Notes: a model not told the origin generated them from the sequence alone. A stretch of 58,299 nt of DNA from a virus (IMGVR_UViG_3300021225_000305:1-58299), one strand, 5' to 3'; shown: positions 1 through 58,299, numbered from the stretch's first letter. A program made the numbers and translations.

Positions 1-3000
1 TTGATGAAAAAAGAGAAGATGGTAAAAAAGAATCTGTAAATGAAATATGGGATAAATATAATAACGGGGAAATAACTTTAGAAGAAGCACAAAATCAAAT
101 ATTACAAGATGGAAAAGATCCAAACGTCACAGAATGGGCAGAGTTCACAGGAAAACTCTTGGACAGTGAACAAAGAGCATCAATCTTTTTACCAATACGT
201 CCAAGCGAACGGGCAAAAACTTCCACTGGAATGGGAGACGTCACAGGAACTGGTGGAGATGTATCCAGAGTGGGAGGAAGAGATAATGGAGAACGCACTT
301 CTACCAAATTAGCAAAAGGTTTACGCAAAGGAGCTGAAGCTGCTCGTAAGGGTAAGAGAGGCGGTCTTGCGATGAATCCTATTGATCCGTTCTTAGAGGT
401 TATTGCCAAGGCCCTTGAGGCAGGTGCATCTCTAACAGAGGCTATTGCAAAAGGTATTGAGGCATTCAAAAACTCAGACTTCTACAAGAACTTAACTGCT
501 CAAGAGAAGAGCAAGGCTGTAAACGATCTTAAGAAGGCAATGGACGAGCAAATTGCTCCGACTATTGCCAATCTTATCAACGAAGAAATGTTGAAAGGTA
601 AGGGAGTTTACACAGCTTCACAAAATGTGAAGAAAGCAATGATTAATGAAGGGGTTATCGATGAGGCAACCTTTGATCGAATTGTTGGGAAGGCTGAAAA
701 AATTGTTAAGGACGAGGCAGAGCAGATGATAGTAGACGCTACAGATAAAGCTGTGGAGGATGTTAGATCAGGCGCAGGTTTAGACAATGCGTTAAATGCT
801 CTCTCTGACTTTATTAATAATGAAGTAGGTTTCTATAAGTCTCAAGATAAGACTCTTAAGAAAGATTTAGCTGATAAGGCTAAAGCTAACGTGATGGATC
901 AATTAGCGTCTAAGATAGCAGGTGATGCTAAGTCTTACATGGATGTTGATAACATGAGTAAGGCAGATGCCATTGAGAAAGCTTTAGGTGATGCTACATC
1001 CGCAGGTATGGAGTTCTCTACGGTAGATCAATTGCGTGATTCTGTTAAGAACTCTCTTGATAAAATCAAATCTAAAGATGCAGCTGAGGCTAGAAAGAAA
1101 GAGCCGACAGTTACGACTACTGAGAAGCAGATTATGAAGGATAAGCTTAAGGCTATGGACGCTGCTCTTAAAGAGGCGGTAGCTAAAGCAAAGCAAGATA
1201 AGAAAGATGAGAAGGAGATGCGACAATTAGTTCGCAATTGGGTGAAAGAATACTTAAAGACTTCGGGTATCTCTGCTAAGATTTCTCCTGTTCAAATGAG
1301 AGCTATTGTATCAAGAGCAACAGGAGTTGTATCTGATATGACGGACACTAAGATGAAGGCACTCACAGACTACGTTGAAAAGGTTGTTGCCGATCAGGAG
1401 TACGCTCAAATGATTAACGATCTTGAAAAGAACAAGAAGGGAGCGAATAAGAAGAGACACAACCAGTACACAGAAGCGGTGAGAAGATATTTATCTCTCC
1501 CTCTTGTGAACTCGGATGGCACCCCTCTTATGAATGACCAGGAATTAAAGGCATACGCTGAATCTGTTGCTCGTTTAAATCAAAGCGTTCCTGACCATAG
1601 TCGTATGGACATGAATCTTGCTGATCGCGTGTTAAACGATTACAATCAAGTTAAAGAGGATGTAACTATATTAGATTACAATCAAGCTTTTACTGATGTA
1701 AAAACTTCAGACATTAATGATCTTGAAGAGTACAGAGAATTTGTTAGAAAAGTAAATAAAGCTAAACGGATTTTGGATTCTTTATATAATCAAGGTAAGA
1801 TTACTCAGGATGAATATAATTCCAAATTAGAAGATTTATATACTAAAGAAAATGGTCTAAGAGTTTACGAACAGCAACACCAAGATCAAATTGACGCTCT
1901 CAAAGAGGGAATGATTGATGATATCGTGGATATGTCTAAATATGTTGATAAGTCAGGATTCATTGGTCAACAAAACGAGGTGTACCGTAGACTGGAAGTA
2001 ATGCTTACAAAGCCTGAAATGTTAATGAGTCTTGATGTTAAAGATCTTGCTAAGTTGACAGAGGTGATGGATCGTATGGCTGATGGTTTTGTAGCTGAGA
2101 AAGAATTGCGTGAGATTGTAAACAGAGCTGAGACAAGAGGTCAGAAGAAAGGAGAGAGCATTGTTAATCAATTAGCTTCTATCTACAAATCTTTAAACAC
2201 TCCTGACTTGACTAAGTTGAGAAACTTGTTGAAGCTCACTGAGCCTGCTCAAATAGAGCGTGTCCTTGGGTTAGCTACAGGTCCTATTTACAATAATATT
2301 ATTCAACCAATCAACTCGGCATTTACTAAGATGCGTAAGAACAACGAGAGATTGATGGATCAGTATTACCAAGCCCGTCAAAACAATAAATTTAAGGGCG
2401 ATGTTGTTGTAAAGAGATCTGAGTATGACAAAGGAATCGGATCTAAGTTAAGCGGTAATATTACAGTGAAAGCTGATAAGTACTACTCTACTCGTGTTGC
2501 CATGTTGTCTAGCATATTCGACTACGCTAGCAAGGCTATGGAACAGAAGGCAGAGACAAAAGATTTCTGGGGTGAGAACTTAGAGAAGGCTGATGTTAAA
2601 AAGGCTTATCACAATGATGGCTCTCTTCACATTGTTAACGACATTTATTCTAAATTGAATAATGATCCTCGCTTCCAAACTAATGGCAAATTAGATTACA
2701 CGAAGATTTACGAGGCTTTCTTAAATGATCCTAAATCTGTAATGTCAGAGGCTGAATATAAGTTATATGAAGCTACTCAAAAGATTAATAAGGAAGAGAT
2801 TGGAGAAGCTCTTGTAAGTGCCAACGCTATACGTGGTATCAATGGAGAGATCAGTGCTGTACACTACCCAAGAAAGTCTTTAGGAAAGTCTTCTGCGGAA
2901 GACGCTGACCTAGTAGCTGGAACAGGAGGAAAGGTGGGAGGTCTACGTGCAGGATCTTCTTATTCTCGTGTGCTTGAGACTCCTAAGGACGCTATTGATT

Positions 3001-5249
3001 TGAATCTTGACAGAGTAATGGCAACTCAGATTTATGAAGCCTCTCGTGACTTGTATTTAAATGATGCCATCCAACAGACTAATGAGGTGTTTAGAAACGC
3101 GAAGGAGAATGCTAATCCTGACGAGAAGGCTATACTACAAGCCATTCAAGATTGGAATAGAAATCGTGTAGATTTTGAGTTAGAAAAGTCTTCTAAGAAT
3201 GTTATTACCAGAGCGTTTGGAGGTTTTGCTTCATACGCTTTGATCGGCAAGGTGAGAACTCCTGCTGAATTTGGAACAAACTTGTTTTCAGGTATATTTA
3301 ATCAACTAAGCAATGTTGCTAAGATTGGACCTAAGGCTCTTACGAATCCTATTAATCCTCTTCAAACGCAAGAGTCTAAAAAGATTATGGAGAAGTTTGA
3401 TAGTCCTGTTCAGTTTATGAGTTGGAATATGAAAACATATGCAACGTATGGTAAAGGAAAAGTGGATAAGAATTATAAATCCTCTTTCTACAACAATACG
3501 ATTAATATGTTAATGAATATTTCTGGCCCTCTTACTGTAGGTGAATGGAGATCTGACTTCGATGCTAAATTTAAGGAGTTAACAGGAGAGAAATACAACG
3601 AAGCAAAACACCTTGATAATGATGAATACTTTTATGCAATGCAAGAAGCTTCATCTTATGCTAACCAACAGATCGAAAGAATTAAAGGTGGAGCATTTAA
3701 AGGCCAAGGCAAACAATTCGTTGCGGTAAATCCTATTACGGATATCAAGAAAATATTCCCTGGTGTAAAAATCAAAGATGAAGAGGGAATGGTAAGTGCT
3801 AACGACACCTTTGCTCAAATGACTAATATGTTCAACAACTTTGTTGGTCGTGATGTCAAGAACTTTGTTTCAGGTGCTTGGCAAGCAGGAACAGGAAGAG
3901 ATGTATCAGGAGGAATTAAAGACATGATAGGTTCTTCATATCGTCTAGGTTCATACTACTTGATATACAACCTTATTGACGCTGCAATGAAGTCTGCTCT
4001 AGGAGATGACGAGGAGAAGAAGAAGGGAGAGAAAAAGATGGAGATGTTCACTACAGAAGAGGGTAGATGGGATACTGCATTTAATACTGTATTGAACTTT
4101 GTTACAACAGTTGCCACATCTAAATACGGTGCTAACGGGCGTGCCATTGCTGTGGGTTGTTTAAATTATTTATACAATAACACCAATAACGAAGAACAGA
4201 GGAAAATGGCTGCCGATGCTTTAGCTTCTATGTATTTCCAAGAGCCTGTAGAAATGGGGCAATATGGAGCAGCAGAGAAATTTATATATATGGCAACTAC
4301 AATGTATATTCCTCCTGCTGATGTTATTGCCAATCAAGCTCAAAAAGAATTTGATCGTTTATCAGGAAGCGATAAGTACAAGGGAGCTACTATTACAGAC
4401 TTCTTTGATCAGACAGGTAAATTCTTTAATGATCCTGAAGTTGTGGAGTATAGAAAATTCTTAGCTGGAGGATTTACTTTAGCCACTCAAATTGGTGTTG
4501 TTACAGGAGTAAGTTTCCCGTTTTTTAAAGATGTAGTTAAATTAATAGCAAAAGATGTTCAAGACAAGCAGAATATAGTTATTTTAAACAAGCGTGGAGA
4601 AAACATGGTTGAAGGGGTGCTTGATTTTGACATTGATGGTAATGGAATGGTCTCCGTAACTGTTGACATTCCAGGTATGCCTGCTGACCAGAAGAAAGTT
4701 ATTAATGAATCTCTTTCTAATGCTGCTAGTGATAAATTTAACAAACTGATTGGAAAAAATATAGAGACGATAAACGCAATGTCTGAGAAAGATGAAGTTG
4801 AGTCAGCTCATAAGTTTGCCTGGATTCAATATTATTATGATTTGGCCATACATCAAGCTAAAGTAGAAGCTAAACTTGCTAAACCAGAAGAAGCTCCACA
4901 ACCGCCAATTGAAAGTTCTAATTATATTGAAAGTGAAGAACAGAAGAAAAAATGGCTTGAAAACTATCAAAACGCACGTGCTACAGGCAAATTCTCATCA
5001 GCATCTAAATTGTCAACAACAAGAGATGTGCAGGAAGGTATCCAACAATTAATAGATAATAGTGAGTATAAAGACATTTATAACTCTCTTGATCCTAATA
5101 AAGTTGAGAATATTGGAGCTATAAAAGCTATGAATGCTTACTTCAATGACCTCTACCAATATAATGTAACACCTGTACCAGGGAAACAACCAAAGGCTAG
5201 CGATTATTTTTATAAAGATTATAACGGAAAAATAACTCCTGTTGAATAA
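1..5249 (+). CDS. Giant virion-associated (ejection/cargo-type) protein, C-terminal part; 5'-truncated
   Basis: The frame is open from base 3 (DEKREDGKK...) through the track start at 159 to TAA at 5249, giving >1740 aa. It is Ala/Lys/Glu-rich and helical, and lies just before the lysis and tail-fibre genes. No catalytic motif recognised. Confidence 0.6.
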   Translation, partial: DEKREDGKKESVNEIWDKYNNGEITLEEAQNQILQDGKDPNVTEWAEFTGKLLDSEQRASIFLPIRPSERAKTSTGMGDVTGTGGDVSRVGGRDNGERTSTKLAKGLRKGAEAARKGKRGGLAMNPIDPFLEVIAKALEAGASLTEAIAKGIEAFKNSDFYKNLTAQEKSKAVNDLKKAMDEQIAPTIANLINEEMLKGKGVYTASQNVKKAMINEGVIDEATFDRIVGKAEKIVKDEAEQMIVDATDKAVEDVRSGAGLDNALNALSDFINNEVGFYKSQDKTLKKDLADKAKANVMDQLASKIAGDAKSYMDVDNMSKADAIEKALGDATSAGMEFSTVDQLRDSVKNSLDKIKSKDAAEARKKEPTVTTTEKQIMKDKLKAMDAALKEAVAKAKQDKKDEKEMRQLVRNWVKEYLKTSGISAKISPVQMRAIVSRATGVVSDMTDTKMKALTDYVEKVVADQEYAQMINDLEKNKKGANKKRHNQYTEAVRRYLSLPLVNSDGTPLMNDQELKAYAESVARLNQSVPDHSRMDMNLADRVLNDYNQVKEDVTILDYNQAFTDVKTSDINDLEEYREFVRKVNKAKRILDSLYNQGKITQDEYNSKLEDLYTKENGLRVYEQQHQDQIDALKEGMIDDIVDMSKYVDKSGFIGQQNEVYRRLEVMLTKPEMLMSLDVKDLAKLTEVMDRMADGFVAEKELREIVNRAETRGQKKGESIVNQLASIYKSLNTPDLTKLRNLLKLTEPAQIERVLGLATGPIYNNIIQPINSAFTKMRKNNERLMDQYYQARQNNKFKGDVVVKRSEYDKGIGSKLSGNITVKADKYYSTRVAMLSSIFDYASKAMEQKAETKDFWGENLEKADVKKAYHNDGSLHIVNDIYSKLNNDPRFQTNGKLDYTKIYEAFLNDPKSVMSEAEYKLYEATQKINKEEIGEALVSANAIRGINGEISAVHYPRKSLGKSSAEDADLVAGTGGKVGGLRAGSSYSRVLETPKDAIDLNLDRVMATQIYEASRDLYLNDAIQQTNEVFRNAKENANPDEKAILQAIQDWNRNRVDFELEKSSKNVITRAFGGFASYALIGKVRTPAEFGTNLFSGIFNQLSNVAKIGPKALTNPINPLQTQESKKIMEKFDSPVQFMSWNMKTYATYGKGKVDKNYKSSFYNNTINMLMNISGPLTVGEWRSDFDAKFKELTGEKYNEAKHLDNDEYFYAMQEASSYANQQIERIKGGAFKGQGKQFVAVNPITDIKKIFPGVKIKDEEGMVSANDTFAQMTNMFNNFVGRDVKNFVSGAWQAGTGRDVSGGIKDMIGSSYRLGSYYLIYNLIDAAMKSALGDDEEKKKGEKKMEMFTTEEGRWDTAFNTVLNFVTTVATSKYGANGRAIAVGCLNYLYNNTNNEEQRKMAADALASMYFQEPVEMGQYGAAEKFIYMATTMYIPPADVIANQAQKEFDRLSGSDKYKGATITDFFDQTGKFFNDPEVVEYRKFLAGGFTLATQIGVVTGVSFPFFKDVVKLIAKDVQDKQNIVILNKRGENMVEGVLDFDIDGNGMVSVTVDIPGMPADQKKVINESLSNAASDKFNKLIGKNIETINAMSEKDEVESAHKFAWIQYYYDLAIHQAKVEAKLAKPEEAPQPPIESSNYIESEEQKKKWLENYQNARATGKFSSASKLSTTRDVQEGIQQLIDNSEYKDIYNSLDPNKVENIGAIKAMNAYFNDLYQYNVTPVPGKQPKASDYFYKDYNGKITPVE

Positions 5250-5270
5250 AAAAAGTGTAAATTTGTGACT

Positions 5271-5771
5271 ATGAAAAAACCAGTAAAATTATCTTCAGAG
5301 ATTGTAAACTTACTCCTCCCTCGTTTGAAGGATGAGTTTACAGCTGCTTACTTTTATCGTTCTGCATCTAACTGGTGTAATAATGTAGGATTTTTTAAGG
5401 CAGGTACTTTCTTTGCCAAGGAGTCTGAGGACGAATTTGGTCATGCTAAAGGGATCGAAGATTTCTTAGTAAATTGGAATGTGACTCCAGAGTTGCCTAC
5501 AATTGCAAAGCCTGTTCTTACTTTCTCTAATCTGTCTGACGTAATCTCTCAAGCTTATGAGATGGAGTATGCTCTATACGAAGCATATGAAGAGACAAGC
5601 ATGAAGATCTTTAAAACAGAGGATCTATGCGTATTTGATTTTTTACAAAAATACAGATCAATACAAACAGCATCTGTTGCTGAGTATAGCGATAAGATTA
5701 ATACTTTAGAAGGTGTTAATTTAGGTAGCAAGTTTGAAATGTTAATGTTAGAAGAAAACTTATTTGGATAA
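5271..5771 (+). CDS. ftnA: Non-haem ferritin-like protein
   Basis: Ferritin helix motifs: E..AAYFY.S..NW, G..AG.FF..ES.DE..HA, E...Y, FDFLQKY...Q...V. ATG at 5271 preferred over GTG at 5265. Confidence 0.8.
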   Translation: MKKPVKLSSEIVNLLLPRLKDEFTAAYFYRSASNWCNNVGFFKAGTFFAKESEDEFGHAKGIEDFLVNWNVTPELPTIAKPVLTFSNLSDVISQAYEMEYALYEAYEETSMKIFKTEDLCVFDFLQKYRSIQTASVAEYSDKINTLEGVNLGSKFEMLMLEENLFG

Positions 5772-6262
5772 TGACAGCATTAAGCAAATACGCTACATTA
5801 GAGGAGTGCAGTAAGTCAGTTACAGCCTCTCGTCTCGGCATCGATAATAACCCTCCAGTAGAGGTTAGAGACAATTTAAAAGAGGTTTGCACTAAGATAT
5901 TTGATCCATGTCGTGAATTTGTAGGTGGTCCTCTAGGGATTGCTTCAGGTTATAGAAGCCCTAAATTAAACAAGGCTGTAGGTGGATCAAAGACTTCTCA
6001 ACATATGACGGGTGAGGCTCTTGATATTGATTGTGACGTATTTAATCACGGAAACAATAAGGATCTTTTTTATTTTATAAAAGACAATCTTAATTTTGAT
6101 CAGATGATTGCAGAATTTAAGAACGGATCAAACCCAGAATGGGTTCACGTATCTTATTCTCGTCTTCACAATAGAAAACAGATATTAATCGCAACAAAGA
6201 GAAATGGCAAAACAGTTTATCTCCCATATTCTGATAAGTTGTTTAAAGAAATTTACGGTTAA
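5771..6262 (+). CDS. Endolysin, peptidase M15A family
   Basis: SGYRSPKLNKAVGGSKTSQHMTGEALDI and WVHVS Zn-binding motifs; adjacent to membrane protein genes. Confidence 0.85.
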   Translation: MTALSKYATLEECSKSVTASRLGIDNNPPVEVRDNLKEVCTKIFDPCREFVGGPLGIASGYRSPKLNKAVGGSKTSQHMTGEALDIDCDVFNHGNNKDLFYFIKDNLNFDQMIAEFKNGSNPEWVHVSYSRLHNRKQILIATKRNGKTVYLPYSDKLFKEIYG

Positions 6263-6264
6263 TT

Positions 6265-6516
6265 ATGAACACTGAAAAAGAAATAGCATTGATACACGAA
6301 GAACTACAAGAACTTAACAAAAAGATTGACCGTATTTATAACGTGTTAATCGGAGACGAACAGATGAAGATTGAAGGGCTTGTAGATAAGGTTGCTCAAC
6401 ATGATCGTTTTATTCAAAAACAAAAAATCAGTCAGGCTCGTATAGCAGGTATTGCCACGGGTATGGGTATCGTAGGTGGTATCCTTGTCGAGATGATCAT
6501 GAAAATGTTTGTATGA
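6265..6516 (+). CDS. Small coiled-coil protein with C-terminal TM helix (lysis module)
   Basis: C-terminal hydrophobic IAGIATGMGIVGGILVEMI; lies between endolysin and holin candidate. Confidence 0.55.
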   Translation: MNTEKEIALIHEELQELNKKIDRIYNVLIGDEQMKIEGLVDKVAQHDRFIQKQKISQARIAGIATGMGIVGGILVEMIMKMFV

Positions 6517-6758
6517 AATGGATAAAATCTCTTTTAAGTTCTGAGGGAGACGCTAGTTCCAAAAGAGTTAGTGCTATACTGTCTCTTCTTGTTTGCATAT
6601 CAATGGCGTATATAGCCACTTTTACAGAATATAAATGCCCTGAATATATGTTTGAGGGCCTTTTAGTTATTGCAGGAGGGGGTTTGGGACTTACGGTTAT
6701 TGAGAGTATCTTTACACGATATAAAAAAAAGGATGACACACCATCCGAAGAACAATAA
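6513..6758 (+). CDS. Putative holin (2 TM)
   Basis: Two hydrophobic helices, SSKR N-terminal motif and charged C-tail; lysis context. Confidence 0.6.
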   Translation: MKWIKSLLSSEGDASSKRVSAILSLLVCISMAYIATFTEYKCPEYMFEGLLVIAGGGLGLTVIESIFTRYKKKDDTPSEEQ

Positions 6759-6769
6759 AAAACAAACGC

Positions 6770-7633
6770 ATGAGTTTTAAAATACCTTTCTCTCTATCTT
6801 CGGAGGAGAAGGCTCTGATGGATCTTTACACGATCTTAAATAGCCAATTAAATAGTCCGACATCTTCCTGGTCTCTAGTTAAAGAAGAAACGCTTACTCC
6901 TAAAAGTGCTAGAGTAAGTGGTTTTATCCGTGTTGTAGAGAATGGTGTAGAGAGATGCTCAGACTCATTTACAGCTATATGTGATGACGGAAGACCACGA
7001 GAGGTAATAACAGCCATAGCAACTGTAAAACTCCTTGTAATGTGCTGTACGGCACTCGGAATACCTGTGGAGTTTCAATTTGAGAAAAATAAAAAACCAA
7101 CAAAAAAACAAGAAGCAAAAACATGGAAAGAGTTGGCTGAAGATCATGCCTTGGATCCTATTATGGTTGCTAAGTGCGATACTATTAAGTCTCTTCGTAG
7201 GTATTGTAAGCCCCTTAATTTCCCTATTGGCCAGGCTCTTGAAGAAGTTCAGAAGAAGTTTGAGTCGGAAAGGGTAACAACAAAGCAGTTCTTTGAGTTC
7301 CTATACGGAGAATCAAATTACAATAAGATTAAGTCAAGCTTTAAAAAAAGAAAGGCCACTCGAATTGATGTACAAAATAACGTACAAGAAGAGAGTGATA
7401 GTAAGAAAGAGCCTGTAGTTATCAAAGCACCTTCCTTTGAACCAATTGCTAGTACAGCTAGATCTCATTCAGAGGCTAAGTATGTCATTGGCAAAATGAT
7501 AAGCCTTGGAATAAATAGTTCTACATTTGAAAAAATTAGTCAGGAGATGGCTGACAAATACGGTAATTTTCAGTACTTTTGTATTAACGCAACCGATGAA
7601 GAGATTGCGTCAGTACTAATGCTAGTAGATTAA
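6770..7633 (+). CDS. Hypothetical protein
   Basis: 287-aa ORF coupled to the next gene by a TAATG overlap. Confidence 0.6.
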   Translation: MSFKIPFSLSSEEKALMDLYTILNSQLNSPTSSWSLVKEETLTPKSARVSGFIRVVENGVERCSDSFTAICDDGRPREVITAIATVKLLVMCCTALGIPVEFQFEKNKKPTKKQEAKTWKELAEDHALDPIMVAKCDTIKSLRRYCKPLNFPIGQALEEVQKKFESERVTTKQFFEFLYGESNYNKIKSSFKKRKATRIDVQNNVQEESDSKKEPVVIKAPSFEPIASTARSHSEAKYVIGKMISLGINSSTFEKISQEMADKYGNFQYFCINATDEEIASVLMLVD

Positions 7634-10245
7634 TGTCAAATAAAAATGTAACTAAGATTGAAAGACTGTCCTCAGGGATGGTAAAGCTATATAACAAATC
7701 AAATGTTATAGGAGCTTTCAGTGCATTAAACTCTATCTCTATAGGATATGAGAATAATAATGCTAGAACAATACAGTTTACAGATAATGGAAATACAATT
7801 TCATTTCAACTATTTAATTTGCAGGAGATCATTGGAAGCACGACAACTGTTACCTATACTCCAATAGATACAACTAGCACTGGACCTGATTATAATGCCA
7901 GAGTATTTGAAGTCTTTGATTTCCTCTCCTCTCAAGTGTTCCAAGGATTCTCTCCTGGGCCAACTTATGTAGGAGGAGTTGTTGCAGCTTATCCAAACTA
8001 CGCCTCTTTTCCTGTAACAGGAACTCAATCAGTTATTTATATAGATGAGGCTGATAATAGTGCTTACTATTGGGATGGATCAGCTTATCAATTACTCGTA
8101 TCAACAGGGGTAGAGCAGTATGCAAATTTTGCATCATTCCCAGTAACAGGATCGGCTAATGTCATTTATGTTGACATGAGTGTGCCAACGCCATATGTAT
8201 GGAATGGGACAGCCTATGAGTCTATTGGAAGTGCTGCTGTATGGGGTGGAATTACAGGAACTCTTTCTGCCCAAACAGATTTGCAAGCCGCCCTAGACGC
8301 AAAGTTTGATAATCCAACAGGGAAAAGTACAGACTATTTAGATGGTACAGGAACCCCTACTCCATTTCCTTCATTAACAGGTTATGTTCCATACATAGGA
8401 GCTACTGGAAACGTAGACTTAGGAGAATATGAATTAAAGGCAGGGCAGGTAGAGCTAGACCAATCACCTACAGGAGCCGCAGGAGTAGGTGTAATGCGTT
8501 GGAACAATACAGATGGAACAGCAGACCTTGGTTTAAAGGGAGGTAATGTAACTCTCCAATTAGGTCAAGAGATGGTTATTAGAGCCGTAAACAAGAGTGG
8601 CGGAGACCTACTTGAGGCTAACTATCAGGCAGTTCGATTGAGATTGGTTAGTGAGGGTGGAGCAGCAGGACAACGTCTAGCCGTTAAACTTGCATTAGCC
8701 GACAGCGACATCAACTCAGCTACCACAATAGGTCTTGTAACAGAGACGATAAATAACAATCAAGAGGGATTTATAACTACTATTGGTGTAGTTCGAGAGA
8801 TTAATACTACAGGATCTCTTCAAGGAGAAACATGGGTAGACGGTGATATCCTCTATCTCTCTCCAACAGTAGCTGGTCAGTTGACAAATATAAAACCTGT
8901 AGCACCTGATCATCTTGTAGTAGTTGGTTATGTAGAATATGCTCACGCTATTCATGGGAAAATATATGTTAAATGCGATAATGGGTATGAGCTTGATGAG
9001 CTTCACAATGTTTATATCAATGCCCCTACAACATGGCAGGTATTAAGATACGATGCTACAGCAGGGTATTGGACTAATAGTTCTTTGACGGCTTCCATAC
9101 TTCCTAGCGGAATTGACGCCTCTAAGATTGGAGCAGGAACAGTAGATAATACAGAGTTTGGGTATTTGAATGGAGTTACCTCTTCAATACAAACTCAATT
9201 AGACGGTAAGGTCCCAACAACGCGTTCAATTACGATCAACGGAACAACGCAAGACTTATCAGCAGATAGAACATTCACGATATCAACCAATCCAGGCACA
9301 GTTACAAGCGTGGCAGCATTGACGTTAGGCACAACAGGAACTGACTTGAGTTCAACCGTTGCAAATGGAACAAGCACTCCTGTAATAACGCTCAACGTTC
9401 CTACTGCCTCAGCAACGAATAGAGGTGCTTTGAGTTCAACGGATTGGTCAACTTTTAACGGCAAGTTCACGCTACCTTCTCTAACAAGTGGAAGCGTATT
9501 ATTCAGCAACGGCACAACGATAGCGCAGAGTAACTCGCAGCTATTTTGGGACAATGTAAATAATAGGCTGGGTATTGGTACGGCTTCGCCTGCAAATACT
9601 TTAGATGTTAACGGAACTTTGCGATTTGGAACTACGGGTAATTTAATTGTAACATCTACAACAACTGAAATAAATATAGTTAGACAGGGTGTTACAACTT
9701 TTATAACAAGTGGTAGTTCAGGTAATGCAGGTGTTGGAACTATAAGCAATGCAGCATTTACTTTCTTTACAAATAACGGAGCAAAAGCGCAAATAACTGC
9801 GGGTGGTAATTTCCTCATCGGCACAACAACAGACGCAGGGTACAAGCTCGATGTAAATGGGAGCGGAAGGATATTAAATGGCTCAGCTCAATTGCTTGTC
9901 AACAACGCTACTTATTCTGAATTGGCTTATGGAACAACTAATTATTTCAGGGCGAATGGAGCATCAGCAATAGTTAACGGACCAATTATTCAGTTTTTAA
10001 GGTCGGGTACGGAAGTAGCGAGATTTGCAACTACAACAGGTAATCTTCTTATAAATACAACTACCGATGTTGCATCTTCAATTTTAACCCTCGCATCAAT
10101 TACAAAAGGCTTCCTTCCTCCACGAATGACTACAACTCAAAAGAACGCTATTGCTACACCAGCAGCAGGGTTGGTAGTTTACGATACAACACTTAATAAG
10201 CTATGCGTTTATACAACAACGTGGGAAGTAGTAACATCAATTTAA
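7633..10245 (+). CDS. Tail fibre / receptor-binding protein
   Basis: 870 aa, Thr/Gly/Ser-rich. Tandem YxNxASFPVTG..VIY.D....Y.W.G.AY repeats, RLGIGTASP.NTLDVNG and GNFLIGTTTDAGYKLDVNG fibre repeats, C-terminal GFLPPRMTTTQKNAIATPAAGLVVYDT. Confidence 0.8.
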   Translation: MSNKNVTKIERLSSGMVKLYNKSNVIGAFSALNSISIGYENNNARTIQFTDNGNTISFQLFNLQEIIGSTTTVTYTPIDTTSTGPDYNARVFEVFDFLSSQVFQGFSPGPTYVGGVVAAYPNYASFPVTGTQSVIYIDEADNSAYYWDGSAYQLLVSTGVEQYANFASFPVTGSANVIYVDMSVPTPYVWNGTAYESIGSAAVWGGITGTLSAQTDLQAALDAKFDNPTGKSTDYLDGTGTPTPFPSLTGYVPYIGATGNVDLGEYELKAGQVELDQSPTGAAGVGVMRWNNTDGTADLGLKGGNVTLQLGQEMVIRAVNKSGGDLLEANYQAVRLRLVSEGGAAGQRLAVKLALADSDINSATTIGLVTETINNNQEGFITTIGVVREINTTGSLQGETWVDGDILYLSPTVAGQLTNIKPVAPDHLVVVGYVEYAHAIHGKIYVKCDNGYELDELHNVYINAPTTWQVLRYDATAGYWTNSSLTASILPSGIDASKIGAGTVDNTEFGYLNGVTSSIQTQLDGKVPTTRSITINGTTQDLSADRTFTISTNPGTVTSVAALTLGTTGTDLSSTVANGTSTPVITLNVPTASATNRGALSSTDWSTFNGKFTLPSLTSGSVLFSNGTTIAQSNSQLFWDNVNNRLGIGTASPANTLDVNGTLRFGTTGNLIVTSTTTEINIVRQGVTTFITSGSSGNAGVGTISNAAFTFFTNNGAKAQITAGGNFLIGTTTDAGYKLDVNGSGRILNGSAQLLVNNATYSELAYGTTNYFRANGASAIVNGPIIQFLRSGTEVARFATTTGNLLINTTTDVASSILTLASITKGFLPPRMTTTQKNAIATPAAGLVVYDTTLNKLCVYTTTWEVVTSI

Positions 10246-10255
10246 ACTTATAACA

Positions 10256-10525
10256 ATGGCTAAAATACAACCTATCAAATTTCCTCTCAATCAGGGAACA
10301 GCAACAGAGATGAGCGTTCTCATTCTCAACTTCGAAACAAGCGCAACAACTTGCACTACTTACTATGAACTCAAGACTGAAGCAACTGAAGAAGTACCTT
10401 CAAAGGTTTTGAGCAATGGTAACTACACGTTGACAGAAGAGGAATTCGCAGCGTGGGGTAACGACAACACTTGGGTTGAAACGTGCGTGGCTAACGCGAT
10501 AGGAGTTGTGATTACAACCTTTTAA
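10256..10525 (+). CDS. Small tail-fibre-associated protein
   Basis: 89-aa ORF directly downstream of the fibre gene. Confidence 0.5.
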   Translation: MAKIQPIKFPLNQGTATEMSVLILNFETSATTCTTYYELKTEATEEVPSKVLSNGNYTLTEEEFAAWGNDNTWVETCVANAIGVVITTF

Positions 10526-10552
10526 TCGTATATTTGTCAAAACACAAATAAC

Positions 10553-10705
10553 ATGAAGGACATTGTAATTACCCCAGAACAGATGAAGCAACTCGATGCT
10601 TTTATCCAGGAGATGCCTGTTAAGTATGGCATCCCTCTCATCAACTTTTTCAACGAGATTGCTAAGGCGCAGGTAGGAGAAGAAGATGTGAAAATTAGTG
10701 AATAA
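10553..10705 (+). CDS. Small hypothetical protein (50 aa, not in ORF track)
   Basis: MKDIVITPEQMKQLDAFIQEMPVKYGIPLINFFNEIAKAQVGEEDVKISE*, preceded by TATATTTG and an A/C-rich leader. Confidence 0.6.
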   Translation: MKDIVITPEQMKQLDAFIQEMPVKYGIPLINFFNEIAKAQVGEEDVKISE

Positions 10706-10709
10706 AATA

Positions 10710-10742
10710 TTTGCAAATACAGAATTAAGTTTTGTATATTTG
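10710..10742 (+). promoter_or_regulatory. Bacteroidota sigma70-type promoter
   Basis: TTTG (10710-10713), 21-nt spacer, TATATTTG (10735-10742); fits the TTTG-N19-21-TAnnTTTG consensus. Confidence 0.7.
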
Positions 10743-10744
10743 TC

Positions 10745-10824
10745 ATCATTGTTTTATCTTTCATAGATTTATTGATTATTGATTTAAGGGCAGGTAAGGA
10801 GGAGCAATCCTCCTTATTTGTTTT
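10745..10824 (+). ncRNA. Putative small RNA ending in an intrinsic terminator
   Basis: Follows a full promoter. U-rich body, then TAAGGAGGA-GCAA-TCCTCCTTA-TTTGTTTT hairpin (10795-10824). Confidence 0.5.
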
Positions 10825-10837
10825 AAACACAACGCCA

Positions 10838-11257
10838 ATGAAGTGTCAAGCCGAGGAGTGTTTTTGTACGGATTTTAACCGTACATTCTGTAAGAACTAC
10901 AGAGAGGATGCGAAACCTAAGTCAAAAGGTCTCAAGAGAACTCAGTTCAAGAAAAAGTACAAGGCTACTGGCGAGATGGATCTCTTCAAACACCTATGGG
11001 AGACTCGTAAACATCGTTGTTACGTCACAGGAAGAGAGTTGGAGTTCTCTCCATCAATTTGCTTCCATATTCTCGGCAAGGGAGCGTTCCCTGCCTATCG
11101 CCTCAACCCATCCAACATCATTTTCGTCAATGCGGAGTATCACACAGATTGGCACACAATGTCGAGAGAAAAATTGCTCCAAAAGGATCGTAGGTGGGAG
11201 TACGTCTTCAAACTCTACGAGATGTTGAAGATTGCTTACTACAGCGAAGGTTTATAG
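10838..11257 (+). CDS. HNH-like (NinG-type) nuclease
   Basis: C-YVTG...HILGKG....RLNPSNI.....EYH...H resembles the NinG/HNH fold. ATG at 10838 preferred. Confidence 0.55.
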   Translation: MKCQAEECFCTDFNRTFCKNYREDAKPKSKGLKRTQFKKKYKATGEMDLFKHLWETRKHRCYVTGRELEFSPSICFHILGKGAFPAYRLNPSNIIFVNAEYHTDWHTMSREKLLQKDRRWEYVFKLYEMLKIAYYSEGL

Positions 11258-11435
11258 TATGGTTCTTGCACAACTTTATCTGATTAGAGTCGAAGTGTTT
11301 TATCTCTCCAGTCTCCTCCAAGGCAACCACCCACACAGTATTATTCTGCATTCCGTAGTCCATGAGGAATAGAGCAATTCCGTCACCTAACTCTGTCTCT
11401 ACCCAAAGTACCTGTTGTATTTCATGTATATTCAT
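11208..11435 (-). CDS. Hypothetical protein
   Basis: ATG just downstream of a TAAATTTG -7 element on the minus strand; plausible composition. Confidence 0.55.
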   Translation of the reverse strand: MNIHEIQQVLWVETELGDGIALFLMDYGMQNNTVWVVALEETGEIKHFDSNQIKLCKNHTINLRCSKQSSTSRRV

Positions 11436-11464
11436 TGTAACAAATTTAGGTGTATATTTGTTAC

Positions 11465-11755
11465 ATGAGAAATTCTTTAGCAGGAACTAAAAAAGGCAAA
11501 TCAGAGAGTGCCAAATACTTTCAGTCTAATCCAAAGGCGAAGGCTAAGAAAGATGCGTATAACAAGGAGTATCATTCTACTCCCGAGAGACGGAAGTATC
11601 GTTCAGAATTGAACAAGGCTAACCGTAAGGCTGGCACAACTGGAAATAAGGACGGTAAGGACATGAGCCATACTAAAACAGGCAAAGTTGTTAAAGAGAG
11701 TCAATCGGCTAACCGTAGAAGGAATGGCAAAGGCGGCACTTCACGTTTGAAGTAA
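11465..11755 (+). CDS. Small basic protein with degenerate HNH-like motif
   Basis: Very K/R-rich, with DGKDMSH...NRRRN; TATATTTG promoter element upstream and GGCGG/CCGCC terminator-like hairpin at the end. Confidence 0.55.
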   Translation: MRNSLAGTKKGKSESAKYFQSNPKAKAKKDAYNKEYHSTPERRKYRSELNKANRKAGTTGNKDGKDMSHTKTGKVVKESQSANRRRNGKGGTSRLK

Positions 11756-11788
11756 CCGCCTTCTTTTGTTTAACTAAATACTTTTTTC

Positions 11789-12109
11789 TTAAATTGGTCT
11801 TGCGTCAAATTGCCAGAACTCCTCTCCCTTCTTTACTATCACCTTATAGACGTGTAACTCATATACATCTTTATCGTTAAAGGTGTATTTCTTTTGTAGT
11901 ATATCTAAGATCGGCTTAATAGAATTATCTATATCATTTGCCTTGTTAGAGTAACCTACGATCAGAGTTATAGAAACTGGCCCTTGAGGAAATTTAAACG
12001 GGCGTAGCTTTAACAGACATTCTTTTTCATATGCCTTGTACTTAGGTGATTTAAATCTTCTACCCTGAAACGCCTCGTTTATGGATAATGGTTTTACATT
12101 TACCTTCAT
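11789..12109 (-). CDS. rusA: RusA-like Holliday junction resolvase
   Basis: PLSIN...; DIDNSIKPILDIL; FND..V catalytic Asp motifs. Confidence 0.8.
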   Translation of the reverse strand: MKVNVKPLSINEAFQGRRFKSPKYKAYEKECLLKLRPFKFPQGPVSITLIVGYSNKANDIDNSIKPILDILQKKYTFNDKDVYELHVYKVIVKKGEEFWQFDARPI

Positions 12110-12426
12110 TCCTTCATCTTAAATATAATATCAATAACCCTCTGTCTATTTTCCTCATCGTCTATGAAGTACAACATCTCATTAAGGGATTCTGAGACGC
12201 TATCTGAATAAGTAAATTTAATAAAGGATGGATCAACAAGATGTATATCTCCATCCATTGATTCAATGATGCCTACAGACTCTCCACTTGAGAAACCCCA
12301 TGAGTGGAAGAAGCCTGTCCTGGCACCATCAAAATGAACCATATTGTTTTCGCCATCCCACTTAAAGCATGAGCCTTTTTCAATAGCGACACCAGTCCAA
12401 TACTTAACCCTTCTGTACGTCTTCAT
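12106..12426 (-). CDS. Hypothetical protein
   Basis: 106-aa ORF overlapping both neighbours in an operon. Confidence 0.55.
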   Translation of the reverse strand: MKTYRRVKYWTGVAIEKGSCFKWDGENNMVHFDGARTGFFHSWGFSSGESVGIIESMDGDIHLVDPSFIKFTYSDSVSESLNEMLYFIDDEENRQRVIDIIFKMKE

Positions 12427-12679
12427 CTTCTATTACAAGAAGGATATCTCCCTGAGCAATTAAACCGTACTTAACGTCATTCTCCATTACCCATGTCACT
12501 TTTTTATCAGTAAACTTAATGCGGTCATGCATCTTAACTTCTGTTACTTCTTCTCCCATAGAGATTACAATACCCTCATCAGGCACATTCTTAGAAGCAA
12601 AGTCAGTATGTAATACATCAGACTCGATATTTTTCTTTGTTACAAGTTTAAACTTAACTCGATCAAATAGTGGTTGCAT
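12404..12679 (-). CDS. GroES-like co-chaperonin
   Basis: MQPLFDRV...EGIVISMGEEVTEVK..DRI....Y.LI.QGDIL.VI matches the Cpn10 pattern. Confidence 0.75.
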   Translation of the reverse strand: MQPLFDRVKFKLVTKKNIESDVLHTDFASKNVPDEGIVISMGEEVTEVKMHDRIKFTDKKVTWVMENDVKYGLIAQGDILLVIEDEDVQKG

Positions 12680-12686
12680 ATATTTT

Positions 12687-13136
12687 TTATTTTAATAGTT
12701 TAACGGTTAACAAAATACCCCCAGTAAAAGCTATAGGAACGCCAAGGATCGTAGCTGTCTTCCATCCCCATCTCTTACCATTCATCTTCCAATACTCATC
12801 CTCTAAAGAGATGTAATCCATGGCTTTCTGATCGTAAAGGAGATTGAGATTCTCGTATTGCTTTTCTTTTGCCTCAAGGGAGAGCATATACTGATTGGCA
12901 ATATCCTCAGCTAAGGACACCTGCTCATTTAGATTATCTATCTTCTCCATATTTGTTTTGTACATGGAGCGGTAGAATTTCTCAGAGGCAAATACTTTGT
13001 TGATTAGCTTTACATCATCTGTCTTAAGGCAAGTCAAAGTATCCTTCCCGATCAAGATTCTTGAGGGTTGATAGGTTAGTTGAGAGAAGATCTGATTGCT
13101 GACTAGGAGTAGCAAGATCAATATACCTTTTTTCAT
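12687..13136 (-). CDS. Secreted/membrane coiled-coil protein, possible spanin component
   Basis: N-terminal signal peptide, coiled coil and C-terminal TM; overlaps the upstream TM-coiled-coil gene. Confidence 0.45.
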   Translation of the reverse strand: MKKGILILLLLVSNQIFSQLTYQPSRILIGKDTLTCLKTDDVKLINKVFASEKFYRSMYKTNMEKIDNLNEQVSLAEDIANQYMLSLEAKEKQYENLNLLYDQKAMDYISLEDEYWKMNGKRWGWKTATILGVPIAFTGGILLTVKLLK

Positions 13137-13452
13137 CTTTGTATTTGTTTTTATTAGTTTGTTCCTTACTCTCTATGAAGATTACATCTCCCTTAAGTGT
13201 GGACATTCTGTTCTGGAGATCAACAATGTTCTGTTTGTGCCTGTCAATCTCCTCCTGTTTGTCTTGTATTTCTTTTTTAAGATTGTTCTCGTATAGAGTG
13301 TTGTCCTGTTTTCTTTTTACGCTACGTAAGTGCAAGAAGGCAAATAAGATTAGGAAGAAGAAGGCTATAGAAACTATAGCCAACTCCTCTTTATTTATCT
13401 TTATTATCCAATTCTTCCTTAATAGATTTAGCTTGTAGAAGAGCTTGTTCAT
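13024..13452 (-). CDS. Membrane-anchored coiled-coil protein, possible i-spanin
   Basis: N-terminal TM (LAIVSIAFFFLILFAFL) followed by a coiled coil. ATG at 13452 preferred. Confidence 0.45.
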   Translation of the reverse strand: MNKLFYKLNLLRKNWIIKINKEELAIVSIAFFFLILFAFLHLRSVKRKQDNTLYENNLKKEIQDKQEEIDRHKQNIVDLQNRMSTLKGDVIFIESKEQTNKNKYKDEKRYIDLATPSQQSDLLSTNLSTLKNLDREGYFDLP

Positions 13453-13756
13453 GTTTGTAAGTTTTAATGATTTGCACAACATCGTGATAAGAGAACCACG
13501 GCAGAGTGGCAATCTCCTGGACTAATTCCTCGGCATCCTCTAAAGCCTTTAGGTAAAAGCCACCACCCTCTATATCAAACAGAGCAGATGCCAATACTTT
13601 GTACTTCTGTTCAGCCGCCTTGATGAATTGATTCCCCTTCATCTTAACCTCTTTCTCCCAAAAGGGAGGGCCAATATGGTCAGAGATATTAATGAAGGCA
13701 TTGGCATGAATAACAGATGCAATGATCTGGTGCTTTTTGTGATCGTCTAAAATCAT
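13391..13756 (-). CDS. Hypothetical protein
   Basis: 121-aa ORF coupled to the exonuclease gene by an ATGA overlap. Confidence 0.6.
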   Translation of the reverse strand: MILDDHKKHQIIASVIHANAFINISDHIGPPFWEKEVKMKGNQFIKAAEQKYKVLASALFDIEGGGFYLKALEDAEELVQEIATLPWFSYHDVVQIIKTYKHEQALLQAKSIKEELDNKDK

Positions 13757-14436
13757 CTTTGTGTGAGTATTTTTATTAATTGTTTTTTATAAGCTATTGC
13801 CTTTTCAAGAACGGTATCAATAACTTCCTTTGTGTTGCTCTGCAAATGTACGGGAATTATTGCCATCTTGTTCTTCCCATCCATACGAGGATCGTAAGAT
13901 ATGAACATACCCTCTGTGTGACCAGAGATAAGCATATTCATTTGAAGTTGCCACCAATAAGCCTTTCTCTCCTTGAGTAGTTCAGCCTCATCCTTTATGA
14001 GTAGGTTCTGAACATGATTCTCAAAGTTATAAGGACATTTGATTTCAATAACACCGAAACGCGAGCAGATACCATCAGGTGAACCCCCTGCATGGTCTCC
14101 GTAAGAAATAAAACCTGTGGACTCAACACTAGACTCCATGAGTTCAGCGTATAGGTTACAAGCCTCAGCCTCGTGGTCGATACCCCAGTCTGTAGCGGCA
14201 GAGTTAGTAGTCTGCTCAATACCTGCCATTTCCTCGGCAACCTTAGACATAACGTAAGACTTAGCTGTCTCAGACATCTCTCCCTTCTCACGAGCCTCCT
14301 TTGATTGAGGGTTAGTTAAGAGTTTGTAAATCTCAGATGAGGTAAACTTACCCACACGAGCGTTGAACCAAGCCTGTGACCGCTGATCTGCGGCCATAGC
14401 TTGTTCCTTTAAGATTTCGTTTAATAGATTATTCAT
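13753..14436 (-). CDS. YqaJ/lambda-exonuclease family recombination nuclease
   Basis: QRSQAWFNARVGKFTSS, WG..HE..A, GSPDG, IEIKCP, YWWQLQ.NM motifs; next to RecT. Confidence 0.9.
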   Translation of the reverse strand: MNNLLNEILKEQAMAADQRSQAWFNARVGKFTSSEIYKLLTNPQSKEAREKGEMSETAKSYVMSKVAEEMAGIEQTTNSAATDWGIDHEAEACNLYAELMESSVESTGFISYGDHAGGSPDGICSRFGVIEIKCPYNFENHVQNLLIKDEAELLKERKAYWWQLQMNMLISGHTEGMFISYDPRMDGKNKMAIIPVHLQSNTKEVIDTVLEKAIAYKKQLIKILTQR

Positions 14437-14674
14437 TGTCCCCTCCTTTGATTTTCTCTGACAACTCCCCTATTGTTATGGATGCATCAGAGGTTTTCCA
14501 CCAATATTCCTGTCCAGCTCCCAATATTTGCTTTACTTGCTCTTCACGTTCTTTTTTGCTCATTGCTTTAGCTTGTTCAAAGATTTCTAACCATTCGTAT
14601 AATGATTTAGATTTTACCATTTGGTCTTCCGTAATACAATTAATTAACCAATCTACACTATTTTGCTTACTCAT
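14429..14674 (-). CDS. Small hypothetical protein (KQ.SV.WL family)
   Basis: MSKQNSVDWL...EQAKAM; paralogous to 25080-25325 and 26204-26422. Confidence 0.6.
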   Translation of the reverse strand: MSKQNSVDWLINCITEDQMVKSKSLYEWLEIFEQAKAMSKKEREEQVKQILGAGQEYWWKTSDASITIGELSEKIKGGDNE

Positions 14675-15537
14675 TGTTCACCTCCTTTGCTATTCTTAGC
14701 CTTAGCCTTCTCAATAATCTCTTTCTTCTGCTCAGGATCGATCATCACTGACTCATCAGATAGTGCCGCCTCAAGTTCTACCACGTTGGTAGTCTTCTCA
14801 AGTAGACGTTCTATCTGCTCCTCGCTCATCTTAACGTACTCAACAGTCTTGTACTCCTCGTTGTCGATAGAGATAGCGGTGTTAACCTTCTCAATCTTAT
14901 CCAAGGCAAAGGATGATTTAGGTATAGACTTCCAACCTCTCTTCACAACGGTCTTACGAGCCATCTCTGCATAGTCAGTTGACCATGGACCAAGATCCTT
15001 ACGACCAGTCTCTGAACGGTTCTTGATAGCGTCAATCTGAGGCTTCCACATAATCTCGAATAGCTTCTCGTCATTGTGTAGCACAAAGATTGCATACACA
15101 GCTATAACATCGCTGTCCTTGAAGGTCTCTCCCTTCGGCTTGTGAATAATCTCAGGGTTTGTTCCCTGAACGAAGTCAAACTCATCCCCTCGGTACACCA
15201 CAGCTGAAGATACAGCCTTGATAATACCCGTGTCAGAGATAAGTTTAATCATGCCCTGATATCCTGGCATTAGTTTAGCATTACCCTTGAAAGGAACTAG
15301 ATAAGCCAAGTTCATCACAGGGTTCAGAGACAACTTGGTCAATGCACAATTGTACACAGCCATTGCAACTGATTGTGGGTTAGAATTTGCTAGAACAGAG
15401 TTGTTGTTAGCAGCTTGGATGGCGAAAGACATCTCTCTCATGAGGACTTCTTCTCCTCCCATCAGTTTAATCATTTCCTCTCTGCGAGGTTCGATAAACG
15501 GCATAACCGTCTTTGGTGAAATTGTTATGTTTGACAT
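14671..15537 (-). CDS. recT: RecT-family single-strand annealing protein
   Basis: A...LSLNP...AYLVPF, GYQGMI.L, VY.GDEF, W...Y.EMARKTVVKR motifs. Confidence 0.9.
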   Translation of the reverse strand: MSNITISPKTVMPFIEPRREEMIKLMGGEEVLMREMSFAIQAANNNSVLANSNPQSVAMAVYNCALTKLSLNPVMNLAYLVPFKGNAKLMPGYQGMIKLISDTGIIKAVSSAVVYRGDEFDFVQGTNPEIIHKPKGETFKDSDVIAVYAIFVLHNDEKLFEIMWKPQIDAIKNRSETGRKDLGPWSTDYAEMARKTVVKRGWKSIPKSSFALDKIEKVNTAISIDNEEYKTVEYVKMSEEQIERLLEKTTNVVELEAALSDESVMIDPEQKKEIIEKAKAKNSKGGEQ

Positions 15538-15556
15538 TTTGTGTGTAATTTACTTA

Positions 15557-15745
15557 TTAATAATCGTCTCTATCGAAGTCTGCATCTTCTTCCTTAGTGC
15601 ATTCGTAGCACAGCCCTATCTCATCTTCGAATAGGTCTTGAACATCGCTATCGTCCCAGTCTTCGTAAACAATGCTTGTTCTTTTGATTTCAGCAATCCG
15701 TTCCTCTATTTGGTCCGAATCGCAATAACGGCAGTAGTCGCTCAT
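15557..15745 (-). CDS. Small acidic Zn-finger-like protein
   Basis: CRYC...CYEC, strongly Asp/Glu-rich; own TATATTTG element at 15771-15778. Confidence 0.6.
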   Translation of the reverse strand: MSDYCRYCDSDQIEERIAEIKRTSIVYEDWDDSDVQDLFEDEIGLCYECTKEEDADFDRDDY

Positions 15746-15787
15746 ATGATTTATTTTTTATTGGTTTCTACAAATATACAAAAAGAA

Positions 15788-16718
15788 TTATAAACTTTTA
15801 CAATTCCTCTCGAAAAAAGTTTCTAACAATTCTATGTGTTGTTTATGTTCCTCCTTAATCTCCCTCCCGTCAGGGCTGAAAATCCTCTTGAGAATCTTCC
15901 TCCTCTGATCGATATCCATAGGGTAGAGAGCAAGGTCAAAGGCTAGGTAAGCCTTAGGATCATTTTTCATCCCCGTCTTATTCAGTATGGCAAGAACCCT
16001 TTTGTGAAGGTTGTCCAGCTCCATGTACTTCTCGGCACGGGTTCTATATGTCTTACTACGAGAAAAGTTTGCCATTGTTTCTATCTTCAGTTCGTTCTAT
16101 ACATTTCTTAATTGCTCTCCAATCTTCCACATCCTCCTCGTTAAATTTAGGTGTGCCGAAGAAGAGAGACATCATCCTACTTATATGCTTCTTGTCATAA
16201 TCTGGACGAAATACCAGGAGAGCCTTGCGAGGGTTTATATTCCTCTCGGCAAAATACAAGAACCATTTAGCCCTTTTTTTGTGTACTGATTTCATCGATT
16301 ACCTTTTCAATTTTCTCACGAAGGGATTCCACCTCGTCACAATACTCGATCAACCCCTGTAGTAATACTTCGATCTTCTCCCTGTTCTTCAGGGGCTTCT
16401 TTCTACCTACAAGGTCGTTCATATACCTAGTCGAGAGACCTTTCTTCTTGCATATATAGTACATATTTATTACGTCTGCATGAGACCTACAAGACGAAAT
16501 AAGGTAGTCTAAAACGTGCTTGGGTATCTCTTGTTGCACTATCTTATTTTCTTCTTCGCCCCCCTTAGCATTATTCTCTCTTACTATCATCATCGGCCCG
16601 TTTTTTTTCGGTTTGTGCGTCTGAACGCCAGACGTTTTCTGAAGTTATGCAGAAAGATACTTAACCTGATTCGTGTGTACATCAGGTCTAATTTCCTATC
16701 GGTTTCTTGCTTAATCAT
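15788..16718 (-). CDS. Four small hypothetical ORFs (15788-16075, 16056-16295, 16267-16593, 16590-16718)
   Basis: Overlapping operon downstream of a TATATTTG element (16767-16774); no recognisable motifs. Confidence 0.5.
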
Positions 16719-16782
16719 GTGCGTGTGTTTTTTAATTAGTGAAATAGTGTTTAATCTATTGTGTTACAAATATAGTGAAAAT

Positions 16783-16820
16783 AAAAAAAGGGAATAGGCA
16801 ATTAAGCCTACCCCCTCTTT
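16783..16820 (-). terminator. Intrinsic terminator ending the early small-gene operon
   Basis: Minus strand AGAGGGGGTAGGC-TTAATT-GCCTATTCCCT followed by a T run. Confidence 0.75.
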
Positions 16821-16843
16821 CGTTAACCAATAAACACCACGAA

Positions 16844-19421
16844 CTAATTGTATTGTAAATGTTTCTCTAAGAAGATAATCTCGCTGTCATCGAACAAGCT
16901 CCAGTCTCCAACTGAATCTTCATCTGCCTCCATGTCGAAGGTATAGGAGCTGTTCTCAATTGTAACTTCTTCCTCGTCCATGTTGATGAACCCTTGAAGG
17001 TAAACCTGAACTTCTTTCTTACCTGAGTCTACAATGTGAACTGAGTCAAAGGCTAGTAATCTACCTGACGGATACACGTCAAGTTCTACTTGGTCTGCTA
17101 TGTCCTTTATAAAGTATTTCATTTGTTGCCCTCCAATTCGTTTATCTCGTTTGTTAATTGTATTAATGCTTGTTTCCTCTTCTCAAGAGCCTCTCTCTTG
17201 ATTCGAGCCATGTCATCCTGATACGTCTCATGCCATGCAGAGAGAGACTCCAATACGGCAGAGGTAAGAGAGTTAAGTACCTCTTCAATGTTTGTGGCGT
17301 AGTTAAACTCCAAGGTAACTCCTCGGTAGCTAGAGAAGTTAACCTTGAACTCAACCTCGCCATGATTGAAGTACACAGAGGTGAACTCTCTCTCCTTATC
17401 GGCATTCATTTGGTGTACCCGTACGTTAGGGGTGTGTCTCACTATCTCTCCAATGATAGAGTAATTCTCATGCATATCTGCAACATTGCGTGCAGTAGTA
17501 ATTAGCTTTTCAATTTGTGTCTTCATGTGTGTTATTAATTAAGTAAGTTTTTAATTGCAGAGGCAAGGGGTATGCTCATGAGCAACCCGATGCCGATTAG
17601 TGTTATGGTCATGGACTCCATGGATATTCCCGTGTATAAGATAATGATCAGGACAGCGGCAATTCCATACGCGATTCTCTCGTTACGCATCTGCACCTCC
17701 AGTCAAGAACTCAATCTTGTTATTCTCCGCAAGGAATTTCTTGCCGTCCCAAGTTGTTACTTCGTGCAAATAGATTTCAGGGTTTGAACGAGTCCCTATG
17801 TTCTCGCTTAAGTAGTCTTTAATCTCGTAAACTACTCCGTTAATTTTAGCTTTCATCATGGCATTATTAATTTAAATTGTTCTTGGTCTTGTTTCCAATT
17901 CTCGTATTGGCTAACGGCATCAGAGAATGACTCTATCTGCATACCCCTCTTTGAATAGAGAAGTTTCTTATTGTGGTACACCTCGAAGTTGTACTGCTCT
18001 CCAACTTTATTGAAGAAAAATATTGTCTCGTTCATAGGTGTACATTAGTTAGTTCTAATTCCACTCGGTAGTCATGACCTCTCCCTCCTGCTTCGTAAGT
18101 CACAAGATTACCCTGATAGGTAATCTCAACCTCGGCATCCATCTCTTCAGCCATCTCGAAGAATCTAGAGAGAGCCTTGTCTCGTGTGTGAAAGATTATG
18201 TCTTGTGTGCCTCCGATATGTTGTTGCATCGGGCGTTTCTTAATTGTTAGTACGTTCATGGCATTTTATATTTTAGTTGATTCGATTAGTGTGTAATAGT
18301 TATCGTAGTACTCGTTGAATAAATCTTGTGCGTCTTCAGTATAAACTTGTACGCCATCGTACTCTTCCCAAATTACCATCCTGTTGTGCCATTGTCTTTC
18401 TAGATGTGCCGATGCAAGTTCTGAAGCAAGTTCTACAGCATTAATTGTCATTTCGTGTGTGTTCATGGTGTTTATTTTTTTTATTTGTTTAATTTTATTA
18501 TAACTCCCGACCATAGCTTATCAAACTCAGGTCTCTCTTTACTCCTCACGACCTCCAGTCCTCTCGCTTTTGCAAATTTTGAAACGTGTTTCGAAGTTGT
18601 TGCAGAGTACTTTCCGTTCTCAATTAATTTGTCTCCCTCAATCGTTGCTACATGAGTAGTGAATGAAATGAACTTGTTCCCGTCTAAGAACATATTGTGT
18701 CCTACTTTTTCCATGGTGTTTTTTTATTTATTAATTAATTTTCTCAATTGTTAGTACGTCCATCATCTTGCGGTACATTAGCTTCGTGTAGTTCATAACG
18801 TGTTCCTCGTTGTTGAAGTTCACCTCACTCACTACCACTCTCCCGTAGACTTGAACCCGTAGTTCTACTTTAGCCTTGCATGGGAAGGTTATTGCTCCCT
18901 TTAACATCGGCAATTTCATATTGTGGTAACTCAGTTTCATAAGTTGTGTTTTTTATGGTTCAGGAAGTTTACTATGCAGTCGTATTCAGGAAGTTTCCCG
19001 TCATTGAAATGAGACGTCTCGTATTCCTTATGCAGGTCTACCAATAGTTCGAACATTAGGTCGTATTCGATTTCAGCACCAATTATAGCATCGTATAACT
19101 TGGTGAATAAATAGAAGTGGTAATCTTTCATGGTATTTATTATTTTACGTTTATTGAATTAAGTACATTTTTGAATCCCTTGTACACAGCCCTCTTATAA
19201 GCCTCACTCTCGTGGTCTAACACGTTCGCCAACATCAAGCTAGTCATCGAGGCATAACGGAAGACAATCTCTTTGTAGACGTGTTCGAATGTCTCGCCTC
19301 TCATCAGAGACTGGCGAATCTCCTCCTCCGAATTTACCACGGGGTTACTGAATGAACCCTCTCGGTTTGCTCTCATGTGAGCATCAGCAATTTGCTTCTG
19401 AAGTTTAGTAATACGTTCCAT
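16844..19421 (-). CDS. Early-region array of ~11 small hypothetical ORFs (16844-17122, 17119-17526, 17535-17690, 17683-17859, 17856-18035, 18032-18259, 18266-18466, 18481-18714, 18731-18940, 18937-19131, 19140-19421)
   Basis: Tightly packed co-oriented ORFs with A/C-rich leaders; three are under 60 aa and were read by hand. Typical host-takeover/anti-defence region. Confidence 0.6.
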
Positions 19422-19438
19422 GTGTGATTTATTTATTT

Positions 19439-19496
19439 GGTTAATACGAGAGGTTCACACCCCTCGTTTCGTCCAATCAGGACTCGTCAGTTAACC
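19439..19496 (-). ncRNA. Type I hammerhead ribozyme (HHR1)
   Basis: GGTTAA-CTGACGA-GTCC(TGATT)GGAC-GAAA-CGAGGGG(TGTGAA)CCTCTCG-TA-TTAACC: full catalytic core and three stems. GUA cleavage triplet; cut between 19445 and 19444. Confidence 0.9.
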
Positions 19497-19837
19497 TAGA
19501 ACTCGATAAAGTACTCAGGGTTGAAGGTGTATTGCTCCCCTTTGAACTCAGGGTTGTACACTAGCGTTCCCTCCTCGTTAAGCTTCATCCCTATGCACTC
19601 CTGAGTGAACTTCATGCACATGGCACCCACTAGAATCCTTGCACTCTCTTTGTCCATGGCAGTGATAATCTTAGCTACCAAGGTTGGTTCAGGACTTTCG
19701 ATATACTCGCCCATGTCTTCTCTTGTAGCGACTATCTCTCCCTCGAAGGCGTGTACCAAGGCGTTAGTAATTGTCTCGAAGGTGTACGGGTTATTGTTAA
19801 GCCCGATGTTTAATTGAAATACGTTCATGTTTTCCAT
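19496..19837 (-). CDS. Putative SAM lyase (T3 SAMase-like)
   Basis: G-x-Y (MGEY), E-x-T (PEPT), QEC and GTLVY occur in the same order and similar spacing as T3 SAMase GCY/EEKT/QDC/AGLVY; early-gene position. Confidence 0.6.
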   Translation of the reverse strand: MENMNVFQLNIGLNNNPYTFETITNALVHAFEGEIVATREDMGEYIESPEPTLVAKIITAMDKESARILVGAMCMKFTQECIGMKLNEEGTLVYNPEFKGEQYTFNPEYFIEF

Positions 19838-19855
19838 GTGTTTAAAAAATTAATT

Positions 19856-19907
19856 GGTTTATACGGGGCGAACCCCGTTTCGAGTACTCAACTCTCATCA
19901 GTAAACC
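19856..19907 (-). ncRNA. Type I hammerhead ribozyme (HHR2)
   Basis: GGTTTA-CTGATGA-GAGT(TGAGT)ACTC-GAAA-CGGGG(TTCG)CCCCG-TA-TAAACC: perfect core with a UUCG-capped stem III. GUA triplet; cut between 19862 and 19861. Confidence 0.92.
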
Positions 19908-20096
19908 TTATATTACCTTAGATTCAATTAGGTTGAAATAGTCCATGTAAAGGTTGTGAAATATCTCATTAGCCTCTTCTGTGTAATACTTTCCGTCCTC
20001 TTCCCAAATTACTATTTTATCCGTATACACTCTCTCAAGGTGTAAGGAAGCTAATTCAGAGGCAAGGTCTTGTGCGTTGATTGTTCTAGTAAACAT
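19908..20096 (-). CDS. Small acidic protein, first ORF of the early operon; paralog of 18266-18466
   Basis: TINA.DLASELAS.HLER....VIWEE.G..YTE.A...F...Y..Y..LIES shared with 18266-18466. Confidence 0.7.
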   Translation of the reverse strand: MFTRTINAQDLASELASLHLERVYTDKIVIWEEDGKYYTEEANEIFHNLYMDYFNLIESKVI

Positions 20097-20118
20097 AGTT
20101 GTGTGTGTTAATTGGTTA

Positions 20119-20180
20119 GCGAAACGTAGGGACTCGAACCCCTAGGTCTCTCTCACGAGCAAACCTCTCCGAGCGTTTCA
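20119..20180 (-). ncRNA. tRNA-like element (acceptor stem + T arm, no D stem, no anticodon)
   Basis: TGAAACG/CGTTTCG acceptor, TAGGG-GTTCGAGT-CCCTA T arm, and a GTGA-tetraloop hairpin in place of the anticodon arm. Confidence 0.6.
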
Positions 20181-20191
20181 GTGTTTCCGAT

Positions 20192-20203
20192 ATGTCAAAG
20201 AAC
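20192..20203 (-). promoter_or_regulatory. boxA-like antitermination motif
   Basis: GTTCTTTGACAT resembles rrn boxA (TGCTCTTTAACA-type) and sits in the leader of a long operon. Confidence 0.5.
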
Positions 20204-20406
20204 TGCGGTCTTTATAGTCTTTTCCGTGTATGACTAGTAATCTCTCCGTGTAACGGCTGTAGCATAGGTGATTACAATCTCTATCTAACTAAACTCTCTC
20301 TCCTTAACTACCTCTATTCGAAGAACACTCTTGTGTATATCTGATATCTCATCAGTGCGGGTAGTAATCAGTAAGTAAGCTTTCGTTGTTGTTCCGTTGA
20401 ACACTG

Positions 20407-20439
20407 CAAATGTATGGTAATTAAAAAGTTTATTCCAAA
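20407..20439 (-). promoter_or_regulatory. Early-operon promoter (Bacteroidota consensus)
   Basis: TTTG (20436-20439), 21-nt spacer, TACATTTG (20407-20414). Confidence 0.75.
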
Positions 20440-21360
20440 TTTATTTTCAAAGATGTTCTAAAACACTGATTAGTTCGTCACGAAGAAATGCGGCTTACAG
20501 AGCGTCATGACATCTCAAAACATCAGTAAAATAAGGGAAAATAAAAATAAATGAAAAAAAAACGAAAATATTTTTGATTGTAGGAATGATAAGGGTTTGA
20601 GGTATGACATGGAGAAAAATGTGAGGATTGGCGTGACTTGTAGAAGGTCACAAAAGACTGGAGATTGCGGTTTTTTCGTGCCTGTTTTGAGTGCTTGTTG
20701 TTCACCTGAGGCTGTTTTTCGGGTTCGTCTCAGGTATTTTTATATGGCAAAATGTGTATTGAATTGTGCCGATAATTGGGGGCGAAATGTTGGCGTGTTT
20801 GTGTGTGAATTTCAGGTAGTGTTTCTAGGGTTATTTGGTGCCGTGTTTGAATGTCATTTATCGGCATGGATGAGACGTTATGTTTTGGGGTTCATTGGAG
20901 GGTTATAAGAGAGGTTCATGCATGAGATAATATGTAGGCATGGGAGAGAGTAATACGCCACGTTTACGGGCTTGTTTCGAGGTCATGCTTTTGCCGAGGT
21001 GTGAGCTTCGGGATCCCAATATTGATGCGGGCTGTAGCGATTTATGGTGCCGAGAGATTGAGGCTTGGCTTGGGCTTTTCTCAGTGTTGACGGGCGATGC
21101 AGAGCTTTGGGGCTTGGCTTTTGGCTTCAATTGACCACAGACGGGGGTGGGTTCGCAAACACGCATTTCCTGGAGGCGAGCGGGGTGGCCTGGTGTGTGG
21201 GAAACCCCTCTCTTTAAACAGCTTGCCCTCTCCCTAAACATCTCGCCCCTTTCCCCTTTCGATCTGGGTTTTCGTTCCCCTTGATTCCCTTTTCGTGGCC
21301 ATTTATTTACCTCTGAGTAAAACTTTTCCCGTATTTTGTTAACTGGGACGTAAAAAAGGT
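20440..21360. other. ~0.9 kb non-coding, strand-skewed region between divergent promoters; possible genome end, packaging site or origin
   Basis: G/T-rich + strand, a GGGGTGG pair near 21143-21190, then a C/T-rich tract at 21205-21330; the ORFs here look spurious. Confidence 0.4.
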
Positions 21361-21395
21361 GTATATTTGCGGAACACATTATAAAAAATAGGATT

Positions 21396-22187
21396 ATGTA
21401 CATTGGATGGTTTAGTTGTGGTGTTACTTCGGCTGTAGCGTGTCGCATGGCTGTAGAGATGTATGGCAAGGAGAATGTCCGTTTGTTTTACATGGAGATT
21501 GACTCTGCGCATAGGGATAATGAGCGTTTCATTGTTGAGTGTGAGCGTTGGATTGGTGTCCCTGTGGAGCGTAGGCGTAGTGGGAAGTATGTAGACCAGT
21601 TTGACGTGATTAAGCGTACTGGGTATGTAAACGGTGCTGGTGGTGCGAGGTGTACTAAGGAGTTGAAGAAGGATGTTCGTAAGTCTATAGAGAAGGAGTT
21701 TGAGTATGACGGTCAGGTCTTTGGCTTTGAGTTTTCACAGAAGGAGGTTAATCGTGCTATACGTTTTGCACAGCAGTACCCTGACAGCAAGCCTGTCTAT
21801 CCTTTGATTGACCAGAAAATGACTAAAAGTATGTGTGCTGAGCTTCTATTGAGGAATGGGATCCGTTTACCTGCTATGTATGAGTTGGGTTTTCACAATA
21901 ATAACTGTATTGGCTGTGTAAAAGGGGGTAAGGGTTATTGGAATCATGTGAGAAAACATTTCCCTGATCAGTATGAGCGTATGGCTGTTCTAGAGAGGGA
22001 GGTTGGACACTCGTGTATTAAGGGACGTTTCTTGGATGAGATGACTGAGAGTGAGGGGAGACATGATCCGCCTATTGTCCCTGACTGTGGAACTTTCTGT
22101 GAGATTGAGTTTGCCGATATTATCGATCCGAATGTTCAGCCCATTATGGATGGTGTTAAGAGTATGGGCCAATTAAAGTTATTCTGA
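21396..22187 (+). CDS. PAPS-reductase/adenine-nucleotide alpha-hydrolase family protein with Cys cluster
   Basis: WFSCGVTSAVA (PP-loop-like), CT.ELK, GFHNNNCIGCVKGG.GYW, CG.FCE; TATATTTG at 21362-21369. Confidence 0.75.
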   Translation: MYIGWFSCGVTSAVACRMAVEMYGKENVRLFYMEIDSAHRDNERFIVECERWIGVPVERRRSGKYVDQFDVIKRTGYVNGAGGARCTKELKKDVRKSIEKEFEYDGQVFGFEFSQKEVNRAIRFAQQYPDSKPVYPLIDQKMTKSMCAELLLRNGIRLPAMYELGFHNNNCIGCVKGGKGYWNHVRKHFPDQYERMAVLEREVGHSCIKGRFLDEMTESEGRHDPPIVPDCGTFCEIEFADIIDPNVQPIMDGVKSMGQLKLF

Positions 22188-22188
22188 T

Positions 22189-22377
22189 ATGCTGACGCAG
22201 GATTTGAGACGTTTACGTAAGTTACATGGTGTGAGCTTATGTTCCCTAGCTGGTGTGGTTGGGAAGAGTGGTGCGTGGTTGAGTCGTGTTGAGCGGGGCT
22301 TGATTGACGTGTCCTTTGGGGATATGTGTTCCATGATCTCCCACTTGGGCTATCGGATTAATGTGGTACTGGGGTAG
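22189..22377 (+). CDS. XRE-family HTH protein
   Basis: LRRLRK..GVSL..LA..VG.S.AWLSRVERG. Confidence 0.75.
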   Translation: MLTQDLRRLRKLHGVSLCSLAGVVGKSGAWLSRVERGLIDVSFGDMCSMISHLGYRINVVLG

Positions 22378-22382
22378 GGGGT

Positions 22383-22950
22383 GGTATCGCAAAATGCGTT
22401 TCTTGCATAGTGCTAAACCTATCGATATCGAGTGGCTTAAAAAAATTTTTTCTCTGGAGTGTCGACTGCGTGTCTACAGTTGGGTAGTTTTGCTAACCAA
22501 CCTGTGATAAACTGTCACGCTTTGGGTAGTGGTACTAACCAGTTGGTTACAATTACTAACCATCTGGATGGTGTCAACTAAATGGTGCAGGAAACTTGAC
22601 ATTTCATCCCTGATGTTCATTTTTTAACATCAAAGCTATTTGTCTATCACATTTCACTTAATTTGACACTCTATATGTAGATGCGTGTAATATTTGGAAA
22701 AATTCATGCAGTAATTCGGCAGGATTCCGAGTTTGGCCATGTTTTGTTACCGAGTTTGGCATTTTGCGCCTACTTTTCACGCTATGCGCCTGTGGATTAT
22801 TTTCCACTAAGAGCCTGATTCTGGTGATTATTTTCCACAATATCTGTCGCAAATAAATACTATACTTGCGACAAACATTTGCCAGTAAACCGCTTCTACT
22901 GTCCTTTGTTGGTTGTCCGTTTATATCGGACAGGTGTTATTTATAACATC
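22383..22950. repeat. Tiled array of short, mutually different imperfect palindromes (part 1)
   Basis: About 16 abutting inverted repeats, e.g. GTTGGgTAG..CTAaCCAAC, GTGAtAAACTGTCAC, TGATGTT..AACATCA, TGTCGCAA..TTGCGACA, TGTCCG..CGGACA, TGTTAT..ATAACA. Confidence 0.75.
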
Positions 22951-22959
22951 TAGCTCATA

Positions 22960-23526
22960 TTAATCCTTTTTATTCCTGACTCTTTGACCAGCAACTTTTG
23001 TTTTTATTTCTTCTGCTTTAAGAGCTAGTACACATTTTATTAAAACATGAAGTCCAACACCTGATCCATTTTCAAGTTGTATTAATGTAGATCTTGCTAC
23101 TCCCATTCTTTTTGCCATATCCTCTTGGGTTATTTTTCTATATAACCTTTCAGTTTTAACTATATGGGGTATATTACTTACTATTCTATATAGTTCCTCA
23201 AAGTCTCTACCATCTTGGTCGGACCTTGTTTGAACTAATTCATTAGGGAGGAACTGCACATTTAAAAGATTTGGGTTAATGTCGTGGTAGTATGCTATCC
23301 AGTATTTTTCTCTAATTGCTAGGTCATCAAGATTCTCTACCTCTTCTATGATATCTATTTTAGGGTATAGCCAATTCTCCTCCAGCATTTTCACCCATTC
23401 ATTTACATGAGTAGAGTGTGAGTTGGTTAAATGTTGCAGAGGTCTTTTCTCACCTACTGTGCTTTTACCTATATACTGGTAGACATCGTTTCTTGGATCT
23501 CGTAGTCCGTAAATTATGTTCTTCAT
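22960..23526 (-). CDS. GIY-YIG endonuclease with C-terminal XRE HTH
   Basis: IIYGLRDP...YIGKS...R..QH...E.YWI....LLN, then ITQEDMAKRMGVARSTLIQLENG. ATG at 23526 downstream of TACCTTTG. Confidence 0.8.
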   Translation of the reverse strand: MKNIIYGLRDPRNDVYQYIGKSTVGEKRPLQHLTNSHSTHVNEWVKMLEENWLYPKIDIIEEVENLDDLAIREKYWIAYYHDINPNLLNVQFLPNELVQTRSDQDGRDFEELYRIVSNIPHIVKTERLYRKITQEDMAKRMGVARSTLIQLENGSGVGLHVLIKCVLALKAEEIKTKVAGQRVRNKKD

Positions 23527-23586
23527 TATCAAATGTATTAAATATAATACAAAGGTATGAAATGTCATACAAATAAACAAGTGGAT

Positions 23587-23723
23587 TCACACTATAATGT
23601 GATTTAGCTCGTAACATTTTTACATGTGTTTTTGTTACGAAAAGTCATGGAATTCTTGGACAAAAAAAATCCAGAGGTAAAACTATGTCTTGACAATTTT
23701 TGAAGTCGTGATTATTTGTCACG
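23587..23723. repeat. Tiled palindrome array (part 2)
   Basis: TCACA-N6-TGTGA, TCGTAACA..TGTTACGA, GTCatGgAATTCTTGGAC, CGTGAttATTTGTCACG. Confidence 0.65.
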
Positions 23724-24495
23724 CTATCCCTTGACGATCTCCTTGAGTTGTGTGAGGATGTCTGTTTGTGTCTGTCCCCAAAACATATCGCAGGTTCCGT
23801 CCTCCTTGATTGGAGGATCTACAAAATAGCTTTGAGCGTATTCATTAGCAGGTGCTGTAAATCGGAAGCACTTCTCCTTATGAGGGCAAGACTCCCCTGG
23901 ATCGCATTTAGTTATATCACTCATCTGCACCTCCTGTTTGATATTGGTTACCTTTTTGCTCGATAGCATCTAATACTCTAAACAATGGAACTAAGATTGT
24001 CCCATTTGTGTACACCTCTTTGCTATCCTTGAAGTTGTAGTCCATGATAAAGTCTATGATCTTAAGCTGCTCTTCATCAGTAATGTATTTGAGTCTACTT
24101 TTGATAGATATATCTTCTTTGATCTCTTCTTTACTCATCTCCACCTCCTTTAGACCTCTCATCAAGATAGTCTTGAACTCTTGTCACTAATAGGTACATT
24201 ATTGGTATGGATAGACAAAGCGTTGTAGCATCTATAAGTAGTTTCATTCTCCACCTCCTTTGATTTTATCTCTCATCCATTTAGCACCACTTCTGAAACT
24301 ATTTGAAGAACCATTCTCAATGTAGTGAGTTGCTTCATCATCTATCTCCTCCTCCGTTGGTAGTTCTATTGGGGTTACTAATTCAAGTATATCATCTGCA
24401 GCATCGTCAGTGGAGTATCCATAATACATTGTAAGTAGATTTAAGATAATGCAGATTTCTTCTCTTAACTCTTTTTTTGTATATAACTTACTCAT
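23724..24495 (-). CDS. Four coupled small ORFs (23724-23924 Cys-rich, 23917-24138, 24131-24247, 24244-24495)
   Basis: Each start overlaps the previous stop and is preceded by GGAGGT; 23724-23924 has DITKC....C..K..C.RF...C..FW. Confidence 0.6.
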
Positions 24496-25090
24496 TGTTA
24501 CCTCCAAATGTTTCGTTAAACTTATTATATTTTTTTAAATTATCTGTTGCCCACATAGGTTGAAAGTTTGTGTAATGATTTAAAGAAATTACTTCAGATT
24601 CATTATTAGCTAAAGATATTGGTTTTATATGATCTAAGTGCCATTCTCCATGATTTTCCCAACTCATACCTTCTTTAAATTTACTAGATATATATTTTAT
24701 AAAAAAATCATAGTCGCAACCAAGTATATCAAATGCTTTAGATTTTTTTGAGTAACCTTGTTTAGTTATTGAGATTCTAATCAATGTTCTTAGTCTATTT
24801 TTAAATCTAAAAAAATCATCTGACTTGAGCCTTTCTTGCTGGTACTTTTTGCCATAACCTGTTTTAACATTCCACTCTTTAGATTTCTTATTATAATAAT
24901 CTCTATTGTTAGAACGATATTTTTTTTGATACTCAAGTATTTTCCCTCTATTTTCAAGATGATGTTTTTTAGACCTTTGTTTTATACAATCTTTGCATCC
25001 TGAACTAAAGCCATCACTATTTTTCTTATCTAAATAGAAGAAACTTGTCTCCTTAACTAAGGTGCATATATGACACTTTTTATTGTTCAT
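24488..25090 (-). CDS. HNH homing-type endonuclease with N-terminal Zn finger
   Basis: C..C...K....F....CK.C; ILGC; MSWENHGEWHLDHIKP...NHYTNFQPMWA.DN..K. AT-rich relative to neighbours. Confidence 0.8.
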   Translation of the reverse strand: MNNKKCHICTLVKETSFFYLDKKNSDGFSSGCKDCIKQRSKKHHLENRGKILEYQKKYRSNNRDYYNKKSKEWNVKTGYGKKYQQERLKSDDFFRFKNRLRTLIRISITKQGYSKKSKAFDILGCDYDFFIKYISSKFKEGMSWENHGEWHLDHIKPISLANNESEVISLNHYTNFQPMWATDNLKKYNKFNETFGGNNE

Positions 25091-26422
25091 AATGTTCATA
25101 ATGTTCGTTATAGTATTGTTCTGCATTTCTGTGGTAAAATGTTTCCTTTGATTGTTGGTCGCTCCTGCCTTCTCGATAAGATTCTTGAACCTCCTCCTTG
25201 TGCATTGCTTTGGCTTGTTTAACAATTGAATTATATTTTTTTACACCAACTACCATAGCAATTCTATTGTTTTCTCCCTCTAATTGCTCTATAAGATAAT
25301 CTATACTATTTTGTTTCTTTTCCATAATTTTTATTTTTTAGTTAAGTACACGTAAGTAACAATCACAAGTGCAATTAGTGATATTACCGTTGAAAGTTGA
25401 GGGTAAACAATCATCATTGATGACAAGAATAGTATTGCAATTGCAAATGCTACCGATAATAAAAACGCTTTAATTTTGTTCATAGATTATTTATTTGATT
25501 TAGTTATTGTGTGTTTTGCAAATATATTAACATTTTTGGAATTATTGCAATACGTATTTCTACGTATTAATCTGCCCATACCCAGTATCCGATCATTCTA
25601 TTGTTAAATTATCTTCTTGCAACATCTCTCTAAGGACCTCTCTTAAACGATAGCACACATCCATTTCAGCTTCTGTTGCCTCTCCATTACCTTGTAGTGC
25701 AGCTCCGTGTTTATGCACGCTGCGGAGTTTCTGGTCGAGTTCCCAGAGGAGCATCTTGTACTTATGTCCATCGAGGGCTGTACGCAGTTCTTCTGCCTCC
25801 TCTACTCGGTCAAATTCTATTGTTACCTTGCTCATAGCTTTTAGTTTTAATAACATAATGGAGATAGTGAGGCTCGTGTGCATGAGGCCTGTCGTGATAA
25901 GTCACCCAAAAGCCGATTATCTCAATATCTTTTTCATTGCAATCCTTTATAAACTGTTCATGCTCTGCTGTGCCTTGAGTTCCAGTATGGAATTTAACAT
26001 GCTCTATTTTTGTTTCTTTCATAGCTTTTCTATTTCTTGTTTAACTTCTTCCCAGTATATAAACTGATTTTCTGCTGCTGTCAAATCAAATATAACTATT
26101 GAATTTATTATCTCGTCTACTGCAATTAAGGCGCATTGCTTTGCATCTAGATAGATCCAATACTTGTCGACTAGTTCCTTTGCCTTTAATTTAGGTGTCA
26201 TGATTACTCAAATGTGTTTGTGTAGTATTCCTCAAATTGCTTTTCGAAGATCTTTTTTAGGCGAGGGACTTTAGTCACATGAGCGAGGTATAGGTCCTTC
26301 ATCTCCTGCTTATGCAACTCCTTCATCTCCTTGAGTACGGCATTCCACTCCCACTTATCCTTTGGAGTTTCCCATAGTATTTCGAAGAGGGCATCTACCG
26401 AGGTTTGCTTCTTGTTACTCAT
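25080..26422 (-). CDS. Small hypothetical ORFs (25080-25325, 25331-25483 membrane, 25593-25835, 25810-26022, 26019-26201, 26204-26422)
   Basis: Co-oriented packed ORFs; two belong to the KQ.SV family and one has a TPK.KAKELV...AKQCALIAVDEII motif. Confidence 0.55.
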
Positions 26423-26436
26423 GCTTTTTATTTTAG

Positions 26437-26573
26437 CAAGGGAGACAGGTTATAACCCTGCACGATAACACTCACTGGAAAGGCTATAACAGGTGGTCCT
26501 GCTTATACCTTAGGTAATCCTATTATGTGTTATCTATCTTACCTCCTTAGCGTCTTTATTCCGCCACTCCCCT
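26437..26573 (-). ncRNA. tRNA-Leu-like RNA with greatly expanded variable region and degenerate T loop
   Basis: AGGGGAG/CTCCCTT acceptor, TG-GCG-GAATAAAGA-CGC D arm, GCAGG/CCTGT T stem, GATAACAC/GTGTTATC long arm. Confidence 0.5.
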
Positions 26574-26687
26574 ATGTGCCTTTTTAAACGACATCGAGAA
26601 GGCTAACTCTATCTCCTATACGATGAGAACAGTTACTTTAGCTTGTGTCAGAGGCTTACTGTGTTTTACGATCCACCGCGCTTGTGG

Positions 26688-27296
26688 CTATTTCAGTTTC
26701 TCTTTCTTATTCATTTGAGAGAGTACCCACGTCAAAACTTCTAACTTAATCTCATCGGATAGATCCTCGCTAAAGGTCTTGCGGAGCATTTTCTCATACA
26801 CCAGCTGCTTCACTATCTTCATCTATATCCTTTTGTTCTAGTGAGGCACGGAATAATCTTGCGTAATTTTGAAAATCAGGATTGTCTCTCAGTTCTGTTA
26901 AATGAGGATAAATTGCAGAGTCCGATAATTGGCCTGTTAGATTTTTTACAGACTCAATAATTTCTTCATTGCTTGATTCTATATTGAGAGCTAATAGTTC
27001 AACTATCAATTTTTCAAATGATTCAGCAAAGGCTTCTACACCACCGCTTGTTAAATTTAATTGTTTCATTTTGTATTATTTTCACAAATGTACGAAATAC
27101 GTAAAACAATATACAAATTAAGTTATTAACAATTTTAAATATTATTGGGAAGTTTGTATTCCTCTCCTGAGTCGAGACTAGACTTATAATCTTTGATTAT
27201 GTCGCATAGGAGTGGCTTTTTACCGATCTGAGAGCAGCCCAATTGGTGAGCGTTATAGTACCCACATTCAGGGCATTTGCTTTTTTGCTTTTTCAT
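26688..27296 (-). CDS. Small hypothetical ORFs (26688-26822, 26794-27069, 27135-27296)
   Basis: Read by hand plus track. 27135-27296 carries CPECG...H..GC; TACATTTG upstream of 27069. Confidence 0.5.
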
Positions 27297-27350
27297 GGCT
27301 GCAATTTACATTTTTTTCTTATATCTTTGTTTGTATAAATAAAAAATAAA

Positions 27351-28368
27351 ATGGACAAGCCTCGTAATGGAAGAGAGAGTGTAAAAAGCCCTCTTAAGTA
27401 CAACAAACAAACTGGAGTTCTTACAAAGGGTAAGACTACCTTAGACACTAATACAGGTGAGCAGGTAAAGAAAAGTTTATCTGTTACCATGCCTTGGAAG
27501 AAGGGAACAGGTAAGGATCGTTTCTACAGTATGAAAGAGGTTAGCTCTTTAGCTGGAGGGGAGAAGAAAGTTCTTAAGTCGAGAGAAGTTAAAGTAGATA
27601 ATAAAGGAAAAAAGATCAAGACTAAGGTTGATGGTAATGTAACTATGGTTAAGACAAAGACTCCTGGAGCAAAAACTCGTATCTCTATTACTGACTCTGC
27701 TACAGGAAGAAAATACTCAGCTAAGAATGCAATAGCTGCCAATAGAAAGGCTAATAAATTAAAGAGATCATAAGACATGGCAAAGGTTCAGGCTGCTACT
27801 AATTTTAAAAAGAAGCCGAAGGTTAAAAGACCTGGCGTACACGCTAAGACAAAAATGTCTAGCTGCAAGACTTCTAAGAATTATGTTAAACCATATAGAT
27901 CACAAGGATAATGAAAGACTCAAGATTAATACGAGCAGGGGTTGCTGGTTTTAACAAACCAAAGAGGACTCCAGGACATCCTAAGAAGAGTCATATTGTT
28001 GTAGCAAAAGAGGGAGAGACTATTAAGACTATTCGCTTTGGACAACAAGGTGTGAAGACTAATCAAACTGCTGGACAGAGAGAGGCGTTTAAATCACGTC
28101 ACGCTAAGAATATATCTAAAGGCAAATTGAGTGCCGCTTACTGGGCCGATAAAGTGAAATGGAGTCCAAGTAAGACAGCTCAACCTAAAAATAAAAAATG
28201 GGTAAAAGGATCATGAAAAAAGTAAATAAGTTGGGAGTTGAGAACTCCCTATGGAACAATATCCGTAAAAAGGCAGAGATAAATAAAAAGACTGGAGCTA
28301 AACCAAAGGCTCCTACTGCCGCTATGATAAAACAGGAAAAAAAGATTAAGAGTAAAAAGAAAAAGTAA
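27351..28368 (+). CDS. Operon of four highly basic small proteins (27351-27773, 27777-27911, 27911-28216, 28213-28368)
   Basis: All Lys/Arg-rich; 27911-28216 has the IRFGQ..G...FK.RH..N...AAYWA...W motif common in phages; TATCTTTG upstream. Confidence 0.65.
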
Positions 28369-28393
28369 TATCTTTGTTTAAACATTTTATACC

Positions 28394-28729
28394 ATGAACG
28401 CATTCGATTTAAATAGAAAGGAATATATCCGAGTTAATAATAATAATGAAGATGCATTACCATCATTCAATAAATTACAGTTTTTAACTTCTTTTGTAAT
28501 TACTGCTGATGTAGGAAAACCATTACCAACGGTATTTGATTCTAGCACAGTTATTTCTTCTAACGGCAATTTAATTGGTAATGCTGAAATAATGTGTTCT
28601 GATAATTACTATGCAGGTGCTGGTTACGCTTGTTATATTTCTGAAATGGGAGTTATTAATTCAGGAGTAAACGTAAATTTACCATACGCAAAAGTAAATG
28701 TGTATGCAATGGATGGAGCTGTTCTTTAA
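28394..28729 (+). CDS. Hypothetical protein
   Basis: 111-aa ORF after a TATCTTTG element. Confidence 0.55.
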   Translation: MNAFDLNRKEYIRVNNNNEDALPSFNKLQFLTSFVITADVGKPLPTVFDSSTVISSNGNLIGNAEIMCSDNYYAGAGYACYISEMGVINSGVNVNLPYAKVNVYAMDGAVL

Positions 28730-29642
28730 ATAGAGTCTCGGTTCATAAAGATAGACTTAATTGATTCGTAAGAAGTTTTGAATAGGCGTGGGTTTCCCAT
28801 GCCTATTTCTATTACAACATAGTCTGTAATCAACTCGTCAACCTGGCGTATAGACATTACATCTCGGATATCAAACATAGTGGTAACTAATTGTTCTGAT
28901 GGAGTGAGGTCAAAGAAGTCTATTCCTCCCGTATTGGTAAGGACCTCCATAGCCTCGATATAATAGCCTTTAATCAACATTTGGACGTAGGATATACCTG
29001 ATCAATCTTCGTAGGTTCTTTGCGTCTCTATAGGATAGAGGGATTAATTGCCTTCCTGTCTCGTCAGTAATGGCAATATCTACTCCAGCTCCGTTAGCCC
29101 ACTCAGTGACTTCGAGCATTTTATTCTCTTCCTTATCGTGGAAGTAGGAAACCTTAGTTTTTTTTGTGTGCATTTTCTTTGAATCTTAATAGTTGATGTT
29201 GATCGAGAACATACGAGTTACCTGTACCAAGGTTTCGAATATTCTCCTCTAATTTAATATCCTGAGATCTAGCCCATCCTGCAAAGCGAACAGTGTAGTC
29301 ATCTTCAACAATAGCGAGAACATACATATCCATTGGGCGAGAGTTTAATTTAACAACCAAACGTCCATTCTTTAGACGAGTGCTTTTGATATCTATTGTC
29401 AAATTTTTATAGATGCAATCTGGCTTGCCTGCGGTATCATCAGCAAAAGATAGATCGAAGTGTACGTTGTGCCATTTGCAAAAAGCATATTCAGAGAGGC
29501 ATCCATCAAAGTCTATTTCAAAACCTGATTTATCTGTAGCAAACTTCTGATCGACCACATTATTTTTTCTACTGAAGAAAGATCTTGTAGAGGCAAGTGT
29601 TCTTAAAAAGTGGACCTCAGATTCGTGGAGTTTAATTATCAT
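28726..29642 (-). CDS. Three hypothetical ORFs (28726-28980, 28970-29173, 29154-29642)
   Basis: Overlapping operon. 29154-29642 has G..SE.AF...D......IDIKST, suggesting a PD-(D/E)xK nuclease fold. Confidence 0.5.
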
Positions 29643-29736
29643 GATGAGAAGCCTGTTTTATTGTTACTATTGTCATCTAAATATGATGCTACAGCAATAA
29701 CACCAGCTATTGCTAAAGCTAAAATAAACCAGTCGC

Positions 29737-30111
29737 TCATAATAAGAATTTTATATTAGGTGGTGAATATGATGAGGATTTAATTACTTTTCCGTATTCG
29801 TTGTACAGAGGTTTTCCGTCTTCTAATTTTGACATATTAGATCTATGTATCTCGTTGAATATATCCTCTAGCTTGTCTTGAATACCATGTCGTATAGCTG
29901 TGCCAATTAATACATACAGCATATCACCAATAGCATCAGCTACCTCTACTAAGTTTCCATCAGCAGCAGCATCTGCATACTCTTCTAACTCCTCTAATAA
30001 CAATCTGTACTGGAGTACGATTTCATTGCGGTCTAAATTAGTAGACTCTTTTCTTATTGGTAGATTGAAGGCTGTGTTAAACTCCTCTACCTTTTTAATT
30101 ATGTTTTTCAT
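29737..30111 (-). CDS. MazG-like/PRA-PH nucleoside triphosphate pyrophosphohydrolase
   Basis: LLEELEEY...EVADAIGDMLYV..G...EIHRSNMSK...GKV.K...Y..P. Confidence 0.85.
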   Translation of the reverse strand: MKNIIKKVEEFNTAFNLPIRKESTNLDRNEIVLQYRLLLEELEEYADAAADGNLVEVADAIGDMLYVLIGTAIRHGIQDKLEDIFNEIHRSNMSKLEDGKPLYNEYGKVIKSSSYSPPNIKFLL

Positions 30112-30243
30112 GTGTGTTTAATTTTACACCCTAACCTGGCATATGTAAATTTTAGCCAGGATTAGAGCGTAATAGTTTAATGTTCTTTACAAAGATAGCA
30201 AAGAATTTTATAAAGTCAATTAAAAGATATTAACAATGCGGTG

Positions 30244-30387
30244 TTATGATCCGCAGTATAAGCATCCCTCCTCTTCTTCTTCGGAGGAGTTAGAAACGCG
30301 AATGGCTTCTATTTCAACTTGAGCATCCGTCCAATCAGGGTGCATATTCTTAATTAAGTGTTTTAAAAACGGCAAATTATTTTCCAT
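30244..30387 (-). CDS. 47-aa peptide ending EEEEEGCLYCGS (not in ORF track)
   Basis: MENNLPFLKHLIKNMHPDWTDAQVEIEAIRVSNSSEEEEEGCLYCGS*. Confidence 0.6.
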   Translation of the reverse strand: MENNLPFLKHLIKNMHPDWTDAQVEIEAIRVSNSSEEEEEGCLYCGS

Positions 30388-30455
30388 ATGTTTTATCTTC
30401 TTCGTATTCGTAATCCATTAATGTTACAATCACAGGTGTGTATGTATCTGTTTCT

Positions 30456-30918
30456 TCATTGTATGTCATCCATAGCTCTTCGTAGGTAGACGGCAAGGTC
30501 GAGTGCTTCTTCATAGGCTTCTTTTATCCAGTCTTTCAAAATTAAGTCTTTTCGATCAACTGTGGTCCCATATTCTTTCAAACCTTTTTCCTCTCTTTTA
30601 CGAAGATCTGCAATTACACTTTCAAGAGTATTTGAACTTTTTTCATCCTTGTAATTATACTTGATTTTGCTTATAGTTGTCTTACTCTGCTCCATAGGTC
30701 TCATAGTGTTTAAGGATAATATCTTCTACAAATCTCTTTTTAAGCTCATCCCAACCTCCCCAGTTAGTTTCACTTGATGATGGGTGAGCAGAGACAGAAT
30801 ACATTGTCCCTAGATTATTCACTTTCTTTATTAAAGTATATTCATACTTCATGTCTAAGATAACTTCTCCATGAAAGTGGTACTCTGTTTCGTGTGGTTT
30901 TTGAATTGTGATCTCCAT
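30456..30918 (-). CDS. Two small ORFs (30456-30704, 30682-30918)
   Basis: 30456-30704 has R...G..EYG.T.DR.D....WI..A.EEALDLAVY, an all-alpha NTP-pyrophosphatase-like EE..D pattern. Confidence 0.55.
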
Positions 30919-30925
30919 AATTTTT

Positions 30926-31438
30926 TTAGTCTTGAATTTTTAATTTGTAAAGTAGTTCTCTGTACGCAACTCGTGGTTGTGAGTATCCATGTTCCTCCAT
31001 TTTCTCAACAAAGTATTGGACTAACATTCTGTCTTTCCACGATGTTTCAACGCAGTCTTGAAACTCATTAATTCCATATAATACTGTAGCGTAATGTTTG
31101 TTATCGAACTCTTCACCTACTCCAGATAGTGTAATTGGAAGAGTTTTGTACATCATCCACATCACCATTTGACGATAGGCAACATTCTCTCTCTTTCTAT
31201 TCTTTTCACCTGTGGCATTGAACACCTTCATGGCTAAATCTTTCATAAGATCGATATAGTTTCTCATATTAGTACCTATAGCTACATTATGAATTACATG
31301 CTGAAATTTATCAGCCTCTTCCTTTAGGTGAGGTAAATAAAGAACTAGATCTTTGATGAATCTTTCTTTTCTCTCATTTGGCACATATTCTAAGATGTCT
31401 CCAAAGTGAATTGCTTTTTTTTCTTTCTCTGTTGTCAT
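30926..31438 (-). CDS. Protein with DnaA C-terminal-like HTH
   Basis: RKRENVAYRQMVMW......TLSGVG.EF..KHYATVLYG matches the Bac_DnaA_C pattern. Confidence 0.75.
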   Translation of the reverse strand: MTTEKEKKAIHFGDILEYVPNERKERFIKDLVLYLPHLKEEADKFQHVIHNVAIGTNMRNYIDLMKDLAMKVFNATGEKNRKRENVAYRQMVMWMMYKTLPITLSGVGEEFDNKHYATVLYGINEFQDCVETSWKDRMLVQYFVEKMEEHGYSQPRVAYRELLYKLKIQD

Positions 31439-31443
31439 TTTTT

Positions 31444-31893
31444 TTATTTGATTTGATTGAACATTTCCTTAACTTGATCTATTGTGTGACTTTGAATAAA
31501 ATTCCAGTAGACGAATTTGTATAAATTATGTAGATATTTTTCCTGGTACTTTTTTGAACCATTTGGCTTTCCGAGACCAAGCTCCTTGCAAGTTCTAATA
31601 CTTGCGTTTTTCTTGATGTTTTCATTTACTTCTTTGTTTATTAAATTATTCTTTCGCAAATATCTAACATTTTTCTCACAAAATGCAAATAAAACTTCAA
31701 TTATTTCTACATATTTTTTATTAACACAGATATAAACAGCCTCGATATTTTCGTAAAAGTCTTGTTTTGAACCAGTTAACTCTCCGTCTTTATATTTAGT
31801 GATTGCCAATTGTCTGAGTCCGTATTGGAATGATGGATCAGAATGGTATATCTTCGTTTCCATAGATGTCATCATTTTTTTGTTCGTAATCAT
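31444..31893 (-). CDS. Hypothetical protein
   Basis: ORF within the replication operon. Confidence 0.5.
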   Translation of the reverse strand: MITNKKMMTSMETKIYHSDPSFQYGLRQLAITKYKDGELTGSKQDFYENIEAVYICVNKKYVEIIEVLFAFCEKNVRYLRKNNLINKEVNENIKKNASIRTCKELGLGKPNGSKKYQEKYLHNLYKFVYWNFIQSHTIDQVKEMFNQIK

Positions 31894-33586
31894 TTATTGG
31901 GCTGAAACGCTCCTCACTTCCAATCTCAGTAAAACGCTTGCACTTTACATCGTATAGGAATCGCACCTCTCCAACTCTTCCCACAAAAGACCACCTAATC
32001 TTCTGAATGTGGACCTGTGTCTCTCCAGTTGCGTAATCTCTATAGACCACAAAACCATTGTCACATTTGTTGAAGAAATGTGCTGAACCTGCGATGTCGT
32101 AGAGAGTAGGGACAACATAGGCTCCATTCTCTTTTCTAATTTTTGTCGGGTGTGCGACAAGGAAAACATGTACTCCATAACGGTCTTTAAATCTTTTTAC
32201 TTTTGTTAATGCTTCTGATATATATTGTGTTTCGCTCATCCCCTTTGGGACTTGATGTTCTACATAGTTCCAAGGATCTATTACAAGGCAATTGATTCCA
32301 TTTCTCTTTACAAGCTCCGCTGCTTTGTCAAGGATGCCATCAATGGTAACATCCATTTCATCAATCTTCATGAAGAAAAACATGTCCTCTACAAACTCAC
32401 GGGCAACATCTACTTCCTTTTCGGTCATTTTTAATATAGGATTGTAAGAGAAAAATGACTTACCTATAAATAATTCGGCTAACTCAGTAAATAATATTTC
32501 AGTAGGTTGTTTTTCTGGAGAAAACATTGCTATCTTCCAAGAGTGCTTTGCAGCGAGTCTAACTATGATATTACTCAGGAATGTAGATTTACCAGCGTTG
32601 GGAGTACCTGTAATTATTGTAAACTCTGAACCTCTAAAAGAAATATGTTCATCAAGCATTGGATAACCAGCCTTAAGCCCCGTTGGAAAACCGTTAAGAT
32701 ATATGTCATTTATCTTATCTCTAACATCATTTACTTTCTCTATTCCTTCTATCGGTATCTGATAAGCCTCAGCTATTATTTTTTGTAGCATGTCTGGGCC
32801 GTAGGAGAGAAGTATTTCGTTGGCATCCTTACACCCGTCAATAGAATTTACATACCATATTCTTTCTCTTCCAAGTCTTCTTGTCAACTCATCGCGTAGA
32901 GAAAGTCCTGCTGAATCATTATCTGTAAAAATGATAATTTTATCCTTGTCCGCGAAGTCATCGATACAGTTATCAAGATACTTTAAATTCTGATTACCTT
33001 TAGAAGCTCCGTTTGGAACGCTTACAACTGGGTATATTCCACTTTCGTGCATTGAGAGGCAGTCCATTTCACCCTCAACGATTACACACCATTTATAGCC
33101 CTCTAATGAGTTTAAGTTGTACATGATCAACTCAGCTCCAGAAACCATACGAAAATTCTTCTCAGCGTCTCTGTATTTTACGTTGACAAGAATATCATTT
33201 TTAAAGTAATTAAAGCATATAGCGTTTCTTTTCTTTTGAACCTGAGGAAAGAACTGTTCCTCCTCTGTTATTTTAAATTGAAGAAGTGTATTGTTTGATA
33301 TTCCTCTTGACTCAAACCAAGAAACAACCTTATCGCTTACCTTTTGAAGTCGAGAGACAGGCATTACATATTCAACTTTCTTCTCATTTACATTGACACT
33401 CTTGCCGTCTGATGCCGAACAGGCTGGGTAGTGACATTTGTACACTCCCATCTCCACGTTAACAGATAGACTCTTGTCCTTCTTGTTCGATCTCCCATCC
33501 ACACAGAAGGGGCAATTAACCTTCTGCTGTCCTGGGATGTCCTTGCACTTAATTCCTAGTGCTGTTATTTTTTGGTAGTTGCTCAT
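31838..33586 (-). CDS. Primase-helicase (T7 gp4/Twinkle-like)
   Basis: Zn finger CPFC..CHY..C, TOPRIM VEGEMD..S / DND..G / KDANE, Walker A GTPNAGKS, IDPWN, LVAHP.K, GSAHF. Confidence 0.92.
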   Translation of the reverse strand: MSNYQKITALGIKCKDIPGQQKVNCPFCVDGRSNKKDKSLSVNVEMGVYKCHYPACSASDGKSVNVNEKKVEYVMPVSRLQKVSDKVVSWFESRGISNNTLLQFKITEEEQFFPQVQKKRNAICFNYFKNDILVNVKYRDAEKNFRMVSGAELIMYNLNSLEGYKWCVIVEGEMDCLSMHESGIYPVVSVPNGASKGNQNLKYLDNCIDDFADKDKIIIFTDNDSAGLSLRDELTRRLGRERIWYVNSIDGCKDANEILLSYGPDMLQKIIAEAYQIPIEGIEKVNDVRDKINDIYLNGFPTGLKAGYPMLDEHISFRGSEFTIITGTPNAGKSTFLSNIIVRLAAKHSWKIAMFSPEKQPTEILFTELAELFIGKSFFSYNPILKMTEKEVDVAREFVEDMFFFMKIDEMDVTIDGILDKAAELVKRNGINCLVIDPWNYVEHQVPKGMSETQYISEALTKVKRFKDRYGVHVFLVAHPTKIRKENGAYVVPTLYDIAGSAHFFNKCDNGFVVYRDYATGETQVHIQKIRWSFVGRVGEVRFLYDVKCKRFTEIGSEERFSPINDYEQKNDDIYGNEDIPF

Positions 33587-34317
33587 ATTTTCTTAAAGTA
33601 TCCTGGTTCTGCTCTATCGATTTCTTGTTGTGTTTTATAATGTACGCTTCCGAAAAAATCTCTTACTTTTATTTTTTCTTCTTGAATTTTGGCACTGTCC
33701 TTAAACCATACGTGCATTTTCAACCTCCAATTTTTTACAGGAGAGTCGTTTTTATCTCTCCAATCATTAGATGAGTAATATTCAAATGCCTTTATTGCTA
33801 CACTCTCCTGGTATCCTTTTTCTTTAAAATACAATTTCACTTCTTCTAAACTAGGTGGCATCGAATTTGATTTTGATTTTTTTGCCATAGTATTAGTAGT
33901 AGTATTTGTATTACTGTATATTCTTAGTGTATCTGGTATTGCTTTGACCTCAGGGGCTACTCGATTGCCCGACTGGGCAGATGGGTTTTCTGTCGAGTCA
34001 TATGGTTTAATGAACTTCTTTTCGTCAACAAATGCATACCATAAAGTCTTATCAATAGCAAGTTTATTGTAGTTCCCTTTCATTAATACACCATCGGCAA
34101 CTAAATGATCAATAGCAGTTCTTACCTGTTTTTCTGAAAGGTATTCAAAGTTTTTGGCAAGTTCTTTTAATGATATGTAAGTCCAAGTTCTTCCGTCCTT
34201 AAAATTATACTTCTGATCGATATTATGTTCAATCCAAAACTTAAAGTTCTTGATTAAAACAGCTTCTGCTAAACCGTACTCTTTAGCGTGTTGAACTTCA
34301 AATGAATGTAAACTCAT
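33583..34317 (-). CDS. Phage replication initiator-like protein
   Basis: N-terminal wHTH (DGRTW.Y.S..EL...F.YLS..Q.R..I..L...G) and C-terminal PPSLEEV..YF.....AF.YY...W.......KNW. Confidence 0.7.
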   Translation of the reverse strand: MSLHSFEVQHAKEYGLAEAVLIKNFKFWIEHNIDQKYNFKDGRTWTYISLKELAKNFEYLSEKQVRTAIDHLVADGVLMKGNYNKLAIDKTLWYAFVDEKKFIKPYDSTENPSAQSGNRVAPEVKAIPDTLRIYSNTNTTTNTMAKKSKSNSMPPSLEEVKLYFKEKGYQESVAIKAFEYYSSNDWRDKNDSPVKNWRLKMHVWFKDSAKIQEEKIKVRDFFGSVHYKTQQEIDRAEPGYFKKI

Positions 34318-34835
34318 AATAAACCTCCTATTTTTTTTAATAACATTAAATCAGTATTTGTTAAATCAAACCACTCACCTCTAATCCATTTGTCTTTAAA
34401 AATTTCATGTAACATCCTCTCTTGATTTACTGTTCCTTGGAAAAAAAACAAGAGTTCTATTGATGATTTTTGACTAAGCAAAGTAGCTTCTCTTTTTGTA
34501 GGGCTATCACTTCTTCCAATTTTATAATGACCAGTATGGTGATCTATCATTACATACAAATTAGTTAATCTACTTTTTTTCTTTTTGTTCATTAAATTAT
34601 AAGTAGCAATATCTAATTCTCTCTCAGCTTCTTGTTTCATTTCCTGTTCGTGCTGCTCTATAGATTTTTTATACTTCAAATAAAGTTCTTTTGTTCTTAT
34701 TAAGACTTCAATAATTGCATCAATTTCTTTATCCGTGTAGCATAATCTTCCATTAGGGACATACGTTTGAGTTTCTTCATTGTAAATAAGTAATTCATGT
34801 CTTCCTATGGCTCTAATAACCTGGATTGTATTCAT
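34314..34835 (-). CDS. T5orf172/MUG113 GIY-YIG-like protein
   Basis: LYVM......YKIGRS..P..R....E..LH..F....IRGEWF.L. ATG at 34835 preferred. Confidence 0.8.
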   Translation of the reverse strand: MNTIQVIRAIGRHELLIYNEETQTYVPNGRLCYTDKEIDAIIEVLIRTKELYLKYKKSIEQHEQEMKQEAERELDIATYNLMNKKKKSRLTNLYVMIDHHTGHYKIGRSDSPTKREATLLSQKSSIELLFFFQGTVNQERMLHEIFKDKWIRGEWFDLTNTDLMLLKKIGGLL

Positions 34836-34951
34836 AATTTTTTGAGAAAAAAATGCCCCGAAGAATGGGGAGGTCGCAGTCTCACACCATTCAACAGGGC
34901 TAATGTTTTTATGTTTTTGATCCGCTGCGACTCGAATCGTAAACAAAGATA
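34836..34951 (-). promoter_or_regulatory. Promoter plus structured attenuator-like leader of the replication operon
   Basis: TATCTTTG (34944-34951); two hairpins with complementary loops GTCGCAG/CTGCGAC, the second followed by T7. Confidence 0.6.
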
Positions 34952-34958
34952 ATACGTT

Positions 34959-35177
34959 TTACGCTGCTCTCCAAATACGAACCCCGCCATCCATAGTTCT
35001 CGCGGTAAGCTCGTAGTTTCTTTTCTTCTTTTGGTAGAACAATTTAGCGAGATACTTTGATGTTTCTCCTTTAACGAAGAATGAATCTCCAACTTCTAAT
35101 TCAGGCAAGATATACTCAGTCTTGCGTCCTCTTCCACTACTATCTGGGATCGGGATGTTTTTATCAATATTCAACAT
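34959..35177 (-). CDS. Small putative DNA-binding protein
   Basis: IDKNIPIP...Y.L..LEVGDSFFV.....R....GVRIWR; divergent from the SSB gene. Confidence 0.6.
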   Translation of the reverse strand: MLNIDKNIPIPDSSGRGRKTEYILPELEVGDSFFVKGETSKYLAKLFYQKKKRNYELTARTMDGGVRIWRAA

Positions 35178-35344
35178 GGTTTTTTTATTATGTGTGTTTT
35201 TACTTTTGCAAATGTAATGACATTCTTACAAATATTCCAAATAAATTTTAATAACAAGTTAACGACTGTTTGTTGAAAACTATTAAAACCATTCCTTTAC
35301 ATTCCAAACTTTATTGTTAAATTTGCAAAACAAAATTACACAAA

Positions 35345-35689
35345 ATGAATATTAAAGGAAAAATCAAATCGGTAGGCAACACCGAACAGAAGAGTGCCAA
35401 ATTTGCAATCAGAACATTTGTTGTTGAAATTGAGGGTAAGTACCCAGAGTTGATAGAGTTTCAGCTTGTAAACAACAACACATTTATTATCGATCCTTTT
35501 AAGACAGGGGATGAAGTTGATGTTTACTTTAACCTTAAAGGAAGAGAGTATAACGGAAGAGTTTATAATTCTCTTCAGGCATGGAAGATTGAGGGAGAAC
35601 CAAAATCAAACACACATGAAACAACAACACAAGAAAACGCCCCCCAGACCACAACCGAAACAAAAGAAGACGGAGACCTCCCATTCTAA
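35345..35689 (+). CDS. Single-stranded DNA-binding protein (DUF3127-like, Bacteroidota type)
   Basis: KYPE.I.F.....GDEV.V.FNLKGREYNG...NSLQAWKI and acidic tail ending DLPF. Confidence 0.85.
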   Translation: MNIKGKIKSVGNTEQKSAKFAIRTFVVEIEGKYPELIEFQLVNNNTFIIDPFKTGDEVDVYFNLKGREYNGRVYNSLQAWKIEGEPKSNTHETTTQENAPQTTTETKEDGDLPF

Positions 35690-35699
35690 TGTTAAAAGA

Positions 35700-35726
35700 A
35701 AGTCCCCCTTGTTTAGGGGGATTTTT
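35700..35726 (+). terminator. Intrinsic terminator after SSB
   Basis: AGTCCCC...GGGGGATTTTT hairpin and T run. Confidence 0.65.
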
Positions 35727-35750
35727 GTATTTTTGGATAAAATTAAATCT

Positions 35751-36095
35751 ATGTTCTTCAAATCAAAAAAGAAAAAAGAGGAGGAGTCAACTCCATTACC
35801 TGTTTTGTGTAGCACATACTGCGTAGTATGGAACAGCGAAGAAGAGATTGAAAACAATCCTGGTCAGGGTTTATATACAGACTTTGTGCCTATCATTTTT
35901 GACGTCACAAAAGTGTCTGCAATCCAAGCCGATGTTGAGTTTAGAAATGATGGTACGGCATCAGTTGGATCACGAACATTAATATATCTATTGGGTTCTG
36001 ATGAGCCTCTTATAATAGATTGTCCATATAAAACTTTTGTTGAGACGTTCACACTTTTAAAATCAAACGAAGCTTATAATAATGCAAACCACTAA
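35751..36095 (+). CDS. Hypothetical protein
   Basis: ATG at 35751 is the likely start of the track ORF 35511-36095. Confidence 0.55.
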   Translation: MFFKSKKKKEEESTPLPVLCSTYCVVWNSEEEIENNPGQGLYTDFVPIIFDVTKVSAIQADVEFRNDGTASVGSRTLIYLLGSDEPLIIDCPYKTFVETFTLLKSNEAYNNANH

Positions 36096-36960
36096 GTACG
36101 GTAAAAACATCCTTATTACTGAATGCAGTACGGAGGATAAATTTCTTATGATTTCTGATGTCCATTGGGACAACCCTAAATGCAAAAGAGATACATTAAA
36201 AAAACATTTAGACGATGCCGTTAAAGACGGAGCTTGGATTGTTATTAATGGAGATTTCTTCTGTCTAATGCAGGGTAAATATGATCCTCGTAGAAATAAA
36301 AAAGATATTCTTCCTGAGCATAATGTACACAACTATCTTGATGCTGTAATTGAAGACGCTGTTGATTGGTGGTCACCTTATGCAAAATATATCTTGTGGA
36401 TTGGATACGGAAATCACGAGACTGCAATTATCAAAAATACAGAGACTGATCCTCTTCAACGCTTTGTTGACTTATTAAATTATAAGAATAAAACTAGCGT
36501 TCAAGTTGGAGGTTATGGTGGTTGGTGGAAGCTGCAAGTTCAACATAAAAAACACGCTACATTTGCCTTCAATGTAAAATATTATCACGGCACTGGTGGA
36601 GGTGGAGCTGTTACAAAAGGTGTAATTCAAAACAACCGTATGGGAGTTATGATTGCTGGAGCAGATTGTATTTGGATGGGCCACGTTCATGAATTGTATC
36701 ATGTTATTGATGGGCAAGAATCATTGGAACATCACTCAAAAAGAGGATATTTCATTAAGCATAAGTATGTTCACCACATCAGAACAGCGGCATATAAAGA
36801 AGAATACGGAGCAGGAGACTTTGGGTATCACGTTGAAAAGGGAAGACCTCCTAAACCAATTGGAGGTTACATTCTGTCATTTGACACTGCCTATGAGACA
36901 GGAAATGGTAGAGAGGCAATATTGTTGCTCCCTACGTTTACACAAGTAAGAGATCACTAA
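36082..36960 (+). CDS. Calcineurin-like metallophosphoesterase
   Basis: SDVHWD, NGD, GNHE, HG, GHVH motifs. Confidence 0.85.
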   Translation: MQTTKYGKNILITECSTEDKFLMISDVHWDNPKCKRDTLKKHLDDAVKDGAWIVINGDFFCLMQGKYDPRRNKKDILPEHNVHNYLDAVIEDAVDWWSPYAKYILWIGYGNHETAIIKNTETDPLQRFVDLLNYKNKTSVQVGGYGGWWKLQVQHKKHATFAFNVKYYHGTGGGGAVTKGVIQNNRMGVMIAGADCIWMGHVHELYHVIDGQESLEHHSKRGYFIKHKYVHHIRTAAYKEEYGAGDFGYHVEKGRPPKPIGGYILSFDTAYETGNGREAILLLPTFTQVRDH

Positions 36961-36961
36961 C

Positions 36962-37037
36962 AAAAAATGGGGACCTTTGTCCCCACTTTCTGCACACAAA
37001 TAAAAAACACACATTATAGGACCAGAACAGTCCTATA
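36962..37037 (-). ncRNA. Putative small RNA; its terminator hairpin is bidirectional
   Basis: TACTTTTG (37038-37045), hairpin TATAGGAC/GTCCTATA, single-stranded ATGTGTGTTTTTTATTTGTGTG, terminator GTGGGGAC-AAAG-GTCCCCAT-TTTTT. Confidence 0.5.
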
Positions 37038-37075
37038 CAAAAGTATTTCAATTTCACACACGAAAAAAACATTAT

Positions 37076-37705
37076 ATGAAGTATTTGAATTATTTGCCTG
37101 TTATTTTAAATGATGGAAATCATTTAGTTACGGGTTTAAATGTTGGAGATGTTAGAATACATATGTCACTTCATCAAAATGGTCAGGATGCAGAGTATTG
37201 GACGAATATTGATTGCACAGTACACTCGGATTATTTAAGCTGGAAAAAGGGAGATAGCGTATTTATTAAATACAATGAGATACGTGAAGTATGTGGTGTT
37301 TATGGTGTATCTAATAGAATCATATTTGATGGAGATTCTAAAGTTCATCTTATTAATCCCGAATATGTTTATCTTACAATTCGTGATGGAGAAATTATTG
37401 TTCCTAACGGTTTTTCTTTAGTACTTCCTGTTATAGAAAATAAACCTAAGAGTGAAAGTATTATAACTATTGATAAGGATGAAGAAGATACTTACGAGAA
37501 GGATGTATGGAGAGTTGTTAAAGTAGGTGGTCCAAGTCCACTAAAAGAGCTTACCTTTGGTACTGATGCCATACCTCAAGAGGGTTGGTATATTAAAGTA
37601 AAGAAAGGAAGAGGTGTTCCTTTAGAGGCACACTTAAATAAAAAGTTGAAAGAAAGGTATTATTTAGTTAGGCATAATGAAGTGATGGCGTATGAAGTTC
37701 GATAG
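37076..37705 (+). CDS. GroES-like domain protein (possible capsid-folding co-chaperonin)
   Basis: C-half P.GF.LV.P.....SES.I...VVKVG.....G..I.......YYLVR.NEVMA; first gene of the head module. Confidence 0.5.
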   Translation: MKYLNYLPVILNDGNHLVTGLNVGDVRIHMSLHQNGQDAEYWTNIDCTVHSDYLSWKKGDSVFIKYNEIREVCGVYGVSNRIIFDGDSKVHLINPEYVYLTIRDGEIIVPNGFSLVLPVIENKPKSESIITIDKDEEDTYEKDVWRVVKVGGPSPLKELTFGTDAIPQEGWYIKVKKGRGVPLEAHLNKKLKERYYLVRHNEVMAYEVR

Positions 37706-38357
37706 TGCAGAATTTGAAAAATTAAAATATCCGATCCATAAAATACCTATGGATCAACCTGTGTTGTTTGAGTTTTCAGATTTATCTAAGTTCTCAATAA
37801 TATTCTCGGCAAATGATTTACCTAAGCAATTAGATCCAGATCTTGTTCTTAGATATTTAATTCTAATGTATGACTTAGGATCTCCAGGTCAAGGTATTCC
37901 CGATTTAAAGAGAAGAAAGACATGGGCTATGCAATGTCTGAATGTTGAGCCTCCATATCCGAAGCATATTACAGATATGCTATCGTGGAAGATTAAAGGA
38001 GTAAACAGAAGAGCAATATATTTCTTACTACTTATGGGTGGTGAGCAGTACATGGTTTGGAAGTCAGCAGAAGAAGCTCTCTTGCGTTATACTGAATTAG
38101 AGATTAAATTAGAGGCAGAAGATGAAGCGGCTCAAGCTAAGATAGTTCAAGCGGAAAAGACGCGAAGAGAAATTATTAATATGACGATGAGTCAAATTAC
38201 TGCTTCTAAAAATGAATTTTTACAAGGAGAAAAAAGTAAGGATCTTGATGACGAGTTGACGGAGTTTACTTTGCTCGACTCGCTCGGAATCAGACCTGAA
38301 GAATATATTCGAGAGTTTCAAGATAAAGGTGATGTATTTCCAGAGATAGATGCGTGA
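37692..38357 (+). CDS. Putative terminase small subunit or head-module protein
   Basis: Position directly upstream of, and overlapping, the large terminase; helical. Confidence 0.4.
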   Translation: MKFDSAEFEKLKYPIHKIPMDQPVLFEFSDLSKFSIIFSANDLPKQLDPDLVLRYLILMYDLGSPGQGIPDLKRRKTWAMQCLNVEPPYPKHITDMLSWKIKGVNRRAIYFLLLMGGEQYMVWKSAEEALLRYTELEIKLEAEDEAAQAKIVQAEKTRREIINMTMSQITASKNEFLQGEKSKDLDDELTEFTLLDSLGIRPEEYIREFQDKGDVFPEIDA

Positions 38358-40758
38358 TAGTAAGTACCCATATCAGAAGGCAGATCGTTCTGTATTTTTA
38401 AATACGGATGATGAGGACTTGTTTCAAATTGAAATCAATGTCCCTACGCCTGATGAGTATTACAATCTCCCATACGAAGAGGCAATAAAAAAAATAGACG
38501 GCTACGGAAATCCTCCTGAAAAACAAAAGTTTGAATATCAGGAGATGCCCTCTAAATTAAAAGACATTGAGGCTGTTATCAGAAAGAAAAAACAAATTAA
38601 GCCAAAGGATGTAGTCCGTCTTGAAGATATAGATGAGGAGCTGTTTAACAACGCTGCTTATTATTCGAAGGAGATTGTTTGGATTAAGAAACAAATAAGA
38701 AGGCATTACAAGGGTTATTTCTTTTTCAATAACGGTAAACCTACATATGTTCCAGGATGTATGTACACATATTTAAATTTCTGGCCAATAGGTAATCCTA
38801 AGAATAAGAACGGCTTACCTGAGTATAGAGATAGAGATAGAAGGTGGTTTGTAGGTGTAATGTATTCGTACACAACACGAGATGGCGTATTTAAATATAA
38901 GGTAGTTTATACCGATGGCAGCGACTCGTTTGTTAGATACTTTAATAACAAGAAAAGTGTAGATGAGTTTAAGGAGATTAATCCACAATGCTATGTTGAG
39001 GAGGGCAACTTTATAGTTGACACGGGAGAAAGGACAATGTATGGAGTTATCTATCCAAAGCACCGAAGAGAAGGGGCCACATCTCGCGCAGGATTCCTTA
39101 ATTGGTACGTTACGGCAACTCTAGGAATACAGCGTTTTGGCGGTATACAGTCAATGTCAGATTACCACTCCACTCAAGTATTTGTGGATCATATTGCAAA
39201 GCGTCTACGCAGAATGCCATTCTTCTTTAAGTTGATGACCGAAGGATCTTCTGTTCCAAAGGAGGCAATACAATTTACTGCCCCTGCAAATAGGACGGCA
39301 GGTGGTGTTGGGACAACTTCTCTGCCTCCACACGAGGGTTGGATAAACCACCGTCCATCAGGAGAGAGAGCGTACGATATGGAGAAGCTCCACTTTATTC
39401 ATCATGATGAGGTGGGTAAGGTTGATCCTAAAAATGGTATTAATGTTAATATCATCGATAGGTGGAGGGTTGTTATGAAGTGTCTTGCTCAAGGTCCTTA
39501 TATCCATGGGCTTGGGTTATTAACATCCACATTAGGTGAGATGGAGAAGGGAGGTGGTGATCAAATGAAGAGACTTATTCTTGCTTCTAAATTTGAATCT
39601 CGAAATGATAACGGACAAACAGCTTCAGGGTTGTTTACAATATTCTTTCCAGCTTACGATGGACTTGACGGTTTCATCGATGAATTTGGAAACTCTATTA
39701 TTGAAGATCCAAAGAGGCCTGTTAAAAATAGTGATGGCCGTTTAGTTTCAATTGGAGCTAAAACATATTTGCAAAATAAAAGAAAGTCATTTGAGGCAGG
39801 CGATGATCAGACTGGTTTGATTGAGGAAATGCAAAACTTTCCATTTACATTGAAAGAATGTTTCATGTCGGCATCAAAAGACTCATCTTTCCCTGTATTG
39901 AAAATTAGGAGAAGAATTAGTGAGTTGACATTCCAGCCTCATCTTACAAGAAGATACAATTTCGAGTGGGAGTCAGGCAGAGGATCTCGTGTTATTCTTA
40001 AAGAATCAGATGAGGGCAAGTTTATTATCTCTCACCTTCCTCCTCATGGATTAAGGAATCTAAAGGAATGGGATCCTGAAACAGAATCGTGGAGACCATC
40101 TTGGAATGTAATGAATAGGTATGTATTAGGAGCCGATCCAGCGAAATACGAAACGCATGAAGTAAGCGGAAAGAAGAAGTCTTATCACGCAGGAGCTATG
40201 TTCTATAAAAGAGATATGTCTATCGATGGTGATAATGGTAGTGAAATAAAATTGCGTAGTCAATGGAATAGTGATAAATTTGTACTCACTTACAAACAAA
40301 GAGATGTAAGCAGAGAGGAGTATGCTGACGATATGGCAAAGGCTTGTGTATTTTACGGGGCTATGTTGTATCCTGAGATGAACATCACTCACCTCTATGA
40401 ACATTTCTTAGAGTGGAAGCTTAGTGGGTACTTACTGTATGATATGAATGAGCAGGGGGAAAAGAAGCCATTGCCTGGTAGAATTACCACAGATGGATCT
40501 AACAACTCAGCAAAACAGGATATCTTTGACACGTGGGAACAGTACTTGAAAGATGGATGTGAGTATGAGAATCATATTGAAATTTTAGAAGAAACGGCAA
40601 ATATTGATGGGAGAGCAGAGATGACAAAGTACGATTTATTTACAGCAGGAGGCTATGCACTTTTGGGAAGTAAGTCATTATACCCTAAATTTGTAGAAAT
40701 GAATGAAGAAGCTTCTAAAATTGATGGTGAATTATTTGGTACTTTTGATTACTTTTGA
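38350..40758 (+). CDS. terL: Terminase large subunit
   Basis: Walker A-like K.RR.G.T, Walker B HHDEVGK, STLG, nuclease GADP..., MLYPE.N, T.YD...A; crAss-like length. Confidence 0.9.
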   Translation: MRDSKYPYQKADRSVFLNTDDEDLFQIEINVPTPDEYYNLPYEEAIKKIDGYGNPPEKQKFEYQEMPSKLKDIEAVIRKKKQIKPKDVVRLEDIDEELFNNAAYYSKEIVWIKKQIRRHYKGYFFFNNGKPTYVPGCMYTYLNFWPIGNPKNKNGLPEYRDRDRRWFVGVMYSYTTRDGVFKYKVVYTDGSDSFVRYFNNKKSVDEFKEINPQCYVEEGNFIVDTGERTMYGVIYPKHRREGATSRAGFLNWYVTATLGIQRFGGIQSMSDYHSTQVFVDHIAKRLRRMPFFFKLMTEGSSVPKEAIQFTAPANRTAGGVGTTSLPPHEGWINHRPSGERAYDMEKLHFIHHDEVGKVDPKNGINVNIIDRWRVVMKCLAQGPYIHGLGLLTSTLGEMEKGGGDQMKRLILASKFESRNDNGQTASGLFTIFFPAYDGLDGFIDEFGNSIIEDPKRPVKNSDGRLVSIGAKTYLQNKRKSFEAGDDQTGLIEEMQNFPFTLKECFMSASKDSSFPVLKIRRRISELTFQPHLTRRYNFEWESGRGSRVILKESDEGKFIISHLPPHGLRNLKEWDPETESWRPSWNVMNRYVLGADPAKYETHEVSGKKKSYHAGAMFYKRDMSIDGDNGSEIKLRSQWNSDKFVLTYKQRDVSREEYADDMAKACVFYGAMLYPEMNITHLYEHFLEWKLSGYLLYDMNEQGEKKPLPGRITTDGSNNSAKQDIFDTWEQYLKDGCEYENHIEILEETANIDGRAEMTKYDLFTAGGYALLGSKSLYPKFVEMNEEASKIDGELFGTFDYF

Positions 40759-40768
40759 TTATTAAAAT

Positions 40769-43099
40769 ATGAACGAATATACTGTACTGTGGCCTAAGGA
40801 TGATATCGATCCTAAAAAAAAGAATAACAACTGGTTATCTCAAGTTGGCCGTGCCATTTTTTATCGTTATGAAAATAACAAAACGTACTACAGTCGTAAT
40901 GACCTTGCTCGTTTATTTGAAATAAGAAACTACTCTGAAGGAAGACAAAGCCCTCAGAAGTATATCGATATGTGGGCTACTCGTGGAGATGAGAAATCTA
41001 AGGGTAACTCTAATTTTAATAACGCTAATGCACGAAGCAGACGTAAAGGATATGCAAATATTGACTTTACTCCATTCTCTATGGCTCCTGAGATCAAGAG
41101 AATTATCATGTCTGTGTTAGGTACAGAGAATCAAAGAATACAAGTAGACTCTATTAATCCTGATGCTCGCAATCAAAGAGCATTGAAGAAGTATCAATTA
41201 TATATTAAGAGTAAGTTAGATCCAATCTTAAGAAAAATAGGTAAGCCTCAAATCTCTGAAAATGAATTTGTTCCTGAAAACATTACAGAATTAGAGTTAT
41301 ATGAAACTCTTGGTGGTTTTAAATTGAACTTTGAGATCGGCATTGAGAAGCTTGCTGAGTTTGGATTTAAAAATAGTGACTGGACAAAGATTGAGCGTCA
41401 GCTTAAGGATGATGCTATGAACTACGGTTTTGTAGTTGTTAAAGATTATACTGATCCTGACACAGGAATGGCAAAGGTTAAGTATATTGATGTCACTAAA
41501 TTTGTTTGCGCTTGGACAGATGAGAGCCAAGGGGACAACAGTCCGTTTGCAGGTCACTTCCAAAAATACAGTTTGCCAGAGGTACGTAAAATTCTTCTTC
41601 AAAACGGATACTCAGATGACGAGACCGAAGGTCTTGTTTCAAAGATTGCTAAATGGTCCTACGACACTGTTTACGCTAATGATAGATACGGTTGGTCTTG
41701 GTATGCTCAACGTGACACTATTACAGACCGTATGCGTTATGATGACTTCTTTGTAGACGTTCTTGAGTTTGAATACATCTCTAAGGACAGTAATTACTTC
41801 AAGAAGAGAAATAGAGATGGAAGCGTGCAGTTCTATAAGGATATGTTTGGTGATGTTGTAAACACAGAGAAAAAGAAAACGGTAGTCATTGACGGTCATT
41901 TTATATATGAAGGATACTTCTTGCCAGGTGCGAATATTACTGTAGGTGGTAAGCAGAAGAACATGAAGAGAGTTAATAAGCAAAAGCCACAACTCTCTTA
42001 CCGTTTCCTAAGAATCCCTGGCAAGTCTATCACAGAGACTGCAATGCCTATTTATGACTCAATGCAAATCAATCACCTTAAGTTACAGGCCGCTAAATTA
42101 GCAGCTGCTCCTAAAGGTATTGCAATTGATATTGGAGCATTAAATATTAATAGTATTGCAGGTACTATGTACACTCCATTTGACCTTGTTCAAGTTTACT
42201 CACAGACGGGTAACTTCTTTTACAAGTCTTCAATACTTGGAGGTAAGGTAAATACTTCTCGTTCATTTGAAGAGTTGGAAGGTGGAATAGGTAAGCAGTT
42301 AGCTGAATGGATTACAGCGTATCAACACGATGTTGAAAAGTTATTGCAGATTACGGGTATTACTCCAACTATGGCTGGATCTCCTGCTAAAGGTGATAAG
42401 CTTGTTGGTATTGCAGAACTAGAAGTTGAGGCTACTAACAATGCGCTATGGCCATTGCAACAAGCTATTGAGCAAATTAAAATTAAAGCAGCTGAGAATA
42501 TTATCCTACGTGCTTTAACTACAATGAGGTATGATAAGGCTACTAGAGATTATTATAGCGGTGTATTTGGAGCTGCGTCTGTAGATGCTATGTTGACTGG
42601 AGCTGAAATGACTCTAGATGAATTAGGTCTTTCTCTCTCAAACAAAGTTTCCCAAACTCAAAAATATAAAATCATGGAAGCGGCAGAGACTGCTCTTAAA
42701 GTAGGCCGTAATGGTATGCCTGAGATTGAGCTTGCTGATTACACCATGATCATTGAGATGTTAGAGAAGGGTAGAATTAAAGAGGCTACATGGTACTTGA
42801 ATTACAAGTCAGCAAAGAAGAGAAAGTATAATGATGAAATGGCTGCTCAAAACCAACAGGCACAATCTCAATCATTGATTGATTTAGAAAAAGCTAAATT
42901 GGATGCAGAAATTGCTAAGATCGAAGCTAAGAAAAATGCTACTATTGAACAAGAGACTGTACTCTCTCAATTAAGAATACAAGAAGCTCAAGCTTTACAG
43001 GCTGCTAAGACAGAAGGTAATATTGCTGAAATTAAGACAGAGGCATATCTTCAAGAACAGACTGGAGCAGAGATTACAGGATCGATGAGAAAAAAGTAA
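40769..43099 (+). CDS. Portal protein
   Basis: 776 aa after TerL; YD..Q..HLKLQ...A.P.G..ID, Y.QTG..., ITGI motifs and Q-rich C-terminal helix. Confidence 0.85.
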   Translation: MNEYTVLWPKDDIDPKKKNNNWLSQVGRAIFYRYENNKTYYSRNDLARLFEIRNYSEGRQSPQKYIDMWATRGDEKSKGNSNFNNANARSRRKGYANIDFTPFSMAPEIKRIIMSVLGTENQRIQVDSINPDARNQRALKKYQLYIKSKLDPILRKIGKPQISENEFVPENITELELYETLGGFKLNFEIGIEKLAEFGFKNSDWTKIERQLKDDAMNYGFVVVKDYTDPDTGMAKVKYIDVTKFVCAWTDESQGDNSPFAGHFQKYSLPEVRKILLQNGYSDDETEGLVSKIAKWSYDTVYANDRYGWSWYAQRDTITDRMRYDDFFVDVLEFEYISKDSNYFKKRNRDGSVQFYKDMFGDVVNTEKKKTVVIDGHFIYEGYFLPGANITVGGKQKNMKRVNKQKPQLSYRFLRIPGKSITETAMPIYDSMQINHLKLQAAKLAAAPKGIAIDIGALNINSIAGTMYTPFDLVQVYSQTGNFFYKSSILGGKVNTSRSFEELEGGIGKQLAEWITAYQHDVEKLLQITGITPTMAGSPAKGDKLVGIAELEVEATNNALWPLQQAIEQIKIKAAENIILRALTTMRYDKATRDYYSGVFGAASVDAMLTGAEMTLDELGLSLSNKVSQTQKYKIMEAAETALKVGRNGMPEIELADYTMIIEMLEKGRIKEATWYLNYKSAKKRKYNDEMAAQNQQAQSQSLIDLEKAKLDAEIAKIEAKKNATIEQETVLSQLRIQEAQALQAAKTEGNIAEIKTEAYLQEQTGAEITGSMRKK

Positions 43100-43128
43100 A
43101 ATAAAAAACACACACAAATAATACACGT

Positions 43129-44214
43129 ATGGAAAATGAAGTAAAAGCAACAAGCATCTTTGATGCATTGGGGTTATCTCCTGAACAAAGTAATGTACAG
43201 GAAAATGCTCCTGTAGTAAATAATACTACAGATAATAATGAAGCTCAAAACAATGAGCCTGCTGATAACACGCCTATTGAAGAGCCTACGTTTAAGGCAT
43301 CTGACCTTAAGGCAATCTTTGGTGATTTTGAGTCTATCGATTCTATCAAAGAGAAGTACATGACTATTGAAGAGCGTGCTAAAAAGTTTGAGGAGTTTGA
43401 GCCTTATATTGCAGAGAGAGAAACTCTTGTTAGTCAATTAGAATCTCCTTTTGCAAATGAGAAGTTAGCGAACTTAAATGCCTTTATTAAAGGAACTGGA
43501 ATCAACGACTTAGAAGTTGCCAATAAATTTGTTGGAAAAACAGCCTCTGATATGCGTGAAACTCCTATCCAAACTATGGCACTTGCTGAGGTAATCAAAG
43601 ATCCTTCTTTATTAGAAGATTTGACTTTTGAAGAGATTTGCGAGACTATTGCAGAAGAGAATAACACCTATGTTAATGCCTCTAGTGAAGATATCCCAAA
43701 GACAATGAAAATGAAATTGGGAAAAAATATCTCTATAGTAGAAGAAAAATTAAAAAACATTGGTGAAAATAAAGATTTTATTGCATCTTTGCGTGAACAA
43801 ATTAACACTCAAAAAGAAAGTGTTAATAAGTTAGTTAGTGATTGGAAGCCGATTGTAACAGAGGCATCAAAGATTAACGAACTTGACATTGAGATTGATG
43901 GTTTAAAAGTAAAGACTTCGGTGTCGGAGGAGACTAGAAACCAAATTAATCAAGAGGTCATGGGAATTATTTCTTCGAACCCTTTACCTGCTACCGAACA
44001 AAATATGGATGCTATAAATATGTACATCCGCACCCGTGCCGAGGCTTTGGAGGCGAAGAATGTATATAAAGCTCTAATAACCGCTGTGAGAGGGGAGGCC
44101 CAAGAAGCAGCTCTTAGAGAGTTCCATAACGGATCGGAAGTAGTTAAACACGAGAAGCCTGACGGTAAGTCTGAGAAGTCTCAACTACAGAGGTACTTTG
44201 AATCACAACAATAA
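43129..44214 (+). CDS. Putative scaffolding protein
   Basis: Acidic, helical, low-complexity N-terminus; lies between portal and capsid genes. Confidence 0.6.
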   Translation: MENEVKATSIFDALGLSPEQSNVQENAPVVNNTTDNNEAQNNEPADNTPIEEPTFKASDLKAIFGDFESIDSIKEKYMTIEERAKKFEEFEPYIAERETLVSQLESPFANEKLANLNAFIKGTGINDLEVANKFVGKTASDMRETPIQTMALAEVIKDPSLLEDLTFEEICETIAEENNTYVNASSEDIPKTMKMKLGKNISIVEEKLKNIGENKDFIASLREQINTQKESVNKLVSDWKPIVTEASKINELDIEIDGLKVKTSVSEETRNQINQEVMGIISSNPLPATEQNMDAINMYIRTRAEALEAKNVYKALITAVRGEAQEAALREFHNGSEVVKHEKPDGKSEKSQLQRYFESQQ

Positions 44215-44245
44215 AAATGATTCATAACTTTTAAACTTAAGAAAA

Positions 44246-45667
44246 ATGGCAAATACATTTGCTCCTGTTTCGGGTGAAGGTTTAAATGGCGGTCTATTAT
44301 CGTTATTTGACGCTTCATACACAAGTGGACTCTTGGTTCCACATTACTTACGTACCTTGAAAAATAAGTACGGTGACAACGGTCTTTCTGACTTCCAACT
44401 TTTGATGGGATTAGGAATGAAGCGTGGTGTTCAAAACATCACTGGATGGCACTGGGAAAAAGGTTTCTACGATGCTCCAATCAACGGTACTGTTGATGCA
44501 ACTGGTGCTAGCCAAATCACTGTAGAAGTTACTGCTGAGACTGTAGGTTCTACTAACATTGATTTGATCTATGCTAAAGTTGGTCAAGTAGTTATGATTG
44601 CTAGCGAAGCAACTCTTCCTTTGGCTCGTGTATCTGCTGTATCTGCTCCTGTATCTAACGTATACACTGTAACTCTTGATGCTGTTCAAACAGGATCTCT
44701 TACTGGAGTTTCTGGTGATGTTACTTTGATCGTTGTAGGTTCTGCTTGGGCTGAAGGTTCAGACCAACCAACTTCATCTCAGTCTTTCTGGACTAAGTAC
44801 AACTGGCAAACTCAAATCTTCAAAGAAACTTATGAGTTGACTGGTACTCAAAAAACCAACGCTCCTCAATTCATGGAAGTTGAGTATGGTGATGGTCGTA
44901 CTAAGAAGATGAACGGTTTCTTCTACGAAGGTCAAGACGAAGCTGAATATCGTTTGATCAAGCAAATCGCTTTGTCAATGATCTTCGGTCAAGCTCAAAC
45001 TAATGCTGCTGTTCCACAAACTTTCTCTGGTCTTGACGCTGAGATTGGTTCTCGTGGATACACTGCTGAGATTGGTGCTGCTACTGGATCTTTCGGTGTT
45101 GATGATTTGCGTACTATTGCTACTGAAATGTCTAAGCGTTACTCTAGCAATTTGTTCTTGACTTGGTTAACTCAAGAGTTGTACTCTGAAATCAACCAAG
45201 ATGCTAACTCAACTAACTACTTTGGAAATGCTAACGTAAACGCATTGAACTCTGCTGTTGCTGATGTATTCTTTGGTGGAAACATGAGTGATGTTGAGTC
45301 TTTGACTGGTACTCTTTCATTCCAAGGTTTGATTGTTGACGGATTTAACTTCATGTTGAAGCAAGCTCGTTTCATGCAAGATCCAACTACTTTGGCTGCT
45401 GTTAATAACGATGCTTTACGCCGCCGTGGATGGGTTATTCCATTGAACAAGATGGCTGATGCTGAAGGTGTTCTTCGCAACCGTATCGAGTTGGTTTACA
45501 AGGAAATGAACGGATATAGCCGCTTCATGGAAATCACTGACGATGGACGTGCTTCTGCTCGTAAGATCGGACCAAGTGACGTTGCTAAACTTTACTTGTC
45601 TTCAGACTTAGGATTTGACTTCTTCGTATTGGAGCAGTTCTCTAAACTTGTTCCAACTGGGGAATAA
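44246..45667 (+). CDS. Major capsid protein
   Basis: 473 aa with strong high-expression codon bias; VVGSAW.EGS..., N.TQIFK..Y..TG motif; followed by a terminator. Confidence 0.85.
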   Translation: MANTFAPVSGEGLNGGLLSLFDASYTSGLLVPHYLRTLKNKYGDNGLSDFQLLMGLGMKRGVQNITGWHWEKGFYDAPINGTVDATGASQITVEVTAETVGSTNIDLIYAKVGQVVMIASEATLPLARVSAVSAPVSNVYTVTLDAVQTGSLTGVSGDVTLIVVGSAWAEGSDQPTSSQSFWTKYNWQTQIFKETYELTGTQKTNAPQFMEVEYGDGRTKKMNGFFYEGQDEAEYRLIKQIALSMIFGQAQTNAAVPQTFSGLDAEIGSRGYTAEIGAATGSFGVDDLRTIATEMSKRYSSNLFLTWLTQELYSEINQDANSTNYFGNANVNALNSAVADVFFGGNMSDVESLTGTLSFQGLIVDGFNFMLKQARFMQDPTTLAAVNNDALRRRGWVIPLNKMADAEGVLRNRIELVYKEMNGYSRFMEITDDGRASARKIGPSDVAKLYLSSDLGFDFFVLEQFSKLVPTGE

Positions 45668-45688
45668 TCTTTAGATTAAATATAAAAA

Positions 45689-45719
45689 GGGGAGGTGAGT
45701 TTCTCCCTCCCTTTTTTTT
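45689..45719 (+). terminator. Intrinsic terminator after MCP
   Basis: GGGAGG-tGAG-TTT-CTC-CCTCCC followed by T8. Confidence 0.8.
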
Positions 45720-45758
45720 CTTTTAACACACAAAAACACAAAATAAAAATATACACAT

Positions 45759-46622
45759 ATGCTATTTATAGATGGTGAAAAGTTCTCATTAGATACTGAA
45801 GAACTAAATCAACTTAAGTCAGTATTCCCTGACTTTATGTTAAAAAACAAATCTGTACGTCTTACACATAATGGTGATGTTGCAAGAAAATTGCAAACAA
45901 ATAATCCCTTAGTGCCTTTCGTTTTTTCTAAACCAAAATATGGAATGCTATTGTTCCATAATTATATCGATCCTGTAACAGGAGAGCAAAGAGAGATTCG
46001 CTATAGCGATGGTCCTGCTCAATTTAGAAGTGATGGACGTAAAGTTTTTTCTCAAAAATCTATGCCAATAGATTCTAATTTTGTTTTCGATCCTCGTAAG
46101 CATAAGGAATTATTGTGGTTTGTATATAACTTTAGTGGATTATTTCGCAATGGATTAAAGGGAAAGTCTAACTCTCCTTATAAATTCATGATGCCAGAGA
46201 AAGAAGCTACAGAACTTGCAAACTCTCAAATGGCAGAAGCTCGTGCTAAAGTAGCAGTTGCAAACTTGACTAAGGAGCAATTGATTGCATTTGCTAAGAG
46301 TAATGTAGGTGTAAATGCAGATGACACAAAAGAAGTTATTGTTGCACGTATCTACAATGCAATGGATAAGAAAGCTGAGTACCGTGAATATGTAATTGAC
46401 ACTCTAACTCCACCTCAAAATAATGACATCTTAGATATCATTGAGAAAGCGTGGAATTTAGATCGTTTAGTTCCAAGTATGGATGGAACGCAGACAATTC
46501 TTATTTCAAATGGCAAAGAGGTAACTCTTGCAGATCTTCCTGTAGATGACAAGCAAGGACTGGCAGACTTCCTTTCTAAGGACAAAAAAGCCTTAAACCT
46601 TGTTAAGAAGGCTATTAGCTAA
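45759..46622 (+). CDS. Conserved-position hypothetical protein after MCP
   Basis: 287-aa ORF; position typical of crAss-like head modules. Confidence 0.6.
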   Translation: MLFIDGEKFSLDTEELNQLKSVFPDFMLKNKSVRLTHNGDVARKLQTNNPLVPFVFSKPKYGMLLFHNYIDPVTGEQREIRYSDGPAQFRSDGRKVFSQKSMPIDSNFVFDPRKHKELLWFVYNFSGLFRNGLKGKSNSPYKFMMPEKEATELANSQMAEARAKVAVANLTKEQLIAFAKSNVGVNADDTKEVIVARIYNAMDKKAEYREYVIDTLTPPQNNDILDIIEKAWNLDRLVPSMDGTQTILISNGKEVTLADLPVDDKQGLADFLSKDKKALNLVKKAIS

Positions 46623-46644
46623 GAATATTTTATAAAAATCTGAA

Positions 46645-46675
46645 ATGGGGTACAGTTTGTACCCTATTTTTTTTT
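46645..46675 (+). terminator. Intrinsic terminator
   Basis: ATGGGGTAC-AGTTT-GTACCCTAT followed by a T run. Confidence 0.75.
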
Positions 46676-46704
46676 ATCTTCGTGGTATAATTCGTAATAA
46701 AAAA

Positions 46705-48204
46705 ATGGCTACTACATTACACTTTAACATAACCACTAAAAAGGTAAAGGTTGATCAGGACGTTTCTCAAAATCTGTATGGTATTATCACAGGGCCATCA
46801 GGTGTTGCTTTCGTTACAAAAAATTCAATAGGAAATGAATTGATTGATGATGATACGCAGTCGATTTATTTTAATTTACCTCTTGATACGTCAAGCAATA
46901 TTGTATATGGAACATATACTTTAAAATACGGAACTGAGGTTATTAATCCTAATGATCCTGAGACTTACACATCTGTATCTTTCACTTATTTAGGTGCTGA
47001 TACTTTAACCTCTTGTTTTGCAGTAGAGCATAATTGCGATTATTATCCAACAGGATTAATTACAGCTACAGATAGCACCTATTACGGAGATAATTCAGGA
47101 ACAGCAAAAAGTCCTGAGATCCTTTCTCGTACAATATCTTTATATTATCCAGATGGTTTAGTTAATCCAACACCTGCTGTTAATCCTGTTCAGGTAGAAC
47201 AAGATCCTATTACTACAGGAAGCTATGCATTAACTGTAGACACTCTCGCTACAGGAATGTGGACAGCTATCATGGATGTTCAATTGTTGTATACTCAAGA
47301 AGATAATTTAGTTATTGAATATCAATTAAAGAAAACATTAAATCACAATGTAGCTTGTGTAGGTCAATTATGTTCAATTAATGGATGTATTGACGGCATG
47401 ACTCAAGCATTTAATTCTGATGTTGCTTGTGGTGTTGCTACTCCTCGTTATGCGAAGCAATTGACTTTGATTAATGCCTACTACTCTCAATATCAAATGG
47501 AGAGAGCTTGTGGTAACACAGCTAAGGCTAATGAGTATTTAAACTTAATGAATGAGCTAGTTAGTGGCACATCTACTTGTAGTTGTTCTTCTGGATCTTG
47601 CTCAGGTTCTTGCGGATCTTCTTGCTCATGTGATTCATGCGGAGATGATAACACTCCACGTTGGATTAATACTCCTGGATCTACAACACAGTCTGTACTA
47701 GAGCAAATTCAAAGTGATATAACTAATATTAAACAGGATATAACTCAGTTGCAGGATGAAGATACTGATATCTGGAATGCAATTGAAGATATTCAAGGTG
47801 ATGTAACAATTATACAAAATAATATTACTACTATACAAGGTAATATTGATACTTTACAAGAAGATGTTGAAGCACTTCAACCTACATATAAAGTTTATAC
47901 TGCTTTGCTTTCAACTGTTGCTAATAATGCTCCTACTGCTGAAATACTTGAAAACAATATAGGATCTATTGTATGGACAAGAGTGGCTGAAGGATTTTAC
48001 CAAGCGACTTTATCAAATGCTTTTACATTAAATAAAACTTTTGTTTTAGTTGGTCCTTATGATATAAATAATGGAAATGTTTGGTTCGTTAAATATTCTT
48101 TACAATCCGTTAACTCTATTCTATTGTACTCTCTTGATGAAGGCGGTAATTTAGTTGATGGGTTGGGCAGCAATATTCCAATTGAAATTAGAGTTTATAA
48201 CTAA
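46705..48204 (+). CDS. Virion structural protein (collar/whisker-like) with Cys-rich linker and coiled coil
   Basis: Beta-rich N-part, CSCSSGSCSGSCGSSCSCDSC, Ile heptads and a C-terminal YKVYTALL domain. ATG at 46705. Confidence 0.6.
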   Translation: MATTLHFNITTKKVKVDQDVSQNLYGIITGPSGVAFVTKNSIGNELIDDDTQSIYFNLPLDTSSNIVYGTYTLKYGTEVINPNDPETYTSVSFTYLGADTLTSCFAVEHNCDYYPTGLITATDSTYYGDNSGTAKSPEILSRTISLYYPDGLVNPTPAVNPVQVEQDPITTGSYALTVDTLATGMWTAIMDVQLLYTQEDNLVIEYQLKKTLNHNVACVGQLCSINGCIDGMTQAFNSDVACGVATPRYAKQLTLINAYYSQYQMERACGNTAKANEYLNLMNELVSGTSTCSCSSGSCSGSCGSSCSCDSCGDDNTPRWINTPGSTTQSVLEQIQSDITNIKQDITQLQDEDTDIWNAIEDIQGDVTIIQNNITTIQGNIDTLQEDVEALQPTYKVYTALLSTVANNAPTAEILENNIGSIVWTRVAEGFYQATLSNAFTLNKTFVLVGPYDINNGNVWFVKYSLQSVNSILLYSLDEGGNLVDGLGSNIPIEIRVYN

Positions 48205-48210
48205 TAAAAT

Positions 48211-50293
48211 ATGACACTAGACGTAATATACGAACAACTTTATTTAAAGCTTGGTAAGGATGCCTATGGAAACGTAGTTACTCCTGATAGCTTTAATAAA
48301 GCTTTAAGTTATTCTAATATAGAAAAGCTTAATGATTTTCTTTCTGTTTTAGAACAAGATGAGGAAATGATTGATAACCTACGTCCTTTTGTTGTTACTC
48401 TTGGGGATAGCAACTCATCACCAATTTATTTAGATGAATATGGCTATGCAGTTCTTCCTTCAGATTATGTAAGATATGTTCAGAGTAGTCGTATGGATTA
48501 CACTAATAATGTAACAGGATCTACGGAAGTTTACAGGCATATTGAGATGTTAAGTAACAAAGAGTTCTCATATCGTCTTAGCACTTCTCTTTACTCTCCA
48601 ACATTAAGTAGACCAATTGCTACAATCCAAAACGAAAAATTGTTAGTTAGACCTAAAGGAATTAATGATATTAGTTTTACTTACATTAGAATGCCATTAA
48701 CTCCTAATTACGATTACGATTTTAGCGATACAACATTTCTTCCTGTATATCTTCCTCCAGGAACTGATCACGGATCTATTCCAGGGACAACAGTAAGACC
48801 TGGTTTTACTGCTGGAGATCCAAGTGAGAGTGTTGAATTAGAATGGACAGAAGATGTTCATCCTGATTTTATCAATGTAATGTATAAATTCTTTGCTATT
48901 AATCTTAAAGATTTAACTAGCTTACAGACTATAGAAATTGAAAAAGGTAAACCATAATGACTAAGAGAGACCTGATAGATTTAATACAAGAGCGTTTAGC
49001 TAGTGGTGATGTTCCTAATGATATTATGGGGCGTTACAAGTATCAGACAGTGTCTGCTCTTGTTGCCATTGTATATCAAGAGGCTGCAACAGCTGACAAC
49101 TCAGTACTCGGCACAATGGTATTGCCATACGATTTAGCTGTAACGTGTGAGAACGGGAAGTATATTAGTATGCTTACTGCAGCTCCTGCATACGGTCCAA
49201 TGAGCGTTAAGTATGCTACAGATTCTTGCGGTAATACTTATTACTCTCGTCAAAGTGATGACCAAAATTTATTCTTAAGTAGAATTAAGAATATGTCGAA
49301 GCCTGAGTTCTATGTTCGGGGCAAAAAATTGATCTGGACGTGCAACCCAAACTTTGATACAACTACAGTTTACATGGTTCCTAACTTTTTGGACATGGAT
49401 GATAACGAGGAGGCAGTAATGCCTAGTTCTATCTCTGCTATTTTAACTCGTGTTATTGAATTAGTAAGAGCTACTGATACTCGCCCTGAAGAAGTTATCA
49501 ATAACTCAAGTGAAGACAATACTCCTAAACAAACTAATTACGCTCAATAATGGAAGGTACTCCTGTAAAAAATATAGAATACGTAATTCAATCAGCTCTT
49601 AACCGTGTGAAGGGACAAACTACTGAGATCCCTCGTTTAGAGCAGATCGGTATAGAATGGATGAGTGAAGTTGTTAGAGGAACTACAGCGTTCCCTTGCC
49701 TTAAGGTTGCACACTTAGATATTAACTCGGTTAATCAAGTTGCCCTTCCTCCTGACATCATGCGATACACAAAGATCGCTCTTGATTACGGTGGGCGTTT
49801 GTGGACATTGGGATTGGATCCAAATATGTCTCTCCCTACAGATATGCAGGCTTGCGATAGTATTCCTCAAGCGAGTGCTACAGATATTCAAACAGGGGTG
49901 TACTTTATTGACCACTCATGGAACGGGGTTTACTTCCCAGCTCTTTTTGCAGCAGGTGGTGGTTTTAACCAAGCTTACTACAGAGTAGATCCAACAAATA
50001 CTTTTATACAATTAAGTAATGATATCCGAGGTGGTAAGATTGTTTTAGAGTATTTAAGCACAGGTGCTGATATTAACTCTCAGACTCTTGTCCCTCACTA
50101 CTATATTGAGCCAATGAGAAATTATATCATTTGGCAATTAGCAGAGTTTGAGCCACAGAAATATCCTGTGAATGCTCAGAACAGAGAGAGAATTTATACT
50201 GAATCCATGGCAGATGCAGCGATGTCTCAAGGTAATACTATTGATGAATTACTTGACGCATACTACTCAGCTCCTGGATTAAAACTACGATAA
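48211..50293 (+). CDS. Three tail ring/adaptor-like proteins (48211-48957, 48957-49550, 49550-50293)
   Basis: Coupled by TAATG overlaps; LP.DY, Y.R.P..P, VALPPD..RYTK and I.LEY.S.G motifs; position before the muzzle gene as in crAss-like phages. Confidence 0.65.
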
Positions 50294-50296
50294 AAT

Positions 50297-53200
50297 ATGT
50301 ACTCACAGTCAAACTTTTTTTACGGAGGTATAAACACCGATGATGAGGATCGCTTAATCCCAAATACAGATTTTAGAGATGCTTTATACTCTAGAAACTA
50401 TGGGATTAATACCTCTGATGAGGGGGCTTTACAGTCAATGACAGGAAACCTATTAAGAACCAATAGCAATCTGCCAAGTGGTATTAATATCGTTATTGGA
50501 GCTTGTGAAGATACTGAGGGGAAAGAGGCAAGTACAAGTGGTAACTTGATTTTATTTGTGTGGAATGATTTTAATAATCACACAATTTGGAGATACAGCA
50601 CTCAAGATTTAACTTACACAAAAATACTTGAGAGTTCTGTTCTTAATTTCAAATTAGATTATCCTATTTATCATGCAGCAGTTGTTAATAACTTGCTGTA
50701 TTGGACAGATAATTATTTCAACTCTTATGAGGATAACGATTTTAATCCTCCGCGTAAGATAAACATTGAGAAGGCTATTCTTTATACTGAGTCAGGTGGG
50801 ACAGATCCTAATGGATATTCAGAAATAACATTTGATAATTTAGACTGGATTAAACATCCTCCTTTATTCTCTCCTGATCCTGTATACTTTACAGACACTA
50901 CAGAGACTGCCAATAACTTAAAGAATAAGTTGTTTCAATTCCGTTATCAATATATTTACGATGATAATGAGGAGTCCGCATGGTCTCCGATATCAATCAT
51001 GGCACTGCCTCCAAGTGGAGAGTATATCTCTCAAACGGTAAATATTGATCCATCCGTAGATAACAGCATTAACGTGTCTTTGAATACGGGATCATCTATA
51101 GCTCGCCTTATTCGAGTGGCGTATCGTATTGGGAATACAGGCGAGTTTTTCTTATACAAAGAGTACGATAAATTAGAAGAAGGGTGGGCTGATAATACCA
51201 CGGAAACCATTACATTTAAAAACGAGACGTCAGGACCTGCAATAAGCAACTTTGAAAGAAACTACGACCTAATACCTCAAGTTGCAAAAGCAATTGAATA
51301 TTTGCCATCTAATCAGTTTGCAATAGCTAATTATGTTGAAGGTTATGATAAGATAGAAGTAACTAATAGCGATTTCCAATTTACCATTGACAGATATGAA
51401 ATTGATAATACGGCATTTACAGCTCCATTAGCTGATTTTATGAATGTGTTTATATCAGTTGGATATAGATCTCAAGTTATCAGCTTGTGTAATTATGGAG
51501 GAGATGAATTTGTTAAATATAGATTTGAACCTGGCGATACAATTATTATTCAGTTAAAAGATTTAGATTCTACATTAAATAATACAGTTATCCCTGATAC
51601 GGCTTTGACATTTGTAGTCCCTGAAATTGATGGAACAATTTACACTACAGACTTACTCAAAATAGCTAGGTTGAATGAATTGTTAATTGAATTTTTAGGA
51701 GAAAATGGAGTAAATGCTTTAACAGTCCCTGCTGGAACAATAACTATTGGAAGTAATATTATTTCATGGGACACTCTTCAGATGACTTCAAAAACATGGT
51801 TCAATCAAACAGAACAACAATTAGACACATCTAATACTAACTCTTACTTTTCAAAAATAACTGTATTACGTAATAATAAAGCCGTAAGGACATTTAAAAC
51901 TGGGGCCACTCATGAGTTTGCTATTCAATATTACGACAGGGCAAATAGAGACGGAACTGCTATATTGATACCTGCTGGAGAAGTTTATAATCCTTTTAAT
52001 ACAGATCTTTCAAATAACAATCTAAATAATAATTTAGGGTTTAATAGACAGCCTTATTATACTAAAATGTTATTGGAAATTGCTAGCGATTTTCAACCGC
52101 CAGTATGGGCAACAAATTATCAAATATTATATAAGCCTTCAACTAATATTGCTAATTTTCAACAAAGATCTGTAAAATCAATCATATACAATCCTGATAA
52201 TACAATTTCTTTAACTTTAGAAGATTATTACAAATCTGATTCAGGAAGTCAGTATATAGGTGCCACAATAAATCAAACGCCATCAAAAGGCGATTTAGTA
52301 AGATTTGTTAGAAAAAGAGCTTTATTTGAAGAAGAGAATAAAGATGTTCTTCGAACAATTGGAAATAATGAAATTACAACTAGTCTATACACTTCTTCCT
52401 CATACAATTTTGATTTAGCTACTTATCTTACTGAAGTATTTGATCCTGGATCTGACTTTAATCCAACAACAGGTGTTTATACAGTTCCGTCAACAGGGTT
52501 ATATAATATGAGTGTTTTAGGAGATATACGACTATCTTGGGAAGATGGATTTGCGGATCCTAATTCGGTTGATTTAATTGTTCGTTATACTATAAATGGA
52601 GGATCTTTTAATAACATAGGATATCCTAATGGATTTGGATTCCCAAATTCTCCATTAACATTTTCATTGAATAATTATTCAAATAGTATATTATTAAATG
52701 CAGGAGATCAAATTCAATTTTATATTTTCGTTTCATTATTACCTTCAGGTCCAACATATTCACCAACGGCAACAGTTGACATAACAGGTTTGCAAATTAA
52801 TGTATTAAATGGATTTGTTGATTATAGTGACTACAATTATTATCCTGAATATGTTACGGATAATATTAATAAAATACAAGAATTAAACGTAATGCTTTAC
52901 GATCCAGCAGGAGGTCCTAATGGAGAAGAAATGATTACGGTAAATTATTTTGATTCTAATTTGTTAGGAAATTATTTACAGTACACTGGCACTAATCCAA
53001 ATAGATCTTTAGTAAGTGGAGGTTTTCAAATAGAAATATACACTCCTAAAAAACAAAGTGAAAATGATCCTTGGTTTGAAACAGGAATAGAGTTCCCTGT
53101 GTTAAATCCTCACAAAGCAAATCGTGTACATGGTGGTAATATAAACCAAGTATTAAATATAACTAATGCTGAGTTGAATCTTGATTGCGGAGATGTTTAT

Positions 53201-54751
53201 ATTCGTCAAAGAATCATGTCAACAGGTTATGCTTATACTGGTGATTTAGATAATATAGGAGATGCTAATGATAATTTAGGAGCTTGGTTTTGCGAAGATC
53301 CTCACTACTCTGACTACTATATTTCCAATTGGAATAACAAAGGTCGCATAGCGTTATACTCTCCATTTGCCAAGAGACAATTGTTAAAATCGTCTGTATA
53401 CCACACTAATGCCTTTATTGATAACACTCAGGTTAATGGATTAAGCCGCGTTGAGTTCTTTAATAACGTAGCCTTAAAAGAGGAGCATGGAGGCATTAAT
53501 AAATTGATTCAGTTAGGAGATGTATTAAAAGCTTTCCAAGACAGAAAGATCACCTCAATATATGTTCAAAAGGCATTTGCTCTTAATGGAGACGGAACTA
53601 ATAATGTCATTCTTTCTGATAAGACATTTGCAGGTGTACGTCCTCATGATGATGACTATGGATCTATACACTCAGGTTCTATTTCTCGTGTAGAGAATAC
53701 AGTGTTCTTCTACGACTATTACAATTCAGCATTTGGAGTTGTTACTACAGGCGGTATTGTAAATATTTGTGAGCAAGATAAGAAATTCTCTAAAGGAGTT
53801 CGTGACCTTACGGCAAGAGTGAATAATGTTTATGGAGGATATAATAATGCCAACATTTGGTCTCATATTAATCGTAATAATAATGAGTACACTTTTTATG
53901 TAAGTGATAAGGTGTCTAGTAATATACCAGATAGAAACGAAATACCTATTGCTCGTTTTGCTGCTCCAAATCTTATTTTCATAACAGGTAATTACACAGG
54001 AACTTTTGCGCCAGGAATGCAAATATTTATTGAAGGTTCACCTAATGAGGAGAATAACGGTTCTTTTATAACAGGTAGTGATAGATATTTATCGGGATCA
54101 AATGAAACTGAAATACAAATACCTATAGTGCCAGGTTTTGTTACGGAAAATTGTAAAGATGTATTTTTGTATTATTACGATTCTTTTGTTGAAAGCGCAG
54201 GAGAAGGGCTATCATACTCATATGAAAGAAACAGATGGATTACTCGTCTTAATCATGGTGTTTCATTTGCAACTCAACTAGGTAGCAGAGCTTATTCTAC
54301 AGGTGGTGGAAATATATTTGATTTTGGAGAGTTGTTTGAAGAAAATTACGGTGGAGAATTAACATTCTTAGGCACTCCGAGGACACAACAATTATATTTT
54401 GTTTTCAACGATAACCCTACAGTTGTTAAAAGATTTTACACTCATTTACAACAAGCTAATTATCCGTTCTATGTTGAGGTATCTGTTCCAGGAAATCAAA
54501 CTTATCCTAATGGAATGGTGAGTGATATTCCTCAGGCGGTTCTAAAAAACCAAGAAGGATATTATGTCTCTCGTTATTTTAGAGACTTACAAGATCCTGC
54601 ATTTACCTCTCCATTAGAAGCGAGAATGAATGGTAGAGAGCTTAGAGGTTATGTCTTGAAACACGTTTTAACAAACTCCGATACGTCTGTAAAGAAGATA
54701 CTTATGAATGTAGGTGTTAACTTCGCAGCATCAGAACCAATAATACAGTAA
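50297..54751 (+). CDS. Tail stabilisation/muzzle protein (P22 gp10-like position)
   Basis: 1484 aa; GG.N.DD..RLIP..D.R.A, LYWTD...PPRKINI, FQFRY.Y.Y.D.E.S..SP.S motifs; beta-rich. Confidence 0.75.
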   Translation: MYSQSNFFYGGINTDDEDRLIPNTDFRDALYSRNYGINTSDEGALQSMTGNLLRTNSNLPSGINIVIGACEDTEGKEASTSGNLILFVWNDFNNHTIWRYSTQDLTYTKILESSVLNFKLDYPIYHAAVVNNLLYWTDNYFNSYEDNDFNPPRKINIEKAILYTESGGTDPNGYSEITFDNLDWIKHPPLFSPDPVYFTDTTETANNLKNKLFQFRYQYIYDDNEESAWSPISIMALPPSGEYISQTVNIDPSVDNSINVSLNTGSSIARLIRVAYRIGNTGEFFLYKEYDKLEEGWADNTTETITFKNETSGPAISNFERNYDLIPQVAKAIEYLPSNQFAIANYVEGYDKIEVTNSDFQFTIDRYEIDNTAFTAPLADFMNVFISVGYRSQVISLCNYGGDEFVKYRFEPGDTIIIQLKDLDSTLNNTVIPDTALTFVVPEIDGTIYTTDLLKIARLNELLIEFLGENGVNALTVPAGTITIGSNIISWDTLQMTSKTWFNQTEQQLDTSNTNSYFSKITVLRNNKAVRTFKTGATHEFAIQYYDRANRDGTAILIPAGEVYNPFNTDLSNNNLNNNLGFNRQPYYTKMLLEIASDFQPPVWATNYQILYKPSTNIANFQQRSVKSIIYNPDNTISLTLEDYYKSDSGSQYIGATINQTPSKGDLVRFVRKRALFEEENKDVLRTIGNNEITTSLYTSSSYNFDLATYLTEVFDPGSDFNPTTGVYTVPSTGLYNMSVLGDIRLSWEDGFADPNSVDLIVRYTINGGSFNNIGYPNGFGFPNSPLTFSLNNYSNSILLNAGDQIQFYIFVSLLPSGPTYSPTATVDITGLQINVLNGFVDYSDYNYYPEYVTDNINKIQELNVMLYDPAGGPNGEEMITVNYFDSNLLGNYLQYTGTNPNRSLVSGGFQIEIYTPKKQSENDPWFETGIEFPVLNPHKANRVHGGNINQVLNITNAELNLDCGDVYIRQRIMSTGYAYTGDLDNIGDANDNLGAWFCEDPHYSDYYISNWNNKGRIALYSPFAKRQLLKSSVYHTNAFIDNTQVNGLSRVEFFNNVALKEEHGGINKLIQLGDVLKAFQDRKITSIYVQKAFALNGDGTNNVILSDKTFAGVRPHDDDYGSIHSGSISRVENTVFFYDYYNSAFGVVTTGGIVNICEQDKKFSKGVRDLTARVNNVYGGYNNANIWSHINRNNNEYTFYVSDKVSSNIPDRNEIPIARFAAPNLIFITGNYTGTFAPGMQIFIEGSPNEENNGSFITGSDRYLSGSNETEIQIPIVPGFVTENCKDVFLYYYDSFVESAGEGLSYSYERNRWITRLNHGVSFATQLGSRAYSTGGGNIFDFGELFEENYGGELTFLGTPRTQQLYFVFNDNPTVVKRFYTHLQQANYPFYVEVSVPGNQTYPNGMVSDIPQAVLKNQEGYYVSRYFRDLQDPAFTSPLEARMNGRELRGYVLKHVLTNSDTSVKKILMNVGVNFAASEPIIQ

Positions 54752-54787
54752 TTTTTTTGTATATTTGAACTTTAAATTTATATTGAC

Positions 54788-55477
54788 ATGATCAGTTTAG
54801 CAGCATTAGGAGCAATACAAGCGGCAGGCCAGATAGGCTATGGTCTATATCAACAAAAGCAAGCTAAGGATCTTCAGAAGAAACTTGGTCCTCAGCCTAC
54901 GTATGATTTTGACTACGCTAAAAGAGGAGTTGCAGGACAGTTAAACCTTGCTCAAGGCGAGATGCCTGGTGTTACTCAACAGTTACAGGGCGTTAATCAG
55001 AACGTGGCAAACACTACTCAAAACATTCAGAACATGGCCCCTTCAGGTGCGGCAGGTCTTGGTGCTTTAGTTGGTGTTAATGCTAACGCTAATCAATCAT
55101 ACGCAGATATTATTGGTCAGGGTGCTATGATGAAGCAAGGTCTTCTCCAAAACTATTTGCAGGGTGTTGGTGGGCTTCAGGGATACGCAGATAAGGCTTA
55201 TGAAACAAATAAACTATCTCCATATCTTCAACAAAGAGAACAAATACTACAACTACAAGGAGCAGGAACTCAAAACATCGGAGGTGGTATAGCCTCAGGT
55301 TTTGATACTATTGGATCTTCTATTGCCGCTAATTCTGTAGGTGACTTGACCTCACAGGCAGTAAGTCTTAGAAGTTTAAATCTTAGTGCAGATGCTGTTA
55401 AGGCCGCTGTAGCTGGATTATCTCCAGATGATGCAACATACAAATTATATAAAACATCTTACCCTCAATATTTCTAA
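54788..55477 (+). CDS. Putative DNA ejection/pilot protein
   Basis: Gly/Ala/Gln-rich with a hydrophobic N-terminus; follows the tail genes. Confidence 0.55.
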   Translation: MISLAALGAIQAAGQIGYGLYQQKQAKDLQKKLGPQPTYDFDYAKRGVAGQLNLAQGEMPGVTQQLQGVNQNVANTTQNIQNMAPSGAAGLGALVGVNANANQSYADIIGQGAMMKQGLLQNYLQGVGGLQGYADKAYETNKLSPYLQQREQILQLQGAGTQNIGGGIASGFDTIGSSIAANSVGDLTSQAVSLRSLNLSADAVKAAVAGLSPDDATYKLYKTSYPQYF

Positions 55478-55479
55478 TA

Positions 55480-56961
55480 ATGGCTTTAGAAACAAACGCT
55501 AGAATACCGAGTCCCTACGTATATCAACCTGTTGACTTTGGTGGTAAAATAGACGCTGAGGCTGCTAACAAAGCTGCTGCTTTAAAGGCAGGCATACAGG
55601 CTAAAAAGGATTTAAAGACAAAGAATGATGCTGCTCTCGCTGTAAAACCAACATGGACTGAAGAAACTGTTTTAAACAACACTATTGAGAATAAAGCAAA
55701 TCAAATCCGTGATACATATAGTAAGATGGCCGCAGCAGGTATTCCAATTTGGGATGCGACTACCCCAGAGGGATCGGCATTTGCTGAAGAGATTGCTGGC
55801 CTCAATAAATTCTCTAACGAGATGCAGGGTTATGAGCAGGATATGAGAGAAATAAAATCTATTAAAGGTGCTGACAATGATGCTTATAATTTCTATGTTA
55901 AACAAATAGGTGAAGCTAAAGTACCTGAAGATGTAGCCAAGGTTGTTACTTCTTACAGAGAGAATAAAGATCTTCTCGCTAAAGCTCCTGATAATAGAAA
56001 AGCAGTGGCTACTGTAGTTAATAGTGTTCCGTTAGATACAGAAATAACGGCAATAAAAACTGCTGCTTTAAATATGAAGCAGATCGATTTGAAAAAAGAA
56101 ATTCCAGATGATAAGTTGGAGCCTATTCTTCAAACAATAAAAAGCTCTCAAGAGGCTCAATTAGAAGAGAAATTGTTTGACTTTAAAAAAGAAAATGGGA
56201 TAGATGATCCCGAGTTTGCTAATTACAGCACATACGATGAATATCTTGCGGATAAGATAAGAACTCAAGTTGCTTTACGTGCTAATGTTGGTGTTCAAGC
56301 TAAAGGAAGCATGGTAATTAATGTTAATAATGCGGCAGGTGCTAATCAAACAAATACGGGTAACACAGCTATTTCAGGTCCTGGTAATGTTGGTTATCAA
56401 TTTAACAAAATAGGAGTTCCTGAAAATGTGGGTGGGGTAATAATGATGCCAATAGATGTTAGTGATGATGCTATTGCAAAGACTGGAGCTACAGTAGAAA
56501 ACCGTGCTGGGCAGAACTATGTTAAACTTGAAGACCTTTGGAGATTTGAAGATAAGGATAATCCGCACTCTAAAATTCAATTAGATTGGGTTTGGACAGA
56601 TAAGCAATCAAGAGATAAAACTTGGAAACCAGACCAAGGTAAATATTACACTGTAGATAACAAAGAGGTTGTTGGTAGACCAAGTAATATTATATGGGAC
56701 CAAGATGGAAACGGATGGGCAGCCATTGATCCAGGATCAGGTTCTACTGTAAAGGTTTTGATATATCCTAAATCTAAAGATGCTTATGGTAGTCAAACTG
56801 ACGTAACAAACAACTCTAAGCAAAACGCTAAACAGTTGTTAATTACTTTTGACGAAGCTACTCCAAAAGGCACATTAGGATCTGCTGCTATGAGTGATCC
56901 TTGGACTTCAGTAAATAATATATTTAATAGAAAAACTGGTTTGGTTACAGATTTTCCATAA
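55480..56961 (+). CDS. Putative internal virion (ejection) protein
   Basis: 493 aa, helical N-half with a YQPVDF motif; position among cargo genes. Confidence 0.5.
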   Translation: MALETNARIPSPYVYQPVDFGGKIDAEAANKAAALKAGIQAKKDLKTKNDAALAVKPTWTEETVLNNTIENKANQIRDTYSKMAAAGIPIWDATTPEGSAFAEEIAGLNKFSNEMQGYEQDMREIKSIKGADNDAYNFYVKQIGEAKVPEDVAKVVTSYRENKDLLAKAPDNRKAVATVVNSVPLDTEITAIKTAALNMKQIDLKKEIPDDKLEPILQTIKSSQEAQLEEKLFDFKKENGIDDPEFANYSTYDEYLADKIRTQVALRANVGVQAKGSMVINVNNAAGANQTNTGNTAISGPGNVGYQFNKIGVPENVGGVIMMPIDVSDDAIAKTGATVENRAGQNYVKLEDLWRFEDKDNPHSKIQLDWVWTDKQSRDKTWKPDQGKYYTVDNKEVVGRPSNIIWDQDGNGWAAIDPGSGSTVKVLIYPKSKDAYGSQTDVTNNSKQNAKQLLITFDEATPKGTLGSAAMSDPWTSVNNIFNRKTGLVTDFP

Positions 56962-57020
56962 GCTGTAAAACATAGAGTTTTCTTATTATCTTTGTTGAAC
57001 TATAAAAAATATTCCTAATA

Positions 57021-58299
57021 ATGGCTAGCACAAAAGATCTATACGATGAGTTAAAAGGTAATCCTTTTGTTAATATTAAAGACGACTATGAAACCTTTAA
57101 TTTAAAACTAAAAGATCCTAATTTCTTAAACCGTTTAGATGAGGTCATGACCAAGTTTGGAAAAGACATCAACGCCTACGATATTCCTAAAAAAAAAAAG
57201 GATGGCGAGGACGAATCATCTCAGCCTACAGAGCAGCCATCAGCGACTACAGAGCCAACAGAGACGGGTGGTGTTAATGTAGATCCAGAGACAGGTCGTG
57301 AATTAGGCGCTGATGAGGCATTTATCAAGCAAGGATATGAGGATCGTGGGACGCATTGGTTCAATAAGACTACTGGTCAGATTATATATAAGAAAAGAAA
57401 AGAGGTAAATCAGAAGCCTGATATGCCTGTTGTTGATTTACAGGCTCCTCCTGAGGCTCCTGAAATGCCTGAGACTCCAGAGCTTGTTGCTCCTGAGAAA
57501 CCAATTGAAGAGCAGGTATTAGAAACACAGGCAGCTCAAACTCCAAATGCGGATGTTAACAACTTAGATAAAACTACTGTAGTAGGTAGTGTTATTTCTG
57601 AGCAAGAGCCAGATGCGAACAAAGTAAGTAAGATTGTATCAGATGCTAATACTGTTGCAGGTACAGCTCTCAAGAAGAAGAAGAGAGGAACAGATGCTAA
57701 TAAAGCTATTATAACCTATTCTCCAAGTTCTGCAAGTGATGTTGTCTACGTGTCTGATGGAGATAGGGTTGTCTCTATGGACAAGAGAAGTGATAAGTAC
57801 TCAGAGATCATTGCGACTAACCCATACACTGTTCAGCTAAAAAATTCAGAGGCGTTTAAGGACCTTATTCAACTTCAAAAAGAAGGAAATAAACAAGGTT
57901 TTCAAAACTATTTAGAGACGGCAGGTAATCCAGCTGCACAAGAGGTTGCTGACCGTGCTTTTGGTGGTTTTACAACTGAGCCTCTTATAGAGTCTACTAT
58001 CATCAGTGGAGATAATCAAGAGAGACCAACTCGTATCTCTAATAGCCCGTTAAACAAATTAAAACTTGACAACCTCTTTGGAGCTGCTGAGAACCTATGG
58101 AATAATATTATCAATAAAAATGTAGACAGACCTTGGCAAACAGAACAGCAGTATGATGCAGAGGATTTTATTAACAATGTTGATCCTAGTTTAAGTGAGG
58201 AGGAGAAGCAATCTCAACAAGCATTTGATTCAGCTTTTCAAACAGGAACAGAGCAACCAGATGTTAAAGAGCATAAAAAATTAAAAAAGCCAATGTATG
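57021..58299 (+). CDS. Large virion protein, N-terminal part; 3'-truncated, absent from ORF track
   Basis: ATG at 57021 after TATCTTTG; MASTKDLYDELKGNPF...PKKKKDGEDESSQPTE... stays in frame through the A-run, with no stop seen before the window end. Confidence 0.7.
   Translation, partial: MASTKDLYDELKGNPFVNIKDDYETFNLKLKDPNFLNRLDEVMTKFGKDINAYDIPKKKKDGEDESSQPTEQPSATTEPTETGGVNVDPETGRELGADEAFIKQGYEDRGTHWFNKTTGQIIYKKRKEVNQKPDMPVVDLQAPPEAPEMPETPELVAPEKPIEEQVLETQAAQTPNADVNNLDKTTVVGSVISEQEPDANKVSKIVSDANTVAGTALKKKKRGTDANKAIITYSPSSASDVVYVSDGDRVVSMDKRSDKYSEIIATNPYTVQLKNSEAFKDLIQLQKEGNKQGFQNYLETAGNPAAQEVADRAFGGFTTEPLIESTIISGDNQERPTRISNSPLNKLKLDNLFGAAENLWNNIINKNVDRPWQTEQQYDAEDFINNVDPSLSEEEKQSQQAFDSAFQTGTEQPDVKEHKKLKKPMY

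What the first reader, a model, noticed from the sequence alone, without database searches (positions are those of the whole stretch)
20096..20439. rRNA-operon-like early leader: promoter, boxA-like motif and an anticodon-less tRNA mimic before the first gene
Seen: a consensus promoter, ~200 nt of leader, GTTCTTTGACAT, then a 62-nt element with a 7-bp acceptor stem and a GTTCGAGT T-loop arm but no D stem and a GNRA-capped hairpin instead of an anticodon. It is followed by TAACCAATTAACAC..ATG, the same AACCAA leader that follows both hammerhead cuts. Inference: the mimic is an RNase P/RNase Z processing signal making a third cut in the same transcript, or a decoy for tRNA-targeting defences. 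The boxA would recruit host Nus antitermination for the 3.6-kb operon.
Basis: partly seen in the sequence, partly recalled or inferred. Interest (0 to 1): 0.7.

Follow-up and report, generated by a model that had tools for sequence, protein, structure and literature searches.

The report
Anticodon-less tRNA-like element after phage boxA
A phage of Bacteroidota starts its early operon with a host-type promoter, a copy of the host ribosomal-RNA antitermination signal (boxA) and a conserved tRNA-shaped RNA with no anticodon, which most likely lets host tRNA-processing enzymes cut the leader off the first messenger.

Summary
It holds a Bacteroidota-type promoter (20439-20407), a ~200-nt leader, a boxA-like 18-mer (20204-20187) and a 62-nt element (20180-20119).

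- **Element structure.** It has a 7-bp acceptor stem, an 8-nt linker, a GNRA-capped hairpin and a canonical T arm. ARAGORN and Rfam call no tRNA. In 7 distinct homologues from 9 viral contigs, 97% of pair cells are paired and 6 of 20 pairs show compensatory changes. RNAalifold finds the same fold independently.
- **boxA.** The motif matches the one that peaks upstream of 16S and of 23S in Bacteroidota rrn operons. It is the best hit in the window to a matrix built from those operons.
- **New here.** The same 18-mer is common in viral contigs. In 35 of 89 distinct contexts a true tRNA gene starts within 150 nt downstream, against 0 of 33 for a reversed control. The element starts 6 nt after it, in that tRNA slot.
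- **Leader.** What follows the element (UAACCAAU, 22 nt to the AUG) matches what two hammerheads leave (23-24 nt).

Best reading: a tRNA-derived processing signal for RNase P and RNase Z behind a Nus-type antitermination leader. Cleavage itself is not shown.

The parts
20407..20439 (-). Bacteroidota-type promoter: -33 TTTG (20439-20436), 21-nt spacer, -7 TAcaTTTG (20414-20407)
   Evidence: 7 matches against 2.18 expected. Conserved in the window, L003, L004, L005 and L006, at 28-293 nt from boxA.
20205..20406 (-). Long untranslated leader. It varies between relatives and is absent in L004. It holds a weaker second boxA-like site (core 20326-20318).
   Evidence: Leader alignment. The matrix scan gives 10.1 bits at 20332, rank 6 in the window.
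20216..20235 (-). Small hairpin AGUC(20235-20232)/GACU(20219-20216) about 12 nt upstream of boxA, a boxB-like position
   Evidence: RNAalifold on 6 sequences gives 4 pairs, 3 of them with compensatory changes. The energy is weak at -2.64 kcal/mol.
20187..20204 (-). boxA-like 18-mer AGUUCUUUGACAUAUCGG (core GUUCUUUGA 20203-20195)
   Evidence: The core is invariant in 7 of 7 homologues. It is the top hit in the window (21.3 bits, next 16.2) to a matrix built from 56 Bacteroidota rrn-leader sites. In rrn operons the motif peaks before 16S and before 23S.
20119..20180 (-). Anticodon-less tRNA-like element: acceptor stem, 8-nt GG-containing linker, GNRA hairpin, T arm and discriminator C
   Evidence: 97.1% of pair cells paired, 6 pairs with changes on both sides; 96.6 bits, the only strong hit in the window; one copy in each of 5 related records.
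20097..20118 (-). 22-nt A/C-rich leader UAACCAAUUAACACACACAACU, the proposed 5' UTR left after a cut behind C20119
   Evidence: It starts in the same way as the hammerhead products. A homology boundary lies at 20108 in metagenome contigs.
19908..20096 (-). First early gene (62 aa, no family found)
19856..19907 (-). Type I hammerhead 1. The cut lies between 19862 and 19861 and leaves UAAACCAAUUAA, 24 nt before AUG 19837.
   Evidence: RAGATH-1-hammerhead, 29.4 bits, below the gathering score of 56.3. Core and stems.
19439..19496 (-). Type I hammerhead 2. The cut lies between 19445 and 19444 and leaves UUAACCAAAUAA, 23 nt before AUG 19421.
16784..16821 (-). Terminator-like hairpin with a U run, the end of the 3.6-kb early unit

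Best explanation
The early operon of this uncultivated Bacteroidota phage is transcribed from a host sigma-type promoter into a long untranslated leader.

The leader carries a copy of the host-clade rrn boxA. As in rrn operons, this would load NusB/S10 on RNA polymerase and protect the untranslated stretch and the 3.6-kb unit from premature, Rho-type termination (inferred).

Six nucleotides behind boxA sits a tRNA-derived element. It keeps only what the tRNA end-processing enzymes read: a 7 + 5 bp acceptor/T-arm helix, a canonical T loop and a GG-bearing linker. It has lost the D stem and the anticodon.

Host RNase P would cut at its 5' side (20181/20180). RNase Z would cut after discriminator C20119. 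This removes the boxA leader and gives the first mRNA a 22-nt 5' UTR that begins UAACCAAU. The two downstream hammerheads create the same kind of end by self-cleavage (inferred).

Shown here: the structure, its conservation, the identity of the boxA motif, the tRNA slot and the matching leaders. Inferred: the cuts and the Nus action.
For: 1. The fold is real.
- RNAalifold predicts the three helices without guidance.
- On 7 distinct sequences, 97.1% of 140 pair cells are paired, against 59.3% or less when partners are slid. Six of 20 pairs change on both sides, and at most 3 of 500 shuffles reach any measure.
- 4 of 5 isolated 62-mers fold this way as the minimum-energy structure.

2. It is single-copy and fixed in position.
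- The covariance model finds one hit in the window (96.6 bits, next 12.2).
- It finds one in each of 5 of 5 related records and one more in L354 (91.4 bits).
- The leader upstream of it and the first gene downstream both vary.

3. The tRNA slot.
- In 35 of 89 distinct contexts a same-strand tRNA starts within 150 nt downstream, often 7-16 nt away. In 24 of 89 a tRNA ends within 150 nt upstream.
- A reversed control pattern gave 42 loci and 33 distinct contexts, with 0 next to a tRNA.
- The element starts 6 nt after the 18-mer.

4. boxA.
- GTTCTTTGA with at most 1 mismatch is present in 67 of 99 Bacteroidota 16S leaders.
- Its rate per 150 nt is 0.49 just before 16S and 0.45 before 23S. It is 0-0.03 in most bins elsewhere, up to 0.08 inside the rRNA bodies and 0.11 in sparsely sampled bins beyond 5.1 kb.
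- It is the top matrix hit in the window.
- It fits the published consensus sequences AUGAUCUUUGAAA for B. subtilis and UGCUCUUUAACA for E. coli (PMC13753749, passages read).

5. The same product.
- The trailers after the element and after 2-3 hammerheads per relative all begin U(A/U)AAC(C/U)AAU and lie about 20-27 nt before an AUG.

6. The host clade.
- All 80 terminase matches (below 60% identity, best 26.4%) are phages of Flavobacteriia, apart from one unclassified record.
- RNase Z scores above the curated cut-off in 4 of 5 Flavobacteriia genomes.
- Only 12 of 154 rrn-spacer tRNA genes encode CCA. A CCA-less, RNase Z-type substrate is therefore the norm in this clade.
Against: - No RNA 5' or 3' ends were seen. 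The only public runs holding the region are assembled contigs, which cannot show ends.
- Folding energy is not exceptional: z = -0.3 to -2.35.
- The homologues are close (92% mean column identity) and related by descent. Only 1 of 7 acceptor pairs covaries, and 11 of 20 pairs never vary.
- The outermost T-stem pair is A-A in 4 of 7 sequences, and pair 1-72 is U.G.
- The three loop-proximal hairpin pairs never vary, so a larger loop cannot be excluded by covariation.
- Whether RNase P of Bacteroidota accepts a D-armless substrate is unknown.
- RNase Z would leave a 5' phosphate, whereas hammerheads leave a 5' hydroxyl, so the ends are not chemically identical.
- NusB/S10 binding was not tested.
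Confidence: 0.55

Rival explanations
1. Processing happens at the 5' side only. RNase P removes the boxA leader, and the tRNA-like fold stays on the mRNA as a structured 5' cap that protects it from 5'-end-dependent decay. It would sit just outside the ribosome footprint.
For: The 21-24 nt spacing between the structured element and the AUG is kept in all relatives. This fits 'stay clear of the ribosome' as well as it fits 'cut here'. The element itself is well conserved.
Against: The trailer starts with the same U(A/U)AACCAAU as the hammerhead products, whose 5' ends are known by chemistry to lie exactly there. Homology between mosaic relatives breaks inside this trailer, at 20108, rather than at the element.
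Confidence: 0.15
2. It is a trans-acting tRNA mimic. The released 62-nt RNA, possibly with CCA added, binds or titrates a host or defence protein that recognises the acceptor/T-arm part of tRNAs. Processing would only be the way to make it.
For: The T loop is conserved in full, and the GG in the linker is invariant, which would allow an elbow-like fold. This goes beyond what a simple cut site might need. The element is expressed at the very start of the early operon. mascRNA gives the only weak family resemblance.
Against: No anticodon loop is present. From recall, not from any call, that loop is the target of most known tRNA-directed nucleases. No partner gene was identified, and 7 of the 10 early-operon proteins scanned match no PHROGs or Pfam family; the other 3 have only weak or function-unknown matches. 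The same slot holds ordinary tRNAs in other phages.
Confidence: 0.15
3. It is a decaying tRNA pseudogene that hitch-hikes with a promoter-boxA-tRNA module and has no function of its own.
For: The boxA-tRNA modules are common. The linker GCUCGGAGAG looks like a collapsed D arm (my inference). These phages carry almost no tRNAs: 1 hit in 5 records.
Against: Compensatory changes keep all three helices. The T loop and linker are invariant while the flanking leader and the first gene are replaced. The element is present in 9 of 9 contigs of the lineage that reach this locus.
Confidence: 0.08
4. It is a self-cleaving ribozyme of an undescribed class, or a diverged hammerhead, that takes the place of a hammerhead at the first junction.
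For: It occupies the same position relative to the AACCAA leader as the hammerheads. In the window alone, GGUUUGCUCGUGAGAG resembles GGUUUACUGAUGAGAG of hammerhead 1.
Against: The resemblance is lost in L003, which has GACCU instead of GGUUU. CUGANGA and GAAA cores are absent. The alternative GGUU/AACC pairing of the minimum-energy fold is broken in L003. No ribozyme family matches at E up to 10. The conserved loop is a textbook T loop.
Confidence: 0.04

Closest known systems
t-elements of plant mitochondria (tRNA-like structures that set mRNA ends through RNase P and RNase Z; PMC1920247, seen only as a search listing with the start of the abstract)
   Same: A tRNA-shaped, non-decoding element next to a coding region. 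It is proposed to borrow the tRNA end-processing enzymes to define mRNA termini.
   Different: This one lies in a bacteriophage, sits behind a boxA antitermination signal and works beside hammerhead ribozymes. Cleavage has not been shown here.
mascRNA / MEN-beta tRNA-like RNAs (Rfam RF01684)
   Same: About 60 nt, an acceptor plus T arm, no working anticodon, and excision from a longer transcript by RNase P and RNase Z (the excision is recalled knowledge).
   Different: Those are eukaryotic. Only the T arm aligns, at 12.7 bits against a gathering score of 42.5, so the element is not a member.
rrn operon boxA / Nus-factor antitermination leader, and phage lambda nut boxA
   Same: It has the same core as the motif found before 16S and 23S of Bacteroidota, a promoter-proximal untranslated position, and a small covarying hairpin just upstream.
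   Different: It drives a protein-coding phage operon. In other phages it drives tRNA arrays. No N-like protein is known here, and binding of NusB/S10 was not tested.
Non-tRNA substrates of bacterial RNase P: phage P1/P7 C4 antisense RNA precursor, 4.5S RNA, tmRNA and polycistronic mRNAs (review PMC11143913, passages read)
   Same: Phage and cellular RNAs that present an acceptor-like helix to RNase P.
   Different: Those lack a full T arm or are processed for other ends. None is described as paired with boxA and hammerheads.
Type I and RAGATH-1 hammerhead ribozymes in phage intergenic regions (Rfam RF00163, RF03152)
   Same: They are neighbours in the same transcript and produce the same kind of leader. 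I infer a functionally equivalent 'punctuation' role.
   Different: The element has no hammerhead core and would depend on host enzymes.

Membership tests
canonical tRNA | 7-bp acceptor stem closing the molecule | tested here: met
   UGAAACG/CGUUUCG is paired in 7 of 7 sequences, with one C-G to U-A compensatory change.
canonical tRNA | T arm: 5-bp stem and 7-nt loop UUCRANY with G53-C61 | tested here: met
   GG-UUCGAGU-CC is invariant, except UUCGACU in L354. Two stem pairs covary, and the outermost pair is A-A in 4 of 7.
canonical tRNA | D stem-loop | tested here: not met
   Only an 8-nt linker, CUNGGAGA, is present. RNAalifold predicts no helix there.
canonical tRNA | Anticodon arm with a 7-nt loop | tested here: not met
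   The hairpin has 8 bp and is capped by GUGA or GUAA. A 7-nt loop would require opening invariant C-G and U-A pairs.
canonical tRNA | Called by tRNA finders or by the Rfam tRNA model | tested here: not met
   ARAGORN gives 0 calls, and only the relaxed -mt -ps mode calls it. RF00005 gives no hit at E up to 0.01 in 4 of 5 element-bearing records, and its single hit in G004 lies about 60 kb from the element.
tRNA-like processing element (t-element / mascRNA type) | Acceptor/T-arm coaxial helix of about 12 bp with a T loop, without decoding capacity | tested here: met
tRNA-like processing element (t-element / mascRNA type) | Cleavage by RNase P at the 5' side and RNase Z at the 3' side | not testable with these tools
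   Only assembled contigs of public runs were available.
boxA (Nus-factor antitermination signal) | Sequence match to the boxA of the host clade's rrn operons | tested here: met
   It is the top-scoring site in the window (21.3 bits) for a matrix of 56 rrn-leader sites. The reference motif lies before 16S and before 23S. Caveat: the reference sites were collected using the phage's own 9-mer with at most 1 mismatch.
boxA (Nus-factor antitermination signal) | Position in a promoter-proximal untranslated leader | tested here: met
   It lies 28-293 nt after the -7 motif in 5 of 7 sequences (window plus 4 of 6 related loci).
boxA (Nus-factor antitermination signal) | Binding of NusB/S10 and termination-resistant transcription | not testable with these tools
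hammerhead ribozyme (the two neighbours) | CUGANGA, GAAA and UH cores with three stems | tested here: met
   Stems II and III differ between relatives while staying paired.
hammerhead ribozyme (the two neighbours) | Rfam gathering score | tested here: not met
   29.4 bits against 56.3 (RF03152) and 18.3 bits against 34 (RF00163).
hammerhead ribozyme (the element itself) | Catalytic core | tested here: not met
   CUCGUGA stands in place of CUGAUGA and no GAAA junction is present. The resemblance is lost in L003.

The most novel reading that the evidence does not exclude
Phages of Bacteroidota widely copy the host rrn boxA to make their untranslated RNA units termination-proof, chiefly tRNA arrays. 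One lineage has turned the tRNA behind boxA into a pure, anticodon-less 'cut here' signal. Together with hammerheads, it forms a mixed punctuation system, part host enzyme and part ribozyme, that gives every early mRNA the same U(A/U)AACCAAU 5' end. In addition, the excised 62-nt tRNA-like RNA may act in trans on a host tRNA-binding or defence protein.
Probability: 0.35. Interest if true: 0.8.

Novelty: new variant of a known kind. Interest (0 to 1): 0.68.

Why it matters
If the cuts occur, this would be a bacterial-virus counterpart of organellar tRNA punctuation. It is used side by side with self-cleaving ribozymes in one transcript, which makes it possible to ask why a phage picks a host-dependent or a self-sufficient cutter at a given junction.

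The boxA result is useful in its own right. It gives a working consensus for Bacteroidota (GUUCUUUGA, 2-3 nt, UAUUG). It also shows that many uncultivated phages place the motif at the heads of tRNA arrays and inside them. That points to Nus-type antitermination as a common phage strategy in a phylum where transcription elongation control and Shine-Dalgarno-independent translation are poorly understood.

The shared U(A/U)AACCAAU leader is a candidate translation or stability signal that can be tested directly.

Tried and rejected
- **Alternative fold.** The minimum-energy fold of the 91-nt stretch pairs GGUU with the AACC of the trailer. This is rejected because L003 has GACC there while AACC stays.
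- **Degenerate hammerhead.** The similarity to hammerhead 1 is confined to the window sequence, so this reading is rejected.
- **attP or a tRNA 3' fragment.** Rejected because both acceptor strands are present and covary, and the element pattern has no hit in 185,579 species genomes.
- **Known RNA families.** None was found.
- **Close cultured phages.** None was found by blastn.
- **Metagenome scan.** By eye, most of the 120 hits looked like ordinary tRNAs, many of them tRNA-Ser(GGA)-like with a variable arm. It added no family member. It only suggested that the hairpin sits where a class II variable arm sits. Whether the hairpin descends from an anticodon arm or a variable arm could not be decided.
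- **Pattern.** It returned three genuine tRNA-Leu genes.
- **Public runs.** No run holds more than 0.31 of the sampled words, and all are assembled contigs. No RNA ends, depth or expression can be read from them. The one metatranscriptome contig (X20) covers 20170-20102 joined to gene 2, which shows a relative lacking gene 1 and hammerhead 1. It shows neither processing nor transcription.
- **Early-operon proteins.** Of 10 scanned, 7 match no PHROGs or Pfam family. Two match PHROGs families of unknown function, and one has two Pfam hits below the curated cut-offs.
- **Literature.** Searches for boxA in Bacteroidetes or Flavobacterium, for boxA with phage tRNA, and for tRNA-like elements with hammerheads in phages found no paper describing this arrangement. 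This covers only the open-access library searched. Supplements were not read.

Full report
**What the window is**

The window is a 58,299-nt viral contig, estimated 88% complete. It encodes a large terminase, portal, primase-helicase, RecT and exonuclease. blastn finds no close cultured relative.

The terminase has 80 distant matches, all below 60% identity and the best at 26.4%. They are 68 Flavobacterium, 8 Cellulophaga, 2 Tenacibaculum and 1 Maribacter phages, plus 1 unclassified record. The host is therefore most likely a member of Bacteroidota, probably Flavobacteriia.

The finding lies on the minus strand, at the head of a run of small genes that ends at a terminator-like hairpin at 16821-16784. 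Of the 10 proteins of this run that were scanned, 7 match no PHROGs or Pfam family. Two match PHROGs families of unknown function, and one has two Pfam hits below the curated cut-offs.

**Checking the observation**

- The promoter is of the Bacteroidota type: TTTG, 21 nt, TAcaTTTG (20439-20407). Such sites occur 7 times in the window against 2.18 expected.
- Other promoters of this type in the window have leaders of only about 20-35 nt. The ~200-nt leader here is therefore unusual.
- GTTCTTTGACAT lies at 20203-20192.
- The 62-nt element is 20180-20119. It has a 7-bp acceptor stem, the 8-nt linker CUCGGAGA, a hairpin of 8 bp with one bulged G capped by GUGA, one spacer base, a T arm with loop UUCGAGU, and discriminator C. 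No CCA is encoded.
- ARAGORN calls nothing in the window. Only its relaxed mitochondrial mode returns exactly 20180-20119.
- Rfam gives no hit at gathering score. On the short stretch it gives only local T-arm matches.

**Is the fold real?**

Energy alone does not say so. The z-score is -0.3 for 91 nt, and the minimum-energy fold there is a different one. For the isolated 62-mers the z-scores run from -0.5 to -2.35, and 4 of 5 adopt the three-helix fold.

Comparative evidence does support the fold.

- A protein search and DNA patterns brought in homologous loci from 8 further viral contigs. This gives 7 distinct versions of the element.
- RNAalifold, without guidance, predicts the acceptor stem, the hairpin and the T stem.
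- Counting my structure on the 7 sequences gives 97.1% of 140 pair cells paired, against at most 59.3% when the 3' partners are slid. Six of 20 pairs change on both sides, and at most 3 of 500 shuffles reach any of the five measures (one search agrees for an earlier set).
- Each helix has at least one compensatory pair.

There are limits. The sequences are close relatives (92% column identity), 11 pairs never vary, and the outermost T-stem pair is A-A in 4 of 7.

The alternative fold and a resemblance to hammerhead 1 both fail in L003, where GGUUU is replaced by GACCU with a matching change on the other strand.

A covariance model of the core finds one strong hit in the window (96.6 bits, next 12.2). 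It finds one in each of 5 of 5 related records and one in L354. The element pattern has no hit in one genome for each of 185,579 prokaryote species.

**The boxA-like motif**

I fetched 120 Bacteroidota loci that contain the 5' part of 16S. I then took the 99 leaders with at least 200 nt upstream.

- GTTCTTTGA is among the commonest 9-mers there, present in 32 of 99. With at most one mismatch it is present in 67 of 99, mostly 80-210 nt before 16S.
- Along 123 operons the motif rate per 150 nt is 0.49 just before 16S and 0.45 in the spacer just before 23S. It is 0-0.03 in most other bins, up to 0.08 inside the rRNA bodies and 0.11 in sparsely sampled bins beyond 5.1 kb.
- This is the distribution described for boxA in E. 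coli and Bacillus. The core also fits their published consensus sequences (PMC13753749, passages read).
- A matrix from 56 distinct rrn sites, scanned over both strands of the window, puts the phage site first (21.3 bits, next 16.2). A weaker second site in the same leader ranks sixth.

One caveat applies. The reference sites were gathered with the phage's own 9-mer, so the core match is partly built in. The positional peaks in rrn operons and the shared downstream UAU(U/C)G are independent of that.

The promoter-to-boxA distance ranges from 28 nt (L004) to 293 nt. The long leader is therefore an optional insert. A 4-bp hairpin with three compensatory pairs lies just upstream of boxA.

**The tRNA slot**

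One variant, AGTTCTTTGACATATTGG, accounts for 77 of 114 instances.

- Of 89 distinct contexts, 35 have a same-strand tRNA gene starting within 150 nt downstream, many at 7-16 nt. These usually head arrays of 2-14 tRNAs.
- In 24 of the 89, a tRNA ends within 150 nt upstream.
- A control scan with the reversed pattern found 42 loci and 33 distinct contexts. None lies next to a tRNA, and 2 have any tRNA in the locus.

The element in the window starts 6 nt after the 18-mer. It therefore sits where ordinary tRNA genes sit in many other phages.

The element's model also gives 56 weak hits (14.6-22.3 bits) in 100 of these 113 loci. The two I saw printed lie on tRNA-like sequences.

The lineage itself is almost free of tRNAs, with one RF00005 hit in 5 records, far from the element. 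From this I infer that the element descends from a tRNA of a promoter-boxA-tRNA module. Its linker GCUCGGAGAG may be a collapsed D arm.

**The shared leader and the hammerheads**

Two type I hammerheads follow genes 1 and 2. Their cores are intact, although their Rfam scores are below gathering.

- Their chemistry places the new 5' ends at 19861 (UAAACCAAUUAA, 24 nt before the AUG) and at 19444 (UUAACCAAAUAA, 23 nt before the AUG).
- A cut behind the element's discriminator would leave UAACCAAUUAA, 22 nt before the AUG.
- Relatives have 1-3 hammerheads per fetched locus, most with 2-3. Stems II and III differ freely, but stem I stays fixed at GGUUUA/UAAACC or GGUUAA/UUAAC(C/U). The trailers are alike.
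- The leader sequence therefore seems constrained for its own sake. A primary transcript from the promoter at about 15790 also begins near AAACCAAUAAA.
- Metagenome contigs break homology at 20108, inside this leader, with different first genes beyond it. One contig joins 20102 to 19839, so the element stands directly before gene 2. The leader appears to act as a module boundary.

**Mechanism**

The best-supported reading has three steps.

1. The host polymerase starts at the promoter.
2. boxA loads NusB/S10 and makes transcription of the untranslated leader and the operon termination-resistant, as in rrn operons.
3. RNase P and RNase Z recognise the acceptor/T-arm helix and excise the element. 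This removes the leader and creates the standard 5' UTR.

RNase Z scores above the curated cut-off in 4 of 5 Flavobacteriia genomes tested. Only 12 of 154 spacer tRNA genes in the Bacteroidota loci encode CCA. CCA-less substrates are therefore normal in that clade. RNase P is known to process non-tRNA phage and cellular RNAs (PMC11143913, passages read).

None of the cuts, nor Nus binding, could be observed here. Public runs holding the region are assembled contigs only. I put 0.55 on this reading. The rivals are a 5' cut only with a protective cap, a trans-acting mimic, a functionless relic and a new ribozyme.

**Comparison and novelty**

In function the element resembles the t-elements of plant mitochondria (PMC1920247, seen as a listing only) and mascRNA. 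It is not a member of any Rfam family. It fails the tRNA definition on the D arm and the anticodon loop.

Searches of the open literature found no description of boxA at phage tRNA arrays in Bacteroidota, or of a tRNA-like element combined with hammerheads in a phage operon. Supplements were closed and subscription journals are not covered. I rate it a new variant of a known kind.

Noticed in passing
L262-L374 (viral contigs), e.g. L263:5690, L268, L273:2375, L301, L372: The rrn-type boxA 18-mer AGTTCTTTGACATATTGG is widespread in uncultivated phages. It sits at the heads of tRNA arrays and inside them, often 5-20 nt after a TAnnTTTG promoter motif and 7-16 nt before the first tRNA.
   Followed up: partly
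L262:2949, L275, L276, L278, L286, L298, L313, L319, L322, L329 and others: At least 15 loci share a near-identical non-coding-looking stretch around the 18-mer (...gggagactgggaacaacagagaag-18-mer-taaaatggtgttttggaagccgacacgtgc...). This may be a conserved phage RNA behind boxA.
   Followed up: no
L029:9414-9470: A different mini tRNA-like shape was read by eye: acceptor GGAGAG/CUCUCC, a GCAA-capped hairpin and a T arm GAGGG-UUCAAAU-CCCUC. It lies at the end of an ORF, about 20 nt before the next ATG, in a metagenome contig.
   Followed up: no
window 20216-20235 (-): A 4-bp hairpin about 12 nt upstream of boxA has three compensatory pairs among 6 relatives. This is a boxB-like position, and the energy is weak.
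   Followed up: partly
window 20205-20406 (-) against L004:913-941: The roughly 200-290-nt leader between promoter and boxA is built of conserved blocks with large insertions and deletions, and it is missing altogether in L004 (28 nt instead). Its role is unknown.
   Followed up: partly
window 20108 and 19465-19497: Metagenome contigs keep homology only to the element plus boxA module (ending at 20108) or only to the hammerhead 2 core, with unrelated sequence on either side. One contig joins 20102 to 19839, so gene 1 and hammerhead 1 are absent. The RNA elements mark cassette boundaries.
   Followed up: partly
window 15757-15795 (-): A TAtaTTTG promoter motif is followed by AGAAACCAAUAAAAAAUAAAUCAU-AUG. 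The AACCAAU leader therefore also occurs on what looks like a primary 5' end.
   Followed up: no
window 20440-20900: A stretch of about 460 nt with no convincing ORF lies upstream of the early promoter, between divergent gene blocks. It could be a genome-end or origin region.
   Followed up: no
G004:C1:64539-64638: The only RF00005 hit in the lineage is a 100-nt tRNA match (35.1 bits) in the complete 67.7-kb relative, far from the element.
   Followed up: no
L142-L261 (Bacteroidota rrn loci): A working Bacteroidota boxA consensus emerges: GUUC(U/A)UUGA, 2-3 nt, UAUUG. It is present both before 16S and, after the spacer tRNAs, before 23S.
   Followed up: yes
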